IMG/VR virus record: IMGVR_UViG_2974670102_000001
Location: 64,001 to 128,000 of that record
Length of the DNA stretch: 64,000 bases
Source: a virus
Lineage: Duplodnaviria > Caudoviricetes
Strand: one strand, 5' to 3'
In this document: piece after piece, positions 1-64,000 of the stretch
How the letters are laid out: every line of letters begins with the position of its first letter
Numbering within the stretch: the first letter of the stretch is position 1
Notes under the pieces: generated by a model
Told to the model about the DNA's origin: nothing
Database searches by the model: none
The model's input: the letters and a program-made list of their open reading frames with translations, nothing else
Translations under genes and position numbers: made by a program

Positions 1-113
1 ATCTTCGACGACGCTACGTTAGCATCGATCTCGTCACAGAGGATTTCCGCAACGTGTTCATACTTCTGCTTGTGTAGTAGTTCAACTACTTGGTCTACGG
101 TACTGGGACTCAA
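1..113 (-). CDS. hypothetical protein, 5' part only (runs off window)
   Basis: AGGAG RBS then TTG at 113; MSPSTVDQVVELLHKQKYEHVAEIL... open to position 1. Confidence 0.55.
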   Translation of the reverse strand, partial: MSPSTVDQVVELLHKQKYEHVAEILCDEIDANVASSK

Positions 114-128
114 TGTCGCTCCTGATGT

Positions 129-157
129 GGAAAGGGGCCCGGTTTCCCGAGCCCCGT
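129..157 (-). terminator. intrinsic terminator after NAMPT
   Basis: GGGGCTCGG-GAAA-CCGGGCCCC then TTT on minus strand. Confidence 0.6.
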
Positions 158-163
158 TGCGTT

Positions 164-1630
164 TTACAGCACGATCAGGTCAGTGTTGTGCGCGTAAGGC
201 TGCGCAAACCGCTTTGCCAGTTCGGCCCCGGCTTCGGCCGCCGCACGCACCTCACTGAACGTCTGCTCGTTGAACAGCTTGCCGTCTTCGTAGACAGTGC
301 GCAGGATGTTTTCCCGAGCCCCGAGTTCCGACGACTGAATGACTTCGAGGATGCCGCTCTCGTTGCGGACCACCGCGAGGTGCCCCTTGAGCGACTTCTT
401 CGACGACGCAGTGATCGGGTCCTTCATAATCCCGGTCCATGCCTCGCGGCCATTCGTGACAGCACTTGCCTTCTGGGCGTGACCCAGTACATCCCGGTTG
501 GTGGCTTGAAGCAGTGCGCCACCCATGCCGAATGCTACGTTCTCGGCACTGAACCCATGGAGTTCGAGGGCCCGCAGAATCGCGATGATCGAATCACGGT
601 TCACACCGTCACCCTGAATCACACGCACGCTCGGATGGAGCACCTTGAAGCCCTTGCTGTTGGTCGTCGTCCCGAAGCTTGCGGCCAGCGACTTGACGCA
701 GTACAGCACCACGGAAACCGGGTCTCCCGAGTCCGGGCGAATGACGACACGCCCACCCTTCGACAAGACCTTCTCCTTCAACTGCTTGCCCCAGATGTTG
801 TCGACAGCATTGTAGATGTCGTATGCATCCGAGACGCAGGCATACACGCGCCCTTCCCCACCGAACTTGTCGATCATGTTCGAGTAGGCGTCGGCTTCGC
901 GGTCGCGACCCCACGAAGTCACCGTGAAGTGCTCCATGGCCGGGATCGAGAAACCAGCGGCAGTTTCGTCGTAGTAACGACGAGCCGCCACCAGTGCCGG
1001 AACCGTATCGGTCCCGAGGAAGTTCACGAGGTGGGCCATGCCACCCAGTGCTGCCGTTTGCACCGACGATGCGCCACGTGCTCCGAAGTCGTGCAGCATA
1101 AACTTAACTGCGGACTCAGGATCGTCACACGTGCGGTTGAGAAACGCGCGCAGGTCCTGCTTGATGTGCCACGAGAGCGTTGCGACAGCCGTTGCGTACC
1201 ATACAGCGCGCAACAGTCGCGTCTCCATGAACTGACCGAGTTCTGCGAGTCCCGGAGCCGTGTTCCGCACTTGGTAATACGGGACGTGGTTCGGGACGAG
1301 CGTACCCTCGGGCAGAGCCGAAATGCTCACGGGCGGAAGACCACCGTGCTCGTTGACGATACGCATGAACTGCTCGTACGGGAACGTTCCCGAGTGAGCC
1401 ATCGCGATATCACGAGCCTCTTCTACTTGTTCGCGCGTCAGCGGGTTTGCCACGATATTCCGCAACTCTGCCTGAAGGCCGAAGAAGATGGAAGCGCGGT
1501 ATTCCTTGTCCGACCGTGCCGAGCAGTACGACGATGCGAACTGGACTCCGGCCGGAAGCTGCTCCGAATGGCTCCATTTGTAGCTGTCGGTGTCGAGCGC
1601 GAACGAGATAGCGAGATTGGTATTTTCCAT
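164..1630 (-). CDS. nadV: nicotinamide phosphoribosyltransferase (NAMPT)
   Basis: Motifs DTDSYKWSH, HDFGARG, GTDT, IPAMEH, SDAYD, VIRPDSGDP, RVIQGDG, FGMGGALLQ; ATG at 1630 follows AGGAG. Confidence 0.95.
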   Translation of the reverse strand: MENTNLAISFALDTDSYKWSHSEQLPAGVQFASSYCSARSDKEYRASIFFGLQAELRNIVANPLTREQVEEARDIAMAHSGTFPYEQFMRIVNEHGGLPPVSISALPEGTLVPNHVPYYQVRNTAPGLAELGQFMETRLLRAVWYATAVATLSWHIKQDLRAFLNRTCDDPESAVKFMLHDFGARGASSVQTAALGGMAHLVNFLGTDTVPALVAARRYYDETAAGFSIPAMEHFTVTSWGRDREADAYSNMIDKFGGEGRVYACVSDAYDIYNAVDNIWGKQLKEKVLSKGGRVVIRPDSGDPVSVVLYCVKSLAASFGTTTNSKGFKVLHPSVRVIQGDGVNRDSIIAILRALELHGFSAENVAFGMGGALLQATNRDVLGHAQKASAVTNGREAWTGIMKDPITASSKKSLKGHLAVVRNESGILEVIQSSELGARENILRTVYEDGKLFNEQTFSEVRAAAEAGAELAKRFAQPYAHNTDLIVL

Positions 1631-1634
1631 GATT

Positions 1635-1693
1635 TGCAACTCCTGTTGCTGAAAGGTTGAGAAACCGTGTGCTCTTGCTCACGGGTACTACGG
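1635..1693 (-). promoter_or_regulatory. conserved two-hairpin 5' leader, copy 1
   Basis: CCGTGAGC-AAGA-GCACACGG hairpin plus GCAAC-AGGA-GTTGC hairpin over the RBS; same architecture at 3190-3250. Confidence 0.65.
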
Positions 1694-1707
1694 CACTGCT
1701 CACGCGC

Positions 1708-2031
1708 TCACTCTTGGAGTCGCGCTTCTTCTGACGGCAGGCCAATGTCTTTTGCACCGGCCGCCGCCAACTCCTTGATCCTGTTGATCGTTGTTTCCTT
1801 CATGGAGACATACGAACGCCTTCCGTCTTCCGTGCGCACGGGCACCAGACGCGACTTCGGGAACTTGTTGATAGCGCAGTCCATCGCATCGTGGATGATA
1901 GGTGTCGGGGCCGTTCGGAGACCACGACATGCTGCCTGATCCTTCGGCATGAACTGCCACGCAGGCGGCCCATCGATGATTCGGATTTGAGCGTTGTCCG
2001 GAAATTCGAAAGTTGCCACGCACACCCCCAT
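1708..2031 (-). CDS. hypothetical protein between the two NAD genes
   Basis: 107-aa ORF with its own sigma70-like promoter (TTGACT-17-CAGAAT, 2050-2078). Confidence 0.6.
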   Translation of the reverse strand: MGVCVATFEFPDNAQIRIIDGPPAWQFMPKDQAACRGLRTAPTPIIHDAMDCAINKFPKSRLVPVRTEDGRRSYVSMKETTINRIKELAAAGAKDIGLPSEEARLQE

Positions 2032-2081
2032 GAATTAAACAGTACAGCTATTCTGCCAGACTTCGGTCGATCAGTCAAACA

Positions 2082-3188
2082 TTAATCGACAGGGATGAGA
2101 TCGATCATCTTCTGGACGATGAAGAAGTGGTCGCTGTACATTTCCTTCGGGTCCAGCAGGCCGAGCGGCACCCACCGAACTTCCGCGAAGTCGTCGTCGG
2201 CCTTCACCTCGATCAGCTTCTCTGCGTCGTTCAGCAGGTACAGGTAGGCGTGCGTGACGATACGACCACGCGTCTCGCCACGGTTCGGGTCCGAGAACAC
2301 ATGCTTGAATCGGAAAGCCAGCTTCATCGTGTCACGGCTCACCCGAATGCACGTCTCTTCGACAGCTTCACGGCACGAAGTGTTGAAGATGGTTTCGCCT
2401 GCGTGGGCAAACCCACCCGGCAGCGCCCACAGGCCCTTGCCCGGATTGAACTTGCGTCGCCCCAGCAGAACGTGGCCACTCTGGATGATCACCGAGTCTG
2501 CCGTCGTCATGATCGGCGCGTAGCTCTTGCCCTTGCCATCGCGACCACGGTAGCCGTGCTCTTCCAGATACTCCTTCGAGAACTTGATCTCGGCGTTGAG
2601 CGCGTCGATCACGTCGAGGTGTGCCCAGCCCCAGTGTTTGAGATAGGATTTCACTTCCGGATGCACGAGTTCCGTGATATCCGTGATGCCCTGTTCCCAA
2701 CACTGACCGCCACCGAACAACAGGTTGCGGACCGTCGTTGCGTCCAGCACTTCTCCGTTGACATTGAAACTGTTGACGCAGCGCGAATCCCACTGCGGGA
2801 ACTTCTTCAGGTAGTAGGACGAGTCGTCCTTCGAGTGGCCGATCAATCGGACCTCGACCTCGTGACCGCCAGCCCGAATCATCTGCACGTAGCGGTCGAC
2901 CTCGCGATGCACGGCCGCCATCCACTTGAAGTCGTTCTCGTGGAGGAAGTCGTCCAGCGTTTCGAACGCGATCTTGCTCACATTCTCCTGCTCACCATAG
3001 ACGGCGCGAAGCATGTCGATCACTTCGCATGCGGTCCACGGATTCTTGACGGTGCGCGGACGGTTTGCCGAGCCCACCAGAACCAACGTCAGGTCCGAGA
3101 TCGCAAGACTCGTATCGATGATCTGCTGGTGGCCGAGGTGGAGAGGGCGAAAGCGGCCGATGAAGACCGAAAGTTTCTTGATGCTCAT
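2082..3188 (-). CDS. nadM: bifunctional NMN adenylyltransferase / ADP-ribose pyrophosphatase (NadM-Nudix, NatV-like)
   Basis: GRFRPLHLGH (HxGH), KNPW, GHSKDDSSYYLKKFPQW, Nudix box GGFAHAGETIFNTSCREAVEET, DPNR, ADDD, DH. Confidence 0.95.
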   Translation of the reverse strand: MSIKKLSVFIGRFRPLHLGHQQIIDTSLAISDLTLVLVGSANRPRTVKNPWTACEVIDMLRAVYGEQENVSKIAFETLDDFLHENDFKWMAAVHREVDRYVQMIRAGGHEVEVRLIGHSKDDSSYYLKKFPQWDSRCVNSFNVNGEVLDATTVRNLLFGGGQCWEQGITDITELVHPEVKSYLKHWGWAHLDVIDALNAEIKFSKEYLEEHGYRGRDGKGKSYAPIMTTADSVIIQSGHVLLGRRKFNPGKGLWALPGGFAHAGETIFNTSCREAVEETCIRVSRDTMKLAFRFKHVFSDPNRGETRGRIVTHAYLYLLNDAEKLIEVKADDDFAEVRWVPLGLLDPKEMYSDHFFIVQKMIDLIPVD

Positions 3189-3189
3189 G

Positions 3190-3250
3190 TGCAACTCCTG
3201 TTGCTAGTGGGTTAAAAGCGAGGCTCTTGCCTCACCTACTCTTTACTACG
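3190..3250 (-). promoter_or_regulatory. conserved two-hairpin 5' leader, copy 2, with upstream GTAGTAAAG motif
   Basis: GTGAGGC-AAGA-GCCTCGC hairpin plus a 16-mer AGCAACAGGAGTTGCA identical to copy 1. Confidence 0.65.
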
Positions 3251-3259
3251 GGGCCCAGT

Positions 3260-3493
3260 TTAAACCGAAACCCCAAGAAGTTCAAGCTCACCTTTCGTGA
3301 TCTTGATCTTCAGTCGCGTAACCGCCAGTTCCTTCTGGGCACTACGGATGTCGTAGGCCGCGCGGTACGAGATTTGGGACGATTCGTTGAGAAGGTCGAC
3401 GAGCGCCGTGGTGTCGGCCTCAAGCCCGACCTCGATGATCGAGAGTTTGCGCAGGCGGCGCTTCAGGATCGCGATCTTGAATTTCTTGAACAT
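3260..3493 (-). CDS. small coiled-coil hypothetical protein
   Basis: Co-directional ORF; promoter TTGACG-16-TAGAAT at 3527-3554; start uncertain (3493 or 3520). Confidence 0.55.
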   Translation of the reverse strand: MFKKFKIAILKRRLRKLSIIEVGLEADTTALVDLLNESSQISYRAAYDIRSAQKELAVTRLKIKITKGELELLGVSV

Positions 3494-3545
3494 ATGAAAA
3501 AGCCCCTGTGGTTTAGACAAGGGCTTATTCTACAGCAACAACGTT

Positions 3546-5444
3546 TTACGTCAAGTACTTCGTGGTGAATTGCGCCCACGTCATGGCTTTCGATCCAGCC
3601 TTCTCGATCTTGCCCACGAACTTCGCGCCTTCACGGTACAGCAGCACCGTCATCTTCGAGCCGTAGGGCACAACCGTGCCGCCCAGACTTTCGACTTTGG
3701 CCTCTTCGTCCTTTGAACGGTAGCTCGTCCATGCGACGTTGACGCCCGCCAACTTGGTGCCTGATGCCTGCTTCTTCTGCGGCAGATCGCCGTCGATCTT
3801 GATCATGCCTTTGAGCGGCCGATACCATTTGCGGAACTCATACACGCCCTTGACCAGAACTTCGATGGTGGCGTGTTTGAACCCACGAATCTTCCCGACC
3901 TCGTTCCAGATGCCGTGCCTGTCGAGGTTGCAAAGCGTTTTCATGCTCATGCCTGCCTCTTCAAGCTGTGCCAGTTTCCGGACACCCATACCGCCTTCGG
4001 TGAAGCAACCGCTTGCCACCATCAGGGACTTGAGCGAGACCGGAGCGCATAGCACACGCTTCAGTTCCCGCATCATCTTCGGCCACTGTGCCTTTCCGAA
4101 CTCGGCAATGCATCCAGCCTCGAACGCCGATGGCAGCGGCTGTGTCGCCACCTGCACCAACTTGTCGGTCGTCGTGATGCCCATATCGTACAGCTTGGCC
4201 AACGACTTCTCCGCGAACTGCTCGATGCCGAGCGTCGTGCAGAAGAAGTGCAGGCGACGCACGTCTGTCACCGTCGTGTCATTGTCGAGTGCATACACGA
4301 ACCGACCACGGAACTCATACGGGCCCGGGGGCGGCGTCCATGCCGCGCGCTTGACCGTCCCCACGATCTTCGGGATCACGTCGCCCGAGCGCAGAATCCG
4401 GACAAGCGCCCCCACACCGATACCCTTCTCCTTCATCCACGTTGCATTGTGGGCCGTTGCCTGCGTTACAGTCACACCGTCGATCTCAATAGGTTTGATC
4501 TTGATCTTCGGTTGCCAGCGGCCGAGGCGCGTCTTCTTCCACTGGATGGCAATCACCTCTACCACATCGGCGTTTGCTTCGTCATTGACCTTGAACGCGA
4601 ACATTCGCTTTGGCTTGTCCGCGCTATCGTAGTCCATCACGAAGTCCACGGGGCTCACAACAAACCCGTCCAGCCGGTATGGGCTCAGGTAGCGCGCCTT
4701 GTTAAGCTGCTCCGTCAGGTACGCAGCATCCAGCTTGTCCAGACGGCCATAGGTAACGACCTCGAACCCCCACGTGTCTGCGTTCTTGAGGCTGCGCAGC
4801 AACAGCGTTTCGTCCGCATTCGGGTATATGCCGAGCACGACCAGTGACACGTCCTTGAGAGCCCGTGACGACCACGACCGGTTGAACAGGCCGTTGACCA
4901 TAGCCCGTGCGTTCTCGAACCCGTTCTCACCTGCTGCCTGCTTGCTGTACTTCTTCTGGAACTTCTCGTCGGCCATCAGGGCTTCGAGGCGCAACACGGT
5001 CTGCGCCTTAGTCGGGATAGTGGCCGGGATACGCTTGTATTCCACCAGTTTCGGGATCAGGTACGACACGTCGCGCCCAACCTCACCGTCACCACGGGTG
5101 ATCAGCATTCTGGGCTTGCGGCCCTTATACACGAGTTGCAGGCTCGTGCCGTCCAGCTTAGACATCCCGAAGTACTTGGTGGTCGAGGGCTCGCGCTTTG
5201 CGAACTTGGGCACGTCTTCCGGATACGCCTTTTCCAAGCTTGGCATAAAGTGCACGAGTTCGACCGCTTCCTTCTCGTCCGCTATACGTACGCCAGTCTG
5301 GTCGAGTTCTTTCCAGTCCGGCGCACGTTTGCGAAGCTGGTCTTCGAGGTGATCGAATTCCGGATCGCTGATAATCTCCTTCTCTTCGTTGTAGTACGCC
5401 CACTTGGCGCGCACGTACAACTCCTTCATTTCAGAAAGCTTCAT
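3546..5444 (-). CDS. ligA: NAD-dependent DNA ligase
   Basis: Domain Ia (YY..ISDPEFD), KLDG adenylation motif, TRGDG, RLE, DGFVV, AFK, TAHN, RSGDVIPKI, C-terminal BRCT-like segment; ATGA coupling with upstream gene. Confidence 0.93.
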   Translation of the reverse strand: MKLSEMKELYVRAKWAYYNEEKEIISDPEFDHLEDQLRKRAPDWKELDQTGVRIADEKEAVELVHFMPSLEKAYPEDVPKFAKREPSTTKYFGMSKLDGTSLQLVYKGRKPRMLITRGDGEVGRDVSYLIPKLVEYKRIPATIPTKAQTVLRLEALMADEKFQKKYSKQAAGENGFENARAMVNGLFNRSWSSRALKDVSLVVLGIYPNADETLLLRSLKNADTWGFEVVTYGRLDKLDAAYLTEQLNKARYLSPYRLDGFVVSPVDFVMDYDSADKPKRMFAFKVNDEANADVVEVIAIQWKKTRLGRWQPKIKIKPIEIDGVTVTQATAHNATWMKEKGIGVGALVRILRSGDVIPKIVGTVKRAAWTPPPGPYEFRGRFVYALDNDTTVTDVRRLHFFCTTLGIEQFAEKSLAKLYDMGITTTDKLVQVATQPLPSAFEAGCIAEFGKAQWPKMMRELKRVLCAPVSLKSLMVASGCFTEGGMGVRKLAQLEEAGMSMKTLCNLDRHGIWNEVGKIRGFKHATIEVLVKGVYEFRKWYRPLKGMIKIDGDLPQKKQASGTKLAGVNVAWTSYRSKDEEAKVESLGGTVVPYGSKMTVLLYREGAKFVGKIEKAGSKAMTWAQFTTKYLT

Positions 5445-5632
5445 TCCACAATCCCGTTGTCTTCGACATGCTTCACGAATTGCGTGATCTCGGTCCACGC
5501 GCGATCAAACTTCGGATCGCTGTTCCAGTAGGTGCCAAGCAACGCATCCATTTCGCCCTTGGCACGCGCCCACGCTTGTGCGCGCATCGTCTTGAGTAGT
5601 TGTTCGTTACAGATGGACAATCGTTTCTCCAT
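5441..5632 (-). CDS. hypothetical protein
   Basis: MEKRLSICNE...; stop overlaps ligase start. Confidence 0.6.
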   Translation of the reverse strand: MEKRLSICNEQLLKTMRAQAWARAKGEMDALLGTYWNSDPKFDRAWTEITQFVKHVEDNGIVE

Positions 5633-5635
5633 AGT

Positions 5636-5666
5636 CAAAGGGCGGCTCCGAAGAACCGCCCTTGGG
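5636..5666 (-). terminator. hairpin with cUUCGg loop
   Basis: AAGGGCGGTTC-TTCG-GAGCCGCCCTTT. Confidence 0.55.
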
Positions 5667-5669
5667 GGC

Positions 5670-5921
5670 TTACACCTCTGCGTGTTCCTCGATGTACTCC
5701 GCAAACTGCTGCGGCGTCTGGAGCGTCACGGTCTCGGTGTTGTACTGCTCTTCACCGAAGCTCATGCTGAACTCGTCTTCGAGGGCCATCAGAAAGTCGG
5801 TCAGGTCGAGATCGTCGAAATGGTTCAGAAGTTTTGTGCCCGGAACCACGATCACCGCGTCGTCGCGCAGCAGGTCTTGGGCTTCTTGCATTACGACCGT
5901 CAGAATCTGATGAAAATCCAC
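5670..5921 (-). CDS. acyl carrier protein homolog lacking the phosphopantetheine serine
   Basis: Acidic 83 aa; DDLDLTDFLMALEDEF aligns with ACP DSLDxVELVMALEEEF; C-terminal T..Q...YIEEH. Confidence 0.8.
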   Translation of the reverse strand: MDFHQILTVVMQEAQDLLRDDAVIVVPGTKLLNHFDDLDLTDFLMALEDEFSMSFGEEQYNTETVTLQTPQQFAEYIEEHAEV

Positions 5922-5956
5922 TTGCTTGTTTCCTTTGCTTCGGTTGATGGTTGGTG

Positions 5957-6409
5957 TTACTTGATGCCGAGGATTCGGCGGTCTTCGGCACTCAGGCCGT
6001 CCAGCAGTTCTTTACGACGGACCGCGTCCCGCTTCTGCGCGTCACGCTGTTCTTCCAGATACGCCATCGACCGGTCGAAAACCTCGAACTCCCAGTCTTC
6101 GGATGCCACGTTGATGAACTCCGTGGTTTCTTCGGTGTGGCTGAAGTTGCCTTGAACGTCAAGGCATACCATCGGGAATTCAATGTCGAAGCCCGGATAC
6201 AGAAGCGTTGCGCCGTACGCGAACGGATTCTTGATCGCGAATCGCACGTCGAAGCCGAGTGCGGCAGCGCGTACCATGGCCGCCCAGACGCGCGGCTCGT
6301 TGGCCTTCAACTTCTCTTCACGTTCGCGCTGGGCCGCGTCCACCATAGCCTGCGTCTCGGCCTTGGTGCGCATGCTGCGGGCACGCGGGGTCACTTTCTT
6401 AGTTGCCAT
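5957..6409 (-). CDS. hypothetical protein
   Basis: AAGGAG RBS, phage-like codon use. Confidence 0.75.
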   Translation of the reverse strand: MATKKVTPRARSMRTKAETQAMVDAAQREREEKLKANEPRVWAAMVRAAALGFDVRFAIKNPFAYGATLLYPGFDIEFPMVCLDVQGNFSHTEETTEFINVASEDWEFEVFDRSMAYLEEQRDAQKRDAVRRKELLDGLSAEDRRILGIK

Positions 6410-6417
6410 GATGCTCC

Positions 6418-6822
6418 TTATGCGAGGGTCGCGATGTGGCCAGCGTGCTTATGGCGCGGCGTATTCACGCAGCCTTCAGCACGAATCCGGTTGGTCAGGT
6501 AGTCGTCGGCCAGCACATGCATGACGTGCGAGCACGTGACATAGGTGTGCGGGCTGTCGTACGACTTCTGTCGCGCGATCTCGGAGTCGAGACGGTCGCG
6601 TTCGACTGCGTAGGTCCAACCGTCCGGCCGCGCGAACCCGTCTTCGTGTTCCGTCCACTCGATGGCCAGAACCACGGTCCCGGTGATCGGGTGGCCGACC
6701 GCACACTCGGGGGCCGGTTGAATCTCCGACTTGATGCGGTCCGTTGCCGGGCTCACAATCTCGCGTTGATGACGACGGGCTGCTCGGTGAGCCTCTTCTT
6801 CGGCCATTGCAAAATTCATCAT
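6418..6822 (-). CDS. hypothetical protein
   Basis: GGAGG RBS, ATGA overlap. Confidence 0.7.
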   Translation of the reverse strand: MMNFAMAEEEAHRAARRHQREIVSPATDRIKSEIQPAPECAVGHPITGTVVLAIEWTEHEDGFARPDGWTYAVERDRLDSEIARQKSYDSPHTYVTCSHVMHVLADDYLTNRIRAEGCVNTPRHKHAGHIATLA

Positions 6823-7499
6823 CGTTTGTCCTCCAGATAGGTGATGGGGCTGTTGCTGTTTTTGAGTGCCGTAGCCAGTCCGAGGCGCGTCAAAGCTGCC
6901 TGAGCGTACGACGTGATTTCGGTCTTTGCCTTCGACAGCGTGTTCTCGATGTACTCACCGAATTGACGCAGCACGAAGTTCAGGTTCGACTTCACGTTCA
7001 TGCGAGCCGACTCGACGTGCCCCAGCAATTCGTCGCGCTGCTTGGAAGACAGCTTCGCTTCCCCCAGCTTCTCGGCCAGCACATCGAGCGCGTCCAACGC
7101 GTTCTGTGCGTACTTCCGTGTGTCAGCCCGGAACTTCGGTGCGACCTCAGCAATGTGCGGAATCTGCGGAATCGACTGCCCGTTGTAGCGGGTCAGCGTA
7201 CACGGAACGCCGCTGCCCAGACCCATACTCGACACCAGCGACGCGAACTGGGCTTCCGACATCACGACCTCGATCAACTGGCCCGTATGCGACTGCATGT
7301 GCTGGTCTTCAGCGTAGCGTCGATACTGTTTCGACATGTTGATCGTCAGCGAGATCGAGTGCTGGTGCTCGAAGTCCGAGCCGTACAAATACTGGGTGCC
7401 GGAGCGGCGCGTGATCGCGATCTGGGCAAACGCAGGATGCTCGTAGCGGATACGATCACCCTCGTTGAACTCCTTCACGTCTTCGAATTGCGTTGCCAT
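6819..7499 (-). CDS. phage hypothetical protein
   Basis: AAGGAGG RBS, own promoter. Confidence 0.8.
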   Translation of the reverse strand: MATQFEDVKEFNEGDRIRYEHPAFAQIAITRRSGTQYLYGSDFEHQHSISLTINMSKQYRRYAEDQHMQSHTGQLIEVVMSEAQFASLVSSMGLGSGVPCTLTRYNGQSIPQIPHIAEVAPKFRADTRKYAQNALDALDVLAEKLGEAKLSSKQRDELLGHVESARMNVKSNLNFVLRQFGEYIENTLSKAKTEITSYAQAALTRLGLATALKNSNSPITYLEDKR

Positions 7500-7526
7500 G
7501 AATCCTCCTTGGTATACAGTGACGCT

Positions 7527-7555
7527 ATTTTATTCTATCAGTCGCTATGCGTCAA
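7527..7555 (-). promoter_or_regulatory. sigma70-type early promoter
   Basis: TTGACG-17-TAAAAT. Confidence 0.65.
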
Positions 7556-7939
7556 CCGTTCCCAGTCACGCTTCGTCGGGGACCACGTGTAGCTATTGTC
7601 GTCGCCCGATGCGTAGAAATCGAGAGCGCGAAGCGCGCCCGCGCCGTAGCCAGCGTTCGTGAACGACTGTGCGAATGTAGCACCACCCAAGATGACCCTG
7701 CGGTGACCGTCGAGCCAGTACAGCGTGTACTTGGACGGGTAGTCGGAGGATTCCGGCGTCGCCATGTTCAGGATCGACACGTCACTGATGACGTTGGCTT
7801 CGGCGTATGCTTCGGCCTCTTCGTAGCTGTCGAAGGGCATCGCGTCTGCAATGTCCAGCGTGTGGCTGTGGTGGGATTGGAAGCCCTCCGGGTACGTGAC
7901 GAATCCGAGGCTTGCTTCGTAGAGGTAGTGAGTGGTCAT
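7538..7939 (-). CDS. hypothetical early protein
   Basis: CAGGAG RBS, directly after promoter. Confidence 0.75.
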   Translation of the reverse strand: MTTHYLYEASLGFVTYPEGFQSHHSHTLDIADAMPFDSYEEAEAYAEANVISDVSILNMATPESSDYPSKYTLYWLDGHRRVILGGATFAQSFTNAGYGAGALRALDFYASGDDNSYTWSPTKRDWERLTHSD

Positions 7940-7969
7940 GGCTGCTCCTGTTAAGTTGTCGATGTGAGA

Positions 7970-7998
7970 ACTATACAGGTCGATTTAATTCAAGGCAA
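7970..7998 (-). promoter_or_regulatory. sigma70-type early promoter
   Basis: TTGCCT-17-TATAGT with T-rich upstream tract. Confidence 0.65.
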
Positions 7999-8000
7999 GC

Positions 8001-8032
8001 AAAAAATGAAAAACCCCGCACTGGGCGGGGTT
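8001..8032 (-). terminator. intrinsic terminator
   Basis: AACCCCGC-CCAGT-GCGGGGTT then TTTCATTTTTT. Confidence 0.75.
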
Positions 8033-8040
8033 CAGATGGT

Positions 8041-8217
8041 TTAGGCGACGGCCTCGACCATGCGGCGGTTCAGGAAAAGCGGCTGCTCCTTGCCCACAAA
8101 CTGCACGGACACGTAGCTGGGTGGGGCCGAATCGTCTTGTAGGATCACGCCAACCTTGTGTTCCGGAAACGATTCTGCTGCTGCACCCACCAACTTCACT
8201 TGATCACCAACTTTCAT
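8041..8217 (-). CDS. 58-aa SH3/KOW-like small protein (not in ORF track)
   Basis: MKVGDQVKLVGAAAESFPEHKVGVILQDDSAPPSYVSVQFVGKEQPLFLNRRMVEAVA. Confidence 0.65.
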   Translation of the reverse strand: MKVGDQVKLVGAAAESFPEHKVGVILQDDSAPPSYVSVQFVGKEQPLFLNRRMVEAVA

Positions 8218-8219
8218 GA

Positions 8220-8657
8220 TTATTGCCTTTCTAAAACAGAGTTGAACGAGCAGGCAAGGTACGCGAGCAGCAGTGACCCAATCATGGCAAGCACATGGGC
8301 ACCTGCGTACACAAGGTATCCGATGTCAAGGGCTATGAGCCCAACGAGTATCAGAAACACCCCGACGTTCCACGGGTGACGAAGCTCACGCCTTTCTTCA
8401 TCTGGTAGATGCCGAAAACCAACGCCCAAAAAGAACGAGGCAGTACCGTCGACGAAGAACAGGGCAAACAGAAAAATCCAGTAGCCCCATTGGAGGTGTG
8501 CGGAGATCGCACACGCGGTCAGCAGCAGCCGGGTAGCCGCGAAGCTGAACCTCTTCACCCACCATCCTACAAACGACCGCATAAACCAACTCCATAGCTG
8601 AGTTTCGATCACATGGCTCGGACCGAGCCCGCGACTTAGAGAGGTGGAACTCTCCAC
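8220..8657 (-). CDS. membrane protein
   Basis: About 4 hydrophobic segments; start uncertain. Confidence 0.6.
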   Translation of the reverse strand: MESSTSLSRGLGPSHVIETQLWSWFMRSFVGWWVKRFSFAATRLLLTACAISAHLQWGYWIFLFALFFVDGTASFFLGVGFRHLPDEERRELRHPWNVGVFLILVGLIALDIGYLVYAGAHVLAMIGSLLLAYLACSFNSVLERQ

Positions 8658-8673
8658 CCTCTATTTACTGCAA

Positions 8674-8709
8674 CGTCAACCGGCCCCACCATGGTGGGGC
8701 CGGTTGACG
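8674..8709. repeat. perfect 36-bp palindrome
   Basis: CGTCAACCGGCCCCACCA|TGGTGGGGCCGGTTGACG. Confidence 0.95.
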
Positions 8710-8792
8710 CGATTTTGACACTTATTACAGCAAACATGTGGGAAAAACAGATTCCCAATTTTATTTTACACTAAACCTCCATGGAGAAAGTT

Positions 8793-9698
8793 ATGGGAAC
8801 GTCAAAATGGGACGCCGCTTCTATAGCGGCCGAAGCAAAGCACTACACACAACCGACAGAATTCCGTCGAGGGTCCCATGGCGCGTACGTAGCGGCTCAG
8901 CGCCTAGGGATACTGGACGAGGTGTGCAAACACATGACGTTCAGACGCAAGCTCACGAAGGAGCACGTACTGAATGTCGCGCGTTCATACAAAACCCGCG
9001 TGGACTTTGCGCGCGGTGCAGAATCGGAATACGGGACCGCTCGAAAGAACGGATACCTAGATGAAGCGTGTGCACACATGCAACGAAAACTCAAGTGGAC
9101 CGAATCCAGTGTAGCAGCAGAGGCCGCAAAGTACACGAAGCGCTATGACTTTGAACTCGGCAGTCCGAACGCCTACAGCGCAGCCAAACGACTTGGCATC
9201 TATGATCAAGTATGTAGCCATATGGAATACAGCAAGCGGCATAGACTGACGCTCACGGAGATTCGCAAAATAGCAAAAACGTACAAGACGCGCAAGGAAT
9301 TCCAGACCGGTGACACCAGCGCGTATAACTGCGCAATCCGCAACGAGTGGCTTGATTCCGTGTGCGCCCATATGGAACGCGGGGCTACCGGCTTCAACAA
9401 TGACAAGCCCGGCACACTATACCAGATACTTCTCACGACTCCTACGGGCACGCGTCTATGGAAGATAGGCATTACGAACGGTCCCGTCACCAAACGGCTT
9501 GCTTCAATGGGCGTTCCACGGAACGTACACGCCGAAGTTGTGTGCACCGTGCATTTCCAAAACGGCAAGGAAGCACGACAACTAGAAACAAAGCTGCACG
9601 CACGAGGAAAGCGTCGCGGAGTGCACTACCAAGGCGAGCCCATCCTACGCAGCGGCAACACAGAATTGTTCCTGAAGCCGCTGATTAAACTCACGTGA
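8793..9698 (+). CDS. putative homing endonuclease: four ~46-aa tandem repeats plus C-terminal GIY-YIG/T5orf172-like domain
   Basis: Repeats ending AY..A.R.G.LD.VC.HM x4; LYQI...WKIGITN...KRL...ARQLE; opposite strand to neighbours, lower GC. Confidence 0.75.
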   Translation: MGTSKWDAASIAAEAKHYTQPTEFRRGSHGAYVAAQRLGILDEVCKHMTFRRKLTKEHVLNVARSYKTRVDFARGAESEYGTARKNGYLDEACAHMQRKLKWTESSVAAEAAKYTKRYDFELGSPNAYSAAKRLGIYDQVCSHMEYSKRHRLTLTEIRKIAKTYKTRKEFQTGDTSAYNCAIRNEWLDSVCAHMERGATGFNNDKPGTLYQILLTTPTGTRLWKIGITNGPVTKRLASMGVPRNVHAEVVCTVHFQNGKEARQLETKLHARGKRRGVHYQGEPILRSGNTELFLKPLIKLT

Positions 9699-10290
9699 GG
9701 TTGTGGTGATAGGTAACCTCGTTGTTGCCGATCAATTCCTTGATCTCACGGAAGGAGAACGGACGATACTCACCCAGCACCTTGATGGAATTGTCCCAAC
9801 CAATGTCAAAGATGCGGCGTTTGCTTAGCTCGGCCATCGATTCACCGTAACCGCTACCGTGCAGATGACCATGCAGCATCCACGATCCATGCTTCGCTTT
9901 ATTCCAAGCAAGTTCGGGGTGGTGGTTGAGCACAATGTTCACGCCGTCGTGCTTGATGTACAGGCGATGCTCGTGCACTTCCTTGAACAAACCGGACGAT
10001 TTGTAGAAATCGACCAAACGGTCGTCGTGATTGCCACAGATCAGGAATTTGTTCGGTGTTTCGATCCGTTCGATCAAAGCTGCTGCTTCCCACTTGGAAC
10101 CGAACGCAATGTCGCCACCGAAGTAGATGACGCCACGCGGACCTACCGTCTCGTTGATACGGGACACGATCCACTGGTTGTGGCTGGGCATGTCGCTGAA
10201 CAGGATACCGCGACGCGTGTACTGTAGGATCGCGTTGTGGTTGAAATGCAGGTCTGCCGTGAACCACGGCCCGTTGTCTTTTTGTGTCAT
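9691..10290 (-). CDS. calcineurin-like metallophosphoesterase
   Basis: DLHFNH, GD, GNHD, HHP, HGHLH motifs. Confidence 0.9.
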   Translation of the reverse strand: MTQKDNGPWFTADLHFNHNAILQYTRRGILFSDMPSHNQWIVSRINETVGPRGVIYFGGDIAFGSKWEAAALIERIETPNKFLICGNHDDRLVDFYKSSGLFKEVHEHRLYIKHDGVNIVLNHHPELAWNKAKHGSWMLHGHLHGSGYGESMAELSKRRIFDIGWDNSIKVLGEYRPFSFREIKELIGNNEVTYHHNLT

Positions 10291-10326
10291 GTTGCCTCCT
10301 TATTCAAGGTATTGCAGTTTAATCAG

Positions 10327-10755
10327 TCACACGCGCTCGCGCAATCCTTTCTCCCAATTGCACGGGCCGCACATGGTCGTCATGTTATGTTGCGCATCGG
10401 CCCCGCCATTAGCACGACTCACCGTGTGATCGTGCGTGAAGATCACTTCTTCACCGTCACGAAAGCCCCACATGTTCATGTGGAACGGACCATCCGAGCC
10501 TTTCTTGGTGGCCGTGCGCTCAACCGCGAAATGGGTGGCTTCCAGACCGCATGACGAGCACGTGGTGCCATGGTTGGCGAAGCAGCGCAGACGCTTGCTG
10601 GTCGTGTGGACCTCCAGACCGGGGGCGACTTCAGTGCGGCGCTCTTTCTCCCGCAACTTCATGTCAGCGACGATGGCGCGGAGGCCGGTGCCCAGTTCGA
10701 GAGTGGCGATACGTTCGTAGTTGCCGCAGCGATTGCTGATTTTCGAGATTTGCAT
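10327..10755 (-). CDS. HNH endonuclease (Zn-binding)
   Basis: CSSC...DHTVSRANGG...NMTTMCGPCN; ATG at 10755 after GGAGG. Confidence 0.85.
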   Translation of the reverse strand: MQISKISNRCGNYERIATLELGTGLRAIVADMKLREKERRTEVAPGLEVHTTSKRLRCFANHGTTCSSCGLEATHFAVERTATKKGSDGPFHMNMWGFRDGEEVIFTHDHTVSRANGGADAQHNMTTMCGPCNWEKGLRERV

Positions 10756-10784
10756 TTTGGGCCTCCATAAATTCGATGACCCAA

Positions 10785-10822
10785 AGTATAAAGGGGCTGA
10801 CAGTTTCCCGTCAACCCCTTTC
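10785..10822 (-). terminator. terminator hairpin overlapping a sigma70-like promoter
   Basis: AAAGGGGTTGAC...GTCAGCCCCTTT contains TTGACG-18-TATACT. Confidence 0.55.
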
Positions 10823-10825
10823 ACA

Positions 10826-11191
10826 TCACAGGTACGCGATCCGGATTCGGAGCACGAGGCGAACCGCCAAGTCGAAGATCACGGTCGCTGCCGCGATCTC
10901 GGGGTGGCTCCCGAACTGTACCAGTGTCGCGACGGCAACGGCCTGCGCAATCAACTGGAGAAGCATCCAAGCCTGCTCGTCGCGGCTGTTCTCGTAGCCA
11001 TCAACATCGTGCTTCAGGTTATACGGGAACGTGAAGAACGCGTAGAACAGGGTGAGCGCCGGATAGCCGAACCCCACGATCAGGTACGCGACCTCCACCA
11101 TATGAGCGGCCGGGAGACCGAAGCCCACGACGTAGGCGATGAAGAACGCGAATGCGATGAACGCGGCGCGGAACGTGTCTTTCGTCAGCAT
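10826..11191 (-). CDS. membrane protein
   Basis: Hydrophobic helices, AAGGAG RBS. Confidence 0.75.
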   Translation of the reverse strand: MLTKDTFRAAFIAFAFFIAYVVGFGLPAAHMVEVAYLIVGFGYPALTLFYAFFTFPYNLKHDVDGYENSRDEQAWMLLQLIAQAVAVATLVQFGSHPEIAAATVIFDLAVRLVLRIRIAYL

Positions 11192-11193
11192 AG

Positions 11194-11664
11194 TTACTCC
11201 TTGGTCGGGACAGCAGCCAGCGCAGTGCGCACCAGCGCGCTTGCCTGACGGCCATCGAACTTGCCGGTGTGGTTCGTGTTCAGAAACCCCATCAGCGAGC
11301 CGATATCGGCCCTGACGCCGGAATCCAGCGCGCCCTTGATCGCGGTCACGATTTCCGTCTGGCTCATCTGTGCCGGGGCGTAGCGTTCGAGGACGATGCG
11401 CTCCTGAGCCAGTGTCGTGAGTTGGGCTGCACGCTCTGCGGTCAGGCCGTGCAGGTCGGCACCGATGGCTTCGCTCGTTTCCTTGTTGCGGTCCATGAAC
11501 TTCTTGACCAGCGCTACGGTCTCGGCGTCCGTTGTCTGCTCACGCTGCTTGTTCTTGGCGATGGTACTGGCTTCGCCCAGCAGCGTGGTCAGCAGCGTCG
11601 CTTCCACCGTGTTCTTGGCCTTGCGAGCCGCCACTTGGTCCTGCTTGATTTGTTCGATGAGCAT
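11194..11664 (-). CDS. GatB/YqeY domain protein
   Basis: L.EQIK.DQ.AARKAK, LTTLLGE, E..VLE.Y.P.QMS, IG.LMG, G.FDG. Confidence 0.85.
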   Translation of the reverse strand: MLIEQIKQDQVAARKAKNTVEATLLTTLLGEASTIAKNKQREQTTDAETVALVKKFMDRNKETSEAIGADLHGLTAERAAQLTTLAQERIVLERYAPAQMSQTEIVTAIKGALDSGVRADIGSLMGFLNTNHTGKFDGRQASALVRTALAAVPTKE

Positions 11665-11674
11665 GTTTTCTCCT

Positions 11675-12901
11675 TTATCCCTTGATACACATGACTTGCT
11701 TGAGGGTGGCCACAACGTCGACCAGTTCCGACTGCGCTTCCATCACCGTGTCGATGTCCTTGTAGGCACCCGGGATTTCGTCCAGAACACCGCCGTCCTT
11801 ACGGCACTCGACGCCCTTGGTTTGTTCCGCGAGGTCTTGCTCCGTGAACACCTTCTTGGCCTTCGTGCGGCTGAACTTGCGGCCTGCGCCGTGCGAACAC
11901 GAACAGTAGGCCGCCGTATGGCCCTTGCCACACACGATGAACGACTTCGCGCCCATCGAGCCCGGGATGATCCCGAGTTGGCCCTTCTGCGCCGACACCG
12001 CGCCCTTACGCGTCACCAGCATCGAACGGCCATCGTGCACTTCTTGCGACAGGTAATTGTGGTGGCAGTTGATCGCCTGATCGACGAGCGTGAACGCCGG
12101 GAGCTTGCGGCGCAGTGCACGCAACGTCAACAGCAGCATGAAGTCGCGGTTGAGTCGTGCGTATTCCTGCGCCCACGACATGCCTTCCACGTACTCGTCG
12201 AACTCGGGCGTCCCGGCCTCGAACCACGCGAGGTCCTTGTCGGCCAGTTGCATACCCTTGATCGATGCGTTGCGGGCAGCGAGTTCCGTCGAGATTTTCC
12301 CGATGATGTTGCCGATCCCGCGCGACCCCGAGTGCAGCATCACCCACACGTTCTGCTCGGTGTCGACGCACAGTTCGATGAAGTGGTTGCCGTTGCCGAG
12401 CGTGCCCATCTGCTTCGGAAGCTTGGCCTCGTCGAACTTGCTGCCGATGCGCTGACGCACCTTCAGGCCGTCGAATCGCGCGAACAGGACGTCGCGTGCT
12501 GCTTCCAGCGCACGACCCTCGTTCCCTTCGTGGAAGAAGCGGACTTCGCGCTTGTGCGTGTCGAAGCCGACCGGAACATCGCGCTCGATTTGAAGGCGCA
12601 CGTCCCGGAGCGAGTCCGGAAGTTGGTGAGCCTTGAGCGAGGTCTTGACCGCACACATGCCGCAGCCGATGTCGACGCCTACCGCAGCCGGGATCACAGC
12701 CGCGTTCAGCGGTATCACGGAGCCAACCGTGGCACCGAGGCCAAAGTGCACGTCGGGCATGACGGCCATCGGACCTGCCAAGATCGGCAGGTTCGTGATG
12801 TTTTGAATCTGCTTCAGCGCTTCCTGCTCGACTTCCATTTCACCGGTCCAGAAGCGGGCCTTGCCGCCCATCATTTGACCGTACAGTTCGTTCTGTTGCA
12901 T
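11675..12901 (-). CDS. rtcB: RtcB RNA ligase (3'-phosphate/5'-OH)
   Basis: MPDVH, VGVDIGCGM, GTLGNGNHFIE, HSGSRG, HHNY, RKGA, IPGSMG, SHGAGR, DEIPGAYK. Confidence 0.96.
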   Translation of the reverse strand: MQQNELYGQMMGGKARFWTGEMEVEQEALKQIQNITNLPILAGPMAVMPDVHFGLGATVGSVIPLNAAVIPAAVGVDIGCGMCAVKTSLKAHQLPDSLRDVRLQIERDVPVGFDTHKREVRFFHEGNEGRALEAARDVLFARFDGLKVRQRIGSKFDEAKLPKQMGTLGNGNHFIELCVDTEQNVWVMLHSGSRGIGNIIGKISTELAARNASIKGMQLADKDLAWFEAGTPEFDEYVEGMSWAQEYARLNRDFMLLLTLRALRRKLPAFTLVDQAINCHHNYLSQEVHDGRSMLVTRKGAVSAQKGQLGIIPGSMGAKSFIVCGKGHTAAYCSCSHGAGRKFSRTKAKKVFTEQDLAEQTKGVECRKDGGVLDEIPGAYKDIDTVMEAQSELVDVVATLKQVMCIKG

Positions 12902-12911
12902 ACCTTCCTCC

Positions 12912-13373
12912 TTACGAGTCTTGTTCGAGTGCGCCCGAATACGCGTTCCGGACACCGATGCAGCGTGCGATGGCCGCCATGTCGTTGTTCCAGTACTTCC
13001 CGTGGTCGATCATGTCGATCATGGGGTTCGTGGACCAGAAGATGCCCGCGCATTTGTGCGGCTCGCGGTTGACCGGGGCCTCACGGTCGATGACTGCTGC
13101 GTAGTACATCATGATCAGCTTGTCGCCAGACACATGCGTGTCCGACGCGAAGTGCATGGCCATCGGGTCGGTCTCGCGCAATTCGACGCCAACCTCTTCA
13201 CGCATTTCGCGGATGATCGCGGCTTTCGGGTCTTCGCCTTCTTCGATAACGCCACCGGGCAGCACAAAGAAGTCGGAGCCCGGGTCCTTGATGCGGCGCT
13301 GGAGCAGTACGTCGCCTGTTCCCTTGTCGATCAGGACGCAGGCGACGCCCGCGATGTGCTTCGGAATGGTCAT
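12912..13373 (-). CDS. Nudix hydrolase (MutT-like)
   Basis: Nudix box GGVIEEGEDPKAAIIREMREEVG; NREPHKC. Confidence 0.9.
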   Translation of the reverse strand: MTIPKHIAGVACVLIDKGTGDVLLQRRIKDPGSDFFVLPGGVIEEGEDPKAAIIREMREEVGVELRETDPMAMHFASDTHVSGDKLIMMYYAAVIDREAPVNREPHKCAGIFWSTNPMIDMIDHGKYWNNDMAAIARCIGVRNAYSGALEQDS

Positions 13374-13681
13374 GGTTTCTCCTTGAGAGTTCCGGAGAAT
13401 CGCCACGAGAACCGTGCGGCCTCGAAGCGATCCCGAAAGTAAAAGACAGGGCTGAGTCGGTTACCGTCCTTGCCGCGCCCGTGTGCAAAGCACCACGAGT
13501 ACTGCGTGAACCCCGACTGACGAACGAATGATAACGCGTCATCCAGCCATGTGTCAATCACCAAATGCTCGTCGTGGACGCGGGGAAACACAACGGAGTA
13601 CCAGCCGTGAGCATCGACGTAATCGAAGTCGATGGCACGAGGCTCGAACGGATTCCAAGCTTTAGGCGGTGCCATTACCAT
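13370..13681 (-). CDS. hypothetical protein
   Basis: Coupled co-directional ORF. Confidence 0.6.
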   Translation of the reverse strand: MVMAPPKAWNPFEPRAIDFDYVDAHGWYSVVFPRVHDEHLVIDTWLDDALSFVRQSGFTQYSWCFAHGRGKDGNRLSPVFYFRDRFEAARFSWRFSGTLKEKP

Positions 13682-13922
13682 CCCCCTTCAGAACTTGGTG
13701 TGGCAGCACGATCTTGATTCGTGTCTTGTGTGCCTTGGCCATGCATTTCATGATGCCCTGCATGACCTTCTTGCGGAGCGTAGTCTGGGCCACCAGCGTC
13801 GGAGGCTCGGCCTCGGGATGCGTGCGTTCGTATTCGAGCGCCTGTGCCACGATCCGCGAGTCCTCGGTGAACCTCTGCTTTGTCATACGCGTGACGGTTG
13901 CCATGTACATGTGGATAGCCAT
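13662..13922 (-). CDS. hypothetical protein
   Basis: ATG overlaps upstream stop. Confidence 0.55.
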   Translation of the reverse strand: MAIHMYMATVTRMTKQRFTEDSRIVAQALEYERTHPEAEPPTLVAQTTLRKKVMQGIMKCMAKAHKTRIKIVLPHQVLKGDGNGTA

Positions 13923-14182
13923 TATTCGGATACTCCACCGCCGATAAAGCGAACATGGATGTGGTCGCCGGGAAGCCACAGCACGTGGTATCCGGTGGCA
14001 CGCAACGCGGCTTCTACCTCTCCGCGATCTTGCGCAGTGTCTGCGGGTATGACGACATCGACGCTGTTAGCGTAATGCGGGCTGTCATACAGCGCCTTCT
14101 CGATTGCCCGTTCGATGATACGGAGCGACCGGGTGACCGTGCTCGTCTCCATGATCTCGCGTGCCTCTCGTGCATGAATCAT
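13922..14182 (-). CDS. hypothetical protein
   Basis: AGGAGG RBS before MIHARE. Confidence 0.7.
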   Translation of the reverse strand: MIHAREAREIMETSTVTRSLRIIERAIEKALYDSPHYANSVDVVIPADTAQDRGEVEAALRATGYHVLWLPGDHIHVRFIGGGVSE

Positions 14183-14238
14183 TGAACCTCCTAAACAGAA
14201 AGAGCCCGTATGTCGAATAGACTTCGGGCTCTTGTCAA

Positions 14239-14478
14239 TCACTCGCGGTCTTGTTCCCAGACCAGTGCGTCGGCCCGGCCCGTGAACACGAGCCACGCAC
14301 AACGCAGGCGTTCACGCAGGTTGCCGATCAGGCCGTGGTGGAACGGGAGCGAACGCGCGGGGCTCCAGAATACGTAGCCATCGATGCGTCGGATTTCGGC
14401 AGCGACACGCGGTTCCTTGGGGTTCGTGTCTTCCACGTGCAGGTCGTGTCGATAAACGACTACCGGGTGTTGGTTCAT
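14239..14478 (-). CDS. hypothetical protein
   Basis: AAGGAG RBS; followed by terminator-like hairpin 14198-14233. Confidence 0.7.
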   Translation of the reverse strand: MNQHPVVVYRHDLHVEDTNPKEPRVAAEIRRIDGYVFWSPARSLPFHHGLIGNLRERLRCAWLVFTGRADALVWEQDRE

Positions 14479-14495
14479 AAGTCTTCTCCTTCGCT

Positions 14496-15020
14496 TTACG
14501 TGATGCGCACGGGCACCGCTGACGAGTTGTAGTACTCGCGTTCATACGTGTCGGTGCCGCCCCAACCACCGCTCGCTTCGTAGCGCAGCATGATCGGGAG
14601 GCCGACGCGCAGGTAGCCGTAGCCATCGATGTCCTCCGGACGAATCCAGCCGTACTCGTGTTCGTGTTCTGCGTCGATGAAGACGCTGATCCAGTCGTGA
14701 AAGTGTTCGAACACACCTGCTTCGTGGTTGACACCTGCCCGTACGTGGAGCGTGAAGCCGCCCTCAGCGTCTTCCTCGATCCGGGTCTTGGCCCCAGCGT
14801 AGTACTCGCGGGTGCCCTTCGGCGGATGGTCCTCATCGAACCACGCGACGGCTGCGTTATGGAGCACCCACTCACAGCGCTTGTGCTGGAACAACTCGTG
14901 CTCCGGCAGCGCGGCAGGCCGCTCCGCGTTCCCCATCATCCAGTCGATGATAGGACGCACGAGCGGCGCGTCTGCGAACGAGATCGGGATCGTGGCGTAG
15001 CAGATGGTGTAGTGACTCAC
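14496..15020 (-). CDS. hypothetical protein
   Basis: GTGA coupling with upstream gene. Confidence 0.7.
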   Translation of the reverse strand: MSHYTICYATIPISFADAPLVRPIIDWMMGNAERPAALPEHELFQHKRCEWVLHNAAVAWFDEDHPPKGTREYYAGAKTRIEEDAEGGFTLHVRAGVNHEAGVFEHFHDWISVFIDAEHEHEYGWIRPEDIDGYGYLRVGLPIMLRYEASGGWGGTDTYEREYYNSSAVPVRIT

Positions 15021-15325
15021 TTGTTGCACTCCAGAACATTGTCGAAGCGCTCCAGCAGATCGCGAATGTAATCCTTGGACTGAACCAGCGCGTAAATCAC
15101 ACGGCTGTCCGCGACCTCTTCGGTGAAGTCGTTGATGACCGTTGCGCCGTTGATACGGGCCCCGAGCAAGTTGCCGAATGCCAGACGGGCCGAGTTCAGG
15201 TCTTCGAATTCCTTCAGGTCCACGTTCTCTTCGTCACTCGCGAACTGGAGAGCGATCTCGTGGGCACGACAGGCACCTGCGCTGTCGAAGACCTCGTGGT
15301 CATCCGATACATACTGCACTTTCAT
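15017..15325 (-). CDS. hypothetical protein
   Basis: GGAGG RBS before MKVQYV. Confidence 0.7.
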   Translation of the reverse strand: MKVQYVSDDHEVFDSAGACRAHEIALQFASDEENVDLKEFEDLNSARLAFGNLLGARINGATVINDFTEEVADSRVIYALVQSKDYIRDLLERFDNVLECNK

Positions 15326-15531
15326 CGTTTCTTCCTCCGTGTGCCATAGGCACCTGAAAACTGTTGATGGAATGTCTTGCGGCGTATTTCTTCGTCCGCA
15401 GATTGACACGCTGCAATTGAGTAGAGAGATTGCGTCACCGCCTTGTTTACGACGCATGTGTCGATGCCGAGAACACGTCCCAGACCACGAGCCACACCGG
15501 GCCCAGCACCAACCACTACTACCCGCTTCAT
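15322..15531 (-). CDS. hypothetical protein
   Basis: MKRVVVVGAGPG..., ATGA coupled at both ends. Confidence 0.5.
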   Translation of the reverse strand: MKRVVVVGAGPGVARGLGRVLGIDTCVVNKAVTQSLYSIAACQSADEEIRRKTFHQQFSGAYGTRRKKR

Positions 15532-15749
15532 GCCGGGTCCTTCACGTACTTTGGCGATTTCGGATTGCAGAGCGGGCACAGGTCCTGCCCCTCGCTCGCG
15601 TCGGGCCCGATCTTCCAACCATCGCGTCGTGCTGCTGCCTTGCAGCGCGCTACTGTATCTGCATCGAAGTACTCGTGTGGGAAGTAGTTGTACGGATGCT
15701 TGCGTCCCGAATCGCAGTAGAGCGCGATAGACGCGCCGCTCGCCATCAT
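15528..15749 (-). CDS. small Cys-containing protein (possible Zn-binder)
   Basis: YCD...GWKI...DLCPLC. Confidence 0.65.
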   Translation of the reverse strand: MMASGASIALYCDSGRKHPYNYFPHEYFDADTVARCKAAARRDGWKIGPDASEGQDLCPLCNPKSPKYVKDPA

Positions 15750-16207
15750 GATACCACCTTCGACAGCAGCTTGATTGCCCTGTCCAGCTTCGAGCCCTCA
15801 CGGCGACGGCTCGTCATTTCCGTGTGCTGGAGCACGAGGCGCAGTGCGTCGACCTCGACGGTGGTCAAAATCGTGATGGGGTTGCCCGTGGGCTTGGCCT
15901 TCCGGGCGATCTTGGACTTGGAGGAACTGATCCACAGATCGTCTCCATCGTCATCCAGCTTGGCCTGATACTTGATGGCGGCTTCACGAATCTCATCGAG
16001 CGTGAAGTCACTCAGCTTCTTCTTCGCCAAACAGGACTCACGGGTTGCCCACGCGTAGCGCAAACTCACCTTCGACGACTGCTTGTAGTTGATACCCGGG
16101 ATCAGGTACTCGGTGATTCCGCGCCCGATCTGGGGACCCGTCAGCCCTTTCAGTGCAGCGTCGAACGCGTTCATGCGCAGAACTACTTCATCGGTCACAT
16201 GTTCCAT
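15746..16207 (-). CDS. hypothetical protein
   Basis: Coupled ORF. Confidence 0.65.
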   Translation of the reverse strand: MEHVTDEVVLRMNAFDAALKGLTGPQIGRGITEYLIPGINYKQSSKVSLRYAWATRESCLAKKKLSDFTLDEIREAAIKYQAKLDDDGDDLWISSSKSKIARKAKPTGNPITILTTVEVDALRLVLQHTEMTSRRREGSKLDRAIKLLSKVVS

Positions 16208-16541
16208 TTTCCCTTTCCTCCCAGATAGCGCGGGCCAGCGCCAGACGGTTACGGCCCATGTCAGTCAGTCGATACGAGTACACCCACTTCGGGAATCCCA
16301 TGCTGGAGAACCCGTCACCGATACCCGTGGTATGACGCGTAAGGTAACCCATGCTGCGCGCTTTTGCAAGGTCTCGTCCGAGACGCGGGCAGTTGTCGGC
16401 ACCGAAAGGCATCACGTTGAACGGGGCGTCTGTGCGCTCGATGTACCTGTCGACGACATAGCGGTTCAGGACATCGGCCTCACGCTCGTGATCCACCAAG
16501 TCCAGAACCACGTCGATACGATCAGCCAGTGTCATTGCCAT
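16188..16541 (-). CDS. hypothetical protein, possible winged helix
   Basis: C-terminal Y.YRLTDMGR wing-like motif. Confidence 0.6.
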   Translation of the reverse strand: MAMTLADRIDVVLDLVDHEREADVLNRYVVDRYIERTDAPFNVMPFGADNCPRLGRDLAKARSMGYLTRHTTGIGDGFSSMGFPKWVYSYRLTDMGRNRLALARAIWEERENGTCDR

Positions 16542-16696
16542 CGCAGCGCCTCTGCTTCGGTATCGGTGACGGGGATCGCGTCGACCAGATCGTAGGCAAC
16601 TTCTTTCGCCTCCATCACGTCCATGAATTTGGCCAGCGTGCTACCGACCCACGTACGCCGCTTGCCGTTGACTCGGTACACAACTTTCAGTTCCAT
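16532..16696 (-). CDS. 54-aa hypothetical protein (not in ORF track)
   Basis: MELKVVYRVNGKRRTWVGSTLAKFMDV...; fills gap between genes. Confidence 0.55.
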   Translation of the reverse strand: MELKVVYRVNGKRRTWVGSTLAKFMDVMEAKEVAYDLVDAIPVTDTEAEALRWQ

Positions 16697-16708
16697 ACCA
16701 GCAGCCCC

Positions 16709-16924
16709 TTACAGGTGTTGAGCGGCCATGCGGCGCGCGGCCTCACGGATGCTGTTTTCGATGACTACGGCCTTAACCTCGCCTTCGAACTGCTCGTGCG
16801 CTTGCGCATGGATTGTCTTCGCGTTGATGCCGCAGCGCGCGAGATCGAATGCGAAGGCGACGATGCGCACATCGAAGTTGTCGACCTTGGTGTTGGCAAT
16901 GCTATGCAGCGAGGAAGAGGTCAT
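16709..16924 (-). CDS. hypothetical protein
   Basis: AAGGAG RBS before MTSSSL. Confidence 0.6.
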   Translation of the reverse strand: MTSSSLHSIANTKVDNFDVRIVAFAFDLARCGINAKTIHAQAHEQFEGEVKAVVIENSIREAARRMAAQHL

Positions 16925-17132
16925 ACTTGGTCTCCTTTTCAAGAACCCTGTAACCGTTGACAAAATAGTGGGTGGGCGTTCGCGCACCCTTGATCTGGAC
17001 GATGACACGCACCGACTCGTGCGAACGTGGGCGGTACTCCAGCAAGTGGGCTTCGCGACCGTCGCGGGTCACGATGCGCGCACCAGTCGAAGCCGCGTCC
17101 ACGTCAAAAGGCAAAAGCCGAATCGTCATCAC
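16902..17132 (-). CDS. hypothetical early protein
   Basis: GGAGG RBS; promoter TTGCAC-17-TACACT at 17156-17184. Confidence 0.7.
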   Translation of the reverse strand: MMTIRLLPFDVDAASTGARIVTRDGREAHLLEYRPRSHESVRVIVQIKGARTPTHYFVNGYRVLEKETKYDLFLAA

Positions 17133-17185
17133 CGACCTCCATAACGAGAGAAGACAGTGTACAACGATTCGGCTTCGGGTGCAAC

Positions 17186-17452
17186 TTATTCGTAGAAGAT
17201 CACGATGTCGACCACATCACCCTTCCCACTGGAGTGCGCGTAGTACCGGAACTGCGTGCCATCGTAACTCAGGTCCCAGTCGTGCATTCGGTCGTCGATG
17301 AAAACCGTACGATGATGAACCTTGCCCATTTCGTTCAATCCTTGCTCATCGAGCAAAAGACAGATCGAATCGACACGGCCTTTCACACACTTTGGCAACT
17401 CGTACCACTGGAAGCTGTCGTTCTGGACGCCCGTGACGATCACGCACTTCAT
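17186..17452 (-). CDS. hypothetical protein
   Basis: Coupled ORF. Confidence 0.65.
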   Translation of the reverse strand: MKCVIVTGVQNDSFQWYELPKCVKGRVDSICLLLDEQGLNEMGKVHHRTVFIDDRMHDWDLSYDGTQFRYYAHSSGKGDVVDIVIFYE

Positions 17453-17862
17453 TGCTTGCCATGCCTATAGAGGTGGCAGTGCGCTTCGTACGCTTGGCGT
17501 GCGAGCCCGATGGCCGCGTCCAGTTCGCGCGACGCGTGGTCCACGTGCAGCGTCGAAGACAGGACACCCTTGGTCTCGACCGTGAGTTTCGCCTTATACG
17601 TCAGCGTCTTGTCGTCGACCGAGATCACGAGCGCTGCGCCGTTCTTCGTGTCGTCGAACAGGACATACTCACCATCAACCTTGTCCTTGTAGACACTATC
17701 GGCAACGACACCGCCGATGGTCGAGTACAGGACAGTCATGCCCTTCTGGATCAGGGCCTCGCGCCACGCGGTGTGGAACGCGCGCAACTCGCTGTTCATT
17801 TCGGTAACACGTTCGCGTGCCTTCTTGCGGATGCTGTCGAGAACGGGGGTGTCGATACGCAT
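17449..17862 (-). CDS. hypothetical protein
   Basis: AAGGAG RBS, coupled. Confidence 0.7.
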   Translation of the reverse strand: MRIDTPVLDSIRKKARERVTEMNSELRAFHTAWREALIQKGMTVLYSTIGGVVADSVYKDKVDGEYVLFDDTKNGAALVISVDDKTLTYKAKLTVETKGVLSSTLHVDHASRELDAAIGLARQAYEAHCHLYRHGKQ

Positions 17863-18146
17863 TAGCTGCTCTCCTTGTCAAACTTCATGATGTCGATGTG
17901 TACGCCGATGGCTTCGTAGCTCTGCGATGCGTACACGGCCACGGCGTCGTCTACGATCAGGTACTCGTAGACGAGTTCCCCACCGTCTACCGGACGGCCC
18001 GTCAGGTAGACCACAACGTCTTCCAGCTTTGTGCCGTTCACGTTGGGCTTACGTGCGTACTGCGTGGCACCCTTCTCGATCCACCACTTGACACCCTGCT
18101 CGTTGATGAACATGGGTTCCGTATTGCGCAGATTCATGAAGCTCAT
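17862..18146 (-). CDS. hypothetical protein
   Basis: CAGGAGG RBS before MSFMNL. Confidence 0.7.
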   Translation of the reverse strand: MSFMNLRNTEPMFINEQGVKWWIEKGATQYARKPNVNGTKLEDVVVYLTGRPVDGGELVYEYLIVDDAVAVYASQSYEAIGVHIDIMKFDKESS

Positions 18147-18439
18147 GCAGCCTCCTGTTGTGTTGCGGACGTGGCACATACCCACTCACTGGGTACGAAC
18201 CTGATACGTCCTTGAGGTGAAGTCAAGAACAGGGCCATGGCCGGGCTTATCTCCCGACCCTCCCTGCTCGGCGCTGGGTCACACTTCTCGAACCCGAGTT
18301 CCGGGTTGAGCGAATCGTCTAGATCACGGGCTCTCTCCCAACCGTTAAGCCAGAGGGAACGCGCGACGCCGGATTCAGGATTTTCATGTTGCCGTACACC
18401 ATCCCAGTATGCCTCGTAACCGGCGCGACGTGCGCCCAC
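18143..18439 (-). CDS. ribosome modulation factor (Rmf)-like protein
   Basis: RAGYEAYWDG...ENP...RSLWLNGWERA matches Rmf pattern RGYQAG..G...CPY...RSQWLGGWREA. Confidence 0.6.
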   Translation of the reverse strand: MGARRAGYEAYWDGVRQHENPESGVARSLWLNGWERARDLDDSLNPELGFEKCDPAPSREGREISPAMALFLTSPQGRIRFVPSEWVCATSATQQEAA

Positions 18440-18441
18440 GG

Positions 18442-18693
18442 TCAGCCTTTATGCTCGTCTGCAACCACCCGGAACTCCTTCAGGTGCTCCGCGTCCATGA
18501 GGCGCACGATCCGGCTCACTCTGGCGGCCACGGATCGGCATCGCGACTGATACTCGTCGAGGCGATCGATCTCGCTCGCGCTGCGCGACGTGAAGGCCGC
18601 GCGTTCTGCCCACCGGGCTTTATCATAGGCGACACCAGCGATGAAGAGCAGGTCAGCCTTACTGAGTTCCTTGTTCAGATCGATACTGCTCAC
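18442..18693 (-). CDS. small helical protein, paralog of next gene
   Basis: DLNKELS..DL...A...Y..AR.AERA shared with 18690-18923. Confidence 0.75.
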   Translation of the reverse strand: MSSIDLNKELSKADLLFIAGVAYDKARWAERAAFTSRSASEIDRLDEYQSRCRSVAARVSRIVRLMDAEHLKEFRVVADEHKG

Positions 18694-18923
18694 AGTACAC
18701 CTCCGATTTGGGGCAACTTAGCGGCATCACGCAGACGCACTGCGCGGCTAAGCTTGTCTGCCAAACGACGCCGCTTGCACGCCTCTTCCAAGAACGGCAG
18801 TTCTTCTTTGGCAGTGGGGGCTTCGTACCCTGCGCGCTCGGCTCGGCGGGCATCGGCGTAGAGGATGTTGGCGGCCAGAATGAGGTCGCTCGTGCTGAGT
18901 TCCTTGTTCAGATCGAGTTCCAT
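18690..18923 (-). CDS. small helical early protein
   Basis: AGGAG RBS; promoter TTGCAA-16-TACAAT at 18951-18978. Confidence 0.75.
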   Translation of the reverse strand: MELDLNKELSTSDLILAANILYADARRAERAGYEAPTAKEELPFLEEACKRRRLADKLSRAVRLRDAAKLPQIGGVL

Positions 18924-18995
18924 GCAATCTCCTAATCAGTTGATGCACGTATTGTACACGGATCACACACAATTGCAAGCGGGAAACACAAAACA

Positions 18996-19024
18996 AAAAA
19001 GCCCGGCGGGGGACCGGGCTTTTT
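18996..19024. terminator. bidirectional intrinsic terminator
   Basis: AAAAAGCCCGG-CGGGGGA-CCGGGCTTTTT. Confidence 0.8.
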
Positions 19025-19048
19025 CTTATGCTCGTGGCGCGACGTGTA

Positions 19049-19405
19049 TTACAGCGGGGCTGCGCCCGTCGGGAACGGATACGGCGACGACGGGATCGGC
19101 TTGGCGGTGACGACCGCTGCGTCTGCCGGGGCCGAGACGTTGATCGGTTGCGTGCCAGCCGGAGCCTTGGTGTTGACCGCGATGCCTGCCGGGACCGTCG
19201 ACGGTTGTGCCGTGAACGTGTTGCTGCCGATCACGAGCGTCGTTTCGGCTGCGACGCCTGCGTTCGTGAGCGCACGCGCCTTGCTGCGGACCAGACCGTT
19301 GGCCATCAGGAACTTGACTGCCGGTTCTTTTGCCGTGAAGCTCTGGCTCTTGGCCGATGCGGTGCCTGCGTTGACCGTGACGTTCAGGATGTTCTTCGTG
19401 CTCAT
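19049..19405 (-). CDS. Ala/Thr/Pro-rich protein, possibly virion decoration
   Basis: Monocistronic, AGGAG RBS, strongly biased codons; function inferred only from composition. Confidence 0.65.
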   Translation of the reverse strand: MSTKNILNVTVNAGTASAKSQSFTAKEPAVKFLMANGLVRSKARALTNAGVAAETTLVIGSNTFTAQPSTVPAGIAVNTKAPAGTQPINVSAPADAAVVTAKPIPSSPYPFPTGAAPL

Positions 19406-19460
19406 TTGCTTCTCCTTTCAGGTTGGTTGGTACTACTCTCTCACTACAGGCTGAAGTCTA

Positions 19461-19931
19461 TCAGCCGAACAGCTTGCTGTAAAGCTCTTTTTCCTCTGCT
19501 GCTACACGCGCTGCCTCACGCGCTTCTTCGATCTGACGCCGGATGTCCGACACGATGCGTCGCTTCTGGTGCTCGATGAAGACTTCCAGTTCGTTAAGCG
19601 GGAACACGATGTTCGCGAACACTTCCCGCACACGGCCATCGCGGTCGATGGTACGGAACGTGACGGTGGTATCGCTCTCGATATCCGCCTCCACAGTGTA
19701 CCACGAGAATTCCTTGATGTGGCCGAAGCCGCAGTAGATAGCACCACGTTCTTGTGCCCAGCGTGCCGTTTCCTCGCCTACGAAACCGAGGGTGCCGTAC
19801 ACCTCGTTCAGCGTGTTGCGATTCTGCCGCACGAATGTCGAGAACAGACCATGACGGTCGCTCTTGTCACGCACCCGAATCGGGAACAGTTCTTCGCGCA
19901 CCGCCGCGATAAGCTCTTGGTCAACTTCCAC
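19461..19931 (-). CDS. hypothetical early protein
   Basis: AAGGAG RBS; promoter TTGCAC-16-TATAAT at 19966-19993. Confidence 0.75.
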   Translation of the reverse strand: MEVDQELIAAVREELFPIRVRDKSDRHGLFSTFVRQNRNTLNEVYGTLGFVGEETARWAQERGAIYCGFGHIKEFSWYTVEADIESDTTVTFRTIDRDGRVREVFANIVFPLNELEVFIEHQKRRIVSDIRRQIEEAREAARVAAEEKELYSKLFG

Positions 19932-20014
19932 CGTCTTGCTCCTTGTCGTTAAGTCGATGAAGTGAATTATACAGGTTCTGAAGATCAGTGCAAGTGTTTT
20001 TCACTTTCTTTTTA

Positions 20015-20209
20015 CTACACTCCCTTAATCAGCTTCGGGGTATCGTGTGCGCGATTCACATCGCAGTGTACAGCCTCACCGCGCTCGAAGCGTCGGTAGT
20101 GATGCCACATGCAATGTGGACATTCAAGTATGAGGTCCCCCGTCACGTCGCGCCCCAAGCTGACTCGGAACCAGCGACCACAGTGCTTACAGTAGTGGTG
20201 GTCGATCAT
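20015..20209 (-). CDS. Zn-ribbon protein
   Basis: CKHC...CPHC. Confidence 0.7.
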   Translation of the reverse strand: MIDHHYCKHCGRWFRVSLGRDVTGDLILECPHCMWHHYRRFERGEAVHCDVNRAHDTPKLIKGV

Positions 20210-20559
20210 TTGCGGTGCGCTTTTGCTTTCTTTTTCGACGCATGGGTGTGAACGCGTTCAGGCTTCACGTTCCGGGCACGAGCAACGGTCGCGGCACGAG
20301 CCTTCTGGAGTGGCGGGGCCACGTACTGCTTCTGCTCTTTGCAGAATACGCGATCTTCCGAGGTGTACTGACCAGCAGCGTCGACGGAACGTGAGTTCGG
20401 GGCCACGATCTGCGTCATGGACGCAGCAGCCTCGTCACACACCTGCTTCGACGTGTACTGCTGCGAGTTCGGGACCTGCGTCTCCTGCATCTTGAACGCT
20501 ATCTTCCCGTTCAGCAGGAGGACCGTGGCGGTTGTCAGGATGTACGTGGTTAGCGTCAT
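20206..20559 (-). CDS. hypothetical protein with hydrophobic N-terminus
   Basis: Coupled ORF. Confidence 0.65.
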   Translation of the reverse strand: MTLTTYILTTATVLLLNGKIAFKMQETQVPNSQQYTSKQVCDEAAASMTQIVAPNSRSVDAAGQYTSEDRVFCKEQKQYVAPPLQKARAATVARARNVKPERVHTHASKKKAKAHRK

Positions 20560-20990
20560 CCGAACAACTCGCGCAACGTGGGAACGAGGTCCGCGTACTT
20601 GAGGGTGTCGATCTCGCGGATCAACACGTCTTCACCGATGTCCGAATAGACTTCGGCGCGGATGCCCTTGCTCTTGAGGAATTCAGCCAGTCGGTTGGCC
20701 TCGGCAACACCGCGACTGTCGGGACGGAACGTCTGGATCACGATCATCGTGTTGTCGTCCACACGCTCGCTGGCAAAGCGCTCGCGACGGTGGGCGCACG
20801 AGGGCCCGGGCAGGCAGTGACCACCGGTCATGAAGCAGCGGAAGCCGTTGTTCGTAACACCGGTTTGAGCCACAACGACCTCACGCAGCGGGCACTCAGC
20901 AGCGTCGTAGCCCGGGTGGTTGTGGAACGGTGCGGAGCCCGGCAGCAGAGTCGACGAACACGGCAGGTCTTCGTTACGGATCGGGTTCAT
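20556..20990 (-). CDS. Cys-rich hypothetical protein
   Basis: Coupled ORF. Confidence 0.65.
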   Translation of the reverse strand: MNPIRNEDLPCSSTLLPGSAPFHNHPGYDAAECPLREVVVAQTGVTNNGFRCFMTGGHCLPGPSCAHRRERFASERVDDNTMIVIQTFRPDSRGVAEANRLAEFLKSKGIRAEVYSDIGEDVLIREIDTLKYADLVPTLRELFG

Positions 20991-21054
20991 GGAAAGTTCT
21001 CGAAAGTTGGGATACCCGAATCATAGCGCAGCAACACATGAAACGCAAGGGCCA

Positions 21055-21083
21055 AAAGAAAAACCCGGCACTGGGCCGGGTCT
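21055..21083 (-). terminator. intrinsic terminator
   Basis: ACCCGGC-CCAGT-GCCGGGT then TTTTCTTTT; same loop as the 8001-8032 terminator. Confidence 0.7.
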
Positions 21084-21085
21084 GG

Positions 21086-21286
21086 TTACTGCTCGACTGA
21101 TTCGTACTTCACGAGAAAGGCGCGAGTCACACGCGAGCGATATGCTTGACCGCCAGTGCGTTGCGCCGCTTTCTCTGCCGCACCCATGGTCTTGAAGACC
21201 GCGAGGTATCCGTCGACACACAGGTGGGGCTTTCCGGACGAGGGGAGGATGTGAATGCCCTCACCGCGCTTTAGGCCCCCGCGCAT
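21086..21286 (-). CDS. hypothetical protein
   Basis: Coupled ORF before terminator. Confidence 0.55.
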   Translation of the reverse strand: MRGGLKRGEGIHILPSSGKPHLCVDGYLAVFKTMGAAEKAAQRTGGQAYRSRVTRAFLVKYESVEQ

Positions 21287-21669
21287 CAGGCGCTCAGGTC
21301 AAGGCCACGTGCCTTGAAGAAGTCGTGGATGATCTCCAGACCCTCGGCCGCTTGCTTGTAGCCTTCTGCGGCCAGTGCCTCGTTGCGGCCCGGCAGCGCA
21401 TCATCCATCTTGCGGAAGCCGAGGCGCAGGAGCGTCAGGCCCTCGGCCCAGTCGCGGATGACCGGGAAACCTGCGGCGGTTGCCGCGTCTTGTTCTTTCT
21501 GGTTGTACGGCTGAACGTTCATCTTGATTCCTTGTTGAAGGGCGCAGAGTTTGGCCCAAAAGTCGGGGTCGGGTGCCGGGTCTGGCTTCGGCGTCCCGTC
21601 CTCGTTAAAACAGTAGAAGCCGCCTTCGCAACCTAGTGCGAGACAGCCTCCGGGTTTGCAGTCTTTCAC
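21286..21669 (-). CDS. hypothetical protein
   Basis: GTG at 21669 coupled to upstream stop; alternative ATG at 21522. Confidence 0.55.
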   Translation of the reverse strand: MKDCKPGGCLALGCEGGFYCFNEDGTPKPDPAPDPDFWAKLCALQQGIKMNVQPYNQKEQDAATAAGFPVIRDWAEGLTLLRLGFRKMDDALPGRNEALAAEGYKQAAEGLEIIHDFFKARGLDLSA

Positions 21670-22007
21670 TCTTGTACCTCGAAGAACATATTGGCGATTG
21701 CTTCGCATGTGCGGTACGCCACCTCGTTCGGGGACGCAGGCACGAACGGGTCGACCGCGCGACCGCGAACGTTAATGTGCAGCGTGCCGTCGTCCTTGAA
21801 ATTGAGAATGGTGCCCCGATTTGCGAGCACGACGCGCGCGAAGTCATCGCCCATGACCAGCGGATTGAAGTAGCGCATGCGGCCCGTCTCATCCCTTACG
21901 TGCACGGCAACTGCGTCACGCACGCGGTACGTCATGTAGTCGAATCCAGATGCCCGGCAGCAGGTCCGGATCACCGAGATATCATGCTGGCTGTGGGAAA
22001 CCTTCAT
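21666..22007 (-). CDS. hypothetical protein
   Basis: ATGA coupled. Confidence 0.65.
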   Translation of the reverse strand: MKVSHSQHDISVIRTCCRASGFDYMTYRVRDAVAVHVRDETGRMRYFNPLVMGDDFARVVLANRGTILNFKDDGTLHINVRGRAVDPFVPASPNEVAYRTCEAIANMFFEVQE

Positions 22008-22387
22008 GCGCTCACCGCTAACGTTCCGTCGTCTTCGGGCCACTCGTCGGCCTCCGACGGCCCCGCGCCATCCTCGTCACCGAAGTCGGCGTCATCGTCG
22101 AGGTGCTGCGTCTCGACATCGGTCACGTGGTCGGCTTCGAACGTGATGAGTTCGGGCATCGAGCCGAGGTAGTAGTCGGTGTAACCCATCCACCCCTTCT
22201 GCGCCGAACCCGAGCCCGGGTAGATGTCAGCGTAGGTCAGGAAACACGGGTGCTCGTACCCGGCCCAATCGCCCTCTGCGATCAGCGGGCTTGTGCCGTC
22301 CGGACCCACACCGATCTCGACGGCTACCAGACGATGGATCGTGTCACCCCACGAACCGGCCTTGTACTCATGAATCAGCTTCATCAT
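22004..22387 (-). CDS. hypothetical protein with acidic tail
   Basis: GGAGG RBS. Confidence 0.7.
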   Translation of the reverse strand: MMKLIHEYKAGSWGDTIHRLVAVEIGVGPDGTSPLIAEGDWAGYEHPCFLTYADIYPGSGSAQKGWMGYTDYYLGSMPELITFEADHVTDVETQHLDDDADFGDEDGAGPSEADEWPEDDGTLAVSA

Positions 22388-23379
22388 TCCTCCAGATAGG
22401 TTTTCAGCTTCGCGAAAAGCTTAGTGACTTGATTCTCGGTGAAACCAAAGTGTTCACGTGCGCGCTCAATGTAACGGGTGTAGTCCATTGAGTCAACAGC
22501 GGACGCATTGTCACGCTTTAGAAATTCCGAGAAATCTCGATCATGGTGTCCAGCACAGATCAGAAGAAACCGTTGCACATCGGGCCGCATGTTTTTCGAA
22601 AGCTGGACCAACGTCGTAAGGCTGTCGCGCAAGCCGCCCATGTACTGATCAGGAGCCGCCATATTCGAAAGCGCTTCGGTCGTAACCAGCCTCGATTCAA
22701 ACTCACCTTTGTCGCCACCGCTCTTTAGCTGAAGGCGCTGACGGCTCGGATTCGTGTGATACGAGATCAGCGTCTTACCCGTGTTCGAGATCGTGGTCTT
22801 GGCCACGTTCGTGATGTGCAATTCCGAGTCGAAGCGCGGGTACTTCAGATACATGGCACGCAGCGCCTGCGTCGTCATGTCGTTCTTCAGGTCCTCGCGC
22901 TTCAGCCCGAAAGCAGGCTTCATCAGGAACTTCATCTTCTTATTCATGAACTTTCCAATGTAGCCGGATCGTTCAAGTTCCTCGATCACTCCGTAAACCT
23001 TGGCCTGCCACGTTGCCAACCGGTACGCTGGGTACTTGAAGGGCAGATGGTTCAGGTTGAGACGACGAAGAAACCTAGCATCGTCCGCGTCGATCTTGAA
23101 ATCGATGGCACGGGGCTTCTCTCCACCCATGCGATGGCGGAAATATGCCCATGCGTACAGCTTGCAATTGCAAAGCACGTAACCCGTGGCCCCTTGCAGG
23201 TCGATACCAATGCCTTCGGCACGGATAACGGCCAACACGCGGTCCACGGATTCGGGTTCGATCTCACGCAACGTCGCGACCAGTGAATCTTGGTCGCGTC
23301 GCCCAAACAGGTAGGCGAAGGTCGCGCCTGCAAGCACGGGGAAGTTCTCTTCCCTGAAACCGAAAATCTCCTTGAGCAT
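22384..23379 (-). CDS. divergent sigma70-family-like factor (putative)
   Basis: Region-2-like GLKREDLKNDM...ALRAM...PRFD...TNVAKTTISN and region-4-like C-terminal HTH (AREHFGFTENQVTKLFAKLK). Confidence 0.5.
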   Translation of the reverse strand: MLKEIFGFREENFPVLAGATFAYLFGRRDQDSLVATLREIEPESVDRVLAVIRAEGIGIDLQGATGYVLCNCKLYAWAYFRHRMGGEKPRAIDFKIDADDARFLRRLNLNHLPFKYPAYRLATWQAKVYGVIEELERSGYIGKFMNKKMKFLMKPAFGLKREDLKNDMTTQALRAMYLKYPRFDSELHITNVAKTTISNTGKTLISYHTNPSRQRLQLKSGGDKGEFESRLVTTEALSNMAAPDQYMGGLRDSLTTLVQLSKNMRPDVQRFLLICAGHHDRDFSEFLKRDNASAVDSMDYTRYIERAREHFGFTENQVTKLFAKLKTYLEE

Positions 23380-23411
23380 GACCTACTCCCTACACTACGT
23401 TGATGAAGCGC

Positions 23412-24530
23412 TTACTCGCCCGTCTTGAGCAAATACGAATTCGAAATCGCCTTAAAGCTGAAACCCGACTCCGCATGCTTGTAAACCTTGCCTTCAGCGG
23501 GCTTGCCGTTGATGCCCTTGTGCTCGGCGCGTGCCAGCAGATCGGCCTTCGTCTTCGCGATGTCGTACAGGCGGAAGTGGCCACCGACCGGAACGTGCTT
23601 GATGCCGAGTTCCTGAGCCAGATGCTCGACCTGAACCGGCGTCAGGTATTCCTGCGCGTCAATGTCCCACACGTCGTACAGGAAGAACGCGTGCGTGTCT
23701 GCCGGGAAGCCTTCGAAGTTCGACTGGATCGACGAACCGCACATTTCACCTTGAAGCGCGAGCGAGCGGCCGAGTGCTGCCGTCTTCTCCAGAAGTTGCT
23801 CCTGACGCGCAATGCGCCAGAACATGTTGTCTTCGGTCTCGACGAGATCGAGGTTGCGCGAGCACACGCTTTGCACGAGTTCCGGAAGCGCACCGTTTTC
23901 GTCAGCCTTTGCAAAACCAGCAAAGTACGGGCTGCTCGGAAGCAGAGTGTACGCGGTCAGCGACGAGCCGTCCATCTTCGTCGTTTCTTGGAAGACCTCT
24001 TCGCCCCACTTCTCGAACAGATCGCGGATGTTCTGCACGCGCTCCTGATCGGTCTTCGGGATGAAGTGCGGGAAGTTGCCGCGTGCGGTGCCGCGCAGGT
24101 TCGCGGGCAGCACCTTTTCCCACTTGACGATGCCCAGCGTTTCCGTCAGATCGACTTCAGCGATCTGCTCGTCGGTCAGGTCGGCCGCGCGATACGTCTT
24201 GTCCTCGACGCTGAAGTCGCTCAGTTCGGGGTACAGCGACAGCGGGAGCAGCAGGCCCTGCGAGAGTTGGCCTTTCAGCTTCATCGACTTGATGCGGGCA
24301 CCGCGCTTGCCCTCGAACGTGATGAAGCGCGGTTCGAGGAACGCATAGCGCTCGTCGTCGGCCGACAGGAACGAGTCGATTTCGAAATAGACGCCGATAT
24401 CGCCCACCTTGAATTCACCCTTCTTGACGACGCATTGCCAGCCGTCGATGAGGGCGAGTTCGATGAGATCGGCACCCGTGATCGGTTCGAGTGCGGTGAC
24501 GCGACGGAACGTTGCGAGTTTGCGAGTCAT
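23412..24530 (-). CDS. RNA ligase, DRB0094/Rnl2-like family
   Basis: RKLA..PI.GAD.IE, GWQCVVKK, YFEIDS, SQGL, FPHFIPKTDQERVQN, KMDGSS, QGE, EGKVYK, FKAISNSYL. Confidence 0.92.
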   Translation of the reverse strand: MTRKLATFRRVTALEPITGADLIELALIDGWQCVVKKGEFKVGDIGVYFEIDSFLSADDERYAFLEPRFITFEGKRGARIKSMKLKGQLSQGLLLPLSLYPELSDFSVEDKTYRAADLTDEQIAEVDLTETLGIVKWEKVLPANLRGTARGNFPHFIPKTDQERVQNIRDLFEKWGEEVFQETTKMDGSSLTAYTLLPSSPYFAGFAKADENGALPELVQSVCSRNLDLVETEDNMFWRIARQEQLLEKTAALGRSLALQGEMCGSSIQSNFEGFPADTHAFFLYDVWDIDAQEYLTPVQVEHLAQELGIKHVPVGGHFRLYDIAKTKADLLARAEHKGINGKPAEGKVYKHAESGFSFKAISNSYLLKTGE

Positions 24531-24551
24531 GTGTTTGTTGCCTCCTTGGCG

Positions 24552-25250
24552 TTAAACGTTGAATGCGATTTCGTCGGTGCGCTTGCGCCGACGCGTTGCC
24601 TTACCTTCTGCCGGTGCCTCGTCCTTCGTCAGGAACCACTCGGGGACCGCATCGAGCGACGGCGGTTCATACGCTTCGACGACGCTCGACTTCTTGATCA
24701 CCTTGTTCGACGGATCGAACACCAGACCTTGCTCGCGCAGGGACGCGCGTTTCTGCTTCCACTGCGAGAACGTGAGCAGCGAACCCGATTCGATGGACTC
24801 GGGGGGCATGTACATCGTGAACGACTTGCCGCGCTGCTGGCGGTCGGGGGAGCCGATCAGAATAACCTGCCCCTTCGACGTATAGCCCGCGACGTAGCCC
24901 ACCAGATAATTCGACACGTACTCGGTGCCGACGCAGAAGTAGAACTTCTGGCCCGGTTCGTACTGCTTTTTCTTCTGACGCAGGAGCGCGGTCGCGATCC
25001 GGCGTTGCTTCGGATTCCAGTTTCGGAACAACGTCACGAATTGCACGAACTGATCCGAGTTACCGCAGAGTTGCGTGGCGTCAGGCGTGTAGCAGGACGG
25101 GGCCACGGCCCCGGCCTTAATGCCTTCATCCTTGCAGATTTTCTCGTGGTCACTGTGGCGGTGTGCTTCCCAATGGAGGCATTCGCCACAGCGATAGCTG
25201 TCGGTCAACGCCTTGGGGAGCGCGGAAGTCAGCGAGTCTTTCTTTTGCAC
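24552..25250 (-). CDS. hypothetical protein with N-terminal Cys cluster
   Basis: CGECLH...C...C; AGGA RBS. Confidence 0.75.
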   Translation of the reverse strand: MQKKDSLTSALPKALTDSYRCGECLHWEAHRHSDHEKICKDEGIKAGAVAPSCYTPDATQLCGNSDQFVQFVTLFRNWNPKQRRIATALLRQKKKQYEPGQKFYFCVGTEYVSNYLVGYVAGYTSKGQVILIGSPDRQQRGKSFTMYMPPESIESGSLLTFSQWKQKRASLREQGLVFDPSNKVIKKSSVVEAYEPPSLDAVPEWFLTKDEAPAEGKATRRRKRTDEIAFNV

Positions 25251-25332
25251 TTTGCGTCCTTTCGTGGTTGGTGTCAGAAAGGGGCCCGCAGACCCCGAAT
25301 TAACAGCAGTCTATTACAGCAAGACTTGCGTG

Positions 25333-25665
25333 TCAAGCACCAACGATACGAGAGGTCGGGACTTTGATGCCCGTGGTTTTCGTCACGTAGCTCGCGATCA
25401 GGTCTTCCGGGCACTGGCGCACGAACAACACCATGTCGTGCGGCATCGGGAACTCGTCGAGAGCGCCGAACACCTTGTGGTTCGAGAGGTACGGCGTGAG
25501 CATGACGCCGGTAGCGCCGTTGGGGCCCACGCCCGGGACCGCATGAAGTTCGAACGGCTTGTCGAGGCCGAGTTGCTTGTCGTTCTCGCCTGCGTAGCGT
25601 GCGATCACGGTCTGGCCGTTCTTGAGGTGGACCGCGATCACGGGCTGTTTCTGTGCTTCACTCAT
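25333..25665 (-). CDS. Sm/LSm-like fold protein (putative)
   Basis: VHLKNGQTVIA beta-hairpin pattern typical of Sm-like phage proteins. Confidence 0.5.
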   Translation of the reverse strand: MSEAQKQPVIAVHLKNGQTVIARYAGENDKQLGLDKPFELHAVPGVGPNGATGVMLTPYLSNHKVFGALDEFPMPHDMVLFVRQCPEDLIASYVTKTTGIKVPTSRIVGA

Positions 25666-26131
25666 TACCGAAATTTCTCCTATACATGTTTTCTAGTGCG
25701 AGATAGAGGATGGATTCACGCGACTTGCACTTGGGGTACACCTTCTTGAGCCTGTCGACCATCGCCTTCTGCTTACCGGTCAGTCGCAACATCACGAGCG
25801 CCGGTTTATTCGGATCGCCCTTTGTCGCGGCCCACGCATTGTACACGACGGTCGCAAGTTCGAGCAATCTAGTTGCAGCCTTAGCAGGTTCCCCCTTCAG
25901 CAAATCGAAGTGCGGTTTGCCGGACTGGAGACGCAGTGCGATAGCGTGCACACGGTTGTGGTGGTCAGCGCAAAGGGTGACGGTGGGGCCGTCGGTGCCA
26001 CCGAAGTTACGGGGCACCACGTGATGCACTTCCCGGGATGCGGGTCCGGGCGGGACCGAATCCGTAAATCGCTGCTCGCACACATAGCAGTGCGGAAGGA
26101 TCACGTGTTTGACTTGTTGGTCAGCCGCCAT
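25658..26131 (-). CDS. HNH nuclease with C-terminal RHH-like segment
   Basis: CYVC, HHVVPRNFGG, LCADHHNRVH; LVMLRLT...SRESILYLAL. Confidence 0.75.
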   Translation of the reverse strand: MAADQQVKHVILPHCYVCEQRFTDSVPPGPASREVHHVVPRNFGGTDGPTVTLCADHHNRVHAIALRLQSGKPHFDLLKGEPAKAATRLLELATVVYNAWAATKGDPNKPALVMLRLTGKQKAMVDRLKKVYPKCKSRESILYLALENMYRRNFGNE

Positions 26132-26630
26132 AGGACTTGGCGGTGTCTTGGTAATAGTCCGAGGACGGAGCATACCGGTAGTCGCGCGTAAGCTGCACTT
26201 CGTGGCTGAACGTGAGCATGCGACGGTCGATAGTGCCAAGCACGTGCGTGATGCTGTTGACGAACGTGCGGACGTGGCGCTTGAGCGGGACCATATGCGG
26301 CACCAGCACCATGTGCGGGAAGTAGAGATTCCCGTAGAACTCGTTCGGAGCCTCTTCGCGCAGGTCTTGAGCCCGAGTCAGCAGATCATCGCTGGACAGC
26401 GGCAGGATCAGCGACGAGTCACCGAGGGCCGTGTCGTACCAGATGCCCATATAGCCGGGCCGTGCACGATACACTGCACCCGTGTCGTCGAGCTTCATTT
26501 CGGTCTCGGAGATATTGAGCGAGACATAGGCCGCATCGAAGTTCACCTCGAACGGGCAACCGTTGAACACGGTGCGCAAGTAGTCCAGAGTTTCGTTCGT
26601 GGGAAGGGCCATCGTTTCGTACAGTTTCAT
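26121..26630 (-). CDS. Acb1/gp57B-like 2H phosphoesterase with degenerate HxT motifs
   Basis: TLDYL, YVSLNIS, GYMGIW, SLILPLSSDDLLTR, YFPHMVL are colinear with remembered T4 gp57B blocks. Confidence 0.6.
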   Translation of the reverse strand: MKLYETMALPTNETLDYLRTVFNGCPFEVNFDAAYVSLNISETEMKLDDTGAVYRARPGYMGIWYDTALGDSSLILPLSSDDLLTRAQDLREEAPNEFYGNLYFPHMVLVPHMVPLKRHVRTFVNSITHVLGTIDRRMLTFSHEVQLTRDYRYAPSSDYYQDTAKSYGG

Positions 26631-26640
26631 TCATTCACCT

Positions 26641-27621
26641 TTAACAGAAGCCCCAGTTACGCAGTTGCAGACTGCGACCGGAGAAAGCGGACGCGAAATC
26701 GTCCAGTTCAGACTCACGCATGATCCAGTACCACGAGGCACCAGCGTGCGGCATGGGACGCGAAGTCACGGTCGCGTAGCGCTGTTTCGTTTCCTTGCGG
26801 ATTCGCTTGAGCACTCCATCGACAGTGAGGTTCGATTTCGGGTTGATGCTGATCAGAACCTGATCGCGCAGCACCACGTAGCCACCCAGACTGTCGAACT
26901 TGAACCCCCGGGCACGCAGTATCCGGTCGTCCATGATCGTAGCCGGAACGGGCACCACGGAAGTGCGGCCCATAGTGAACGCGTGATCCGGATTGCACTT
27001 GGGCAATGAGTCACGTGCCCCAGTGACCGAGTTTATCACGTCCCCCAGATTGGAGGCAAATACAGGGTCTTTCAACTCGGACTCGGACAGGCGATCACCA
27101 GGGCCGTCATCGCGGTCACCGGATAGCAGCAGACTCTGTTCTTGCAGACGGGCAACCGACGCGCGGTACAGGTCTTCGAGCAGAGAACGCCATTTGCTGA
27201 TGGCGGACAAATCGACAGAACTTTCGTTCAATTCACCAAGGTAGGCAATTTCGCGAAGGCTTGTCAATTCGTTCTTGACTGCGCGCAGCGCGACGCTGGT
27301 GCCCTGCGGCAGGCCACGTGCACGGAACTCGCGTACGGCCTTCAGCGCGTCGGTCAGGCGCTTCATCTGGCGCTCCTTGCTGACGGAGCCCATGCCCGGA
27401 AGTCGTCGGAACGCAGTATTCGAATCGTCGAGCAGTGCTCGGATGTCGTCCACTCGTTTTTGCAGCCCGTCAATGATCTGGCGGGGCTCCTTACCGTTCT
27501 TCGATCCGAGTTGCAGCATCGGTATCAGCTTACCAAGCTGAGACTGGTTCTTCGCAGTCAGGCCGTTGCGCGCCTGCATGCGGTCGAACGTCGAATCGAC
27601 GACGCGCTGATTGTTTTCCAT
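26641..27621 (-). CDS. hypothetical protein
   Basis: 326-aa ORF in operon context. Confidence 0.75.
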   Translation of the reverse strand: MENNQRVVDSTFDRMQARNGLTAKNQSQLGKLIPMLQLGSKNGKEPRQIIDGLQKRVDDIRALLDDSNTAFRRLPGMGSVSKERQMKRLTDALKAVREFRARGLPQGTSVALRAVKNELTSLREIAYLGELNESSVDLSAISKWRSLLEDLYRASVARLQEQSLLLSGDRDDGPGDRLSESELKDPVFASNLGDVINSVTGARDSLPKCNPDHAFTMGRTSVVPVPATIMDDRILRARGFKFDSLGGYVVLRDQVLISINPKSNLTVDGVLKRIRKETKQRYATVTSRPMPHAGASWYWIMRESELDDFASAFSGRSLQLRNWGFC

Positions 27622-27662
27622 GGATAGCGTGAGTCCCTATGAAATTCAGGTGTATAAACGGC

Positions 27663-27700
27663 AGAAGGGGGCTCTGCGTCAACCACAGAGCCCCCTTCTT
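27663..27700. terminator. strong hairpin / terminator
   Basis: AGAAGGGGGCTCTG-CGTCAACCA-CAGAGCCCCCTTCT. Confidence 0.6.
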
Positions 27701-27731
27701 AGCTTAGCGCTTCAGGCGCGGCGTCCGATGC

Positions 27732-28202
27732 TTACAGCAGGTCGTACGTTTCGCCCTTCGTTGCTGCGGCCTTCGGAGCCTTCGCTGCCTTTGCCGGTGC
27801 TGCCTTCGGTGCAGCGGCCTTCTTCGCTGCCGGTGCAGCCTTCGCTGCCTTCGGTGCCTTTGCCGGAGCGGCGGCCTTCGCTGCCTTTGCCGGAGCGGCT
27901 GCGACCTTGCGCTTCGATGCCGGAACGTCGGCGTCCGATGCCTTCGCCTTCTTCGCGACCGGAGCGGCCTTCGCTGCCTTTGCCGGTGCTGCCTTCTTGG
28001 CGGCCGGTGCAGCCTTCGTCTTTGCTGCTGCGGCCACGGCCGTCAGCTTCGCGACTTGTGCTTCCAGCTTGGCGATCTGCTTGGCTTGCGCGCCGATGGT
28101 CTTCTCCGATGCTGCTGCGCCCTTTGCTGCGTCCTTCAGGATTGCCGAGACTGCCGGTGCTGCTGCGACCTTCGTTGCTGCTGCCTTTGCGATACGTGCC
28201 AT
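27732..28202 (-). CDS. histone H1-like Ala/Lys/Pro-rich DNA-binding protein
   Basis: Repeated AAPAKAAK units after a short coiled coil. Confidence 0.8.
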   Translation of the reverse strand: MARIAKAAATKVAAAPAVSAILKDAAKGAAASEKTIGAQAKQIAKLEAQVAKLTAVAAAAKTKAAPAAKKAAPAKAAKAAPVAKKAKASDADVPASKRKVAAAPAKAAKAAAPAKAPKAAKAAPAAKKAAAPKAAPAKAAKAPKAAATKGETYDLL

Positions 28203-28367
28203 GATTGTACTTCCTTCTAACGAGTTGATGAGGTTTTGAAGAGGTGCCGAATTCGTTTCGACTACACTCTCTTTACTACAGGTTGAAATTGCGTTTTGTG
28301 CAATCCCGAAAAGAGAGCGTAGTATCTCACACTTCCGGGAAGCACACAACAATTATTTCAACTTTCT

Positions 28368-29771
28368 TTACAGGGCGTTGCTGAAAAGCGACACCTTGTC
28401 CGACTGCTTGAAACTGCGCTTCGCGCTCTTGGCCACGTCGACTGCCGAGCGGGCCAGTGCTACCACCGGCTCCGAGTTCGGGATCGTCGGGATCACGACT
28501 GCGATAGCGGTGCTGCCGCCTACCTTGATGAACGACTGCTCGCCCACCTTGAACGGTTGCAGCAGACCCAGTTCCGAGAAGCGAACCTTGCCAGCGCTTT
28601 CCAGCGCCTCTTCGTGAACGTCAAGCGTCGTGCCGTCGAAGAAGTTGACCCGGACGATCCCTTCGGCCACGCGGGTCACCACTTGGCCGAGGCCCTGCAC
28701 CGAGTGGCGGACGGCGGCACCAAGTGCGAAGCCGGTTTCCGGATAACGCGGGTTCGTCAGGTTCAGGCCCATCGGGTCCAGAATCTGGGTTCCCGTGTTC
28801 TGGATCACGGCATCGTCCGTCTCGCTGACGCCGCCCACGATCACCAGAACGTCGCCGACCGTATCGCCCGGGTACGTGGCGAACAGCGCCTTCGAGATCG
28901 TGCCACCGACCGTACCGTCCTTGGTCTCGACTTGATCACCGATCAGGAAGCCGTAGCGTGCGGCGAGAACGTCTTCGGCACTCCATTCGGTTCCCCGGCT
29001 GGTCTGCTGGAGCGACAGCGGCTTGATCAGGGCTTCCGGGGGCACACCCTCGATCTCGACACCCTTCGACAGGACGCGGGTCTGAGCAGCCGTGTACGGA
29101 TTGCCTTCGAGGCCGACCGGAGTGCCAGCGTCTTGTGCCAGCGTCACGCCCTGAGCCGTGACAGCCGCCACGTAGAAGAGGCCGACAGCATCCTGAACGC
29201 CCGTGCCGAGGGCGGCGGTCGACGTGCGGTCGACGAGAACCAGATCGTCGAGAGCGATTCCCAGCTTTTCGAGGCGCTTTTCGACACGGCGCAGAGCCTT
29301 TGCGTCGGAGTTCAGGCTGTCGGCCGTTGCTCCGGCATCGATTGCGAGGAAGTACGGGAGTGCTTCCTTGTTGTCGACGATTGCGTACAGCTTGTCACGC
29401 TTGACGAATGCGAGAACACGCGCGCCGTCGATCTTCTGGCCCGGCTTGAAGCCGCGCTCGATTGCCTCTGCCTCGGCGGCCCGCAGATCGACGTTTGCCG
29501 CCTTGATCTCTTCTTCGCTCAGCTTGGTAAGGCGACCGAAGTCGTCATCCGTCGACACGATCAGTTGAACCGAGAGGTCCGTGTAGTCAGCGATGATCAC
29601 GTTCGTGGTTCCAGCCTTCTTGTCGTTCAGGACTTCGAGGACGAGGACCGGAACCGCGCCGAGCGTGACGCCGTTACCGTCTGCGTGATACCGGGCCGAC
29701 ACCAGACCATGGACCGTACCGACCGTGATACCGTACTGCTCTTGAACCTTCTTTTCAAACTTCTTCGACAT
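28368..29771 (-). CDS. hypothetical multi-domain protein (beta-rich, SH3-like segments)
   Basis: GGAG RBS before MSKKFE; highly biased codons. Confidence 0.8.
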   Translation of the reverse strand: MSKKFEKKVQEQYGITVGTVHGLVSARYHADGNGVTLGAVPVLVLEVLNDKKAGTTNVIIADYTDLSVQLIVSTDDDFGRLTKLSEEEIKAANVDLRAAEAEAIERGFKPGQKIDGARVLAFVKRDKLYAIVDNKEALPYFLAIDAGATADSLNSDAKALRRVEKRLEKLGIALDDLVLVDRTSTAALGTGVQDAVGLFYVAAVTAQGVTLAQDAGTPVGLEGNPYTAAQTRVLSKGVEIEGVPPEALIKPLSLQQTSRGTEWSAEDVLAARYGFLIGDQVETKDGTVGGTISKALFATYPGDTVGDVLVIVGGVSETDDAVIQNTGTQILDPMGLNLTNPRYPETGFALGAAVRHSVQGLGQVVTRVAEGIVRVNFFDGTTLDVHEEALESAGKVRFSELGLLQPFKVGEQSFIKVGGSTAIAVVIPTIPNSEPVVALARSAVDVAKSAKRSFKQSDKVSLFSNAL

Positions 29772-29844
29772 GCTTCTGTTTCTCCGTTTCGGATTAAAGC
29801 CAGATGTTTGGATCGGGTATCTGGCACATCCCGTTTGCAACAGC

Positions 29845-29882
29845 GAGGATTGAACTATATCAAGCACAATCCTCACCGTCAA
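29845..29882 (-). promoter_or_regulatory. sigma70-type promoter with inverted repeat flanking the -10
   Basis: TTGACG-17-TATAGT; GAGGATTG-14-CAATCCTC. Confidence 0.6.
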
Positions 29883-29888
29883 CTCCTT

Positions 29889-31406
29889 TTACACAACTTT
29901 GAACTTTTGCGACGCCTTTGCAGATTCGTACGCGCGGTCCTTCTCGATTGCGGGTATCAGGCTCTCCAGATCGGCCAGAATCTTGCCCTTCGGCTTCTTC
30001 TGCCACGAGCCGAGTTGCTTCAGGTGGGCTTGTTGCTCCTTCAGCTTGATCTTCATCTGCTCTTGATCCATGCGCGACCACCGACGCGTCGGCAGATCGA
30101 GAAGCTGCTTGGCCTGTTCAGCCGTCACCTTCATCAACTTGACGAGCATCGCGTCCGGGTCTTTCGCTTTAAGGGCCTTCATCAGCGAATCGACGTGATC
30201 GACAGCGTAGATCAAGAGTTCCGTGTACGCAATAGCGGCCTCTTGCTTCTTGATCCGGTACGCCAACGATTTCAGTTCGAGTTCGGTGCGCAATTCGAGC
30301 CACTTCTTCAGCAACTCAGGAATCGAGAGCGATAGGAAGTGGGTTTCAAAGTCGATCTTGCCATCGTTCTCGATGACTTCGCGCAGCGTCACGTTGATCT
30401 TGAACGAACGGTTCTGAAGCGTGGCCTTTCGTACCTTCTCGACGAATTTGTCAAACTGCGCGTAGTTGTACGCGGGTTTGCACTCGATGGAGTAGGTGGT
30501 GCTCCCCTTCGAGTTGTAGCAGCGCTGCGTCTCCGGGAACGTGCGTACCTTCTGCACGAACTTCTCGATGTTGGTGCCCGGGGGCCAATCACTGATCGTG
30601 ATCCGCTTGTTATCGCGGTCGATATCGAGCAGAGATTCGAACTGCACCTTACCCTTGCTCGTCTCGAACATGGAGAGCCAACCCTTCTGGTTCTCCTTGG
30701 TCTTGACGAGTTGGCCACCGTACTTGTGCGAGTACTTCAGCGTCTTCGCGTAGTCACGCGCCGTCAGGTCTTCACCCTTCAGCATCCGTTGCAGGATCGC
30801 TACCACGGATTCCGGTGTGAACGTCGGCAGGTGCGTCGTGATGCCGACGCCGATACCCTCACCGCCGTTCAGCAACACGTTCGGAAGCTGGGCCGGAAGC
30901 GTCACCGGCTCGATCTCCGAATCATCGAAGTTCGGGACGAACGTCGTCACGTCCTTGTGGATGTAGTCCGGTTGCATGAACGACAGCCCGTACTGGCTCA
31001 TGCGTGTGTTCGTGTATCGCGCGGCTGCTGCACCGTCGACCATCGAACCCCAGTTGCCGTCACCCAGCATTGTCGGGCTGCTCTGGTTCACGAGCGTGAC
31101 CAGTGCATCGTATGCCGCGCCGTCACCGTGCGGGTGGTACTTACCGATCACGTCACCAACGAGACGAGCCGATTTGATGAAACGCTTCTCCTGATGGGAT
31201 GCAGCCCACAGGATACGGCGGTGCACTGGTTTCAGGCCGTCGAACAGGTCGGGAACCGAACGGTCGAGGTTCACGGTCACGCCGTAGACCTTCATGTTGC
31301 GGTTGCCGAAATCGCGCAGCGTCTCGTGGCCGAGGTTGCGGTCTTCACCGGGGGCCCGGGCCGAAGCCCCCTTCTTCGTCTTCAACGTATCCTTCTTCGT
31401 TGCCAT
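29889..31406 (-). CDS. gyrA: type IIA topoisomerase subunit A (GyrA/ParC-like, no C-terminal pinwheel)
   Basis: DGLKPVHRRIL, KSARLVGDVIGKYHPHGD, AAARYT catalytic Tyr, PNVLLNG. Confidence 0.93.
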   Translation of the reverse strand: MATKKDTLKTKKGASARAPGEDRNLGHETLRDFGNRNMKVYGVTVNLDRSVPDLFDGLKPVHRRILWAASHQEKRFIKSARLVGDVIGKYHPHGDGAAYDALVTLVNQSSPTMLGDGNWGSMVDGAAAARYTNTRMSQYGLSFMQPDYIHKDVTTFVPNFDDSEIEPVTLPAQLPNVLLNGGEGIGVGITTHLPTFTPESVVAILQRMLKGEDLTARDYAKTLKYSHKYGGQLVKTKENQKGWLSMFETSKGKVQFESLLDIDRDNKRITISDWPPGTNIEKFVQKVRTFPETQRCYNSKGSTTYSIECKPAYNYAQFDKFVEKVRKATLQNRSFKINVTLREVIENDGKIDFETHFLSLSIPELLKKWLELRTELELKSLAYRIKKQEAAIAYTELLIYAVDHVDSLMKALKAKDPDAMLVKLMKVTAEQAKQLLDLPTRRWSRMDQEQMKIKLKEQQAHLKQLGSWQKKPKGKILADLESLIPAIEKDRAYESAKASQKFKVV

Positions 31407-33997
31407 TACTTCGCCTTCTTCGATGCGACCTTCTTAGCCGCAGGTTTAGCCGTTGCTGCTTCCTTCTTTACTGCAACCTTCTTGGCAGCAGGTTTGGCCG
31501 GAGCCTCGTCTTCGTCGGCCGCGCTGTCGCTCGGGAGACCCAGCATCTGGCGTCGGTAGTCCACGTCGTCGGCCATCAGCTTCACGAAGTCCACGTGATC
31601 AGCGTCGCCTAGCGGCTTGATCTTGATCATGTGTCGCGTGTCCGGGTCCATGATGAGAGTCCGAATCAGACCTTCGTTCATTTCCCCGTAGCCCTTGACG
31701 TGGCGCACGTCCACGTTCTTGATGCCCTTGGCGGCCAGCTTGCGCTGCACTTCACCGAGCGTCGCGCCCACGAACAACTCGCCCTTCGCCTCGGCGTAGA
31801 ACTCCGGTGCGTTTGCCACGTACACCATGCCGCGCTCGAACAGGCCGGGCAGGAACTTGTACATCAGCGCCAGAAGCAGGCTGTTGATGTGACAGTTCGC
31901 GCTCATGATACCGGAAGGAAGCATGAAGTGGTGATACTTCGGGACCGTCAGGCAGTACACGGGCACCGGCTCCGCTTGCTCCTGCACACGCAGTTTCGAG
32001 ACGGCCACGAAACCAAGGCCCGTGCTCTTGTCCTGCTTGTTCCAGTCGCGCTTGTCCAGCTTGTCGTTGTACGGGTAGTACAGGCGGTCACCGATACGCA
32101 TGTCGCGCGCACGGCAGAACGCGAGGTCCGCGTTGCCCGGGAACGGGAGCAGTTCGCGACCACGGTTGGCTTGCGTCCGGATCACCACGAATTTGTGGTC
32201 TTCGCTAACGCGGTACTTCGTGCCGTGTGCCTCGATTGCCACCAGCTTCGTGACGTTGCGAACCAGCGACGCCGTTGCAGGTGCCCAGATTTCGCGGCCG
32301 TGATGGAAGACCGGGACCTCGAAGCCGTTCGGGTTGCGCGACAGCGACTCGATGCTCACCTGATGCGGTTCGGCACCAAGATCACCGTCATCCTGACGAC
32401 GTACAGTGATCATGGTTTCCCCGACGAACGGGCCGTCCGGGTCCGGGTCGGCCAGACAGATGATCTTGCCGACTTGCAGCTTGGTCATCGGGTCTGCGGC
32501 GTTCACGTCGTAGCCAATCGCGGCCAGAATGTTCAGAATTTCTTCTGATTCGAGAGCCTTTTCCGGTTGGCGCAAGGCGTTCAAAACCTTCCCACGCAGG
32601 GGCAGAATAGCCTGATACGGGAAACGGGCTTCCCGTACCTTACCGGCCGCCGAATCCCCTTCCAGCAGGAACAGTTCGCGATGCTCGACCTTGGTCTTCA
32701 GGTCGTACGACGCGTACTTGGCAGGCAGGCCCTGACGCTTGATCTTGTTCAGGTCCGTAGCCGCCTTTTTAGACATCACGAACTTGGTCTTGAGTTCGGA
32801 GACTCGCGACGCACGATCCGCGATGCGTTGTGCCAGCGCCTTGTTCCCGTTGAAGAACTTGGTCGCGGCCTCCACGAGCATGGCCTCGAAGGGCTCACCC
32901 GCCCGGTCGTCTGCAAGCTTCGCCTTGTCCTGCGACGTGAACGTTGCCTTCGACAGGTACATGTTGACGAGGCCGACCATGCCATCCTTCAGATCGGGCT
33001 CGCGGAACGCGGGGACTTCTTTGGCCTTGCCGTCGACCTTGATCTTCTTGGTCTTGATCCACGGCTTGAGTGCAGTGTACAGCGCACCCGACACAGCATC
33101 GACGTGCTTACCGCCGCTCGATTGGTGCAGGCCGTTCGTGTAGCCCTTGACCTGATAGCCTTCTGCGTTCGTGAACGCGACGATCACGTCCGCCAGCGCC
33201 GACTTGTATTCGAACATGTCGCGCTCGCCTTCGCACTTCAGTTCGGTCAGCGTCTTTTCGATGTACTCGACAGGGCCGCGCTTGCTGAAGAACTCCTTCA
33301 TGCCCTTCGCGTTGCCGATGGAGACGCGGAAGCCCGGCGTCAGATAGGCTGCGAGTTCAGCCCATTGCGTCGCGACCGATGACGGGAACGACTTGGCGCT
33401 GAACACCTTGTAGTTCGGGAGAACCTTGATCAGCGTGCCCTTCTCAGCCTTAGTGCCGTCCCACTTCTTGGGGGCGGACTTCAGCTTCGTGACTTCGGTA
33501 GCCAGATGGCCGTTCTTGAACGCGATGTAGTACCACGAACCTTCGAAGAAAGTCCACACTTCCATCGAATCGGACAGCGCGTTCGTGGCCTTGACGCCTA
33601 CGCCGTGCGTGCCGCGCGAGGCCGCGTATGCGGCATCCGCCTCGAACTTGCCGGACGTGTGCAGTTCCCCGAAGATGGCCTGCATCGTCGGCGTCTTGAT
33701 GGTGGTCTTCTTGCCGTTGATCACCATGCTGTGCGTCTTGATACCCTGCGGGATACCGTTCGCATCGTCGGACACCCAGAAGGTGCCGTTGTCCGCAAAC
33801 AGCGTGACGCTCGTGCCACGGCCCGCCAAATGCTCGTCGATTGCGTTGTCCAGCATTTCCCGGACGATGACCCAGAGCGCCGAGGCATCGGTGCCCCCGA
33901 TGTACATGCCGGGATTTTTTTGAATGTTTTCAGGAAAGCGCAGGGTGTTGATGTCTGCGCTATCGTATTTCTTGGACTGCTTCTTCACTTCAGCCAT
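31406..33997 (-). CDS. gyrB: type IIA topoisomerase subunit B (GyrB/ParE-like), intein-containing
   Basis: PGMYIG, EMLDNAIDE, LHTSGKF, GTHGVGV, EGDSA, PLRGKVLN, DPDPDG..HI, KGYGEMN. Confidence 0.93.
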   Translation of the reverse strand: MAEVKKQSKKYDSADINTLRFPENIQKNPGMYIGGTDASALWVIVREMLDNAIDEHLAGRGTSVTLFADNGTFWVSDDANGIPQGIKTHSMVINGKKTTIKTPTMQAIFGELHTSGKFEADAAYAASRGTHGVGVKATNALSDSMEVWTFFEGSWYYIAFKNGHLATEVTKLKSAPKKWDGTKAEKGTLIKVLPNYKVFSAKSFPSSVATQWAELAAYLTPGFRVSIGNAKGMKEFFSKRGPVEYIEKTLTELKCEGERDMFEYKSALADVIVAFTNAEGYQVKGYTNGLHQSSGGKHVDAVSGALYTALKPWIKTKKIKVDGKAKEVPAFREPDLKDGMVGLVNMYLSKATFTSQDKAKLADDRAGEPFEAMLVEAATKFFNGNKALAQRIADRASRVSELKTKFVMSKKAATDLNKIKRQGLPAKYASYDLKTKVEHRELFLLEGDSAAGKVREARFPYQAILPLRGKVLNALRQPEKALESEEILNILAAIGYDVNAADPMTKLQVGKIICLADPDPDGPFVGETMITVRRQDDGDLGAEPHQVSIESLSRNPNGFEVPVFHHGREIWAPATASLVRNVTKLVAIEAHGTKYRVSEDHKFVVIRTQANRGRELLPFPGNADLAFCRARDMRIGDRLYYPYNDKLDKRDWNKQDKSTGLGFVAVSKLRVQEQAEPVPVYCLTVPKYHHFMLPSGIMSANCHINSLLLALMYKFLPGLFERGMVYVANAPEFYAEAKGELFVGATLGEVQRKLAAKGIKNVDVRHVKGYGEMNEGLIRTLIMDPDTRHMIKIKPLGDADHVDFVKLMADDVDYRRQMLGLPSDSAADEDEAPAKPAAKKVAVKKEAATAKPAAKKVASKKAK
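31895..32431 (-). mobile_element. 179-aa mini-intein, Pro1, class-3-like
   Basis: PFVGETMI block A, SEDHKF block B, ARDMRIGD, VYCLTV block F, GIMSAN|C; removal restores DPDPDG-CHI. Confidence 0.88.
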
Positions 33998-33998
33998 T

Positions 33999-34790
33999 TC
34001 AGGCGTCTACCTCGAAGTTATTGGGGTTGAACTGCGGTACACGCATCAGTTGGCAAATGGCGGGAAGCACATTCGACACTTCTGCGTATCGAGCACGTGT
34101 CGAGAGCGTGGGAACGAATTCACCGCCCTGCTTGACGGCCACGTTCACATGCACATAGCCGTGCTCGTGCTCGAATTTCGGGTCCTGCCCCGGACGTGCG
34201 GGCAGCGTGCGGGAACGCTCGTTGAAATTGTCCATCTTGAAGGTGATGCGCATACCACCGAGCGTGAGCGCCGCAACTTCTTGATCTGATTCCGGTTTCT
34301 CGTTGAGCCCGATGACCGGAATCTTGGCCGGATCATGCCAGTACGTGACCTTGACCACAGCCTTACTGCGTGCTTCCGCGTACTCGAAAGTCATGCGGTA
34401 GCCCCAGCGATCAAAGAAGTCGAGCAGCGCGTCGTGCATGCGGTCGACCGAGGCACGTGCCTTCGTGAACGCCGGGTCCTTCATCGAGACCTCGAACTCC
34501 ATGTCGCGACTCCGGATCGTGCAGTCGCACGTATCGGCCTTCTTCTTCCACGTCGTTCCAACCTTTTCGAGGAACGGTTCGAGGATTTCAGTTCGGAACG
34601 AGAAGCCCACACCGCGAATGCCGTGAGGGTCCGTCACGAGCTTGATCGTGGGGAGGAAGTCCTCATGAAAGATAGTGAGCGGTATGCCGACCGCAGCCAG
34701 TACCTTGTACGATTCCGAATCTGCCGGAATCAACCACTGTTTGTTCTGGGCCAATCTGATTGTGATCGGCTCACCGTTCTCTACTGTCAC
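33999..34790 (-). CDS. hypothetical protein
   Basis: CAGGAGG RBS, coupled. Confidence 0.75.
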   Translation of the reverse strand: MTVENGEPITIRLAQNKQWLIPADSESYKVLAAVGIPLTIFHEDFLPTIKLVTDPHGIRGVGFSFRTEILEPFLEKVGTTWKKKADTCDCTIRSRDMEFEVSMKDPAFTKARASVDRMHDALLDFFDRWGYRMTFEYAEARSKAVVKVTYWHDPAKIPVIGLNEKPESDQEVAALTLGGMRITFKMDNFNERSRTLPARPGQDPKFEHEHGYVHVNVAVKQGGEFVPTLSTRARYAEVSNVLPAICQLMRVPQFNPNNFEVDA

Positions 34791-35098
34791 GCGGAAACCT
34801 CCTGTCGGGATTCTAGGGCAAAGTAAAAGCGCTCGCGGAACGCTTCGTCCTCTTGAGCAACTAGGGCCAGAATTTTGGCCTCGGCCTGAGCGTCACGCGC
34901 ATCGCGCGCAGCTAGTACCTGTCTCGCCATTCTATTCGCTTTACCAACGATTGTAAAGCGAATTTCACGTGCTGGACAATCTTCGTTGCCTTTGGAGAAG
35001 TGACAAGTCGAGTACGCTTTTGCCTCAGATGGGTCAAGATGCTTGCATGTTTTGCACTTGCGCGAATACAGTTGAAGGTATTCCAGTCTCTGTTCCAT
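34787..35098 (-). CDS. hypothetical protein with Cys cluster
   Basis: CKTC...C...CP; AAGGA RBS. Confidence 0.7.
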   Translation of the reverse strand: MEQRLEYLQLYSRKCKTCKHLDPSEAKAYSTCHFSKGNEDCPAREIRFTIVGKANRMARQVLAARDARDAQAEAKILALVAQEDEAFRERFYFALESRQEVSA

Positions 35099-35186
35099 TT
35101 TGGTCCTTAAACGGAAAATGGGTGGAGGGAACTAAATCCCACCACCCGATCCTAGATCGGGTTACCCCGATCAGACGAACCGCCGA

Positions 35187-36014
35187 TTAGAACAGTTCTT
35201 CGTCTTCTTCGTCTTCGTCGTCTTCGTCTTCCGACTCGCCGTCGTCTTCGTCGTCTTCTTCGTCTTCGTCGTCACCATCTTCGGTGTCGTCTTCGTCGTC
35301 CTCGTCGTCTTCCGACTCGCCGTCGTCTTCGTCGTCTTCGTCTTCTTCCTCGTCTTCTTCGACGACCTTCTTGCCCTTGGCCGGGGCCTTCTTGCCCTTC
35401 TTCGGAGCCGGTTCGTCGTCTTCGTCGTCTTCGTCGTCTTCGTCTTCTTCCTCGTCCTCTTCTTCGTCTTCTTCTTCGACGACGGCGACCTTCTTGCCCT
35501 TGGCCGGTGCAGTGGCCTTCTTGCCCTTGGCCGGTGCCGGTGCTTCCTCTTCGTCGTCTTCGTCTTCTTCCTCGTCGTCACCTTCCGGTTCGACCGGGGC
35601 CGCTACCGGTGCCGGGGCCGCGAGGCCACCAGCGACCGACGACGATACGAATTCCGGACGCAGTGCGATCAGCGGGCCTGCTGCCGTCTTGTAGATCGTG
35701 ACGCCACGCTCTTCGTTGTAGTCCATGCCTTCGACGTTGCCGACGAATTCCATGGTCTCGTAGAAAATCGTGGTGCCGAGGCATGCGATGACCGACGCAC
35801 GCGGAATCACGAGACCGCCTTCAGCGTAGTACGCTGCGCTGTCCGGCTTCTTCGAGGCCACTGCCTTGTTCGTGACGCGAACGAAGACTTGACCTTGCGG
35901 TGCTGCTGCTTCGACTGCCAGCTTTTGGGCTTTTGCCTTCACTTCTGCGCCCTTTGCCTTCGTTGCTGCTGCCTTCGTGGTCTTTGCCGGTGCTGCCTTT
36001 GCTGCCTTTGCCAT
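35187..36014 (-). CDS. polyampholyte protein: basic N-terminus, APAKGKK repeats alternating with long D/E tracts
   Basis: Direct from translation; GAC/GAA-rich low-complexity DNA at 35196-35580. Confidence 0.85.
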   Translation of the reverse strand: MAKAAKAAPAKTTKAAATKAKGAEVKAKAQKLAVEAAAPQGQVFVRVTNKAVASKKPDSAAYYAEGGLVIPRASVIACLGTTIFYETMEFVGNVEGMDYNEERGVTIYKTAAGPLIALRPEFVSSSVAGGLAAPAPVAAPVEPEGDDEEEDEDDEEEAPAPAKGKKATAPAKGKKVAVVEEEDEEEDEEEDEDDEDDEDDEPAPKKGKKAPAKGKKVVEEDEEEDEDDEDDGESEDDEDDEDDTEDGDDEDEEDDEDDGESEDEDDEDEEDEELF

Positions 36015-36214
36015 GCTCTGTTTCCTTTCGGGTTGAATTATCGCGGCTTCACGTGATAGCCGCAATCTTGATACAACGTATTTACTACAACTTCCGAATC
36101 AGGGCTGGTGATACGACACTGATCAACAGCGCCGCATCGCGAATCCCAATCTATCCTGCGGATTTAGCGGGGAGCGGACTCTACACTAAATCAGTGTTCT
36201 GTGTCAACGACTTT

Positions 36215-36862
36215 TTATTCGTCGTCGGTGTCGACCGCTCGGCCACGGCGCAGCTTCGGGGGAGCCTGCACGTTCTTGAACGCGGCAGGCAGGAAGCGGG
36301 ACGCACGCTTGAACATGCGGGTCACCGGATCGAGTTTCGTGAGTTCGACCGATTTCACGAGGCCGGACTTCATCGTCACTTCTTGGAAGACCTGCGCAAC
36401 GCGCGCCGTGATCGTGCCGTCTGCCGACTTCTTCGCGGCGCGAATCACGACCTTGAAGGTCTTGTCGGCCGGGAGACGCATGCTGCCCTTGATGCCTTCG
36501 GCACGCTCGCTCGCCTTGCCCGGGAACTTCTTGTCGTTCGTCGGCTTGAACGTGACGGCCGAGAGTCGCGACTGAATGCCGATGACGGTCGGCATGTCGT
36601 ACGACGCCATGTTTCGCTTCTTCTTGGCTTCAGCATCCGGGTTGTAGCGACCGATGTAGCGAGTTGCCACGATCTCGGAACCGAGAAGGCCGTCTGCTTC
36701 GGTCTTTACCACGACCTCCACGTAGTGTGGCGTGAAGTCTGCGGGGACGGGGAATGTGGGGAGCGGAGTGCGGGCCGGTCGAGTGCCGCCCGTGCCTTCA
36801 GCGACTTTCGTCGCACGCGTCGCCTGCGCTTTCGCAAGCGACTTCTTCTTCGTTGTTGCCAT
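36215..36862 (-). CDS. basic hypothetical protein
   Basis: AAGGAAGG RBS before MATTKKK. Confidence 0.8.
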   Translation of the reverse strand: MATTKKKSLAKAQATRATKVAEGTGGTRPARTPLPTFPVPADFTPHYVEVVVKTEADGLLGSEIVATRYIGRYNPDAEAKKKRNMASYDMPTVIGIQSRLSAVTFKPTNDKKFPGKASERAEGIKGSMRLPADKTFKVVIRAAKKSADGTITARVAQVFQEVTMKSGLVKSVELTKLDPVTRMFKRASRFLPAAFKNVQAPPKLRRGRAVDTDDE

Positions 36863-37544
36863 TGATCCTTCCTTTACGGATGTGGTTGAGTTCAGCTTGC
36901 AGCGTGACCACGAGTTCAGCAAGACGCCTAGACGCAAGGCTTTTCGCAACATCGCGTTTGCCTTGTTGAAGGAGTCGAGCGATAGCGAATTCCGGCGTCG
37001 CCTGCAATATCGAGGTCGATACCACGGGACGCTGAATTTCTTGCTCGGCCCATTCGATGCCGGGGCCCTGCATCCACGCCAGATCGTGCCCATGCTCCAG
37101 CATGAGCCGTGTTTCGAGCAGGAATGTGAGATCACGCAGCAGATACGCTGTCTTTACTAGCTGGAACAATTCTGCGTCCCCGCCGTGGTCCGGATGAACT
37201 AGGGTCCGGACTTTTCGATACGCATCTGCAACCAGTTCCGTCTCTGCGTTGTACAGTTGTTCGGTGCCGAAACTGATGTACCCGGCTGCGGTTACGGGTT
37301 CGTGCGCCTCACGCACTGGCATACCGCGAGTCGCAAGCCGTATTTCGCGCCGGAGCCGCACGACAGTATCGTGACGCTCGTCTTCTTCATACAGGCTATT
37401 TACGGCGCGGAGAACAGAGGCGTGGAGGCGGTAGTACCGCTCGCGCGCAACCTTGATCTGTGCGCGCAGCGCGTGAAATCGAGCAATAGCAGCTATGTCG
37501 ATTTTGTTCGGGATCGCGAGCGCGGTCCCCGTGGATTTTTCCAT
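36798..37544 (-). CDS. J-domain (DnaJ-like) protein
   Basis: AYRKVRTLVHPDHGGDAELFQLVKTAY (HPD motif). Confidence 0.75.
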   Translation of the reverse strand: MEKSTGTALAIPNKIDIAAIARFHALRAQIKVARERYYRLHASVLRAVNSLYEEDERHDTVVRLRREIRLATRGMPVREAHEPVTAAGYISFGTEQLYNAETELVADAYRKVRTLVHPDHGGDAELFQLVKTAYLLRDLTFLLETRLMLEHGHDLAWMQGPGIEWAEQEIQRPVVSTSILQATPEFAIARLLQQGKRDVAKSLASRRLAELVVTLQAELNHIRKGRINGNNEEEVACESAGDACDESR

Positions 37545-37578
37545 AGTCGATCCTAAAACTGCTATTTACTCGAAGCCG

Positions 37579-37857
37579 TTACTGCGGCTCTTGCTTGACC
37601 GAGGCACCCGGCATGTTGCTCGCGATCCAGTTCTGGGCCTCGATTGCGTTGTTGAACGTGCGGATCGCGTGGCGGCTCTTCACGACCTCACCGAATTCGT
37701 TCTGCGATTCGGCTTTCTTGTCGGTGTCGAGCAGAGGAATCCATTCCTTCTGGCCCGGATTGCGGATCATGACGATCCAGTGCGGCGCGCTGTACTGGAC
37801 AGCGGCTTCGATCACTTGAGCCTTACGGCCACCGACGATGCGTGAGAACAGGGACAT
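37579..37857 (-). CDS. hypothetical protein
   Basis: AAGGAGG RBS before MSLFSR. Confidence 0.7.
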   Translation of the reverse strand: MSLFSRIVGGRKAQVIEAAVQYSAPHWIVMIRNPGQKEWIPLLDTDKKAESQNEFGEVVKSRHAIRTFNNAIEAQNWIASNMPGASVKQEPQ

Positions 37858-37867
37858 GAAACCTCCT

Positions 37868-38122
37868 TCAGATGTAAAGTTCGTTGTCTGCGGACTTGCC
37901 AGCATAAACCTTATCGGTTTTGATGTCAAGCAACTCGATCAGGTCGATGTTCAGGTGGTCGGCAAGCGTAGCCACCACTTCGACGAGACGTTCGTACTTC
38001 TCTTCGATGCCGGGAGCACGGTACTGGTGATCCTTGGCGTTCAAATGCTCGTGGAGCACCTGTGCCGAGGACGAGAAAATCTCCACGCCGTCGTCATACA
38101 CATGCTTGTACGTATAGCTCAT
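37868..38122 (-). CDS. hypothetical protein
   Basis: AAGGAGG RBS. Confidence 0.7.
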   Translation of the reverse strand: MSYTYKHVYDDGVEIFSSSAQVLHEHLNAKDHQYRAPGIEEKYERLVEVVATLADHLNIDLIELLDIKTDKVYAGKSADNELYI

Positions 38123-38131
38123 GCTTCCTCC

Positions 38132-38455
38132 TTAACGCTTGACGCGGAAAACAACGTCTTCAGCATCAGAGACCGCGCGCTCGCGTTCCCGACGCCAAAA
38201 TTCCGATTGCAGGGGTTGGTGTTCGTCATCGACCTCGACGTTTTGGGGCTCGGCGCGTGTTCGGACCACGGCACCCACGCCACCGCCAGCAAGAAACGCT
38301 GCCAGATTCGTGAGAAGGATCATGAGAACGAGAACCACCATCGAAAGCTGGCGCTGGGCCAGAGTGCCTTCGAGGGATACCATGTTCCAGACCTGTACGC
38401 CGACCGTCAGGATAGCGCCGATTACGTACGCAACCTTAAAGCGTTTCCAGTTCAT
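38132..38455 (-). CDS. two-TM membrane protein
   Basis: Two hydrophobic segments; CAGGAG RBS. Confidence 0.65.
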   Translation of the reverse strand: MNWKRFKVAYVIGAILTVGVQVWNMVSLEGTLAQRQLSMVVLVLMILLTNLAAFLAGGGVGAVVRTRAEPQNVEVDDEHQPLQSEFWRRERERAVSDAEDVVFRVKR

Positions 38456-39003
38456 TAGAACTCCTGCTCGCGTTCCAGCGGCAGCACCTTCCAGTCGTCG
38501 CTGTCGTTGGGGTTGACAGTGCCGCACATACTGTAGTCCTCGTGGTTGATCGGGGTACACACTTCACCGAACTCGCGCTTGAACACCGGGCGGTATTCCA
38601 GCGGCCGACGGCCTTCGCTCGGACCTTCCGTGTACACAAGGCTCTCGCCCTTGTACAGGAAGAAAAACTGGCCGTTGATCTCGACACCGAGTTCAGCGTT
38701 GCTGTTGACCACCCACTTTACGTCTTCGGCAGTGAGGCGGACAGGCGACAGGCGCGGGCGCAGTGCATCGACGACAGCGTTCACGACCTCGAAGCAGGCT
38801 TCACGGCCCAACTGGACGCGCGCGTTCAACGAGAGTTCAGGGAACGGGAGTTTCATGCCGTTGACGATGTGTGCCAACTCTTCGATTTCGGCCTCGGACA
38901 GGGTTTGACCGGGCGGTACGTCCAGATCGGTCAGCGCAGCCGCAACGTGCTCCAGTTGATAGCGTGCTTCGTTGATAATGGAGCGTGCTTCGTAGAGGTC
39001 CAT
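38455..39003 (-). CDS. hypothetical early protein
   Basis: AAGGAG RBS; promoter TTGACA-17-CAGAAT at 39034-39062. Confidence 0.75.
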   Translation of the reverse strand: MDLYEARSIINEARYQLEHVAAALTDLDVPPGQTLSEAEIEELAHIVNGMKLPFPELSLNARVQLGREACFEVVNAVVDALRPRLSPVRLTAEDVKWVVNSNAELGVEINGQFFFLYKGESLVYTEGPSEGRRPLEYRPVFKREFGEVCTPINHEDYSMCGTVNPNDSDDWKVLPLEREQEF

Positions 39004-39058
39004 ATGTTTCTCCTTGAATTTGTCAGTCCGAGTATTCTGCCGGATGCTTACTGCGTTG

Positions 39059-39286
39059 TCAACCGTTTTGTTCGATTTCCTCGCGGTGTGCTTCGGCCTG
39101 CACCTTCAACTTGGCCTGCACCTGATCTGCGTAGTGTTGCAGGTCTGCGTGCGACTGGAGAAGGCGCGTCAGCGCCGTAGCCAGCTTTTGTTCGCCATAG
39201 GTACACGTGCAGTCCGAAAGTTCGACGGCCACGGCGTTCAGGAACGACAGATCGTCGTTTTTCAGTACGGGGTACGGGTATTGCAT
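39059..39286 (-). CDS. hypothetical protein
   Basis: AAGGAG RBS before MQYPYP. Confidence 0.65.
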   Translation of the reverse strand: MQYPYPVLKNDDLSFLNAVAVELSDCTCTYGEQKLATALTRLLQSHADLQHYADQVQAKLKVQAEAHREEIEQNG

Positions 39287-39297
39287 GTTTCTCTCCT

Positions 39298-39846
39298 TTA
39301 CGCGGGAAGGGTCCAGTCGTCGTTCATCATGCTCACGATAAGCGGGAAGCACTTGGTCTCGCGTCGGTGGCACGCGTTCTCCGCACCACAGCCATGATGG
39401 CACTTACCACCATCTTGGCAGTAACCGGCTTCGCGCAACGAGCCCTGCACGTTTGCGATGTACTGCTGCATTCTAGCAGACAGTCCAGTGTAACGCAGGG
39501 ACCGCAGTTGGCGGACCATACGATACGCCGCATCCGTGAGTTCAGTGCGATTCTCCAGAGGTTCCGATAGGTATTGGCATGTCGGGTCCTCGATGATGCG
39601 CGTCGTGATCTCGATCTCGTTTTCAAGTTCGGCAACACGGCGGCTGCTGAACGTGATGCGCCCGAACTTCCACGATTGGTACATGGCCTCGACCACGCGA
39701 TTCGTGAACGTCTCGCACTCGCTCTGTACGAATGCGATGTCGGGATGGGTCACGAGTTCGGGGATCGCGTCGATCAGGGCGTGCAGGACTGCTGGATCGT
39801 CTTCGATTTCTTGACGGAACTCTTCGCGGGTGTTCAGTTTCGTCAT
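39298..39846 (-). CDS. hypothetical protein with C-terminal Cys cluster
   Basis: CQDGGKCHHGC...CHR...C. Confidence 0.7.
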   Translation of the reverse strand: MTKLNTREEFRQEIEDDPAVLHALIDAIPELVTHPDIAFVQSECETFTNRVVEAMYQSWKFGRITFSSRRVAELENEIEITTRIIEDPTCQYLSEPLENRTELTDAAYRMVRQLRSLRYTGLSARMQQYIANVQGSLREAGYCQDGGKCHHGCGAENACHRRETKCFPLIVSMMNDDWTLPA

Positions 39847-40235
39847 TGTGCGGCCCGGAACGATTCGAGAAGGATGCCGAACTCGCGGACGCGGCGGCGC
39901 GCATCTTCCGCGAACTCATCGCCCATGCGAAGACGTGCGACCGGCGTATCGAAAGCGCCAGTGAACGCGGCGAACGTGTCGTGCCACGTGGTGACCAGAT
40001 CGTCGAGCGTGATCGGTGCGACATCGAGGATACCGGCCTCTGCCTTAGCCTTGATCCACTCCGAGTTCAGGTACTCACGGCCCGGCCCGTAGGTGTCGCC
40101 GTCACGGAGTGACAGCATGTAGCCATCGGGACTCTTCTTGTCGAGATACGCTTCCATATGCGCGACGTACCGCGCCTCGAACTGTGCGCGCACCTCGTTG
40201 TAGCGCTCCTGATCCTCAGCCTTCAAATTCAGCAT
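39843..40235 (-). CDS. hypothetical protein
   Basis: GGAGG RBS before MLNLKA. Confidence 0.65.
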   Translation of the reverse strand: MLNLKAEDQERYNEVRAQFEARYVAHMEAYLDKKSPDGYMLSLRDGDTYGPGREYLNSEWIKAKAEAGILDVAPITLDDLVTTWHDTFAAFTGAFDTPVARLRMGDEFAEDARRRVREFGILLESFRAAQ

Positions 40236-40425
40236 CTTCAACTTCCTCCACTTCGTCAGTTTTGCGGAACCACGGGAGCGCGAACACGAGAAGCACGAAC
40301 GCGGCCCATGCGTATGGGGTGTACCACGGCCAGACCTCCGATTCAGTGTAGGCAAAAACGCCCGAGATCGAAAGCAGTCCGAGAAGCATAACCAAGATTT
40401 GCATTTCAGTCAAGACTTTCGTCAT
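40216..40425 (-). CDS. small two-TM membrane protein
   Basis: Hydrophobic helices, acidic tail. Confidence 0.55.
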   Translation of the reverse strand: MTKVLTEMQILVMLLGLLSISGVFAYTESEVWPWYTPYAWAAFVLLVFALPWFRKTDEVEEVEDAEFEG

Positions 40426-40753
40426 TTCGTGCATAGCGCACAACGACCTTCGTGCGTTTGAGAACCGGGACACGGCGTCGTGCCGCCCGGATCATGTCGC
40501 GCATGGCCGGAATATCGAGGTCATTCACGTCCTCCGGATCAGCCTCGTAATCGAACTCGACGACCTTCACATACCCTTCGGCGCTATCGAAGTGCGAGGT
40601 CTCGCCCCCGAGTTCGGCTTCGAGACGACGCGCGAAGATCGCGGATTGGGCCTCCAGTTCGGCCAGTTCCTGACGCATGTCCCGGATTTTGCGCTGGACC
40701 TTGTGAAGTTGATCCCCGAGTTCCTGAGCCCTCCTGCTGGTTGCGTGATTCAT
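40406..40753 (-). CDS. hypothetical early coiled-coil protein
   Basis: GGAGG RBS; promoter TTGCGT-18-TATAGT at 40788-40817; upstream terminator 40822-40860. Confidence 0.75.
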   Translation of the reverse strand: MNHATSRRAQELGDQLHKVQRKIRDMRQELAELEAQSAIFARRLEAELGGETSHFDSAEGYVKVVEFDYEADPEDVNDLDIPAMRDMIRAARRRVPVLKRTKVVVRYARNDESLD

Positions 40754-40866
40754 TTACTACCTCCGTTCATAAAGTTCGTGTGCACGCACTATAACACGCG
40801 TGCGCAAAAGAACGCAAGCACAAAATGAAAAACCCCGGAAACCTTTCGGGTCCGGGGGCTTGACCA

Positions 40867-41226
40867 TCAGACAAGGATGTTCATCTGGTGGTAGTTGATG
40901 CGGTCACGCAGGCGCGCGATCTCGTTCATGGCGTTGACGAGAGCGACTTCGACCGGAGACGGGTCGAGGCTGATGCCGTACGGAGCGGGGCTTGGCTCCG
41001 ATCCCACGCAGTTCTGCAACTCGGAGAATTCCGACTGCGGGAGATACGGTTCGAGCGTGTTCCGGAGTGTCGAAAGTGCAGAGTGCGTGCTGCTGATCTC
41101 GACTTCGAGATTGGCGAGCAGGTTGCCGAGTCGCGTGCTCTCCGCACCCGCATTCGACGTTGCTTTTGCGGTCGACATGGCTGTCGACGGCCCGGTTGAG
41201 CATTGCGCGTTCTGTAGTTTGTACAT
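40867..41226 (-). CDS. hypothetical protein
   Basis: Start MYKLQN after upstream stop. Confidence 0.65.
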   Translation of the reverse strand: MYKLQNAQCSTGPSTAMSTAKATSNAGAESTRLGNLLANLEVEISSTHSALSTLRNTLEPYLPQSEFSELQNCVGSEPSPAPYGISLDPSPVEVALVNAMNEIARLRDRINYHQMNILV

Positions 41227-41230
41227 TTGC

Positions 41231-41749
41231 TTAGGTTTCCTGTTTGAGTCGTTCGAGAAGCGATATCGCTTCCTCAAGACTGTTGATGTAGTTGCTGATG
41301 GAGCAATCGTCGAATATGGCGCTGTAGAAGTCAGCGACCAGCGGATGCGGCTCCAACGCAATTACTCGGTACGAAAGTGCCCACACCTCTTCCGAGAACG
41401 TGTCATTCGCGTACATGCAGTCGACGACATGCGCAGGATTCTTCAGCACGAACAGCGATAGCCTGTCGAGTTCACGACGGAGATACCAGAGCGCCTTGTC
41501 GATATCCTGACGTGCCTTACCCTTGTCACCACGACGATACACGTACTTGAATGCGTTACCGACGTTGAAAAGCATTAGCTCCGCAATGTCTACGCATTCT
41601 ACTCCACTCGGATGAGTGTTGTAGTGCTTCGGGTGATTGACATGTTCGTAGTCCGGATGATGTACTGTCAACGGCACTGCCGTGTTAGGCGGCAGTACCA
41701 TCGACTCCGGGACCGCGAACGGATGCCTCTTTGGAATTTCAAAATTCAT
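41231..41749 (-). CDS. DUF3310 domain protein (T7 gp1.7-like nucleotide kinase family)
   Basis: VNHPKHY...ECVD...GNAFKYVYR..KG...DIDKALWYL. Confidence 0.85.
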   Translation of the reverse strand: MNFEIPKRHPFAVPESMVLPPNTAVPLTVHHPDYEHVNHPKHYNTHPSGVECVDIAELMLFNVGNAFKYVYRRGDKGKARQDIDKALWYLRRELDRLSLFVLKNPAHVVDCMYANDTFSEEVWALSYRVIALEPHPLVADFYSAIFDDCSISNYINSLEEAISLLERLKQET

Positions 41750-41765
41750 CCGTCGTCCTCAGCTA

Positions 41766-42491
41766 TTACTTGCCCTTTGCCGCGTCCTTCTCGGCATAGC
41801 GTGCGATGCGCGCCTGAAGCTGCGCGCTCGTCTTCGGCTTGTCCTGAAGAATCTTGGCCAGATAGCGAACTTCGCGACGCGAGAACTTGGCGCGGGCCCG
41901 GATCGCGTTCAGAGCGCCGATATCGGTCTCGTTACGCAGGCGATCTGCCCACATCGAGAAGCTGGCCTTCAGACCGTTCTCGTCGAGTTCCAGACCTGCT
42001 TGTGCTGCCTTCGCCACGTTGACCGTGCTGTAGCCGTCGTCGGCACCGAACACTTCCACGTCGTCGGTAAGGATCGTATTGTCCTCGCCTCGGATTTCGA
42101 GTGCCGATTGGTTGATCGACTTCGGAGCGCCTTGATCCTTCACGTGCTTGTCAGCGTTCAGGAGGCGACGCTCTTCTTCGACTGCGCCTTCTTGGTTCAT
42201 CATGCGCGCGGCCGTAGCCTCGTCGATGAGTGTGATCAGGCCGTTGATGACTGCCGTGCGGAACTGCGTCGATTCGAGCACGCGCTTGCGGCCGAAGCGT
42301 GCAGCCGCGTCCATCGGAAGCCACGTCTGGCGGATGACCAGCGGGTCCGACTTCGCGCCGTTTGCTTGCGGGATGTCGAGCACGACGTTGCCGCTCAGTT
42401 CGTATTTCGAGGACGCGGCGCTGTTCACGCACCAGACGGGACCGATCGGTTGTGCGTCCAGATCGGACAGGGAAAGACGTTTGATACCCAT
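41766..42491 (-). CDS. hypothetical protein (paralogous domain with 45089-45712)
   Basis: I.QTWLPMD...F...GLITL...A...E.ER shared block. Confidence 0.8.
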   Translation of the reverse strand: MGIKRLSLSDLDAQPIGPVWCVNSAASSKYELSGNVVLDIPQANGAKSDPLVIRQTWLPMDAAARFGRKRVLESTQFRTAVINGLITLIDEATAARMMNQEGAVEEERRLLNADKHVKDQGAPKSINQSALEIRGEDNTILTDDVEVFGADDGYSTVNVAKAAQAGLELDENGLKASFSMWADRLRNETDIGALNAIRARAKFSRREVRYLAKILQDKPKTSAQLQARIARYAEKDAAKGK

Positions 42492-42587
42492 AAGTACTCC
42501 AAAATGTTTTGTTTGCGGGGCGGTCCGCTTGTGTGTTTCAGGTTTTGCTTATTTTGTGAGTAGCATTGATTATTTACTACACACGAT

Positions 42588-42857
42588 TTACTCGGTGATT
42601 TCCTTCTTGAGCCGTTCGGTAACCACACGAATCACTATAGGCTGAAGTTCTTCGGACACCGTAGGAAGTCCTACAAGCAGCGCGTAATCGTTCATCGTGA
42701 GTTCCGTGTCATCAGAAAACGACGGATCATATGCGCACCGCCCAGTCTCCCGATGCTTCCACATGCAACCCGTGCCAGCGGGCAGCGGGCACACAGAGGT
42801 CACCAACTGCTTGTCGATCATCGCGCAGTAGGTTCCAATTTCTTGTTTCTCTTCCAT
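42588..42857 (-). CDS. Cys-rich hypothetical protein
   Basis: C...CP...C...C pattern; upstream terminator 42890-42915. Confidence 0.65.
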   Translation of the reverse strand: MEEKQEIGTYCAMIDKQLVTSVCPLPAGTGCMWKHRETGRCAYDPSFSDDTELTMNDYALLVGLPTVSEELQPIVIRVVTERLKKEITE

Positions 42858-42915
42858 GATTCGTTAGGATTTCTAAGTACCGAGCGTACGAAAAAGCCCG
42901 GTTTCCCGGGCCCGC

Positions 42916-43275
42916 TTAGAACAGGTAGTAGACGATGTTGGACTCGTCTGCCACGCGAATGAAGTCTTCAAACCGCAGTTGCAGTGTGTCGGTCTTCATG
43001 TAGACCAGATTATTGACTGCAAGCCGCAATTCTCGATCCTCGACCCACGCGTCTGGGTCGATGAGCATCAGCACACTGATCTCGCTCAGGCGGTCGATGA
43101 TAGCGTACCAGTCGGCATCGGCAATACCAATGTGATCTGCACCGAACTCTTTGACAAGCGCTTGTACCGATGTGCAGACAAAGAATCGGCGGTGCACCAG
43201 CGGCACAACGTAGGCCGTGATGCCGGGCTGAGGGACAGGGCGCGGGACCTCGGTGACGCGAATGAAGTCTTCCAT
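42916..43275 (-). CDS. hypothetical protein
   Basis: Operon context. Confidence 0.65.
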   Translation of the reverse strand: MEDFIRVTEVPRPVPQPGITAYVVPLVHRRFFVCTSVQALVKEFGADHIGIADADWYAIIDRLSEISVLMLIDPDAWVEDRELRLAVNNLVYMKTDTLQLRFEDFIRVADESNIVYYLF

Positions 43276-43277
43276 GA

Positions 43278-43667
43278 TCAGTCGTTCTTGGCGTGGCAGG
43301 CAGCGGTATCACCGCCGAAGTGGAGGCTCAGGATGTTGAAGGGGATGGTGCCAAGCGTCGCGCGCGTCTGCTCCATGCGACCGAACACGTAGCCTTCTTC
43401 CATCGGCTTCAGTTGGTACGGCGTGAAGTTTAGGAACATGATGACGTTGCGGTCACGGAACTCGTCATATGGAAGGCCCTGCTCACCGACGCGGATTTCG
43501 AGAAATTCGAGATCGGGATATGCCTCGCGATTGTCACGTAGGAAGTACTGGGCCGTTCCTACCTCGTTGTTGACGACTACTACAGTCAGCTTCTCTTCGA
43601 GGCCAAGGGCGGCGTTAGCGGCAACCGCTTCGAGGATATTCTTTTGTTTGGTCATTTGCGTACCCAT
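43278..43667 (-). CDS. hypothetical protein
   Basis: ATG overlaps upstream stop. Confidence 0.65.
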   Translation of the reverse strand: MGTQMTKQKNILEAVAANAALGLEEKLTVVVVNNEVGTAQYFLRDNREAYPDLEFLEIRVGEQGLPYDEFRDRNVIMFLNFTPYQLKPMEEGYVFGRMEQTRATLGTIPFNILSLHFGGDTAACHAKND

Positions 43668-44059
43668 TATTCGACTCGGAGAATGAGGTATTCTGGCGGC
43701 AGGTGCGATGCATACGACGCGGACAGTAGGCTGTTGTATAGGCCACGCACGATGCCTAGATTGAATTGATCTGGGTCGACACACGCGTCGAATATGACTA
43801 GCACGCGGCTAGTGCCGCGAACACGTGAGTCGGTGAGGGCGTCCGGATGGCACTGCATCAGGCCCAAATCGGACTCTTCCTTGAACTCGGACCCGAGCGC
43901 GTTCCATACGGAACAGTCGCGTTCGGACACGAGCAGGATTTCGAACACCACGCCCTCTGGAATGGCCTCGGACTTACGCACTGCATCGACGACCATGCGA
44001 GCACGTGTAACCGCAGTTTCCATCTGATAGGCGGGTTCGTAGAATTTGCTGATGTTCAT
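43667..44059 (-). CDS. hypothetical protein
   Basis: ATGA coupled. Confidence 0.65.
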   Translation of the reverse strand: MNISKFYEPAYQMETAVTRARMVVDAVRKSEAIPEGVVFEILLVSERDCSVWNALGSEFKEESDLGLMQCHPDALTDSRVRGTSRVLVIFDACVDPDQFNLGIVRGLYNSLLSASYASHLPPEYLILRVE

Positions 44060-45078
44060 TTCACTACCTTGTTGAGGATGCGTTTTCTGGTCATCGCGAT
44101 TTGCTCGCGCATGCTCTGTTCAACGTCGAGTGCTTCGAGCCACACGTCGAAGAAATCGTCTACCTGAATCACGAGTTCTTCAGCGTTGTTCAGGTCTTCG
44201 GTCAGGACGGCCCGCAGGTCTTCCTTCGACCGGAAATTCTTGACGATTACGATGTTCTGGCGTCCTGCATAATCTGCGGCGCTCACGTCAGCACCGTCCT
44301 GAATCACGAGCTTCACCAGATCACGCTTGCCCCGAGGAATCGTTGCGAGATCGTCTCGACAAGAGATCACCACCGTATGCAACTTGAAACGAGGATCGTG
44401 CTCGATCAACTCAATTTCGTTGTCCGTATCGTTACGGTAGTTGATGTGATGGAAGTACTTGGGCAGCGACTCACCGAAGTTCGTCTGGTACAGGGTGCCG
44501 GAATAGTGCGTGTTGCGGACGCTGTGTGCGGTATGCAGGTGACCGCCAACCGCAATCAGTTTCGACTTCGGTGAGCCTTCCTTCTTGTGTACGCGCCCAC
44601 TGTCAGTCTTCGACCCGTACACCTCGTTGTGGAACACGTTGAGGTGGCCCGGCTGGAATGCGGTGCTCGGGTACGGAAGGAAATTGACGAGTGCCCGGTC
44701 GATCTTGACCTGCGTCGGCTCCGTGTAAAGCCGGAAGTTCGGGAGTCCGAACAGGATGAGCAGTTCGAGTGAGTGGCCGTTCTCCGCAAGTTCTGAGAAC
44801 ATGTCGTGGTTGCCCAAGATCACGTGGAACTCGATGTCCGGATACTCGTTGAGCAGGGCCACAAGTTCGCGCATAGCCTGATACGACATCCGCGTACCGT
44901 TGCACACGTCACCATACAGGAACAGCTTGTCGATCCCGTTCTCCTGCGCGTACTTTATCGGGCCACGTCGGACTTCGTTCAGGATCACGCGATCCGAGTT
45001 CTCCACGTACTTCGAGAGGCCACCGTCACCGGTCTGGTCTGACAGGTGAAGGTCACCAACTCCTACAAATTCAGCCAC
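44056..45078 (-). CDS. Mre11/SbcD (T4 gp47-like) recombination nuclease
   Basis: GDLHL, GDV, GNHD, LPYP, GHLH, YSGTLYQTNFGE. Confidence 0.9.
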   Translation of the reverse strand: MAEFVGVGDLHLSDQTGDGGLSKYVENSDRVILNEVRRGPIKYAQENGIDKLFLYGDVCNGTRMSYQAMRELVALLNEYPDIEFHVILGNHDMFSELAENGHSLELLILFGLPNFRLYTEPTQVKIDRALVNFLPYPSTAFQPGHLNVFHNEVYGSKTDSGRVHKKEGSPKSKLIAVGGHLHTAHSVRNTHYSGTLYQTNFGESLPKYFHHINYRNDTDNEIELIEHDPRFKLHTVVISCRDDLATIPRGKRDLVKLVIQDGADVSAADYAGRQNIVIVKNFRSKEDLRAVLTEDLNNAEELVIQVDDFFDVWLEALDVEQSMREQIAMTRKRILNKVVK

Positions 45079-45088
45079 TCAATACTCC

Positions 45089-45712
45089 TTAATAATCGTA
45101 ACTCATGATATGGGCAGTCACAGGCCAGCGCGGCTGGACACGACGGCTTGCCGTGATGCTGTCGAACCTCTCCTGCTCGGCTTTGGCCTCCGGCGTTTCG
45201 AGGATTGCGGCAGCGCGCTCAGGGCTCACGACAGTGACGAGTTCCAAGTCTAGGAGACGCTGGAACGATTTGTTGTTGCGAAGGTCCACGATGGGAAGGC
45301 GGATATCGAGCGGGAGCCACGTGGCCGGAATCTTGAACGGGCTGGTTTCGCTGCCGTTCGGGTTGTAGCGCTTGACGAGCAGGTCTGCGAACTGACAAGG
45401 CGAGTGCGCAACATAGCCGCTCGTGTTCGACGTGTTGATCACGAAGAACGGGCCGTGATAATCCGGGTTGAGCAGGTTGTCGATAGCCTGCCCTTTCGTC
45501 CAGTCTTTGATAGGCGCGTGTGTAGGATGATCTTTGAGGCGCAGGAACTTCAGCAGCCGTTCGAGACGACGCGGAATGTATGCGTCACCGATACCCATCT
45601 TCGTGGCATCGAGCGGTACGAATTCGGGGAAGGCCGCGAGCGCCGGGCGCACTTTCTCGCGGCTGTAGAAACCATTCTCACCGAACGTCGTCGGGTTGTT
45701 GCTGTGACTCAT
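45089..45712 (-). CDS. hypothetical protein (paralogous domain with 41766-42491)
   Basis: KIPATWLPLD...FQRLLDLELVTVV...AEQERF; AAGGAGG RBS. Confidence 0.75.
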   Translation of the reverse strand: MSHSNNPTTFGENGFYSREKVRPALAAFPEFVPLDATKMGIGDAYIPRRLERLLKFLRLKDHPTHAPIKDWTKGQAIDNLLNPDYHGPFFVINTSNTSGYVAHSPCQFADLLVKRYNPNGSETSPFKIPATWLPLDIRLPIVDLRNNKSFQRLLDLELVTVVSPERAAAILETPEAKAEQERFDSITASRRVQPRWPVTAHIMSYDY

Positions 45713-45748
45713 GGTCGCCTCCTTGGGCGTGTAATTGATTACTTCACA

Positions 45749-47656
45749 TTATTTACTAGACTCCTTTTCGGCGCGTGCCCGGGCCAGAGCCTGAATTTCT
45801 GCGACCTGCGCGAGCGCCGTGTCCGCAGTCTCTGCATCACCTTTCTGCTTGGCACGTGTCGCCTTCACCCGCAACTTGTTGATCAGCGTCGACTCGTCCT
45901 TAGTGAGTTCAAGTTTCACGCGTTTCTTCGGAGCTTCGGCCTGCACGACCTCCCGCTGAGCCTGCTTGAATTTGTTGTAGTTCCACATCATGTACTCACC
46001 GCGATTGATCATGGCCTGATGCATGAGCGTCGGCGCATGGTTGTAGCGATGGTGCAGCTTTTCTGCCAGACCAAGTGTCGGGACGATGGCCAGCATCGGG
46101 CTCTCGCTGTCGTGATCACGAATGTTTCCACGACCTAGACACTGGATTGCGCGGTCCACCACATAGTCCTCGTCCGGATCGTAGCCCGGCGTACCATCCT
46201 CGTGAGGACGGCCCAACAGGAACTGAAGCAGTCGACCAAGTTGGGGCCACGGGTTGATGGCCGCGTGAAAGACCACGGCATTACAGCCCATGTACTTGTT
46301 GATACCGGGCGCGCGAGCGTGCGACATAAAGCGCATCATCTTGCGGTTGTACTCGTACTTTTCACGATGGCTCTCGTTGATGAAGAGCAGAGCCTTGTTC
46401 TCGCGTCCGTGTTTTGCGCGCCACTGGCGAAGTACGGACTCCGATTGATCAAGCAACCACTCCATGATGTCGATGTGTGCGTGCGCATTCTCCGTGATGT
46501 AACGCACGATGTCACGATCCTCCTGCTTCGTGTCACCGTAGAACTCGGGATCACGATGACGACCGACCGCACGCTGGATGTCAGTCGTGTTGAGGCCAGT
46601 ACGCTGCATCCAGTTCCCGAGTTTCGTGATCTGGTCCTTCGGCAGAATGAACCCGAAGTCGTACTGACGGATGGCGGGGACGCGAGAGTCACGGAGCAGC
46701 GGCACGATCACCAACTTCTCGTAGCGCCGGGCAATCCGCTCCATCGACGCCGTGTACCCAAGCTTCGTGTACTCGTTGAGGAACTGTCGGCTCACGTCGT
46801 TGAGGATCGCGTCTTCCCACTTCAGCAGGTGGTACATCTGCGAGTTCGTGAAGTCGGCGGCCATGATGTATACGTGCCGGAATCCGACGAACGGAAACGA
46901 GGGAAGCGAAATCTGAATCATCTTGCGCGCACTACCCTTACCCTCGAACAATCCATACGCACGCGTACGCGCAACACCGTCCTTCGTCGAGAGCGATGCG
47001 TGCAGATCGTCAAGCACAGCAAACTGCCGGGCCGCCGCCTTGCCGTTCAGCTTCGTGACCTTCTGGTTCTCTGGTATGTCGCGCGGGACCAGCGTACTGA
47101 TACCAGATGCCTCGTCCCCATCGAGTATAAGTGGATTGATGTCGAACAGGCGCTCCATGTAATTCTGGGTGTCGGCGTCCAGCTTGATCTTCTCCACGAT
47201 CTCGGCCCACTTACGGGCTTCATCGAAAATGACAGTGGTGTGCCGGAACATCGGGCTGGACTGTAGAGATAGGAAGCCTGCGTGGGTCATGAACAGAACG
47301 CACCCCGGGGTGAATGCGCGTGATTGCTTACCGTCGTTAGTGAATCCGTTCAGGATGTTAACGATTTGGTGCATGACGGATGTACTTGAATTGGCGCGCG
47401 CGTTATCACGCGAGTATGCGATACGAAGCATGAACCGCTCGCCCGGCGTGAGACCGGCCCGCAGTCGACGGTAAGTTTGACGAAGAAGCTGTCGAGAGGA
47501 CGCGACATAGAAAACGTAACGCGACTTACCACGCTCACCGTTGAGCCAAGTGCGGACGTGACGAGCCATGAACTCGCAAGCGGCCTCGGTCTTGCCGGTG
47601 CCGGGCGGTGCGTCCACGTAATTGATGATCAGCGGTGATTTCGATTCTTCCATCAT
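45749..47656 (-). CDS. SF2-type helicase-like protein, possible origin-binding protein
   Basis: Walker A DAPPGTGKT, TH motif, Walker B VIFDEA, QCLGRGNIR motif VI-like. Confidence 0.7.
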   Translation of the reverse strand: MMEESKSPLIINYVDAPPGTGKTEAACEFMARHVRTWLNGERGKSRYVFYVASSRQLLRQTYRRLRAGLTPGERFMLRIAYSRDNARANSSTSVMHQIVNILNGFTNDGKQSRAFTPGCVLFMTHAGFLSLQSSPMFRHTTVIFDEARKWAEIVEKIKLDADTQNYMERLFDINPLILDGDEASGISTLVPRDIPENQKVTKLNGKAAARQFAVLDDLHASLSTKDGVARTRAYGLFEGKGSARKMIQISLPSFPFVGFRHVYIMAADFTNSQMYHLLKWEDAILNDVSRQFLNEYTKLGYTASMERIARRYEKLVIVPLLRDSRVPAIRQYDFGFILPKDQITKLGNWMQRTGLNTTDIQRAVGRHRDPEFYGDTKQEDRDIVRYITENAHAHIDIMEWLLDQSESVLRQWRAKHGRENKALLFINESHREKYEYNRKMMRFMSHARAPGINKYMGCNAVVFHAAINPWPQLGRLLQFLLGRPHEDGTPGYDPDEDYVVDRAIQCLGRGNIRDHDSESPMLAIVPTLGLAEKLHHRYNHAPTLMHQAMINRGEYMMWNYNKFKQAQREVVQAEAPKKRVKLELTKDESTLINKLRVKATRAKQKGDAETADTALAQVAEIQALARARAEKESSK

Positions 47657-47659
47657 GGT

Positions 47660-48345
47660 CGGTCGGTCGTCGGTTCCTGTAATTGATCTTGGGGGTCACC
47701 TGTATGGGACCCATTGGTAATTTATTTACTGCACTCAGTTCATCACACGAGTGTAACAGTTTTTGGTTTCACGATCAAGCCCTCGACCACGAGTGGGCGC
47801 AGCCCCGAGTGGGCAGCGTGGAGCGCGAGCGACACGCATTCCCAAACCGTCAAGCATCCAAGCTGTTGAGCACGCTGAGGGTCAGGGGAGCATGGATCGC
47901 TGCGCTCTCCATGCGAACCGCGTGCTGCGCACGGGTTTTTCCTTCCTGAAGAGAAGAAAAGGCTATGTAATTGAAAAGTCATAGCATCCATATAGATAGT
48001 ACGGCCGGGGCAGACTTTCAATTACATGGATCGGGACCAAAACGAGCCAAAAATCGCAGTTTTTCGCTACTTTCCTGACTTTTGTCGATTTTTCACACTT
48101 TTCTTCATTAAAAACACGTGTAATCAGGGCTTGACAGCGGCCGTATGTCCCATATACATTACGCGCACGCTATATCGCGCAATATGACGCGCGCCCAACA
48201 GGAGGATATGATGCACTATGACGAACATTACGCGCGTGCTGGCCGGTCGGCATAAGCTCGCAAGACCGATAAATAAAGGTCGCATCATGTTGACCCAGTT
48301 CGACGTTCCGTGTTAGCATCTGTTCATCACTGACAACCCGAGAGG
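47660..48345. other. AT-rich divergent intergenic region at the strand switch (candidate origin/control region)
   Basis: Largest gene-free gap; A/T tracts at 48045-48115; TTGACA-18-TACATT on + at 48131-48160. Confidence 0.5.
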
Positions 48346-48351
48346 TGCAAC

Positions 48352-48531
48352 ATGAAAAACAAACTGCAACGTCTTCCGTGTATCGTGTCGATCAAGAACG
48401 AGGGCAAGTACGCAACGCTCTCGCTCATCACTGGCAAAGACAAGTTCGAGGTCATGGTCGATCCGAAGGCGCTCGGTCAACTGCTGATGGGCACGAACCT
48501 GCTCACGTACACGCAACACACGAAAATCTAA
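48352..48531 (+). CDS. 59-aa hypothetical protein (not in ORF track)
   Basis: GAGGT RBS; MKNKLQRLPCIVSIKNEGKYATLSLITGKDKFEV... Confidence 0.7.
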   Translation: MKNKLQRLPCIVSIKNEGKYATLSLITGKDKFEVMVDPKALGQLLMGTNLLTYTQHTKI

Positions 48532-48543
48532 GGAGGTGGCTCA

Positions 48544-49065
48544 ATGGCTACGAAAACTGGTTCGCGCTCTGCACTCCTGCCGTCCGTGACGCAGACACCG
48601 GCTCCCAAGAAGCCGAAGTTGAGGACCCCGGTCTACGTCGACCGCGAGAACCGCGTGCTCACCGTCGACTCGCGCGTCAAGACCTACCTGCGTCCGCTGT
48701 CCAAAGGCATCAGCGAAAAGGGCACGGTCGTCGCCATCGACGAGCGCGGTCTCTCGGTCAAGATCGACGGCGTGCGTGAGGTTCGCGAGTACACGGTCGA
48801 GGAAGCGGCCGAGAAGCTGATCTTCACGGGCATGAAAAAGAAGAAAGTTCGTTACGCGGAAGATTGCTCGACCGACGAGCGTGCCCGGGCATCCGTCGAG
48901 ATCGGGCGCTCCGGAATTCTGGTCGATCTGTATCTCGACGACCGGTCTGTGACGATTAATATCGAGCCTGAGCACGTTATGCGCGCGCTCGAAGGTCGTC
49001 CCCTAGGCGGGGTGATCCCGCAAGCACGCGCTCGTGTTCGCACCTACTCGGCGGTCTCGGAATGA
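48544..49065 (+). CDS. hypothetical protein
   Basis: AAGGAGGT RBS. Confidence 0.8.
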   Translation: MATKTGSRSALLPSVTQTPAPKKPKLRTPVYVDRENRVLTVDSRVKTYLRPLSKGISEKGTVVAIDERGLSVKIDGVREVREYTVEEAAEKLIFTGMKKKKVRYAEDCSTDERARASVEIGRSGILVDLYLDDRSVTINIEPEHVMRALEGRPLGGVIPQARARVRTYSAVSE

Positions 49066-49412
49066 GCACGCGTAGCAACAAGAAGATGAGTCGTGGCCTC
49101 AACGGGGAAGTAATCGATCACAAGCGTTACATCAAGACTTACCGCTATCAGGTGATGCGGGTCATTCGCGACATCGAGAACGGGAGCGTGAACGAAGAGG
49201 ACATGGCAAAGCTTCGCAACTTTTGTCAAATGTCGATCACGTTGATGGAACACGCGCCGATTTCGCAAATTCAGGCAGCGTGGCGCGACACCGAGATCAT
49301 GGCGTTCGCGCACGATGCAGTTGACGACGTGCAGGACACCGGTGTAGTATTGCGCGGTCCCGATCAACCGGCTCGGTCAGGCTGCATCCCCGAGTCCTTT
49401 CGCAAGGAGTGA
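49062..49412 (+). CDS. hypothetical protein
   Basis: ATGA coupled. Confidence 0.7.
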   Translation: MSTRSNKKMSRGLNGEVIDHKRYIKTYRYQVMRVIRDIENGSVNEEDMAKLRNFCQMSITLMEHAPISQIQAAWRDTEIMAFAHDAVDDVQDTGVVLRGPDQPARSGCIPESFRKE

Positions 49413-49738
49413 ACATGGAGAACGAACAACGCGTTGAGTTTGTCGAAGACTGGGCATCGGTGCTTCCCGAGCGCATTCGCAACCATAACAAGGACACCAT
49501 CGATAAAATCTCGATGGTGCTCGACGACGACAGTGTGTATGCGAAGCTGCACATTCCGATGAAGGAAGGTGAGTACGTGCAGGAGGTGGATGTCACGCAC
49601 CTGCATCCCGAACTTCGTGCGCGTCTCGCGCTCTCCCTGTTTCGTGACGCACTGGAACTCACGCGCAAGGCCCGACGTGAAGGCCGCCGTCAAGTCCGCA
49701 AGCTCATCAACGAAGCACTCAACCCCATGTACGACTAA
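49409..49738 (+). CDS. hypothetical protein
   Basis: AAGGAG RBS (true start may be 49415). Confidence 0.7.
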   Translation: MNMENEQRVEFVEDWASVLPERIRNHNKDTIDKISMVLDDDSVYAKLHIPMKEGEYVQEVDVTHLHPELRARLALSLFRDALELTRKARREGRRQVRKLINEALNPMYD

Positions 49739-49749
49739 GGCAGGAAACC

Positions 49750-49896
49750 ATGGAAGATCAACCCATCAAACTCACGGAAGCTGAGACCGAACGCTTCCTC
49801 GAAACACTGAAATCGCCGCCCCCGCCGAACGCGGCACTCGTCGAGGCGATGCGCAAATACCGGGAACAGGAGGAAGCAAGTGGCCGAAATCAATAA
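49750..49896 (+). CDS. 48-aa stand-alone DUF1778 (AtaR/TacA/KacA) antitoxin C-terminal-like peptide (not in ORF track)
   Basis: CAGGA RBS; MEDQPIKLTEAETERFLETLKSPPPPNAALVEAMRKYREQEEASGRNQ. Confidence 0.7.
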   Translation: MEDQPIKLTEAETERFLETLKSPPPPNAALVEAMRKYREQEEASGRNQ

Positions 49897-50125
49897 CGAC
49901 CGCTACATGATCTATCAGGACAGCGACACGGACTACTGGCTCGCGTACATAAAGCTGGGCCCGGACCCGGGCATCACGGTCAACGTCACGCACGTGCCTG
50001 AGCCCAATCGCGAGACCTTCGTGAAGCTGCTGCGTGATCAGATCATCCGGGCCGCAGAATCCGCGTTCAAGCGCGGGTCCTATGACGCAAAACTTGGAGT
50101 GCGTATGGCGCTCCGACTCGACTAA
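49880..50125 (+). CDS. hypothetical protein
   Basis: CAGGAGG RBS, GTG start. Confidence 0.7.
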   Translation: MAEINNDRYMIYQDSDTDYWLAYIKLGPDPGITVNVTHVPEPNRETFVKLLRDQIIRAAESAFKRGSYDAKLGVRMALRLD

Positions 50126-50134
50126 GGAGGACGC

Positions 50135-50413
50135 ATGAAAAAGTTTATCGCACTGGCGGTCGTCGCCGTCACCCTCGCTGGGTGCGGCCCGGAGCCCGAC
50201 ACCCCGCTCGGCGGTGTCCAATACACAGAAGGTCGCTTCCAAGTCGCACGCGTCGGCGTCTTCCGCGACGAACTCGCGTACGGTGACAAGCGCGGCATCT
50301 ACACGTTCGTCGACACGAAGACAGGCAAGGAGTACGTCGGTGTCTCGGGCATCGGCATCGCGGAGACGGGTTCGCACTCCAGCGGCAAGACCCAGACGCA
50401 GGACGAGCGATGA
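50135..50413 (+). CDS. lipoprotein
   Basis: MKK + hydrophobic core + lipobox LAGC. Confidence 0.8.
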   Translation: MKKFIALAVVAVTLAGCGPEPDTPLGGVQYTEGRFQVARVGVFRDELAYGDKRGIYTFVDTKTGKEYVGVSGIGIAETGSHSSGKTQTQDER

Positions 50414-50634
50414 GCGCTACTCCACTCTTTCTCGACGACGCTCCGCACCTGACGCCACTCGGTTTCGCAAATCGTCTCTACGTCGATAGCGTCCAGCACT
50501 CGATGCTGCGCCTGAATCGCGAGCGTACTGCCTACCATGATATGCCCGTCTACGGTGTGGATGAGGTTCAGAAACTTCTGCGCTACGCACAGGAAATGCG
50601 TGATCTGGCGGACCGTTTGCAGAGTGGGCGCTGA
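50410..50634 (+). CDS. hypothetical protein
   Basis: Coupled ORF. Confidence 0.6.
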   Translation: MSATPLFLDDAPHLTPLGFANRLYVDSVQHSMLRLNRERTAYHDMPVYGVDEVQKLLRYAQEMRDLADRLQSGR

Positions 50635-51071
50635 TGCCGATCTACAGAGAAGGTATCGATCTTGACCAGTATGTCTCGACTTGGGACGAACCGGACAGCG
50701 TTGAGGGTTTAGGCTACTGCTACCGATACACGGACGTGAAGTACAGTCCGGGTGTAGACGAGTGGGATGATCCGCTTCCACGCTCGCCCGGGACCCACTT
50801 GGGCATTCACGTGCACGAATACAAGGTGCTGCGTGAAACCAAGTGCGGCTTCTGGTTCTACGACACTTACGAGGGCCGTGAGCGCTTCATCAACAACTCG
50901 TGGACCAAGAAGCATGCGCTCCGTTCGAAGGAAGCGGCACGCGATTCGTATATCGCGCGCAAGGAAAAGCAGATCACGCTGCTCAAGCGTCAGATAATCG
51001 ACGCCGAAGAGTTCTTGCGCATGGCCCGTGACCAACAAGCGCGCGGCGTCGCCCAATCTATCTGGAGGTAA
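50634..51071 (+). CDS. hypothetical protein
   Basis: Coupled ORF. Confidence 0.7.
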   Translation: MPIYREGIDLDQYVSTWDEPDSVEGLGYCYRYTDVKYSPGVDEWDDPLPRSPGTHLGIHVHEYKVLRETKCGFWFYDTYEGRERFINNSWTKKHALRSKEAARDSYIARKEKQITLLKRQIIDAEEFLRMARDQQARGVAQSIWR

Positions 51072-51072
51072 C

Positions 51073-51483
51073 ATGGGTCTGGAATACTACGCACTGAACC
51101 ACGCACGCGCCGAAGCCGTGTCGTTGGGTCGCCTCGGCTTTCGCTTCGACGCGTTGCTGAACGTGACGGACCAAGCGGAGTTCGAGCGTGCGTGTTTCGA
51201 ATCGCTGGTCGCGTCCGGTTTCGACTATGCACGCGCTGCCGAGTTCGCACACGACTTCTACGATTTCGGGGCCGACGAAATATGGAACGACGGACAGGAC
51301 GTGTACGAATATTTCTCGTGCTACCGCGTGGTCGACGCGCTCGACCACGAAGAGATCGGGAGCAAGCTCGGTGACTACTTCGTGCGGTCCGGTATGCTTC
51401 CGGTCGAGGCCCTGAGTCTGCGTCACCCGCGCGTGCAGATTGTGCTGGGCCGAGCCAAGATCACGCAACCCAATTTGAATTGA
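51073..51483 (+). CDS. hypothetical protein
   Basis: GGAGGT RBS before MGLEYY. Confidence 0.7.
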   Translation: MGLEYYALNHARAEAVSLGRLGFRFDALLNVTDQAEFERACFESLVASGFDYARAAEFAHDFYDFGADEIWNDGQDVYEYFSCYRVVDALDHEEIGSKLGDYFVRSGMLPVEALSLRHPRVQIVLGRAKITQPNLN

Positions 51484-51487
51484 CCTG

Positions 51488-51516
51488 TTGACGGTGTAGT
51501 AAAGACAGCGTATAGT
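51488..51516 (+). promoter_or_regulatory. tRNA-array promoter: sigma70-type with embedded GTAGTAAAG motif
   Basis: TTGACG-GTGTAGTAAAGACAGCG-TATAGT, 9 nt before first tRNA. Confidence 0.7.
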
Positions 51517-51525
51517 TCAGGACTC

Positions 51526-51602
51526 GGGCGGTTAGCTCAGGGGTTAGCAGCGTTCGGCTCATAACCGAGGGGTCGCGGGTTCGAATCCCGCACCGCCCAC
51601 CA
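51526..51602 (+). tRNA. tRNA with CAT anticodon (Ile2-like or elongator Met)
   Basis: GGGCGGT/ACCGCCC acceptor, loop CTCATAA, GTTCGAATC, encoded CCA. Confidence 0.9.
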
Positions 51603-51658
51603 CACAGAATAGGAGGCAATCATGAGTAGATTCTAGTGAACCAACTGGAGGTGTTCTC

Positions 51659-51946
51659 ATGAAAGCAAAAGCGTTTTACCATCGTGTTTGTAACTACGGC
51701 CCGGGCGGCTACCACTGCCCGTGCTGTGGTCCCGCACCGAGCATGCGTCGTAAGGAGCGTCAGCAACAACGACGCAAGTTCCATCGACTGCTTGACGTTC
51801 TGGACAAGTTTGACACCGAAGTCGAAATCGAATACGACAACCTCGTGCTCAACGATTTCGACGACGAGCGTCACGACTACTACAACGGCTGGGGCGGTGA
51901 TCCCAGCCTGCACGATGAGTGGAAGGATTGGAAGAAGGCAGCTTGA
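51659..51946 (+). CDS. small protein with GPGGxxCxCC motif, Arg-rich then acidic
   Basis: GGAGGT RBS; YGPGGYHCPCCGP. Confidence 0.75.
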   Translation: MKAKAFYHRVCNYGPGGYHCPCCGPAPSMRRKERQQQRRKFHRLLDVLDKFDTEVEIEYDNLVLNDFDDERHDYYNGWGGDPSLHDEWKDWKKAA

Positions 51947-52010
51947 CCGTACTGCACCGCAAAGCCTTAGATGCGGTGTGCCGCGAGAACGTGAGCGGTG
52001 CAGTGCACCT

Positions 52011-52096
52011 GCCCGGGTGGCGGAATTGCTAGACGCGACGGACTCAAAATCCGTTGGCCCTAGGCCGTGTGGGTTGGAGTCCCACCCCGGGCACCA
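52011..52096 (+). tRNA. tRNA-Leu(CAA)
   Basis: GCCCGGG acceptor, ACGGA-CTCAAAA-TCCGT, long variable arm, CCA; atypical T-loop TTGGAGT. Confidence 0.88.
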
Positions 52097-52098
52097 TC

Positions 52099-52137
52099 GC
52101 GAGGGTGGCGAAATTGGTAGACGTGGCGAAATTGGTA
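52099..52137 (+). pseudogene. 5' half of a split tRNA-Leu with 15-bp D-arm duplication
   Basis: GCGAGGGTGGCGAAATTGGTAGAC then GTGGCGAAATTGGTA repeated. Confidence 0.8.
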
Positions 52138-52177
52138 ATCCCCAATTTTATTTCAGTAACCAACGTGGAGAAGATTC

Positions 52178-52888
52178 ATGCTAGAACTGAAAAACGACAT
52201 GCCGATTTTGGCCAAGAAGTTGTCCGGTGTGTATGGTCACGAGATTCGTATCATCGGGCCGTACGTGGACAAGAGAAACGGGCGTAAGCTCGTGGACATA
52301 AAGGGTGCGCCCCGTTCCTCGGGAATTAACAAAACCGTGCAGCTTGCACGTGCGCGCCTAGAAGTAAAGCTTGGTCGACGCCTTGTCGATGACGAGACTG
52401 TCGACCACAAGAACAACGATTGCACGGATGACCGTCCGAGCAATCTTCAGTTGCTGACGCACGCAGAGAACTCGGCAAAGCAGACGAAGGAAACGCGTAG
52501 TCGCTCGGCTGAAGCGTCTCGCACCGCCGAGGCGCGTTCCGCTAACAGCAAACGCAATACAGGTGAGAAGAATCAAGCTGCCGTCCTTACCGATACTGAA
52601 GTGAAAAGGTTTCGCACACTTTTCAGTAAGGGTAAAATGACGGTCAAGCAAATCGAAGATGCGTCGGAGTTGACAAATCGTTCGGTTCGTAATATGCTTG
52701 ACGGCCTGTCGTACAAAACGGCAGGCGGACCGCTCCGCATAGCAGGCTCTGTTGGTCGCGCATCCTCGTTGTCAGAGAAGCACAGGCAGTACATAGCGAA
52801 TCACGCAGAACTGTCAGCCGCGCAGATTGCAGAAGAACTTGACGTGAGTAGGTATGCAGTGATACGATACCGACGCACGCTTAACTAA
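52178..52888 (+). CDS. HNH homing endonuclease with C-terminal HTH modules
   Basis: ARARLEVKLGRRL...VDHKNNDCTDDRPSNLQLLTHAEN. Confidence 0.88.
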   Translation: MLELKNDMPILAKKLSGVYGHEIRIIGPYVDKRNGRKLVDIKGAPRSSGINKTVQLARARLEVKLGRRLVDDETVDHKNNDCTDDRPSNLQLLTHAENSAKQTKETRSRSAEASRTAEARSANSKRNTGEKNQAAVLTDTEVKRFRTLFSKGKMTVKQIEDASELTNRSVRNMLDGLSYKTAGGPLRIAGSVGRASSLSEKHRQYIANHAELSAAQIAEELDVSRYAVIRYRRTLN

Positions 52889-52889
52889 C

Positions 52890-52976
52890 GGGAGTGTGCT
52901 GGAATTGGTAGACGGAACGGATTTAGATTCCGTAGGCCGCAAGGTCGTGTGGGTTCGAATCCCATCACTCCCACCA
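52890..52976 (+). tRNA. tRNA-Leu(TAG)
   Basis: GGGAGTG/CACTCCC, ACGGA-TTTAGAT-TCCGT, long variable arm, CCA. Confidence 0.92.
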
Positions 52977-53006
52977 CTACACGAAATTTTAGTTAAAGGT
53001 ATTTAA

Positions 53007-53246
53007 GTGCCGCCAAGCATCGAACAGGTAAAACTTATACTCAGATCAGCAGCATTGTCTCCGAGCAGCAGTCAGTTGTCTATTTCTGGCTTTGACGATA
53101 TCATGAAGGCAGCAGAGGAAGCCTATTGTGGAGATAGCCGAGCCATGCTCACAAACGTCCGGGAAATTGCCTTGCAGTTTCCGGACAATACGATGATGAT
53201 GACGATTTTGGCGCTGTATTCTGAATCCATGCTGAGTATGCATTAA
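53007..53246 (+). CDS. hypothetical protein inside the split-tRNA insertion
   Basis: 79-aa ORF, lower GC than flanks. Confidence 0.5.
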   Translation: MPPSIEQVKLILRSAALSPSSSQLSISGFDDIMKAAEEAYCGDSRAMLTNVREIALQFPDNTMMMTILALYSESMLSMH

Positions 53247-53260
53247 GCGCAATCCCCACA

Positions 53261-53310
53261 GTCCTGCCGGTCGAAAGGCCGTGAGGGTTCGAATCCCTTT
53301 CCTCGCACCA
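53261..53310 (+). pseudogene. 3' half of the split tRNA-Leu
   Basis: Long variable arm GGTC-GAAA-GGCC, GAGGG-TTCGAAT-CCCTT, TCCTCGC-A-CCA pairs with GCGAGGG at 52099. Confidence 0.85.
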
Positions 53311-53404
53311 CTTTGGATTGTAGGCGTAAATCGAGCGGGACTTCCCCACCCACTCGATTAGGTATGGTACACCTTATAGACCGTCGCCTACAATCCAAAG
53401 TGGT
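53307..53404 (+). ncRNA. candidate structured RNA closed by a perfect 20-bp stem
   Basis: ACCACTTTGGATTGTAGGCG / CGCCTACAATCCAAAGTGGT with two internal hairpins. Confidence 0.55.
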
Positions 53405-53477
53405 TGTGGTAAAGATGTAGTGTGCTTTGCCTTTGAAGCGCGGGCGCTGTGGTTCTCAGGCCACGACAGCGCCCAAC

Positions 53478-53553
53478 GCCGGTTTAGCTCAGTTGGTAGA
53501 GCAGCGCCCTTGTAAAGCGCAGGTCACGGGTTCGAGCCCTGTAACCGGCACCA
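53478..53553 (+). tRNA. tRNA-Thr(TGT)
   Basis: GCCGGTT/AACCGGC, loop CTTGTAA, CCA; C-A mismatch at the base of the anticodon stem. Confidence 0.9.
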
Positions 53554-53574
53554 CTAAACAATAACAACGAGGTT

Positions 53575-53916
53575 GTGATGAATACGCATGAGGCTTACGA
53601 GATCGTCGATAGACTGACGCCGGTATCGGTCAGGAACCTCGAAGACGCGTACGTACGGTTCATGGAAATGGCGCTTCTGGTCGATCCACACCCGGAGACT
53701 GAAGACCGGGCCACACGGGATCGTGAGACATACACTGAATTCCTGCTACCGCCCGACGAGAACGGCAATCCCGTGATTTCGGTCCCGGGCATGCACCAGT
53801 TTCTGTCCAAGATCACGGGCCATCCACTACAAACCTGCGTAGCCTTCGACTATGTTGACTTCCATCGCGTGCACGGCACGACGGTAGAGGACGCGGAACT
53901 CGCTGGCTACGTTTAA
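53575..53916 (+). CDS. hypothetical protein
   Basis: GAGG RBS. Confidence 0.7.
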   Translation: MMNTHEAYEIVDRLTPVSVRNLEDAYVRFMEMALLVDPHPETEDRATRDRETYTEFLLPPDENGNPVISVPGMHQFLSKITGHPLQTCVAFDYVDFHRVHGTTVEDAELAGYV

Positions 53917-53925
53917 GGACGGACC

Positions 53926-54138
53926 ATGGAAGAAGACGCATACAGGTTCAGTGTGGCAGCGCTCAAAAGCGAGTACGACGCTGAACTGCTCGAACTGCGC
54001 AAGACAGTGCTTGAAGGTCGCGGTGACGTTGCTGGGTTTATCAAACTCAAGGAGTCGCTTGACTCAAGGCTGAAGGACCGCGTTAGCGCGGTTACTGGCG
54101 CACGCAGTCAAACACAGAACAAGTTGCTGTACAACTGA
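53926..54138 (+). CDS. hypothetical protein
   Basis: AAGGA RBS. Confidence 0.65.
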   Translation: MEEDAYRFSVAALKSEYDAELLELRKTVLEGRGDVAGFIKLKESLDSRLKDRVSAVTGARSQTQNKLLYN

Positions 54139-54144
54139 ACAAGA

Positions 54145-54221
54145 CTCCGCTTAGCTCAGCCCGGTAGAGTACGTGATTTGGGATCACGGGGTCGCAGGTT
54201 CAAATCCTGTAGCGGAGACCA
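54145..54221 (+). tRNA. tRNA-Pro(TGG)
   Basis: CTCCGCT/AGCGGAG, CGTGA-TTTGGGA-TCACG, CCA. Confidence 0.92.
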
Positions 54222-54239
54222 CACAACATAGGAGGTGTC

Positions 54240-54590
54240 TTGGAAACCACTTACGACTACAGCCTTACGTTCGACCTGACTGACATCATCGTGTTCGTTC
54301 TGATCGCGATCATGATCAAGATGGTCATCGACATCGTGCGTGAGCGCATGCGAATACGCAGGCTCCGACGCGACATGGGGGCAAACGGCAATCTTCCGTG
54401 CATCACGATCTCGGGTAACGACGATGTGTCGATCTCGGGTCTTGTGTACGAAGGGCGGCCCATCCCCTCGGTCGATATCAAGAACAAAGCGCTGTTCGTC
54501 GACGGTCAGTTCAAGCGCCGCCTCGCCCGCAACAGCCGTGTCTACAACCGTGGCATCGGAATCTTCGCGGACGGCAAGTACATGGGGTAA
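54240..54590 (+). CDS. single-TM membrane protein
   Basis: AGGAGGT RBS, TTG start, N-terminal hydrophobic helix. Confidence 0.7.
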   Translation: METTYDYSLTFDLTDIIVFVLIAIMIKMVIDIVRERMRIRRLRRDMGANGNLPCITISGNDDVSISGLVYEGRPIPSVDIKNKALFVDGQFKRRLARNSRVYNRGIGIFADGKYMG

Positions 54591-54594
54591 TACC

Positions 54595-55059
54595 ATGCGC
54601 AGTATCTTTCACATTTCGGTCGGCTCCGATAACTGGAACCCGACCGAGGACGAACTTGCGGGCATCGTCCGCAAGTTCAAAGAACTGGAAGCAAAGCAGG
54701 GTCAGCGTCAACAGCTTCCCGATACCCGCAAGATCATCCACATCAGTGTGGGTGCTGAGGATTGGACGCCTACCGCAGACGAACTGTTGGCCATCGTCAA
54801 TCAGTTCCAGTATGCAGACCTCGATCCGCTCGGTGGGTGGATTGCGACGCGTCACGGTATCAAAGTCACTGACATCGAGACCGCCGCACAGCCCACGCTG
54901 GTGGTGAACGGCACGACCCACGAAAGCGAGGCTCGTGCTTCGCTACGTCAGGACTCCATCGACCGGCTTGAGGCCATCCGCGAAAACCTGCGTACGTTCA
55001 AGCTGAGCACGCTCGATGTCGACACACTGATCAATCGGTTGTCGACGTATCAACTTTAA
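54595..55059 (+). CDS. protein with two tandem HISVG..W.PT.DEL repeats
   Basis: SIFHISVGSDNWNPTEDELAGIV and KIIHISVGAEDWTPTADELLAIV. Confidence 0.75.
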   Translation: MRSIFHISVGSDNWNPTEDELAGIVRKFKELEAKQGQRQQLPDTRKIIHISVGAEDWTPTADELLAIVNQFQYADLDPLGGWIATRHGIKVTDIETAAQPTLVVNGTTHESEARASLRQDSIDRLEAIRENLRTFKLSTLDVDTLINRLSTYQL

Positions 55060-55080
55060 CCGAAAAGCTTAGGACAACAA

Positions 55081-55512
55081 ATGAAACAACTCAACACGCA
55101 ACGCCGCTTCGAATGCCTGACACCGGAAGGTACATGGGTCTCCGTGCACTGGGAGCAACTGGAACCGGGCGACATGATCCGCCTCCTGCCCGCTGTCGGC
55201 ATCACCGAGGACGTTCCGCCGACCGACGTATTCGTCGTCATGGACACGCCTACCGTGAACGTGCGTTCGGTGAACGAAATCCGTGCCGAACAAGCAGCCG
55301 CAGCGCAGCGTGAAGCGCTGGCCAACACGGAAGGTGTCGATGCTATCCAAGCAGCGCAGCGCGATATCGACGCAGCCGTCGAGCAGATGAAGCCGGTAAC
55401 AGAGGCCGTGGCAAAGGTGGCGCACGCAGTAAAGGCCAAGAAGACGCCGAGCCCGAAGGTTCCGGCACCGGCACGCAAGCCGCGCACGCGCAAGGTCGCG
55501 ACGCCGAAGTAA
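55081..55512 (+). CDS. hypothetical protein with basic tail
   Basis: AGGA RBS. Confidence 0.7.
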   Translation: MKQLNTQRRFECLTPEGTWVSVHWEQLEPGDMIRLLPAVGITEDVPPTDVFVVMDTPTVNVRSVNEIRAEQAAAAQREALANTEGVDAIQAAQRDIDAAVEQMKPVTEAVAKVAHAVKAKKTPSPKVPAPARKPRTRKVATPK

Positions 55513-55624
55513 TGGCCGTGTAGTAAATAGGTTGGGTGAGCGCGGAAACGCAATCCCCAATTTGAGTTGTACAGAAAACTAGTGCTGGTTGCCGGATGCA
55601 GTTGTTACCCGGAACAGCACACGC

Positions 55625-55714
55625 GGATGGGTGCCCGAGTGGCTAAAGGGGGCAGACTGTAAATCTGCCGGGCCTCAGTGTCCTACGTTGGTTCGAATCC
55701 AACCTCATCCACCA
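55625..55714 (+). tRNA. tRNA-Tyr(GTA)
   Basis: GGATGGG/CTCATCC, GCAGA-CTGTAAA-TCTGC, long variable arm, CCA. Confidence 0.93.
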
Positions 55715-55767
55715 GAACATAAGCAGGAGCCCTGAGCATCAGGGCATCAGGGCAACAAGGAAAAGCA

Positions 55768-56049
55768 ATGCCGATTAAGCCGCTGTATGACAAGGTGGTG
55801 GTGCGTACCACCGACACAGACCGTACGACTGTAGGGGGCATCGTGATCCCCGCTGCTTCGCTCAAGGCGAATCAGGCTGTCGTGGTCGCTGTCGGTGACG
55901 GCCACCTTATGCAAGACGGTACGCTTCGACCGCTGTCCGTGAAGGCAGGCGACGTTGTGTACCTCTCGCATGAAGGCTCCGAGATCGAAGTCAACGGTGA
56001 AAAGCTTCGCGTCTTCATCGAAGGCGATCTGATAGGAGTCCTCAACTAA
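55768..56049 (+). CDS. groES: GroES/Cpn10 co-chaperonin
   Basis: IKPLYDKVVV, TVGGIVIP, VVAVGDG, PLSVKAGDVV, EGDLIGV. Confidence 0.93.
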   Translation: MPIKPLYDKVVVRTTDTDRTTVGGIVIPAASLKANQAVVVAVGDGHLMQDGTLRPLSVKAGDVVYLSHEGSEIEVNGEKLRVFIEGDLIGVLN

Positions 56050-56058
56050 GCAGTACAT

Positions 56059-56135
56059 TCCCCGTGAGCAAGCTAGGCGACTGCACCGGACTGTTAATCC
56101 GGCATTGCGTGGTTCGAATCCACGACGGGGAGCCA
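56059..56135 (+). tRNA. tRNA-Asn(GTT)
   Basis: TCCCCGT/ACGGGGA, CCGGA-CTGTTAA-TCCGG, G-CCA. Confidence 0.9.
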
Positions 56136-56139
56136 ATCA

Positions 56140-56242
56140 TGAATAGGTCATGAGTAAGGCAGATCACTCAATCCGGAAACTCAAAAGGTAATCCGGGTAG
56201 CAATGAGCATCCTGTAAGCCGAGACGATGATTGACTTATTCA
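56140..56242 (+). ncRNA. candidate structured spacer RNA
   Basis: 11-bp closing stem TGAATAGGTCA/TGACTTATTCA with internal hairpins; fills the whole tRNA-Asn to tRNA-Phe spacer. Confidence 0.5.
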
Positions 56243-56244
56243 GA

Positions 56245-56320
56245 GCGCGGGTAGCTCAGTTGGTAGAGCACCGGACTGAAAATCCGGGTGTCGCTGGTTC
56301 GAGTCCAGCCCTGCGCACCA
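56245..56320 (+). tRNA. tRNA-Phe(GAA)
   Basis: GCGCGGG/CCTGCGC, CCGGA-CTGAAAA-TCCGG, CCA. Confidence 0.93.
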
Positions 56321-56322
56321 GC

Positions 56323-56438
56323 GTTGTGATCGAGTGAAAATCGTAGGAAGGGGCCGATTACCCTGACCGCAATCTGTAGGTGGACCGGCTGGCCCTCATC
56401 CTGCTAGTGTAGATTTTTCCCATGTGGTTTCGATCAAC
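56323..56438 (+). ncRNA. candidate rod-shaped RNA
   Basis: Four nested stems: TGATCGAG/TTCGATCA, GAAAATC/GATTTTT, GTAGGA/TCCTGC, GGGCC/GGCCC. Confidence 0.5.
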
Positions 56439-56539
56439 TAATCATTGTGTGGTTGTAGCGCACTAAATCAGACGGCCGGGCTCCGGAGCCCGCGTACCAT
56501 ACCACCCCGGATGGAAACCGTTGAATATTCCGGGTCGAT

Positions 56540-56616
56540 AGGGGTGTAGCCAAGTTGGTTAAGGCAACGGATTTTGATTCCGTCATGCGTAGGTTCGAAT
56601 CCTACCGCCCCTTCCA
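56540..56616 (+). tRNA. tRNA-Gln(TTG)
   Basis: AGGGGTG/CGCCCCT, ACGGA-TTTTGAT-TCCGT, CCA. Confidence 0.92.
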
Positions 56617-56694
56617 GAACACGCAGTACTGCTGCCTCCCCCTGCGGTGAAATCCCGAAGGACTTGCGGGCAGCATCGAATAATCAGGACTCCA

Positions 56695-57021
56695 ATGAAC
56701 GCAATCAAGAACGCGACCGCAACAACCTTCGACGCAGATGTCATGAAGGGTGAAGGTCTCATCCTCGTAGACTTCTGGGCACCGTGGTGCGGCCCGTGCA
56801 AGATGCTGGCTCCGACACTGGACAAGATCGCACAAGAGCGCGACGACCTCCAGATCGTGAAGGTCAACGTCGACGAGGAATCCGAGAACGAAGTCGCAAA
56901 GACGTTCGGAGTCCGTGGTATTCCGTCACTCATGCTCGTGCGAAACGGTGCAGTGATCGCGCAACGCGCTGGAGCACTGGCCAAGTCGCAACTGGAAGCA
57001 TGGATCGACGCGAACAAGTAA
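56695..57021 (+). CDS. trxA: thioredoxin
   Basis: LVDFWAPWCGPCKML, VKVNVDE, GVRGIP. Confidence 0.95.
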   Translation: MNAIKNATATTFDADVMKGEGLILVDFWAPWCGPCKMLAPTLDKIAQERDDLQIVKVNVDEESENEVAKTFGVRGIPSLMLVRNGAVIAQRAGALAKSQLEAWIDANK

Positions 57022-57029
57022 CAAGCAGT

Positions 57030-57102
57030 CCTGAGTTAGCTTAGTGGCAAAGCAGCCGGGGTCTGGCGATGGACTACGGTTCGATTCCGTAACTCGGGGC
57101 CA
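57030..57102 (+). ncRNA. tRNA-like RNA with collapsed anticodon arm
   Basis: Intact acceptor CCTGAGT/ACTCGGG-G-CCA, D arm and T arm (TACGG-TTCGATT-CCGTA); anticodon arm is GCCGG-GGT-CTGGC. Confidence 0.75.
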
Positions 57103-57111
57103 AGATTTCTG

Positions 57112-57222
57112 CACCGTGGGTTGACCTCCACGGTGATCCGCTAGACGCGGAGGGTCACATCTGGGTATTGCACATGCCCGCTGGCGGTCACCAGCACCTC
57201 CTTGTCGCGCGACGACCGCGAT
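57112..57222 (+). ncRNA. candidate pseudoknotted RNA
   Basis: CACCGTGG/CCACGGTG hairpin whose loop TGACCT is complementary to GGGTCA at 57152; several more hairpins follow. Confidence 0.45.
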
Positions 57223-57287
57223 TAATGGGCTACGTCGTATAAGTGGTTGGTTGTCCTGAGCGCACTAGGGCGTTCGGGGTAGTGCAG

Positions 57288-57331
57288 AAGGGTGATAGTC
57301 TGGGTAACCGGTCTATCACCCTTTTGTTTTT
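57288..57331 (+). terminator. terminator ending the tRNA array
   Basis: AAGGGTGATAG...CTATCACCCTT then TTGTTTTT. Confidence 0.75.
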
Positions 57332-57379
57332 GGTTCGTGTTATACTGAGTAGGTAGTAAATAACCAAAGGAGGTGTCAA

Positions 57380-57568
57380 ATGAAACAAGTGATGATATTG
57401 GCGTCCCTGTTTCTGGCAAGCCTCGTGCTCACAATCGAGTTGCGGCTACACCAGATACCGTACTCGGACCTCGTGATGACGGCGTACACGCTGATCTTCT
57501 TCGCGGTCTGGGCGATGCTCGACTTCAAGGCCATGCGGAGGAAACAGGGTGACAGCAATTCGTATTGA
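57380..57568 (+). CDS. small two-TM membrane protein
   Basis: AAGGAGGT RBS; two hydrophobic helices. Confidence 0.7.
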   Translation: MKQVMILASLFLASLVLTIELRLHQIPYSDLVMTAYTLIFFAVWAMLDFKAMRRKQGDSNSY

Positions 57569-57884
57569 ATTCTCGGTGCAGAACATCGGGAACGTGGTGC
57601 GCGAGGCACTGCGCAGCAACCACCGGGTGACCGGAATCTTGGTTCCGCGCAGGCTTGCCGACAAGATTTACGCGTATGTGAGGTCTGAGCAGGTGCCCGG
57701 ACCGGGCCATCCGCTGTACGACCTTTTCAACACTCTCGACGTGAACCACAAGATCGAGGATCGCGTGTACCAGTCCTTCGGTTCGATCATGGGGATTCCC
57801 ATGTACATCGAGCCGTGCATGGTGCCGGAAGAAATCAAGCTGGGAGAGTTCGAGGCGATCCTATACACGACGGCGTTTGCGTAA
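57549..57884 (+). CDS. hypothetical protein
   Basis: GGAGG RBS, GTG start. Confidence 0.65.
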   Translation: MTAIRIEFSVQNIGNVVREALRSNHRVTGILVPRRLADKIYAYVRSEQVPGPGHPLYDLFNTLDVNHKIEDRVYQSFGSIMGIPMYIEPCMVPEEIKLGEFEAILYTTAFA

Positions 57885-57925
57885 CGTGTGTTAGTGCTGT
57901 ACAATCCGGGTCCCGCAGTAAATAG
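57877..57925 (+). promoter_or_regulatory. tandem sigma70-type and GCAGTAAATAG promoters
   Basis: TTGCGT-17-TACAAT then GCAGTAAATAG. Confidence 0.6.
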
Positions 57926-57977
57926 TATGGGGTAGCAGAAATCGGTCTGCTGCCCCGTTTCCATTTCCAAGGAGGAA

Positions 57978-58388
57978 TTGATGAACGTAACCCGCCAAGT
58001 ACTCGAACTCGCGCTCGCACAAAACGCGGAGACGCAATCGCGCGTGTCACCCGTTTCGGAAAGCGCAGAGGACCGTGCCCGATTTGCCCGTGACTTCCAG
58101 ACCGTGAGCCTTAGTCTGGGGCAGCGCACTGGCATCACGACCGCAGTCATCGCCACTGCAACCGAAGAGGACGTGATCGTATCTCGCATCCCGAACCAGT
58201 ACCGAGCAGTGGCCCGCGCCCACGTCATGAGCCATCAGGCGTTCCGCTGCACTGAGGGTGTGAAGTTCCGACGTATCTTCATCGACTGCCCGGTGCTGTT
58301 CGACGGCTTCTCCGAATTCGTGAAGTACGTGCACTCTGTCATGGTTCCGGGCCAGCAACTGGTCATCGTCGGCGCAAGCGTACTGTGA
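57978..58388 (+). CDS. hypothetical protein (possibly degenerate P-loop fold)
   Basis: AAGGAGG RBS; GQRTGITT and RRIFID are weak Walker-like remnants. Confidence 0.65.
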   Translation: MMNVTRQVLELALAQNAETQSRVSPVSESAEDRARFARDFQTVSLSLGQRTGITTAVIATATEEDVIVSRIPNQYRAVARAHVMSHQAFRCTEGVKFRRIFIDCPVLFDGFSEFVKYVHSVMVPGQQLVIVGASVL

Positions 58389-58582
58389 GCGTCGCCCACA
58401 AGAACGCCGAGATCATCTGCGCGTGGGTGAACTGGGCCCGCATCCAATACCAATCACCGACGACGGACGAGTGGTGCGACGTGCCTGCCGCTGTCGATAT
58501 GGAGGACGAGTACTTGAAGCCAAACCCGATCCATCCGGACTATGCGTGGTTCCCGAACTGGCGCGTGGTCAAACAGGAGTAG
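58385..58582 (+). CDS. hypothetical protein
   Basis: GTGA coupled. Confidence 0.6.
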   Translation: MSVAHKNAEIICAWVNWARIQYQSPTTDEWCDVPAAVDMEDEYLKPNPIHPDYAWFPNWRVVKQE

Positions 58583-60199
58583 TTGATGCTCAAACCCGTC
58601 AAGATGAAAAATGCGGTGCGTTGGCTTGTAGTCGACGCAGCCGCACGTGTTCGTCTTCCGGCTCGCGAACTCATGGACCTGCATGCGTGGTCCCGTAACT
58701 GGCGTGGTGGCGCACCTCGCGCCCTGTTCTCTGCGGCTTGCAACTGGCTCGAAGAGGAACAGGGCCGCTCGTGGTATCGAGACGATCAGTACCGGCTTCC
58801 ATATCCGGTGCCCGATCAGGTGGAGAAGCGGTGGGGTATGGTCTACGACATGATCGGGGCCTTTCTCGTCGACGAAGCAAAGGACTTCTGGAACAAGCTG
58901 GGCGACACGAATGAGATTGATCGTTCACTGTACAGTGCGGTAGACCTGTTCGGATCGGAAGATCAGAATCAGGAAGTGCGAGAGTTTGAACGGCCTGACA
59001 TACCTTGGAATGACGAGCAAAACTCGGCAATCAGGGACGTGATGCGCTGGTACTCGGACAAGGGTCGGGCACCGATCTTCAGGCTGTTCGGGTATGCTGG
59101 TACTGGTAAGACTCAGTTGATCAAGGAGATAGCGTGGCGCATCGAGAAAGGTGAGGGGGTCAAGAAGGGCTCCGTACTGTTTGCGGCGTACACGGGTAAG
59201 GCAGCGGCCGTCATGCGCAGCAAGGGCTGCGTTGGGGCCACGACATTGCACTCTTTGATCTACCGGCCGAAGATGGATCGTGTCACCGGCAAGATCAAGG
59301 GGTTCTCGCGCAACGAGGAAAGCCCGCTGCGGTACGCCTCGATCCTGATCGTCGACGAAGTGTCGATGGTGAACGAAGACATGGCGCTGGACATCCTGAA
59401 GTACGGGGTGATGGTGCTGGTCGTCGGTGACCCGTTCCAGTTGAAACCGGTTAAGGGCGAAGGCTACTTCGTGCGCGGCCGTGCCGATGTCATGCTCACG
59501 AAGATCGAGCGACAGGCTGAAGAGAATCCGCTGATCTGGTTGTCGATGCGACTGCGTGCGAAAAAGAAGCTGAAGCCCGGGACCTACGGTTCGACGCGGA
59601 TTCATGCTATAGGTACGCAGATTGATGACGAGCACGTGATGACCGCTGACCAGATGCTGTGCGGTATCCACCGTACGCGTCACGCGCTGAACCGGAAGTA
59701 CCGTACGCTTGCTGGCTACTTCGATCAGGAATCTGAATTCCCGGTCAAGGGTGAACGACTCCTGTGCAAGAAGAACAACAAGCAGACAGGCGTGCTGAAC
59801 GGAACGCAGTGGCATTGCTCGCGCCCGCGTATCAAGCCGATCAAACGGTTGAAGAACCCGAAGAACCCGGCTGCTGGTTACGAGGTGACACGTCTCGAAG
59901 GTCTGTACTTCAAGGCCCGGTCGCTCGACCTGTTCAACAGCGACGGTGCACCTATGATCGTGGACACGGTGTGTTCGCTCCACCACTTCGATCACAACCT
60001 GCCAGAGCCTCCGTGGCAAGACATTCAGGGCACCGACACGTGGACGTTCGCATACACGCAGACGGGCCACAGCGCTCAGGGCAGTCAGTGGGACAAGACG
60101 CTGATCGTCGACGAATCCGACGTGTTCCCGGATCAGAAATGGGAGCACTTCTACACGCAGTTGACACGGACCGCCGTGTCGGCAGAGATTTACCTTTAA
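58583..60199 (+). CDS. SF1B helicase (Dda/RecD2-like)
   Basis: GYAGTGKT, AYTGKAA, TLHSLIY, VDEVSMV, GDPFQL, RQAEENP, HSAQGSQW, YTQLTR. Confidence 0.92.
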   Translation: MMLKPVKMKNAVRWLVVDAAARVRLPARELMDLHAWSRNWRGGAPRALFSAACNWLEEEQGRSWYRDDQYRLPYPVPDQVEKRWGMVYDMIGAFLVDEAKDFWNKLGDTNEIDRSLYSAVDLFGSEDQNQEVREFERPDIPWNDEQNSAIRDVMRWYSDKGRAPIFRLFGYAGTGKTQLIKEIAWRIEKGEGVKKGSVLFAAYTGKAAAVMRSKGCVGATTLHSLIYRPKMDRVTGKIKGFSRNEESPLRYASILIVDEVSMVNEDMALDILKYGVMVLVVGDPFQLKPVKGEGYFVRGRADVMLTKIERQAEENPLIWLSMRLRAKKKLKPGTYGSTRIHAIGTQIDDEHVMTADQMLCGIHRTRHALNRKYRTLAGYFDQESEFPVKGERLLCKKNNKQTGVLNGTQWHCSRPRIKPIKRLKNPKNPAAGYEVTRLEGLYFKARSLDLFNSDGAPMIVDTVCSLHHFDHNLPEPPWQDIQGTDTWTFAYTQTGHSAQGSQWDKTLIVDESDVFPDQKWEHFYTQLTRTAVSAEIYL

Positions 60200-60208
60200 G
60201 GGGGCAGC

Positions 60209-61099
60209 ATGTCCAAACTCGTAACCGTGCAGATCAAGCCACGGTCGTTTCTTCAGAAGAAGTTCTCCGCTGGTCGCATGTGGTTCTTAGCCGAGCCCAT
60301 CACCATTGACGGGGTGCACAACGGCAACTACGAGGTTGCTATCGCGGGCGGTCGGCACGTGATCAGTGGCCGTAGCCTGAACGTTCAGACGTGGACCACT
60401 AACGAGGAACCAGTAGAGTTGCTGACGCGCCTAAACGGCTACATCTACTCGACGACACCGGGTCATGGTGACTTGATACTGCGGCCCGAGGACATCCAGC
60501 CTCCGTCACCGCCCGAGCGTACGTTCGTCATGATCGACATCGAGAGTCTGGGGCTGCGCGTAGGATCGCCTGTCCTTTCTATCGGTGCGTGTGCCATGCA
60601 ACGCGGTCTCGGCATCATCGACGAATTCAGCGTCGTGCTCGATCTTCAAGAGCAACTGGACAAGGGCGCTAAGGTAGAGGCCGACGCCTTCTACTGGTGG
60701 CTGCGCCAGCCCGAAAAGCCGCGTCTGGCCATCGCAGGCCCCGACGTGAAGTACTCGACGCTGGAAGAGGCGCGCGAGCAACTGACCCACTTCTGGGCGC
60801 GCGTAGAGGCCCACCCGTGCGTCGTGGATGGCAACGTGTTCGCGATGGCCCTAGGCAACGACTTCGACCTAGCACAACTCGACCTGTGGTTCAATGGCAA
60901 CGTGCCATGGCACTACCGCGACAAGGTGTGCCTGCGCGCCCTGATCAACACGCACCCGAACTCGGTGGTGTGGGATAGCGAGGACAACTTCGGCAAGGAT
61001 CGCGAGGACCTGCACACTGCGCTCGGGGACGCGAAGGCCCAATCCCGGATGCTCATGCGCATGATCGCCCGACATCCCGAAATCTCGCAGGTGGTGTGA
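60209..61099 (+). CDS. DEDDh 3'-5' exonuclease (DexA-like) with N-terminal extension
   Basis: MIDIESLG, SIGA, WW.RQ, GNDFD, HTALGDA. Confidence 0.85.
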   Translation: MSKLVTVQIKPRSFLQKKFSAGRMWFLAEPITIDGVHNGNYEVAIAGGRHVISGRSLNVQTWTTNEEPVELLTRLNGYIYSTTPGHGDLILRPEDIQPPSPPERTFVMIDIESLGLRVGSPVLSIGACAMQRGLGIIDEFSVVLDLQEQLDKGAKVEADAFYWWLRQPEKPRLAIAGPDVKYSTLEEAREQLTHFWARVEAHPCVVDGNVFAMALGNDFDLAQLDLWFNGNVPWHYRDKVCLRALINTHPNSVVWDSEDNFGKDREDLHTALGDAKAQSRMLMRMIARHPEISQVV

Positions 61100-61326
61100 T
61101 GACGAAGAAACAGAAGGCTCCGGGCCTGCGTCTGCAACTGCTGTCGGACGGCAGCACCGCCCAGTACCTCGAAATCTCGAAGCTGGCGACGCCGCACGTC
61201 GAGAAGGAGTTCATCCACTTCGACAAGCTGCCGGACGGCACGTGGCGTCTGCTCATCAACGTGCGTGACGAGAACGGCAAGCAGATTGCGACGCCGGACA
61301 TCCACATCATGGAGATCATGCGGTGA
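61096..61326 (+). CDS. hypothetical protein
   Basis: Coupled ORF. Confidence 0.65.
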   Translation: MMTKKQKAPGLRLQLLSDGSTAQYLEISKLATPHVEKEFIHFDKLPDGTWRLLINVRDENGKQIATPDIHIMEIMR

Positions 61327-61688
61327 GCGAGGATAGCAGTGACTGGGTAGGCGTCGATTTTGATTCGACGCTTGCTTATCTGGACGAGTGGCAAGGAAAG
61401 TTTCACCTTGGCAAGCCTATACCGGCCATGGTAGCATTCGTCCGCAGTTTGCTCGAACAGGGCAAGGAAGTGCGTGTGATGACGGCCCGGGTGTGCCCGG
61501 ACCCCGACTACACTGAAGAAGAACTCGAAGAGATTCATCGCCTAATCGAGGATTGGACTGAAGAGCATATCGGCACTCGCTTGAGCGCCACGTGTATGAA
61601 GGACCGGTACATGATCGCGCTCTTCGACGATAAGGCATTTCACGTGACCCCGAACACGGGGATCGTTCACATACCGGAGGATGAATGA
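61323..61688 (+). CDS. HAD-family phosphatase (PNKP 3'-phosphatase-like)
   Basis: VGVDFDSTLA (DxDxT), MTAR, K, LFDD. Confidence 0.82.
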   Translation: MSEDSSDWVGVDFDSTLAYLDEWQGKFHLGKPIPAMVAFVRSLLEQGKEVRVMTARVCPDPDYTEEELEEIHRLIEDWTEEHIGTRLSATCMKDRYMIALFDDKAFHVTPNTGIVHIPEDE

Positions 61689-61930
61689 AGTCCATTAAAT
61701 TCCAACGGCGCTGTAGCAGCGGCACGGAGTTTTACGAAATGCCGCTGGAAGAGGGCAACTACGGCATCGTCTACAACGGTGGTCCCACACTCGGTATCAA
61801 GTTCTTCTCCGACGACGGCACCGAATGCCTGTACGTCGAGTTGCCGAAACACGCTGCCGACAAGATGGCCGAGTACATCACTCAGGCCGACCGCAACCAT
61901 CAACTCTACAAAAACCTGAAGGAAATCTGA
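61685..61930 (+). CDS. hypothetical protein
   Basis: GGAGG RBS, coupled. Confidence 0.65.
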   Translation: MKSIKFQRRCSSGTEFYEMPLEEGNYGIVYNGGPTLGIKFFSDDGTECLYVELPKHAADKMAEYITQADRNHQLYKNLKEI

Positions 61931-62634
61931 TGTTCAACGTCGACCCGCATTACGAAGCAAAGCACATTATTCGCGACACGTTCGAGCCTGACCACGCCGA
62001 CTATCTGCTGTCGGCCATGTCGCAGGGGCTGCATACGGCAAACCCGTACCACAACGTGGAGCATCAACTGCATGTCGCGTACTGGGCCCACGTGTGCGCG
62101 CTCAACGAGAACTCGTTGCTGGCCAAGCCTAGCAATCGCTATCTCGTCGAAAGCGATATCAAGGCGCTCCTGCTGGCCGCCATGTTCCACGACCACAACC
62201 ATTCGGGCGGTGTCGAGAACGATCTCGTCAACGTCCAACGCGCGATCCAGCGCGTGATGAGCCGCGACATCGCACTCATCATGGAAAACGAAGGCATCGA
62301 CAAGACGAAGGTGCGCAACCTGATCCGCGTCACCTGTTTCCACGAAGGCGAGTTCCGGCACGCGCCGAAGAATTTGCTGGAAAAGGCGATCCGCGACGCC
62401 GACCTCATGATGGTCTACACGCAAAGCGGCGCGGACGTGTCGACCGGCCTCATGTACGAGCAGAAGGGTGCACCCACTGGCTGGGTTCAGCGCTCGTACG
62501 AATTCCTGAGCAGCGCGAAGATGTTCACGCGTTTCGGCCAGATCGCACAGGCCCAGCACCTGAAAGACGCGTGTGCCGCGTGGAAAGAACAGCATGACCA
62601 GATCGTTGCGTACAACGCAGCCGCTGGAAAGTAA
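61930..62634 (+). CDS. HD-domain phosphohydrolase with class I PDE-like motifs
   Basis: NPYHNVEH, AAMFHDHNHSG, IRDADL. Confidence 0.8.
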   Translation: MFNVDPHYEAKHIIRDTFEPDHADYLLSAMSQGLHTANPYHNVEHQLHVAYWAHVCALNENSLLAKPSNRYLVESDIKALLLAAMFHDHNHSGGVENDLVNVQRAIQRVMSRDIALIMENEGIDKTKVRNLIRVTCFHEGEFRHAPKNLLEKAIRDADLMMVYTQSGADVSTGLMYEQKGAPTGWVQRSYEFLSSAKMFTRFGQIAQAQHLKDACAAWKEQHDQIVAYNAAAGK

Positions 62635-62663
62635 GACAACGCAACAATTACCCTTGAGGTTCT

Positions 62664-63239
62664 ATGCTGGAGAAATCCAAACCCGAGCGCTGGAAGGCTA
62701 TTTCGGGTTTCCCTGACTACATGGTGTCTACACACGGTCGCGTGAAATCTTTGGCTCGTGCAGTTACGTTCGAACGTGCTGGGCGCAGCGTGACCAGAAC
62801 AGCACCGGAGAAAATCCTGAAACAGCAGGATCACACGCAGGTGTACAAATCTGTTAGCCTGTACCGGGGTGGGCACCAGCACCTTATGCTGGTGCATCGT
62901 CTTGTTGCTGATGGGTTTGTTAAAAACCCCCAAAACCTTCCCGTCGCTATGCACGGCGACGACAACAAGCACAACAACCACTATAAGAACCTGACGTGGG
63001 GAACGCACAAGAAGAACGTGCAGGATGCTCACGCCAGTGGCTTGGCCAATACCGCTCGCGGTTCGCAGGCGGCAAAGGCCGTGGTAAATGAGGCGCAAGT
63101 GCTTGAGATTGTACGGCTTCTTAACTCCGGCGTGACTCAGAAGGAGGCAGCGTCTATGTATGGCCTGTCAAGGAGTTCTGTGTCACATATAAAGCTCGGC
63201 CTTAGCTGGTCGCATATAACCGGAATTGGGAGGTCCTAA
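62664..63239 (+). CDS. NUMOD4-HNH homing endonuclease
   Basis: ERWKAISGFPDYMVSTHGRVKS, VHRLVA, HGDDNKHNNHYKNLTWGT..N, C-terminal HTH. Confidence 0.92.
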   Translation: MLEKSKPERWKAISGFPDYMVSTHGRVKSLARAVTFERAGRSVTRTAPEKILKQQDHTQVYKSVSLYRGGHQHLMLVHRLVADGFVKNPQNLPVAMHGDDNKHNNHYKNLTWGTHKKNVQDAHASGLANTARGSQAAKAVVNEAQVLEIVRLLNSGVTQKEAASMYGLSRSSVSHIKLGLSWSHITGIGRS

Positions 63240-64000
63240 ATGTTGGAACGTGAATTCACCTTCGACCCGGCACATGACCTGATCGACAAGCGCGATCCGT
63301 ACAATCTGGTGATCCACCAGTGCAACGGTTGGGCGCAGAACAAGCGTCGCATCATGATCGTGTGCCAGTTCGTAGACTCGCGCGACCTGAAGGCCGGTGA
63401 AATGCTTGGTGACCGGGGGACTCGTCTTCCGTTCATCAACGCCATGAAATACGGCAACAAAATCGCGCGGTCGTACGCAGAAGACAAGAGCATTCCGCAG
63501 GCGTCCTATACGGTCATCAACTGGGCCGCATGCAAACACTTGAACCTCGGCACCGCGCAGAAGCGCGAAATGGAAGTCGCCTTCGGTGAGCGGATCAAAA
63601 AGGCGATCAAGAAGTTCCGGCCCACGCACATCCTGTTCTCGGGCGACGAGGCTATCCATTCGGTGTTCCCGCAGATCAAACACCCGCAGTACAAGCGCGG
63701 GTGGGTGCATCAGATGCAAGTCGGGGAAGAGAAGATCAAGGTCGTGTCGACTCTCGACTTCTTCCGCTTGCTCGATAAACAGGGCGAGCACGCAAACCTG
63801 TTGGGCTTCTGGTGCCGCCACTTCGCGAACCTCGTGATCGGCCGCAACCCGCACAACATCGCGGACCTGACGCCGACACCGAAGTACATCAAGACGCTGG
63901 ACGAGTTCACGCTCTTGATGAAGAAGTTGTACAAGGCAAGCGAAGTCGCGTTCGACACGGAAACGCGAAACTTGAGTGTCCTGTTCAACAAAATCCTGAC
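63240..64000 (+). CDS. family A DNA polymerase, N-terminal part (runs off window)
   Basis: Starts MLEREFTFDP; in-frame KYIKTLDEF...EVAFDTETRNL = ExoI motif of the PolA 3'-5' exonuclease, after a ~210-aa N-terminal domain. Confidence 0.72.
   Translation, partial: MLEREFTFDPAHDLIDKRDPYNLVIHQCNGWAQNKRRIMIVCQFVDSRDLKAGEMLGDRGTRLPFINAMKYGNKIARSYAEDKSIPQASYTVINWAACKHLNLGTAQKREMEVAFGERIKKAIKKFRPTHILFSGDEAIHSVFPQIKHPQYKRGWVHQMQVGEEKIKVVSTLDFFRLLDKQGEHANLLGFWCRHFANLVIGRNPHNIADLTPTPKYIKTLDEFTLLMKKLYKASEVAFDTETRNLSVLFNKIL

Follow-up and report, generated by a model that had tools for sequence, protein, structure and literature searches.

The two NAD-salvage genes of this jumbo phage (genome 262,653 bp) are each preceded by a two-hairpin leader that, judged by comparison with its relatives, is not a local duplication but a widespread element: a conserved, structured and uncatalogued cis-element of about 55 nt that is common to nadM and nadV. 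The leader folds into two hairpins that are conserved across phages and bacteria, it is specific for these two genes, and its position relative to the start codon is fixed. As its most likely function we infer per-cistron control of translation initiation. Our whole reading has, in our judgement, an even chance of being right: the phage copies would be divergent members of the uncatalogued leader, controlling initiation in cis at each cistron through a reader acting in trans, likely NadM-Nudix in autogenous feedback.

Two leaders in the source phage

All positions refer, unless stated otherwise, to the window (the whole 64-kb stretch of DNA analysed), and both genes lie on its minus strand. 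nadV (164..1630, ATG at 1630) encodes a nicotinamide phosphoribosyltransferase of 488 aa with Pfam matches to NAMPT_N and NAPRTase, and nadM-Nudix (2082..3188, ATG at 3188) encodes an NMN adenylyltransferase fused to a Nudix domain (368 aa; CTP_transf_like and NUDIX). Together, NadV and NadM-Nudix reportedly make up NARP2, a route that lets phages restore NAD+ when defence systems deplete it (bioRxiv 10.1101/2024.02.11.579819; PMC13464706).

By sequence and predicted fold, the nadV leader (1631..1692, minus strand) comprises a CGTAGTA box (1692-1686), hairpin 1 (1665..1684; CCGUGAGC / AAGA / GCACACGG, eight positions with one A.A mismatch), the linker UUUCUCAACCUUUC and hairpin 2 (1636..1649), which ends 5 nt before the AUG. 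The nadM-Nudix leader (3189..3250, minus strand) has the same order: a CGTAGTA box (3250-3244), hairpin 1 (3218..3235; GUGAGGC / AAGA / GCCUCGC, 7 bp including one G.U, with UUUU next), a linker with a U-run and AAC (UUUUAACCCACU), and hairpin 2 (3191..3204), which ends 2 nt before the AUG. Hairpin 2 is identical in the two leaders and is part of an identical 16-mer (1650-1635 at nadV, 3205-3190 at nadM); it folds as GCAAC-AGGA-GUUGC (at nadV, 1649-1645 for the 5′ arm and 1640-1636 for the 3′ arm), with the Shine-Dalgarno (SD) sequence in the loop and 3′ arm. The earlier note on this DNA had claimed both the shared architecture and the identical 16-mer folding over the SD, and every element was located before both genes on the minus strand. 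The hairpin-1 loop is a C-G-closed AAGA in both copies, 36 nt from the AUG at nadM and 42 nt at nadV; the tails after hairpin 1 read UUUUAA and UUUCUC. At nadM, 8 nt separate the box from the stem (9 nt if the box is taken as CGTAGT), and at nadV only 1-2 nt. The minimum free energy fold of both leaders consists of the two hairpins (z = -3.14 for nadM, -1.10 for nadV).

The window contains two matches to the 16-mer (≤3 mismatches), and the genome as a whole (262,653 bp) likewise contains two (≤2 mismatches). A scan for SD-in-loop hairpins found this 5-bp hairpin beside a genuine start codon at nadM and nadV only, which agrees with the earlier note, where no other gene of the window was seen with this leader, and extends that statement to the whole genome. 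One look-alike SD-in-loop hairpin was dismissed, as it has no ORF behind it. A descriptor for hairpins with loops ending in AGA was not enriched in the genome (35 versus about 41 in shuffles), and hairpin 1 alone is therefore no repeat family. CGTAGTA occurs nine times in the window against 2.6 expected, the other copies being intragenic and on the opposite strand.

Two sigma-70-like promoters, identified by consensus match only, lie outside the motif on the minus strand: TTGACT-17-CAGAAT (2050..2078), ahead of a 107-aa ORF that precedes the nadV leader, and TTGACG-16-TAGAAT (3527..3554), ahead of a small ORF that precedes the nadM leader. Since the promoter scan found none directly upstream of either leader, the source-phage copies are probably intercistronic. 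An activated-sludge metagenome and three small sequencing runs from 2023 contain DNA near-identical to that of the source phage, and contigs from such runs cannot reveal transcript ends. The sole RNA sequencing run to match did so over a 32-nt conserved piece of nadM and came from another organism.

A leader family in phages and bacteria

The uncatalogued family was defined by a covariance model (R2) together with two alignments (A5 and A7). Its loci were collected with an alignment (A4) as query, a search with a single NadV protein having returned nothing. Leaders of matching architecture stand before the two genes in dozens of IMG/VR phages, in the nadM-nadV operons of bacteria and in phiRSL1; phiRSL1 and eight further jumbo-phage genomes carry the leader before both genes, with differing stems. 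In three phage genomes of 220-256 kb, R2 gave two strong matches each (31-46 bits), the next best scoring ≤18 bits. Across 80 phage nadV loci it gave 52 matches at E<0.01; every one is on the coding strand and, three excepted, they end at the nadV ATG. The 62 matches in 60 nadM loci were divided among nadM (31), nadV (27) and small unknown ORFs (4). A further 37 matches, again all on the coding strand, are bacterial. The leader precedes chromosomal nadM or nadV in Thiothrix, Caulobacter, Lysobacter, Campylobacterales and others, a cyanobacterium among them, and in bacterial nadM-nadV operons one copy precedes each cistron. The motif is thus kept in orthologous leaders, and hardly any gene other than nadM, nadV and a few small unknown ones is preceded by an R2 match, the two points on which the earlier note had staked its proposal.

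In the family, hairpin 1 is closed by G-C or C-G and carries a purine-rich loop ending in GA, mostly AUAGA or AGAGA; among lineages the loop varies (AUAGA, AGAGA, GUUGA, GGAGU, AAGA), and it lies 31-38 nt from the AUG. Hairpin 2 has a stem of 5-7 bp with the SD in its loop and ends 0-5 nt before the AUG; the stem abuts or overlaps the start codon. These stems are weak and leave GGAG unpaired. Conserved unpaired letters are found in the loop, in a CA after stem 1 and in a UAAC in the linker. The GTAGTA box recurs in only some leaders and is no general family feature, and the U-run after hairpin 1 is absent in most members. Of 46 distinct phage nadV leaders, 20 have a canonical TTGACA-17-TAnnnT promoter upstream. 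In 13 of these 20 it ends 6-10 nt before the hairpin-1 stem, and the mRNA would therefore start right at hairpin 1. Many relatives, with a 5′-terminal hairpin, differ in this from the source phage.

Covariation was scored on sequence-anchored gapless alignments of loop-anchored windows of equal length, because MAFFT on whole leaders misplaces the stems. For hairpin 1, 83% of cells were paired and covariation was 0.860, against 0.244 ± 0.027 in shuffled alignments (0/500) and 0.06-0.23 when the window was slid; for hairpin 2, the values were 93% and 0.876, against 0.213 (0/500). The covariation check on related phages that the earlier note had suggested therefore came out in its favor for both stems. 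Its argument for structural conservation of stem 1 stands once relatives are aligned, but the two phage copies on which it was built are insufficient alone, as their stems share GUGAG and differ little. By inspection, pairing of the hairpin-1 loop with the linker or the 3′ arm of hairpin 2 can be drawn in some leaders, inconsistently.

The phage's own copies stand at the edge of this family. The nadV leader is the top R2 match in the 64-kb window, yet scores 13.3 bits (E 0.57), and for the nadM leader R2 reports no match at E≤10. R2 gives 12.8 bits on phiRSL1 nadM and 40-46 bits on two other genomes of the same phage group (G001 and G003). A model of hairpin 1 only (R1), which holds too little information, gave 15.7 bits (nadV) and 7.1 bits on the source leaders and no match at E≤10 over the whole source genome. 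The source copies diverge from the family in their 4-nt loops and in a hairpin-2 loop that is not GGAGN. The nadM leader of phiRSL1, which retains GTAGTA, the AAGA loop and UUUU and whose SD hairpin differs in sequence, shares the 4-nt hairpin-1 loop, the usual family loop having 5 nt. We thus place the source leaders, by gene context and architecture, as apparently divergent family members. Weak R2 matches elsewhere in the source genome (159857-159908 of the genome, minus strand; 15716-15750 of the window) were set aside, having no ORF behind them.

With Rfam 15, only tRNAs passed the gathering threshold in the window, and STnc400, which scored 25 bits where its threshold is 80, was the sole row with E<1 over a source leader. 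Neither NAD+ riboswitch class (I or II) matched any leader, no family matched the leaders of 20 relatives, and in the literature searched we found no element like the two-hairpin leader. The view that this is a new conserved structured RNA is consistent with these comparisons.

Probable control of translation initiation and alternative readings

Because bacterial operons carry a copy before each cistron, we favor translation over transcription as the step under control, in line with the earlier proposal, and the fixed distance to the start codon fits this equally. The element would work in cis on the initiation of translation, separately for each cistron. A putative reader acting in trans would recognise the hairpin-1 loop and probably the similar loop of hairpin 2 as well, and, once bound, would lock hairpin 2 over the ribosome-binding site, thereby limiting synthesis of both enzymes jointly. 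The SD in the loop could instead help translation rather than hinder it, the hairpin-2 stems being short. The reader would travel with the genes and is most likely NadM-Nudix itself, in autogenous feedback. This enzyme is the best candidate because the bacterial motif was found only in genomes encoding NadM-Nudix, a phyletic pattern compatible with the earlier suggestion of the same reader: nadM is adjacent at 26 of 27 motif-positive nadV loci and lies elsewhere in the 27th genome, while nadV bore the motif in none of 30 genomes in which the NadM query found none (Fisher p = 2e-7, relatedness uncorrected). In two genomes nadV is unlinked and motif-free and nadM still bears the motif. The association with NadM may instead reflect shared descent of the operon cassette, and the phage sample cannot discriminate here, since NadM accompanies NadV in 77 of 80 records. 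By analogy, the proposed arrangement resembles the E. coli thrS operator, read by ThrRS, and the T4/RB69 gene 43 operator, in which the mRNA that encodes the regulator carries one or two hairpins next to its SD; recognition there depends on the loop sequence, and the stem needs only to pair. The nadM/nadV leader likewise has hairpins beside the SD; it has no homology to these operators in sequence or structure and, unlike them, is common to two different genes, in phages and bacteria.

The earlier note had also proposed that salvage is switched on when host defence drains NAD. This part gained no support; the same leader serves chromosomal nadM and nadV, and it therefore looks like general pathway control carried along by phages. 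It is possible, if somewhat doubtful, that the leader senses NAD status directly in phages and bacteria, either as a minimal new riboswitch class or as a switch read by NadM-Nudix; in the latter version, NAD+, NMN or ADP-ribose in the enzyme's active sites would determine its grip on both purine loops. If so, a phage could gauge NAD depletion by host defence and tune the rebuilding enzymes. RNA-level control of the NadV/NadM-Nudix pathway is undescribed in phages or bacteria, and a compact covarying motif tied to one gene pair across phyla offers a concrete experimental target, which could show that a well-studied enzyme has a new activity in binding RNA, or else bring to light a small riboswitch of a new kind. 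The leader also provides an annotation marker for the NAD-salvage regulon.

A small riboswitch, in which the leader itself binds NAD+, NMN, ADP-ribose, nicotinamide or PRPP and so opens or closes hairpin 2, appears quite unlikely. A universal ligand would explain why, in phages and several bacterial phyla alike, the element is strictly tied to two enzymes of a single pathway, and the conserved unpaired letters of the loop, the CA and the UAAC, together with the lack of a matching known family, are what such a reading would expect. However, the conserved unpaired positions are few for an aptamer, internal loops and junctions are absent, inspection revealed neither a consistent pseudoknot nor another pairing of the loop with the linker or hairpin 2, and the hairpin-1 loop drifts between lineages. 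A ligand sensor also predicts the motif at nadV where NadM was not found, and it never occurs there. The NAD+ riboswitches of class I (nadA motif) and class II (pnuC motif), the second of which also hides the SD, are similarly cis leader RNAs before NAD-metabolism genes; the present leader differs in its genes, nadM and nadV, in its far fewer conserved unpaired positions, and in that neither internal loops nor a pseudoknot was found. Rather unlikely, too, is a constitutive element without a reader that travels with the cassette, hairpin 1 serving as a 5′-proximal stabiliser against 5′-end-dependent decay and hairpin 2 fixing the translation rate. The promoters ending just before hairpin 1 in phage nadV leaders and the weak hairpin-2 stems with their unpaired GGAG fit this idea, but a stabiliser needs no conserved loop, and the terminal GA is kept across phyla while the stems change freely. 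Moreover, the element is confined to one pathway, though phage genomes carry hundreds of genes, and in bacterial operons, as probably in the source phage, it is internal to the transcript.

A global host protein that binds purine loops, of the CsrA/RsmA or PyrR type, is very unlikely to be the reader, and it would leave the restriction to nadM and nadV unexplained. CsrA/RsmA sites consist of a GGA hairpin loop over the SD, with a second upstream hairpin within reach of the dimer, and the leader shows a comparable A(A/G)GGAG in the hairpin-2 loop over the SD and an upstream hairpin; hairpin 1, however, mostly has AGA where CsrA needs GGA, only one pathway is involved, and the motif is present in Caulobacter and a cyanobacterium, lineages that to our knowledge lack CsrA. 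The PyrR site has the consensus ARUCCAGAGAGGYU, and its reader is a dimeric protein of enzyme origin, which binds RNA under the control of nucleotides (PMC7430163). With the PyrR binding loop (RF00515) the leader shares a covarying stem, a C-G-closed AGAGA-type purine loop (many hairpin-1 copies read C-AGAGA-G) and a place in an mRNA leader, and UCCAGAGAGG in both phiRSL1 hairpin-2 copies equals the PyrR-site core. Against this, the Rfam model has no match even at E≤10 in source, phiRSL1 or typical AGAGA-loop leaders, and the purine-rich internal bulge is missing. The source loops are AAGA and AGGA, the leader stands beside the SD and AUG with no anti-antiterminator, it serves NAD salvage rather than pyrimidine synthesis, and a domain search found no type-I phosphoribosyltransferase domain encoded by the source phage. 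Highly improbable is a signal at the level of DNA or transcription, namely a terminator of the upstream small ORF, a GTAGTA phage promoter or an NrtR-like palindromic operator. UUUU or UUUC does follow hairpin 1 in the source phage and at phiRSL1 nadM, yet a terminator scan (G+C-rich stem, then at least 5 U in 8) calls neither hairpin 1, and most family members have no U-run. The GTAGTA at nadM lies about where relatives have their -10 hexamer, but its spacing to the stem is inconsistent between the two genes. The NrtR operator has GT-N7-AC as the conserved core of a 21-bp DNA palindrome (PMC2330246); no such core lies in register at either leader, and arms that differ between copies around a kept asymmetric loop are the opposite of a palindromic operator. 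The confinement of the 37 bacterial and all phage matches to the coding strand also argues against a signal at the level of DNA or transcription.

Two leaders at the NAD-salvage locus

The window, bases 64001-128000 of a 262,653-bp IMG/VR phage record, carries an NAD-salvage cluster that shares 73% nucleotide identity across its NAD genes with the nearest named relative, Ralstonia phage phiRSL1. The cluster is encoded on the minus strand and comprises nadV (ATG 1630, 488 aa; NAMPT_N and NAPRTase domains), a 107-aa ORF (2031->1708), nadM-Nudix (ATG 3188, 368 aa; cytidylyltransferase-like and NUDIX domains) and a small ORF preceding the nadM leader (ATG 3494, end 3260). Directly upstream, adjoining these NAD-rebuilding genes, is an NAD consumer, an NAD-dependent DNA ligase (5498->3546, minus strand; adenylation and OB-fold domains), which lacks the leader. 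A cluster of nine tRNAs, each above its Rfam gathering score, lies at 51526-56613 on the plus strand. DNA near-identical to positions 1-3600 was present in a run from an activated-sludge metagenome, possibly the source sample (sampled words shared, 0.85), and in three small runs dating from 2023 and belonging to a single study (0.78, 0.41 and 0.32), with zero differences in the parts of the leaders that it covered.

In minus-strand orientation each leader consists of a CGTAGTA box, hairpin 1 with an AAGA loop closed by C-G, UUUU or UUUC, a linker containing AAC, the 16-mer AGCAACAGGAGUUGCA, identical in the two leaders, and, after 1 nt (nadM) or 4 nt (nadV), the AUG. The 16-mer has two matches in the window (up to 3 mismatches) and two in the entire genome (up to 2 mismatches), and when the genome was scanned for 5-bp hairpins whose loop resembles an SD, a real start codon lay beside this structure only at nadM and nadV. 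The minimum-energy fold predicted by RNAfold was the two hairpins for both leaders (z -3.14 for nadM and -1.10 for nadV). The common architecture that the earlier note had described before both NAD-salvage genes was thus confirmed. The GTAGTA box, at 1686-1692 (nadV) and 3244-3250 (nadM) on the minus strand, lies 1-2 nt from the stem in the nadV copy and 8 nt in the nadM copy, where it sits at about the position of the relatives' -10 hexamer; it also occurs in a few unrelated phage leaders (loci L073, L097, L109 and L067).

A canonical TTGACA-17-TAnnnT promoter was found upstream of 20 of 46 distinct phage nadV leaders, and in 13 of these 20 the -10 element ends 6-10 nt ahead of the hairpin 1 stem, so that the mRNA would start 0-3 nt 5′ of hairpin 1, within a conserved AAAG. 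No promoter of this type precedes either leader in the present phage, whose NAD locus has sigma-70-like matches only ahead of the upstream small ORFs, at 3554->3527 (TTGACG-16-TAGAAT, before the ORF preceding the nadM leader) and 2078->2050 (before the ORF preceding the nadV leader), both on the minus strand. The leader in this phage probably lies between cistrons, like the copies that precede the second gene of nadM-nadV operons in bacteria. A terminator-like 10-bp hairpin with a U-run (3526-3500, minus strand) immediately follows the TTGACG-16-TAGAAT match, just before ATG 3494.

A leader family in phages and bacteria

The nadM leader of phiRSL1 has the matching layout GTAGTA, CGGGAGCC-AAGA-GGCUCCCG, UUUU, UAUCC-AGAGA-GGAUA and AUG, and its nadV leader is shorter (AACCC-UAGA-GGGUU, then UUUCC-AGAGA-GGAAA); the SD hairpins (L003:4222-4262 and 5862-5925, minus strand) both contain UCCAGAGAGG. 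The same plan, with strongly divergent stems, was present at 17 IMG/VR loci where a NadM relative is encoded and, in ten of those genomes, also before nadV. Its common features are a hairpin 1 loop ending in AGA (AUAGA, AGAGA, ACAGA, GUAGA), an AUG 31-38 nt beyond that loop and, in between, an SD hairpin of constant geometry (hairpin 2; stem 5-7 bp, loop GGAGN) whose 3′ arm ends at or overlaps the AUG. No Rfam 15 family covered any leader in searches of the window (gathering thresholds), this phage's region (E<=10) or the loci of 20 relatives (E cut-offs 1-10). The proposal of a new cis-regulatory RNA is supported.

Structural conservation of hairpin 1, which the earlier note had read from the two local copies, is not demonstrable from these alone because GUGAG is common to both 5′ arms, but it is borne out across relatives. 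Covariation was assessed in three alignments, gapless in the hairpins. For hairpin 1, 14 loop-anchored sequences gave 77.9% paired cells versus 47% when shuffled, with 8/8 pairs varying on both sides and a covariation score of 0.744 versus 0.229 (0/500 shuffles); alignment A5 (33 leaders) gave 83.6% pairing and 0.860 versus 0.244 +/- 0.027 (0/500 shuffles), with slid controls at only 0.06-0.23. For hairpin 2, alignment A7 (38 leaders), anchored on the invariant GGA alone, gave 93% pairing and 0.876 versus 0.213 (0/500 shuffles).

Covariance model R2, derived from A5, returned exactly two strong matches (31-46 bits), one before nadV and one before nadM, in each of three complete 220-256-kb phage genomes, and no other match above 18 bits. 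Among 80 further nadV loci, out of at least 587 in IMG/VR, it gave 52 matches at E<0.01, all 52 on the coding strand and ending at the nadV ATG except for three that precede adjacent genes. Sixty nadM-centred loci yielded 62 matches: 31 before nadM, 27 before nadV and 4 before small ORFs (105-117 aa) without a Pfam family. Eighty bacterial nadV loci from GTDB genomes yielded 37, all on the coding strand and immediately 5′ of nadV or an adjacent nadM, in bacteria including Thiothrix, Campylobacterales, Caulobacter, Lysobacter, Marinicella, Cellvibrio and one cyanobacterium. The sensitivity of R2 is limited: eight NadM-adjacent loci without a match show both hairpins by eye, some with other, lineage-specific hairpin 1 loops. 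In Variovorax (L185, L188) the loop is GUUGA, and several Alphaproteobacteria (L208, L212, L234) have GGAGU or GGAGA, which exactly match the SD loop of hairpin 2.

The leaders of this phage are the divergent edge of the family, with 4-nt loops (AAGA, AGGA), G+C-rich stems and a U-run after hairpin 1. In the 64-kb window the nadV leader was the top R2 match, yet at 13.3 bits (E 0.57), and the nadM leader was missed; they are therefore placed in the family by orthologous position, architecture and spacing rather than by a significant model score. The phiRSL1 nadM leader likewise scored 12.8 bits, versus 40-46 for G001 and G003, genomes of the same phage group.

The leader also precedes a conserved 105-108-aa protein without a Pfam family in three unrelated phages (L171:1155-1478, L173:772-1086 and L179:903-1226, plus strand), with a common motif around NHTDGC-W-YE, and two other small ORFs of no known family (L151/L069, 117 aa; L073, 81 aa). 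The small ORFs flanking the NAD genes of this phage include no homologue of any of these proteins.

Mode of action and candidate readers

Control of translation initiation, as the earlier note had suggested, is the likely mode of action, because the leader recurs before each cistron, its register to the AUG is fixed and the SD lies inside hairpin 2. The accompanying idea, that salvage is switched on as an anti-defence response, is unsupported, since chromosomal genes of bacteria are preceded by the same leader. DNA-level readings, as a terminator, a promoter box or an NrtR-type palindrome, which has a GT-N7-AC core (PMC2330246), fit poorly.

The loop is conserved while the stem changes freely, which suggests a reader that would recognise the hairpin loop. 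Of known elements, the PyrR binding loop (consensus ARUCCAGAGAGGYU; PMC7430163) resembles the leader most closely: many hairpin 1 copies have C-AGAGA-G, and UCCAGAGAGG in both phiRSL1 SD hairpins is the exact core of that consensus (PMC7430163). However, the Rfam PyrR model matched neither the leaders of this phage nor those of phiRSL1 nor typical AGAGA-loop leaders, and no PyrR-like domain was found in this phage. Possible alternatives are that the leader is read by a host protein, that it is itself a riboswitch, or that it is a constitutive stabiliser that presents the SD. Full-text literature searches on nadV or nadM with a riboswitch or RNA motif gave nothing relevant.

As the reader we favour NadM-Nudix, on the basis of phyletic correlation. 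Among 80 bacterial genomes, 27 had motif-positive nadV leaders, and all 27 encode NadM-Nudix (26 adjacent to nadV, 1 elsewhere), whereas the nadV motif occurred in 0/30 genomes in which the NadM query gave no match (Fisher p 2e-7, uncorrected for relatedness). In two genomes where the genes are unlinked, nadM was motif-positive and nadV motif-negative.

Follow-up and report, generated by a model that had tools for sequence, protein, structure and literature searches.

The GNAT-RHH toxin-antitoxin (TA) modules TacAT, AtaRT and KacAT have been studied mostly for persistence, and their role is still debated. They are two-gene modules in which the toxin gene lies adjacent, as a rule directly downstream, and their antitoxins (TacA, AtaR and KacA; PF08681) carry an N-terminal RHH domain for DNA binding and dimerisation together with a C-terminal toxin-binding element. 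[quoted passage not shown] AtaR keeps AtaT an inactive monomer, with dimerisation prevented (PMC8138530). Laboratory peptides of this segment have been crystallised bound to toxins, namely the 46-residue AtaR C-terminus on AtaT (6GTQ, 6GTR) and a 36-residue TacA3 peptide on TacT3 (7AK9), so tail-only peptides of about this size bind GNAT toxins. No experimental report of GNAT-RHH modules defending against phage, a role that the initial annotation proposed for them, was found in the literature searched.

The concept of a phage antitoxin is already established by T4 Dmd, a protein unrelated in sequence to the host antitoxins that it replaces. The logic proposed below is that of Dmd as an antitoxin against host RnlA and LsoA (summarised in PMC10100988): the labile host antitoxin is replaced by a small protein of the phage, which itself binds the toxin. 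The function of Dmd is proven and that of the protein described here is putative; the latter is a true homologue of part of a host antitoxin. Phage members of the TacA/DUF1778 family are also on record: a role against the TA systems of the host has been suggested for ORF106 ('TacA') of cyanophage S-CREM1 (PMC9964418), Klebsiella phages VAC13 and VAC66 have a 'DUF1778 domain-containing protein' that was tabulated among phage anti-host mechanisms (PMC10100988), and UniRef labels gp199 of phage BcepSaruman as DUF1778-containing. In view of these entries, the statement in the initial annotation that the family had not been described as a phage counter-defence was too strong. The earlier descriptions proposed or tabulated these proteins as anti-TA factors without pointing out the tail-only architecture. 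BcepSaruman gp199, S-CREM1 ORF106 and VAC13 ORF215 have the same module as the gene analysed here, with no partner toxin gene seen nearby.

We analysed a window of 64,000 nucleotides (bases 64001-128000) from a virus record of 262,653 bp that is rated 100% complete. The GC content is 58.1%. The source is a Burkholderia phage, and the sister phage BcepSaruman holds the closest protein relative, gp199. The gene of interest, hereafter the tail gene, lies in the following setting.

48131..48319, plus strand: sigma-70-like promoter candidates at 48131-48160, 48184-48212 and 48290-48319, within the divergent intergenic region that precedes the operon
48544..51483, plus strand: operon in the ORF list, made up of nine small genes that abut or overlap, the tail gene being the fourth
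49737..49745, plus strand: Shine-Dalgarno-like AAGGCAGGA, 4 nt ahead of the tail-gene ATG and overlapping the stop codon of the upstream gene (direct reading)
49750..49896, plus strand: tail gene of 48 aa with an ATG start, stop codon counted in, encoding a stand-alone TacA/DUF1778 toxin-binding tail (PF08681, hhalign, orthologues P0001 and P0002)

There is no upstream ATG, GTG or TTG within the 71-codon stop-to-stop frame of the tail gene, which therefore cannot be longer. The stop of the preceding gene is at 49738, and a possible GTG start of the ORF that follows is at 49880, giving a 17-nt overlap with it, so the tail gene fills the gap in the operon. A 48-aa ORF with a ribosome-binding site in the operon gap had been claimed at the outset, and its coordinates, start and length stand as written, in agreement with the Shine-Dalgarno-like site and both neighbours. 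The claimed placement in the first plus-strand operon ahead of the tRNA array likewise agrees with the ORF list and the tRNA positions: nine tRNA genes lie downstream of the operon (51526-56616), all of the phage's tRNA genes fall in the window, and none in the whole genome is a tRNA-Gly. The other eight operon genes gave no known family in Pfam and PHROG scans. A consensus scan ahead of the operon saw 6 sigma-70-like sites against 2.0 expected, as a pattern match alone, and these candidates would act as the operon's promoters.

Several further features were noted around the tail gene. A sigma-70-like match at 51488-51516 (+; TTGACG, 17-nt spacer, TATAGT) stands directly before tRNA-Met(CAT) at 51526, so the tRNA array may have its own promoter. 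Inside the array, between two tRNA-Leu genes, an HNH endonuclease with C-terminal HTH domains (52178-52888, +) is probably a homing endonuclease. The stretch 50135-50413 (+) encodes a predicted lipoprotein of 92 aa that has a lipobox; the protein reaches PF08139 with E 0.0015 and 19.3 bits, below the 20-bit cut-off, matches PHROG 16585 and weakly resembles Cor superinfection-exclusion proteins at its N-terminus. We considered adjacency to tRNA genes as a general rule and rejected it, as five other tail-bearing loci are without tRNA genes. A phage peptidyl-tRNA hydrolase as a second measure against GNAT toxins was also rejected, none being found in this phage.

The Pfam model PF08681 (TacA1, formerly DUF1778; curated cut-off 21 bits) matched the tail protein with 26.3 bits (E 7.3e-6), residues 3-38 aligning to columns 44-79 of 80. 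This is the C-terminal-only coverage that the initial annotation had predicted. In an hhalign comparison with a profile made solely from bacterial DUF1778 antitoxins, 18 full-length sequences with the phage protein left out, the probability was 98.7% (E 1.8e-16, columns 57-98 of 111). With the same bacterial-only profile, an hmmsearch of all 5,876 frames of at least 25 aa in the phage genome returned the tail frame as its sole match (E 1.7e-15; next best 0.78). A tblastn search of 72,556 plasmids gave ten matches, each of them inside an annotated DUF1778 gene and several beside GNAT acetyltransferase genes. Taken together, the bacterial-only profile, the plasmid matches and the Pfam result indicate that the similarity to antitoxins is real, specific and beyond chance. 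The nearest full-length antitoxin is P0010, a canonical 90-aa protein from a Beggiatoa MAG (52-54% identity), and residues 2-40 of the tail protein (54% identity) align solely with its last 40 residues; the tail of a Cupriavidus plasmid antitoxin is 53% identical. The AtaR string given in the initial annotation is consistent with chains 6gtq_C and 6ajm_C of the AtaR structures.

Among 1.8 billion representative proteins, phmmer found eight short relatives, and PF08681 was present in all seven that were scanned. A search for longer homologues with the single tail protein as query gave nothing; a profile search yielded 973 relatives, most of which are full-length antitoxins (90-105 aa). In bacteria the tails are joined to RHH and occasionally to AbrB-, Phd- or AF2212-type N-termini. 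The tail protein matched no PHROGs, NCBIfam or PADLOC family. Searches of a phage collection by megablast with the window sequence and by tblastn with the protein gave no match, the collection probably being without close records, and IMG/VR scans by protein pattern returned few or no loci. Long matches in the representative search (P0005, P0006 and P0009) were discarded as repeat-protein artefacts. Staphylococcal protein A in the PDB was also set aside: it gives summed weak repeat matches of about 10 bits per repeat, and this helix-Pro-helix look-alike inflates the whole-sequence E-value with no homology.

In contrast to TacA, AtaR and KacA, to whose C-terminal toxin-binding element it is homologous, the tail protein has no RHH domain. 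The RHH region (PF08681 columns ~1-42) is absent, and the ORF begins 4 residues before the strand. The upstream 109-aa ORF has no similarity to the antitoxin profile (hhalign probability 0.15%) and no RHH, and the two ORFs are read in different frames; a split antitoxin with its RHH in that ORF was therefore rejected. The phage also differs from two-gene modules in being without any GNAT toxin gene. Models PF00583, PF13508 and PF13673, together with a profile of six TA-type GNAT toxins, found none in the whole 262,653-bp genome, and the overlapping 81-aa ORF downstream (49880-50125) is not GNAT-like. As a control, the toxin profile found a toxin immediately downstream at 7 of 9 tail-bearing bacterial loci and is thus sensitive enough. 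The absence of an adjacent toxin claimed in the initial annotation was borne out, and the search for a cognate toxin elsewhere in the phage genome, a possibility which that annotation had raised, came back empty for the three Pfam models and the toxin profile. The 81-aa ORF was considered as a new toxin partner and rejected, as it has no GNAT similarity and is not kept beside tails in other phages.

The peptide can be divided into four elements by alignment to antitoxins of solved structure and by an AlphaFold2 model.

49762..49776, plus strand: betaB counterpart, residues 5-9 (PIKLT), by alignment to AtaR 51-84 and KacA 54-84 (KacA boundaries from PMC6698736)
49777..49812, plus strand: alphaC-equivalent helix, residues 10-21 (AlphaFold2, mean pLDDT ~96), with conserved hydrophobic F16, L17 and L20
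49813..49830, plus strand: proline linker SPPPPN, residues 22-27, equivalent to KacA 71-PPAP-74 (PMC6698736); P23, P24 and P26 are invariant in the alignment
49831..49881, plus strand: alphaD-equivalent helix, residues 28-44 (AlphaFold2), whose last residues vary among relatives and overlap the next ORF

In KacA and AtaR, betaB pairs with a beta-strand of the toxin, and PIKLT is its aligned counterpart in the tail protein. Across alignments, the hydrophobic residues F16, L17, L20, L30, A33 and M34 are conserved along with the prolines. The AlphaFold2 model, made from a 17-sequence alignment, has a pLDDT of 90.3, with helices at residues 10-21 and 28-44 on either side of the proline linker. A Foldseek search of 350,542 PDB chains returned only three matches, KacA (5zgn_B), the AtaR C-terminus (6gtr_C) and the TacA3 peptide (7ak9_C), with E-values of 4.7-9.2 that are not significant alone because the model is very short (48 residues). 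By sequence, the tail profile matched AtaR, TacA3 and KacA in the PDB with E-values from 3.5e-9 to 4.6e-5, ranking the 46-residue AtaR fragment first (6gtq, 6gtr; E 3.5e-9) and the 36-residue TacA3 peptide (7ak9) next. By this model and by alignment to AtaR 51-84, KacA 54-84 and the TacA3 peptide, the tail protein corresponds to the element (strand, helix, PPxP linker, helix) with which KacA, AtaR and TacA wrap GNAT toxins in the solved complexes. The laboratory peptides are engineered truncations of cognate antitoxins, whereas the tail gene is natural and its target only putative; judged from its sequence, it encodes nearly what was made in the laboratory to trap the toxins for crystallography.

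BcepSaruman gp199 (P0001) is an orthologue of 48 aa and 85% identity that agrees with the tail protein in length and in its first and last residues, and P0002 is a second listed orthologue. A third Sarumanvirus-like relative, known from a 1.1-kb contig (L026), has a syntenic 46-aa copy whose codons 1-36 are identical to those of the tail gene; divergence is confined to a mosaic block starting at the gene's end and follows codon 36 in both this relative and gp199. The contig is identical to the window over 49673-49852, nearly identical after 50212 and about 25% divergent over the 81-aa ORF, which with its flanks spans 49853-50211, and the codon differences in that ORF are 28 non-synonymous and 12 synonymous. 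This block beside the tail gene appears to be a mosaic or fast-evolving cassette. The two Sarumanvirus genomes, BcepSauron and BcepSaruman, share 93% nucleotide identity (bioRxiv 10.64898/2026.10.21.760668).

Homologues without the RHH domain, which the initial annotation had expected in phages, were found well beyond this group. P0011 (48 aa) lies on a 45.7-kb phage-like metagenome contig among small same-strand genes, beside MazG and an HNH gene, and P0012 (68 aa) on a phage-like contig among small genes including T4_Y16D and DUF4031, with no GNAT gene near either of them. ORF215 of the T4-like Klebsiella phage vB_KpnM_VAC13 (103 aa) has a Cys-rich N-terminus followed by the tail, at a sub-threshold 17.8 bits. 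A DNA-pattern scan of IMG/VR (NPPxPNxALxxA) gave 38 loci, 33 of them with an ORF matching the tail profile. No GNAT toxin was identified within the fetched loci of these 33 contigs, compared with 7 of 9 bacterial loci (Fisher p 1.3e-6). Ten of the IMG/VR tails were checked against Pfam, and coverage was tail-only (columns 35-80) in all ten, with six above threshold. The stand-alone proteins in IMG/VR are 43-100 aa long, one of them on a 447-kb contig.

The same element was also observed within longer proteins. In uncultured phages, two families of multi-pass membrane proteins (320-515 aa) contain an internal TacA tail at PF08681 columns ~43-79 (IMG/VR loci L032-L034, L037, L039, L040, L046, L048, L049, L052-L054, L056, L065-L067 and L011-L014). 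At two IMG/VR loci, L031 and L044, the tail stands in front of a cytidylyltransferase-like domain, and there are other fusions too. Two or three tandem tails without RHH occur in P0003 (L007:279-683), P0007 (L008:4001-4426), P0004 (L009:83-616) and P0008 (L010:289-684). P0007, with two tails, belongs to a conjugative element; its neighbours include a TrwC relaxase and a RelE/HTH pair but no GNAT. Such tandem-tail proteins may be multi-toxin decoys, as two or three tails could cover several toxins.

Because the phage keeps the tail only, with neither the DNA-binding part nor a toxin gene, it is a host tRNA-acetylating toxin that would most likely be switched off. We therefore lean, with modest confidence, towards reading the tail protein as an antitoxin mimic, a toxin sponge that neutralises host TacT-like toxins during infection. 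The tail gene would be co-transcribed with the other small genes from host-type promoters, probably early. In type II TA systems generally, a labile antitoxin that is not replaced frees its toxin; as infection halts host expression, labile RHH antitoxins would not be replaced and GNAT toxins would be freed. A freed toxin, for example B. cenocepacia TacT, would acetylate charged tRNA, and phage protein synthesis would stop. The tail peptide would dock on the toxin monomer as an antitoxin tail does, with its strand joining the toxin beta-sheet and its two amphipathic helices, connected by the PPPP turn, wrapping the toxin so that dimerisation and substrate access are blocked. This mode of docking and wrapping is established for KacA, AtaR and TacA and is presumed for the tail peptide. 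Since it has no RHH domain, the peptide would neither bind DNA nor repress any operon and would be a pure sponge, capturing a host TacT-type toxin once the antitoxin is no longer replenished, so that translation keeps running. The timing of expression, the target, its neutralisation and the harm that freed GNAT toxins would do to the phage are what we infer here.

Orphan tails in mobile DNA without a GNAT toxin (the 33 IMG/VR contigs, P0011, P0012, VAC13 ORF215 and P0007) count in favour of the sponge model, as does a host group with candidate targets. The TacT toxin of B. cenocepacia is active, and it acetylates hardly any tRNA other than Gly-tRNA(Gly) (PMC9177977). We also identified a DUF1778-GNAT pair on a conjugative plasmid of Burkholderia savannae, and B. 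cepacia has an almost identical one on record. The tail of the plasmid antitoxin is 42% identical to the tail protein, and both have the uncommon SPP instead of NPP. This was the single Burkholderia antitoxin tail retrieved, and its identity is modest. Cognate TacA-TacT pairs are usually specific, which, together with the modest 42% identity, counts against assigning a target within the sponge model; any specific host toxin named for the tail protein would be a candidate.

The main competing explanation, which we regard as unlikely, is that the tail has been reused as a general docking peptide that regulates or recruits a partner other than TA-type GNAT toxins, possibly another GNAT-fold enzyme or else some other host or phage protein. 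The occurrence of the motif within multi-pass membrane proteins, ahead of a cytidylyltransferase-like domain and as part of 300-760-aa proteins of unknown function would suit such a peptide, and a simple soluble sponge does not explain why it is so often part of large membrane proteins or enzyme fusions. The varied fusions, including the VAC13 tail that follows a Cys-rich segment, fit a generic adaptor, and the helix-Pro-helix fold is simple enough that protein A domains give look-alike matches at about 10 bits per domain. Against this reading, all significant non-phage relatives are DUF1778 antitoxins, as were all ten plasmid tblastn matches, a GNAT toxin is immediately downstream at seven of the nine bacterial loci, and the residues conserved in phage copies are those conserved in antitoxins.

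It is considerably less probable that excess free tail acts as a protease decoy, competing for Lon or ClpP and indirectly stabilising host antitoxins. Antitoxin C-terminal regions are disordered until bound (PMC6698736) and are degraded by host proteases, and literature cited in PMC10100988 discusses how phages may inhibit Lon to counter TA systems. However, the conserved positions of the tail cluster on the proline turn and on the hydrophobic face that contacts the toxin, not on termini typical of degrons, and AlphaFold2 predicts a well-formed helical hairpin. Finally, the least credible account is that the ORF has no function, being either the decaying remains of a TA module that was once captured or an ORF that arose by chance: the ORF is very short and 7 of its 48 residues differ from BcepSaruman gp199 despite 93% genome nucleotide identity (bioRxiv 10.64898/2026.10.21.760668), but the 48-codon length and both end residues are kept in BcepSaruman, a syntenic 46-codon copy exists in the third relative, the ribosome-binding site and coupled spacing are present, the ORF begins and ends where the structural module does, unrelated phages have independent stand-alone copies (43-69 aa), and its flanks hold no remnants of RHH or GNAT.

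Of the toxin-antitoxin pair, many unrelated phages retain just the neutralising piece of the antitoxin and never the toxin, which is indirect evidence that GNAT toxins matter during infection. If the antitoxin-mimic reading is confirmed, a defined family would be added to the short list of phage anti-TA proteins, and a 40-residue peptide would be enough, which would help in the annotation of small phage genes missed by gene callers. The tail gene offers a tractable test case, in which a cultured Burkholderia phage is paired with a species of host that has a characterised TacT. More tentatively, tail-only TacA modules could be widespread modular decoys of phages and conjugative elements, in stand-alone, tandem, membrane-anchored and enzyme-fused forms, GNAT-RHH systems then being a common threat to phages through abortive infection by tRNA acetylation, and the copy described here would disarm a Burkholderia TacT-type toxin. 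If such tail-only decoys are indeed widespread, GNAT-RHH systems would be a real and common threat to phages.

Follow-up and report, generated by a model that had tools for sequence, protein, structure and literature searches.

A probable homing-endonuclease cassette in a Sarumanvirus jumbo phage interrupts a tRNA-Leu gene and carries a tRNA-Leu(TAG) as its candidate replacement

Homing endonucleases usually sit in introns, inteins or intergenic gaps, where they spare the gene that they target. SegB of T4/T6 is a free-standing GIY-YIG homing endonuclease located in a tRNA cluster (PMC2330249, PMC13096335), and it cuts inside the tRNA genes of phages that lack SegB and brings neighbouring tRNA genes along (PMC2330249). 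Some tRNA genes, among them bacterial tRNA-Leu(UAA), contain group I introns, a number of which carry homing endonuclease ORFs (PMC3984707), and the fungal mORFs are known from atp6 of Allomyces macrogynus and from atp6, atp9, cox2 and nad3 of Glomus (PMC3630166). Our survey of the literature returned no description of a break-and-replace strategy for phage tRNA genes, a strategy that is known for fungal mitochondrial protein genes. Here we examine a locus in a 64,000-nt stretch of viral DNA (referred to as the window) at which, judging from its sequence, a mobile element would instead break a dispensable, highly conserved gene and supply a replacement for it (Table 1).

Table 1. Features in and around the interrupted tRNA-Leu gene (positions in the window).
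Feature	Position	Strand	Basis and remarks
tRNA-Leu(CAA), upstream neighbour outside the cassette	52011..52096	+	ARAGORN; Rfam tRNA 54.4 bits; intact
5' stub of disrupted tRNA-Leu	52099..52123	+	sequence; 25 nt
Truncated second D-arm copy and left AATCCCCA copy	52123..52144	+	repeat search
HNH_3 homing-type endonuclease gene, 236 aa	52178..52888	+	Pfam, PHROGs; intact
Cargo tRNA-Leu(TAG), class II, intact	52890..52976	+	ARAGORN; Rfam tRNA 53.8 bits
ORF79, 79 codons, GTG start	53007..53246	+	ORF listing; coding status uncertain
Right AATCCCCA copy, abuts 3' stub	53251..53258	+	repeat search
3' stub of disrupted tRNA-Leu	about 53262..53310	+	sequence; 49 nt
Perfect 20-bp inverted repeat with 58-nt structured spacer	53307..53404	+	repeat search; cassette membership not known

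An initial annotation, made from the sequence without database searches, had described two halves of a tRNA-Leu at 52099-53310 around a cassette with an HNH nuclease gene and a tRNA, and we recovered these elements where it had placed them. The 5' stub consists of the acceptor strand GCGAGGG, T8 and G9, the D stem and loop and two bases of the 3' D-stem strand, and bacterial-type tRNA-Leu(TAG) genes in loci L002-L007 begin with the same 25 nucleotides. The 3' stub comprises the 3' anticodon-stem strand CCTGC, a 15-nt variable arm whose stem is capped by GAAA, the T arm and the acceptor strand with A73 and CCA, and ends in TCCTCGC-A-CCA. Complementarity of the acceptor strands, also proposed in the initial annotation, extends to all seven pairs, six of them Watson-Crick and one a G-U at 7-66. 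In an alignment, the 3' stub is in register with CUN-type tRNA-Leu genes, although this inference of a CUN-type anticodon is biased because the matches were retrieved with patterns drawn from the stubs themselves. The claim that only the anticodon region is missing needs qualification: approximately nucleotides 25-36/38 are indeed lost, but the 3' anticodon-stem strand, and perhaps the last anticodon bases too, are kept.

Short repeats mark both junctions of the insert. The reported 15-bp D-arm duplication is an exact 15-nt direct repeat (52105-52119 and 52123-52137) that lies within an 18-nt tandem unit, and AATCCCCA is present, again as annotated, in two exact 8-nt copies (52137-52144 and 53251-53258). 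Because the surrounding 1.5 kb holds six 8-nt repeat pairs, the AATCCCCA repeat itself is unremarkable and only its placement at the two junctions is notable. Locus L023 likewise has a double D arm, in which the inner copy is more decayed, and the CAATTTYAT motif that follows the second D-arm copy recurs in L022 and L023. We read this second copy as a stub imported with the element from an earlier target. On the other side of the insert, the ACCA of the 3' stub opens a perfect inverted repeat that is unique in the genome and has a fold z-score of -6.8; by prediction, the stub's CCA end lies buried in the resulting 20-bp hairpin. When the stubs were joined computationally at 1,824 breakpoint pairs, the outcome was non-discriminating, as ARAGORN accepts hundreds of the products with arbitrary anticodons; these runs demonstrate no more than the compatibility of the acceptor, D and T arms.

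The central gene has an HNH_3 match of 29.6 bits in Pfam (cut-off 24.8) and matches to 15 PHROG families, all of which are HNH families. Residues D76-H77, N89 and N98, which form a D-H...N...N motif, are invariant in the HNH alignment, and two C-terminal helix-turn-helix modules follow, which appear as helical bundles at 139-174 and 200-235 in an AlphaFold2 model; an HTH_11 match reaches 25.7 bits (cut-off 25) and a second HTH stretch falls below threshold (TrmB, 24.1 bits, cut-off 25.6). A sequence search against solved structures returned no match to the protein, and a fold assignment was set aside with an AlphaFold2 pTM of 0.28 and only weak bipartite-HTH matches in Foldseek. The gene is single-copy in the genome and has a GGAG-type ribosome-binding site 7 nt upstream. 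We also considered the 5' stub as a translational control element and rejected this idea, since the HNH 5' UTR is no more structured than shuffled sequence (z -1.4).

The cargo tRNA-Leu(TAG) begins 2 nt past the HNH stop codon and has A73 and an encoded CCA. It is intact according to both ARAGORN and Rfam and, as the initial annotation held, divergent, the 5' stub being 77% and the 3' stub 82% identical to it. The 79-aa ORF that had been listed downstream of it is present as well. ORF79 forms a singleton cluster, has the lowest GC of the region (47%) and gave no Pfam or PHROG match and no homologue among 5.8 billion proteins; it is an orphan found in this phage's cassette only, and the homing reading developed below leaves it unexplained. 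GC3 is 57.8% in the HNH gene and 53.7% in ORF79 versus 64-80% in neighbouring genes, and by this low GC3 the cassette looks foreign. The HNH gene lies in an island of nine tRNAs (51526-56616), and a promoter-like site at 51488-51516 probably drives the whole island as a single transcript.

We found the same arrangement beyond this phage. The six closest homologues of the HNH protein (P0002-P0007), which are 48-59% identical to it and are encoded in L021, L022, L023-26, L027/28 and L029, all occur on independent metagenome contigs in the order 5' tRNA-Leu stub, HNH gene, tRNA with anticodon TAG. Stub pairs whose acceptors are locus-specific and mutually complementary occur in the window and in at least six other loci (among L022, L027/28, L039, L040, L050, L062 and L073). 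Since the acceptors differ among loci yet pair within each, both stubs derive from one tRNA gene, as the initial annotation had proposed. The extent of the stubs varies by locus: L023 has no 3' stub, and none was found in L021. In L027, the stubs match bacterial tRNA-Leu(TAG) except at nucleotides 29-42, and in L027/28 a frameshift disrupts the HNH gene although stubs and cargo are kept, as is expected for the decay phase of a homing element. Relatives L042 and L089 show a hybrid form, in which the substitute and what is left of the native part make up one gene.

In the wider HNH family, 39 of 62 further loci have a called tRNA directly adjoining the ORF, and 32 of these 39 tRNAs are tRNA-Leu. 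A quick maximum-likelihood search for the HNH tree, with SH-aLRT as its only support measure, groups the window with L039, L021, L022, L023 and L029 (SH-aLRT 98), and this group is nested in a 39-row clade that is mostly linked to tRNA-Leu. The locus of an ORF95 homologue (L094) was also considered as a candidate and rejected, as no tRNA-Leu adjoins it.

For a genome with an empty site, we turned to the sister phage BcepSaruman (MK552140), which has 93% ANI to BcepSauron (10.64898/2026.10.21.760668). At the level of clusters of at least 90%, 11 of the 13 window proteins tested have a partner from BcepSaruman, the exceptions being the HNH protein and ORF79 only, for neither of which did we find a weaker homologue from that genome either. 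On the basis of these protein clusters, BcepSaruman appears to be without the cassette. Searches for an uninterrupted allele elsewhere were negative: megablast and tblastn gave no match in a set of cultured phages that is without near relatives, viral contigs scanned for the exact 3' stub and for the junction of tRNA-CAA and stub yielded no sister phage, and single neighbouring proteins retrieved no related locus. The exact 5' stub matched only bacterial-type tRNA-Leu(TAG) genes among viral contigs, and the T arm plus acceptor matched only Firmicutes tRNA-Leu(GAG) genes among genome contigs.

We consider it probable that a homing-endonuclease cassette entered the locus, originally a resident tRNA-Leu gene of CUN type in a Sarumanvirus (Burkholderia) jumbo phage. 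This cassette would consist of a free-standing HNH_3 gene with C-terminal HTH modules and the abutting tRNA-Leu(TAG), here joined by the orphan ORF. Its nuclease would nick or cut tRNA-Leu genes at a site close to the D arm or to the anticodon stem, and the break would be repaired from a cassette-bearing genome, with the tRNA sequence itself as the sole homology between unrelated phages. After such repair the nuclease gene would be preceded by the 5' part from the recipient and, where the right-hand join is non-homologous, also followed by the recipient's 3' part; with about 14 nt of the anticodon arm lost, the resident gene would be dead and the cargo tRNA would take over CUN decoding. The cargo may be immune to the nuclease in addition to being a functional replacement: consensus is kept in the D arm of the 5' stubs, and the cargo tRNAs deviate there in 8 of 9 loci. 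This putative immunity is weakest in the window, because the cargo there retains most of the consensus D loop. The initial annotation's idea of a selfish destroy-and-replace element is supported as far as the stubs of one gene, the recurrent nuclease-tRNA unit, the foreign composition and the missing protein counterparts in BcepSaruman reach, while cleavage, replacement and the suggested change in sensitivity to host anticodon nucleases stay at the level of a proposal.

Clean homologous homing would not leave 8-nt junction repeats, a tandem D-arm copy and a 14-nt deletion of the target, and together these features point to an untidy join or some other mechanism.

We tentatively entertain a further reading, to which we give somewhat less than even weight, in which the stubs are not debris and serve as the cassette's own portable homology arms, so that a 5' stub, an HNH gene and a tRNA-Leu with altered D arm form a self-contained homing device. 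Because both target and recombination homology would be universally conserved tRNA sequence, such a device could enter the tRNA-Leu of any phage irrespective of the genome around it. If so, the stacked stubs of the window and of L023 would record serial invasions, and cassettes of this type would quite generally drive the spread and turnover of tRNA genes in unrelated phages.

Other origins of the locus have to be weighed against invasion by a homing cassette. Recombination among the phage's own tRNA-Leu paralogues, or tandem amplification followed by deletion, could in principle have produced the locus with no homing and with the HNH gene a mere neighbour, and such events have some plausibility given that the paralogues have identical D-loop stretches of 12-15 nt in common and that SegB-driven segmental amplification via microhomology is documented (PMC13096335). 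We nonetheless regard local rearrangement as unlikely, since stubs and cargo share no more than 77-82% identity, so that the former are not copies of the latter, the insert is of foreign composition and its proteins are missing from the BcepSaruman protein set, and the same gene order recurs between unrelated flanks on many contigs. Mis-joined reads in a repetitive tRNA island might likewise create short exact repeats at junctions such as those seen here, but this architecture is repeated in independent assemblies from different samples and the genome is judged, from protein clusters, to be the complete record of a cultured phage, which leaves an assembly artefact with hardly any probability.

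The remaining alternatives would have the stubs still at work. Bacterial tRNA-Leu genes are known to host group I introns that carry endonuclease ORFs, and the ORF of L039 is placed precisely where the 5' anticodon-stem strand ends and an intact anticodon loop begins, as might be expected of an intron-like insert that is removed from the RNA so that the resident tRNA-Leu is still produced. For the window this is extremely improbable, as nothing of the 5' anticodon-stem strand and little of the loop is left, so that no splice can restore the tRNA; moreover, no group I or II model matched at E<=1 in 51000-57500 or at E<=0.1 in five relatives, and the inserts consist almost wholly of ORF and tRNA. 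A second possibility, raised in part by the initial annotation, is that the stubs anneal through the acceptor stem into a working split RNA maintained by selection, either an anticodon-less tRNA-like decoy for host tRNA nucleases or an RNase P guide. The acceptor strands have stayed complementary and the T arm intact, both here and in several relatives with nucleases only about 50% identical, and the whole island is probably transcribed as one RNA from the promoter-like site. Recent repeated invasion of intact genes, however, predicts stub retention equally, and a selected RNA sits poorly with the loci that have no recognizable 3' stub, with the variable extent of the stubs and with the predicted locking of the 3' CCA end in a very stable hairpin. 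Nor are there complementary leaders beside the stubs, as no inverted repeat joins the sequence after the 5' stub to that before the 3' stub, and we rate a split RNA as quite improbable.

If invasion by a homing cassette is the correct reading, it offers a possible explanation for the movement of tRNA genes between unrelated phages and would account for the stubs, odd tRNAs and nuclease genes that crowd phage tRNA islands. Judged by its protein clusters, the genome matches the cultured Burkholderia phage BcepSauron. With BcepSauron and BcepSaruman, the latter apparently without the cassette, a donor/recipient pair already exists, which makes the locus unusually testable.

In its layout, the cassette is a variant that belongs with the known SegB, F-Tfl and fungal mORF hybrids. 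As with SegB, whose link to tRNA genes across phages is statistical, the window has a free-standing endonuclease in a phage tRNA island, from a family linked to tRNA genes. SegB, however, is a GIY-YIG enzyme encoded between tRNA genes, whereas the window nuclease is of the HNH type and has a stub of the same tRNA gene on either side; SegB also recognises the T-arm motif and is not tied to one isotype, and no flanking stubs of broken tRNAs are described for it. The site-specific endonuclease ORFs of 2004 also lie within a phage tRNA cluster, as far as their citation in PMC2330249 (ref. 18) describes them. The group I introns provide a second parallel, in that an endonuclease-bearing mobile element interrupts a tRNA in or near the anticodon arm, but these introns are self-splicing and leave the tRNA functional, whereas the window has no detectable ribozyme and part of its tRNA is deleted. 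Unlike the split tRNAs of Nanoarchaeum, the window halves leave the anticodon arm incomplete and are without complementary leaders. At the protein level, the enzyme resembles HNH_3 (PF13392) nucleases of the I-HmuI type, with an N-terminal HNH_3 motif followed by HTH DNA-binding modules; I-HmuI itself is intron-encoded. The fungal mORFs share with the window the entry of an endonuclease that has no intron, a diverged foreign substitute and a native part left as a dead remnant. They concern organellar protein genes and LAGLIDADG or GIY-YIG nucleases, and only the C-terminal part is replaced there, fused in frame, whereas the cargo of the window is a whole separate tRNA gene and both ends of the target remain.

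The tRNA-Leu gene at this locus is interrupted by an insert carrying an HNH_3 endonuclease gene and an intact cargo tRNA-Leu(TAG). The source record is 262,653 bp long with 58% GC, the window covering its bases 64001-128000, and the locus lies in an island of nine tRNA genes (51526-56616). Every element named in the initial annotation, namely the two surviving gene ends (stubs), the D-arm repeat, the AATCCCCA pair, the HNH gene, the tRNA-Leu(TAG) and the 79-codon ORF (ORF79), is present. The acceptor strands of the two stubs pair at all seven positions, one of them as G-U. The view that only the anticodon region is missing needs amending: this region is indeed incomplete, but the 3' stub retains the 3' anticodon-stem strand and about 12-14 nt are gone.

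Features of the interrupted tRNA-Leu locus (window positions)
Feature	Position	Details
tRNA-Leu(CAA)	52011-52096	directly upstream of the 5' stub
5' stub, class II tRNA, 25 nt	52099-52123	acceptor strand, nt 8-9, D stem and loop, two returning D-stem bases
Second D-arm copy, exact, 15 nt	52123-52137	
Octamer AATCCCCA, left copy		directly after the second D-arm copy
HNH_3 endonuclease ORF, 236 codons	52178-52888	HNH_3 and helix-turn-helix modules
Cargo tRNA-Leu(TAG), intact	52890-52976	starts two bases past the HNH stop codon
ORF79, 79 codons	53007-53246	3' of the cargo tRNA
Octamer AATCCCCA, right copy	53251-53258	
3' stub	~53262-53310	3' anticodon-stem strand, 15-nt variable arm, T arm, acceptor strand, A73, CCA

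The HNH gene is single-copy in the genome. No terminator-like site was found on the + strand across the tRNA island, and the nuclease is therefore probably transcribed within the tRNA polycistron; a promoter-like site (10/12 matches) lies at 51488-51516, just 5' of tRNA-Met. A perfect 20-bp inverted repeat, whose 58-nt spacer has its own hairpin, spans 53307-53404 and starts at the 3'-stub ACCA. This repeat is unique in the genome, its fold is far more stable than those of shuffled sequences (z -6.8), and it could serve in processing or termination, or belong to the insert.

The window layout is neither chance nor a one-off, and the nuclease and tRNA recur as one unit that sits inside a tRNA-Leu gene with both gene ends surviving. 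Among 5.8 billion proteins we found six HNH homologues with 48-59% identity, and in all of their loci (L021, L022, L023-26, L027/28 and L029) a 5' tRNA-Leu stub lies upstream of the HNH gene and a tRNA with anticodon TAG within a few bases 3' of it. L022 and L027/28 also have a 3' stub, 12-22 nt past the cargo tRNA. Stub acceptor strands are unlike between loci and complementary inside each locus, a co-variation indicating that both halves derive from a single tRNA gene, as the initial annotation had supposed, and not from two. The two L027 stubs agree nearly base for base with a bacterial tRNA-Leu(TAG) gene, apart from the missing nt 29-42. Some copies show decay of the nuclease gene: in two independent samples (L027:986-1594 and L028:54-660) it is frameshifted after about residue 126, with stubs and cargo tRNA intact.

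These loci hold further peculiarities. Immediately 3' of the first cassette in L022 is a second, different HNH ORF (198 aa; 3492-4173), also flanked by 5' and 3' class II tRNA stubs with complementary acceptor strands. A tRNA stub supplies or directly adjoins the nuclease start codon at L089:13-40 and L027:958-990, the ATG in L089 lying inside the acceptor strand. An odd tRNA type, the cargo of three cassettes, occurs at L021:10575-10661, L022:3340-3422, L023:2778-2860 and L062:~330-400. It combines a TAG anticodon loop (TAA in L062) with a D loop some five bases over the usual length, and a short variable region takes the place of the class II arm. ARAGORN either fails to call it or calls it wrongly, as Ile(AAT), and the L022 copy, the sole copy among the loci scanned, went unreported by the Rfam tRNA model.

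As to which tRNA was broken, the window 5' stub is identical at 25/25 positions to bacterial-type tRNA-Leu(TAG) genes, the 3' stub is in register with CUN-reading tRNA-Leu genes (TAG, GAG), having the same CCTG anticodon-stem strand and the same 15-nt variable arm length, and the CAG/AG in front of it may be the last bases of the anticodon. These matches suggest, weakly because the genes compared were found by searching with the stub sequences themselves, a CUN-type resident gene, for which the TAG cargo would be a like-for-like substitute.

A family scan of viral and metagenome contigs, using an alignment of seven proteins (the window HNH and its homologues), yielded 62 more loci. A called tRNA abuts or overlaps one of the ORF ends in 39 of the 62, and in 32 of those it is a tRNA-Leu; more stub pairs surround the nuclease gene in L039, L040, L050, L062 and L073. 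The forms make up a series. In L039 (2466-3190), a bare 205-codon HNH ORF without cargo separates the 5' anticodon-stem strand of a tRNA-Leu(GAG) from its anticodon loop, which is intact and overlapped by the ORF's TGA stop; in L042 and L089 the downstream tRNA is whole again and its 5' end is duplicated by the upstream stub; and in the window, L022, L027 and L040, two stubs enclose a complete, different tRNA-Leu. A quick ML tree places the window HNH with L039, L021, L022, L023 and L029 (SH-aLRT 98), this clade being nested in a larger one of 39 rows, mostly linked to tRNA-Leu; in the most distant rows no tRNA lies close by. The L039 contig also contains a tmRNA gene truncated at the locus end (5323-5582), and 3' of the L040 cassette (3535-3720) a 74-nt stretch matches bacterial LSU rRNA and there is a weak match resembling a hammerhead.

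We infer that the target of the HNH enzyme is the tRNA-Leu gene, with a nick or cut near the D arm or anticodon stem, and that the cassette would be copied during repair of the break, with the tRNA sequence itself as the homology. Across the loci, insertion points lie between the D loop and nt 31/32. The D arm of the 5' stubs is still the consensus one, from which the cargo tRNAs depart in eight of nine loci, as a putative nuclease-resistant cargo would, but the window cargo departs from it in the D stem only. The L029 stub, part target-like and part cargo-like in sequence, is direct evidence of stub/cargo exchange. In the window and L023, the inner truncated D-arm copy resembles the sole copy in L022, with the same short motif next in all three, as if the element carried the stub of a previous target. 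The two AATCCCCA copies, the 14-nt deletion and ORF79 do not fit tidy homing. An intron was also considered; group I/II intron models gave no match in the window at E<=1, in five relatives at E<=0.1 or in L039, the inserts are nearly all ORF and tRNA, and no splice could rebuild the window tRNA. The L039 gene is either dead or freed of its insert by some other route.

Neither of two proposed benefits of this putative destroy-and-replace arrangement is supported by the present data. The suggestion that the halves anneal into an anticodon-less decoy finds no support, since L023 lacks the 3' stub, none was found in L021, the window stubs have no complementary leaders next to them, and the CCA end of the window 3' stub is predicted to pair into the 20-bp hairpin. 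That the swap might evade host anticodon nucleases is no more than plausible, in light of recent phage tRNA work.

The cassette is foreign-looking and appears, from protein clustering, to be polymorphic between sister phages. GC3 is 58% for HNH and 54% for ORF79, against 64-80% in neighbouring genes. Of 13 window proteins present in a 15-billion-protein collection, 11 share a 90% cluster with a protein of one 263,735-bp contig, named, where a source is given, as Burkholderia phage BcepSaruman; HNH and ORF79 are the only singletons, and no weaker homologues of either were found from that genome. BcepSauron (262,653 bp) and BcepSaruman (263,735 bp) share 93% ANI (preprint 10.64898/2026.10.21.760668), and the window genome is very likely BcepSauron or a near-identical phage. 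BcepSaruman thus appears to lack both cassette proteins; as it is nevertheless 1,082 bp longer, apparently without the ~1.1-kb cassette, other indels must exist.

The feature is real, and our full-text literature search turned up no description of a cassette of nuclease and tRNA that sits inside a phage tRNA gene. Its interest lies in a widespread layout, undescribed in the literature searched, with one copy in a cultured phage whose sister appears cassette-free. T5 encodes the endonucleases F-TflI/II/IV in its tRNA region (as cited in PMC2330249), and fungal mitochondrial endonuclease ORFs, for which a logic of breaking and bringing a replacement has been described (PMC3630166), share that logic with the window cassette. 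The closest working phage analogue is SegB of T4/T6, a free-standing endonuclease of a tRNA cluster whose cuts fall within tRNA genes and which takes adjacent tRNA genes with it (PMC2330249; PMC13096335); SegB, however, is a GIY-YIG enzyme, intergenic and not isotype-specific, whereas the window nuclease is of the HNH_3 type and nested inside tRNA-Leu.
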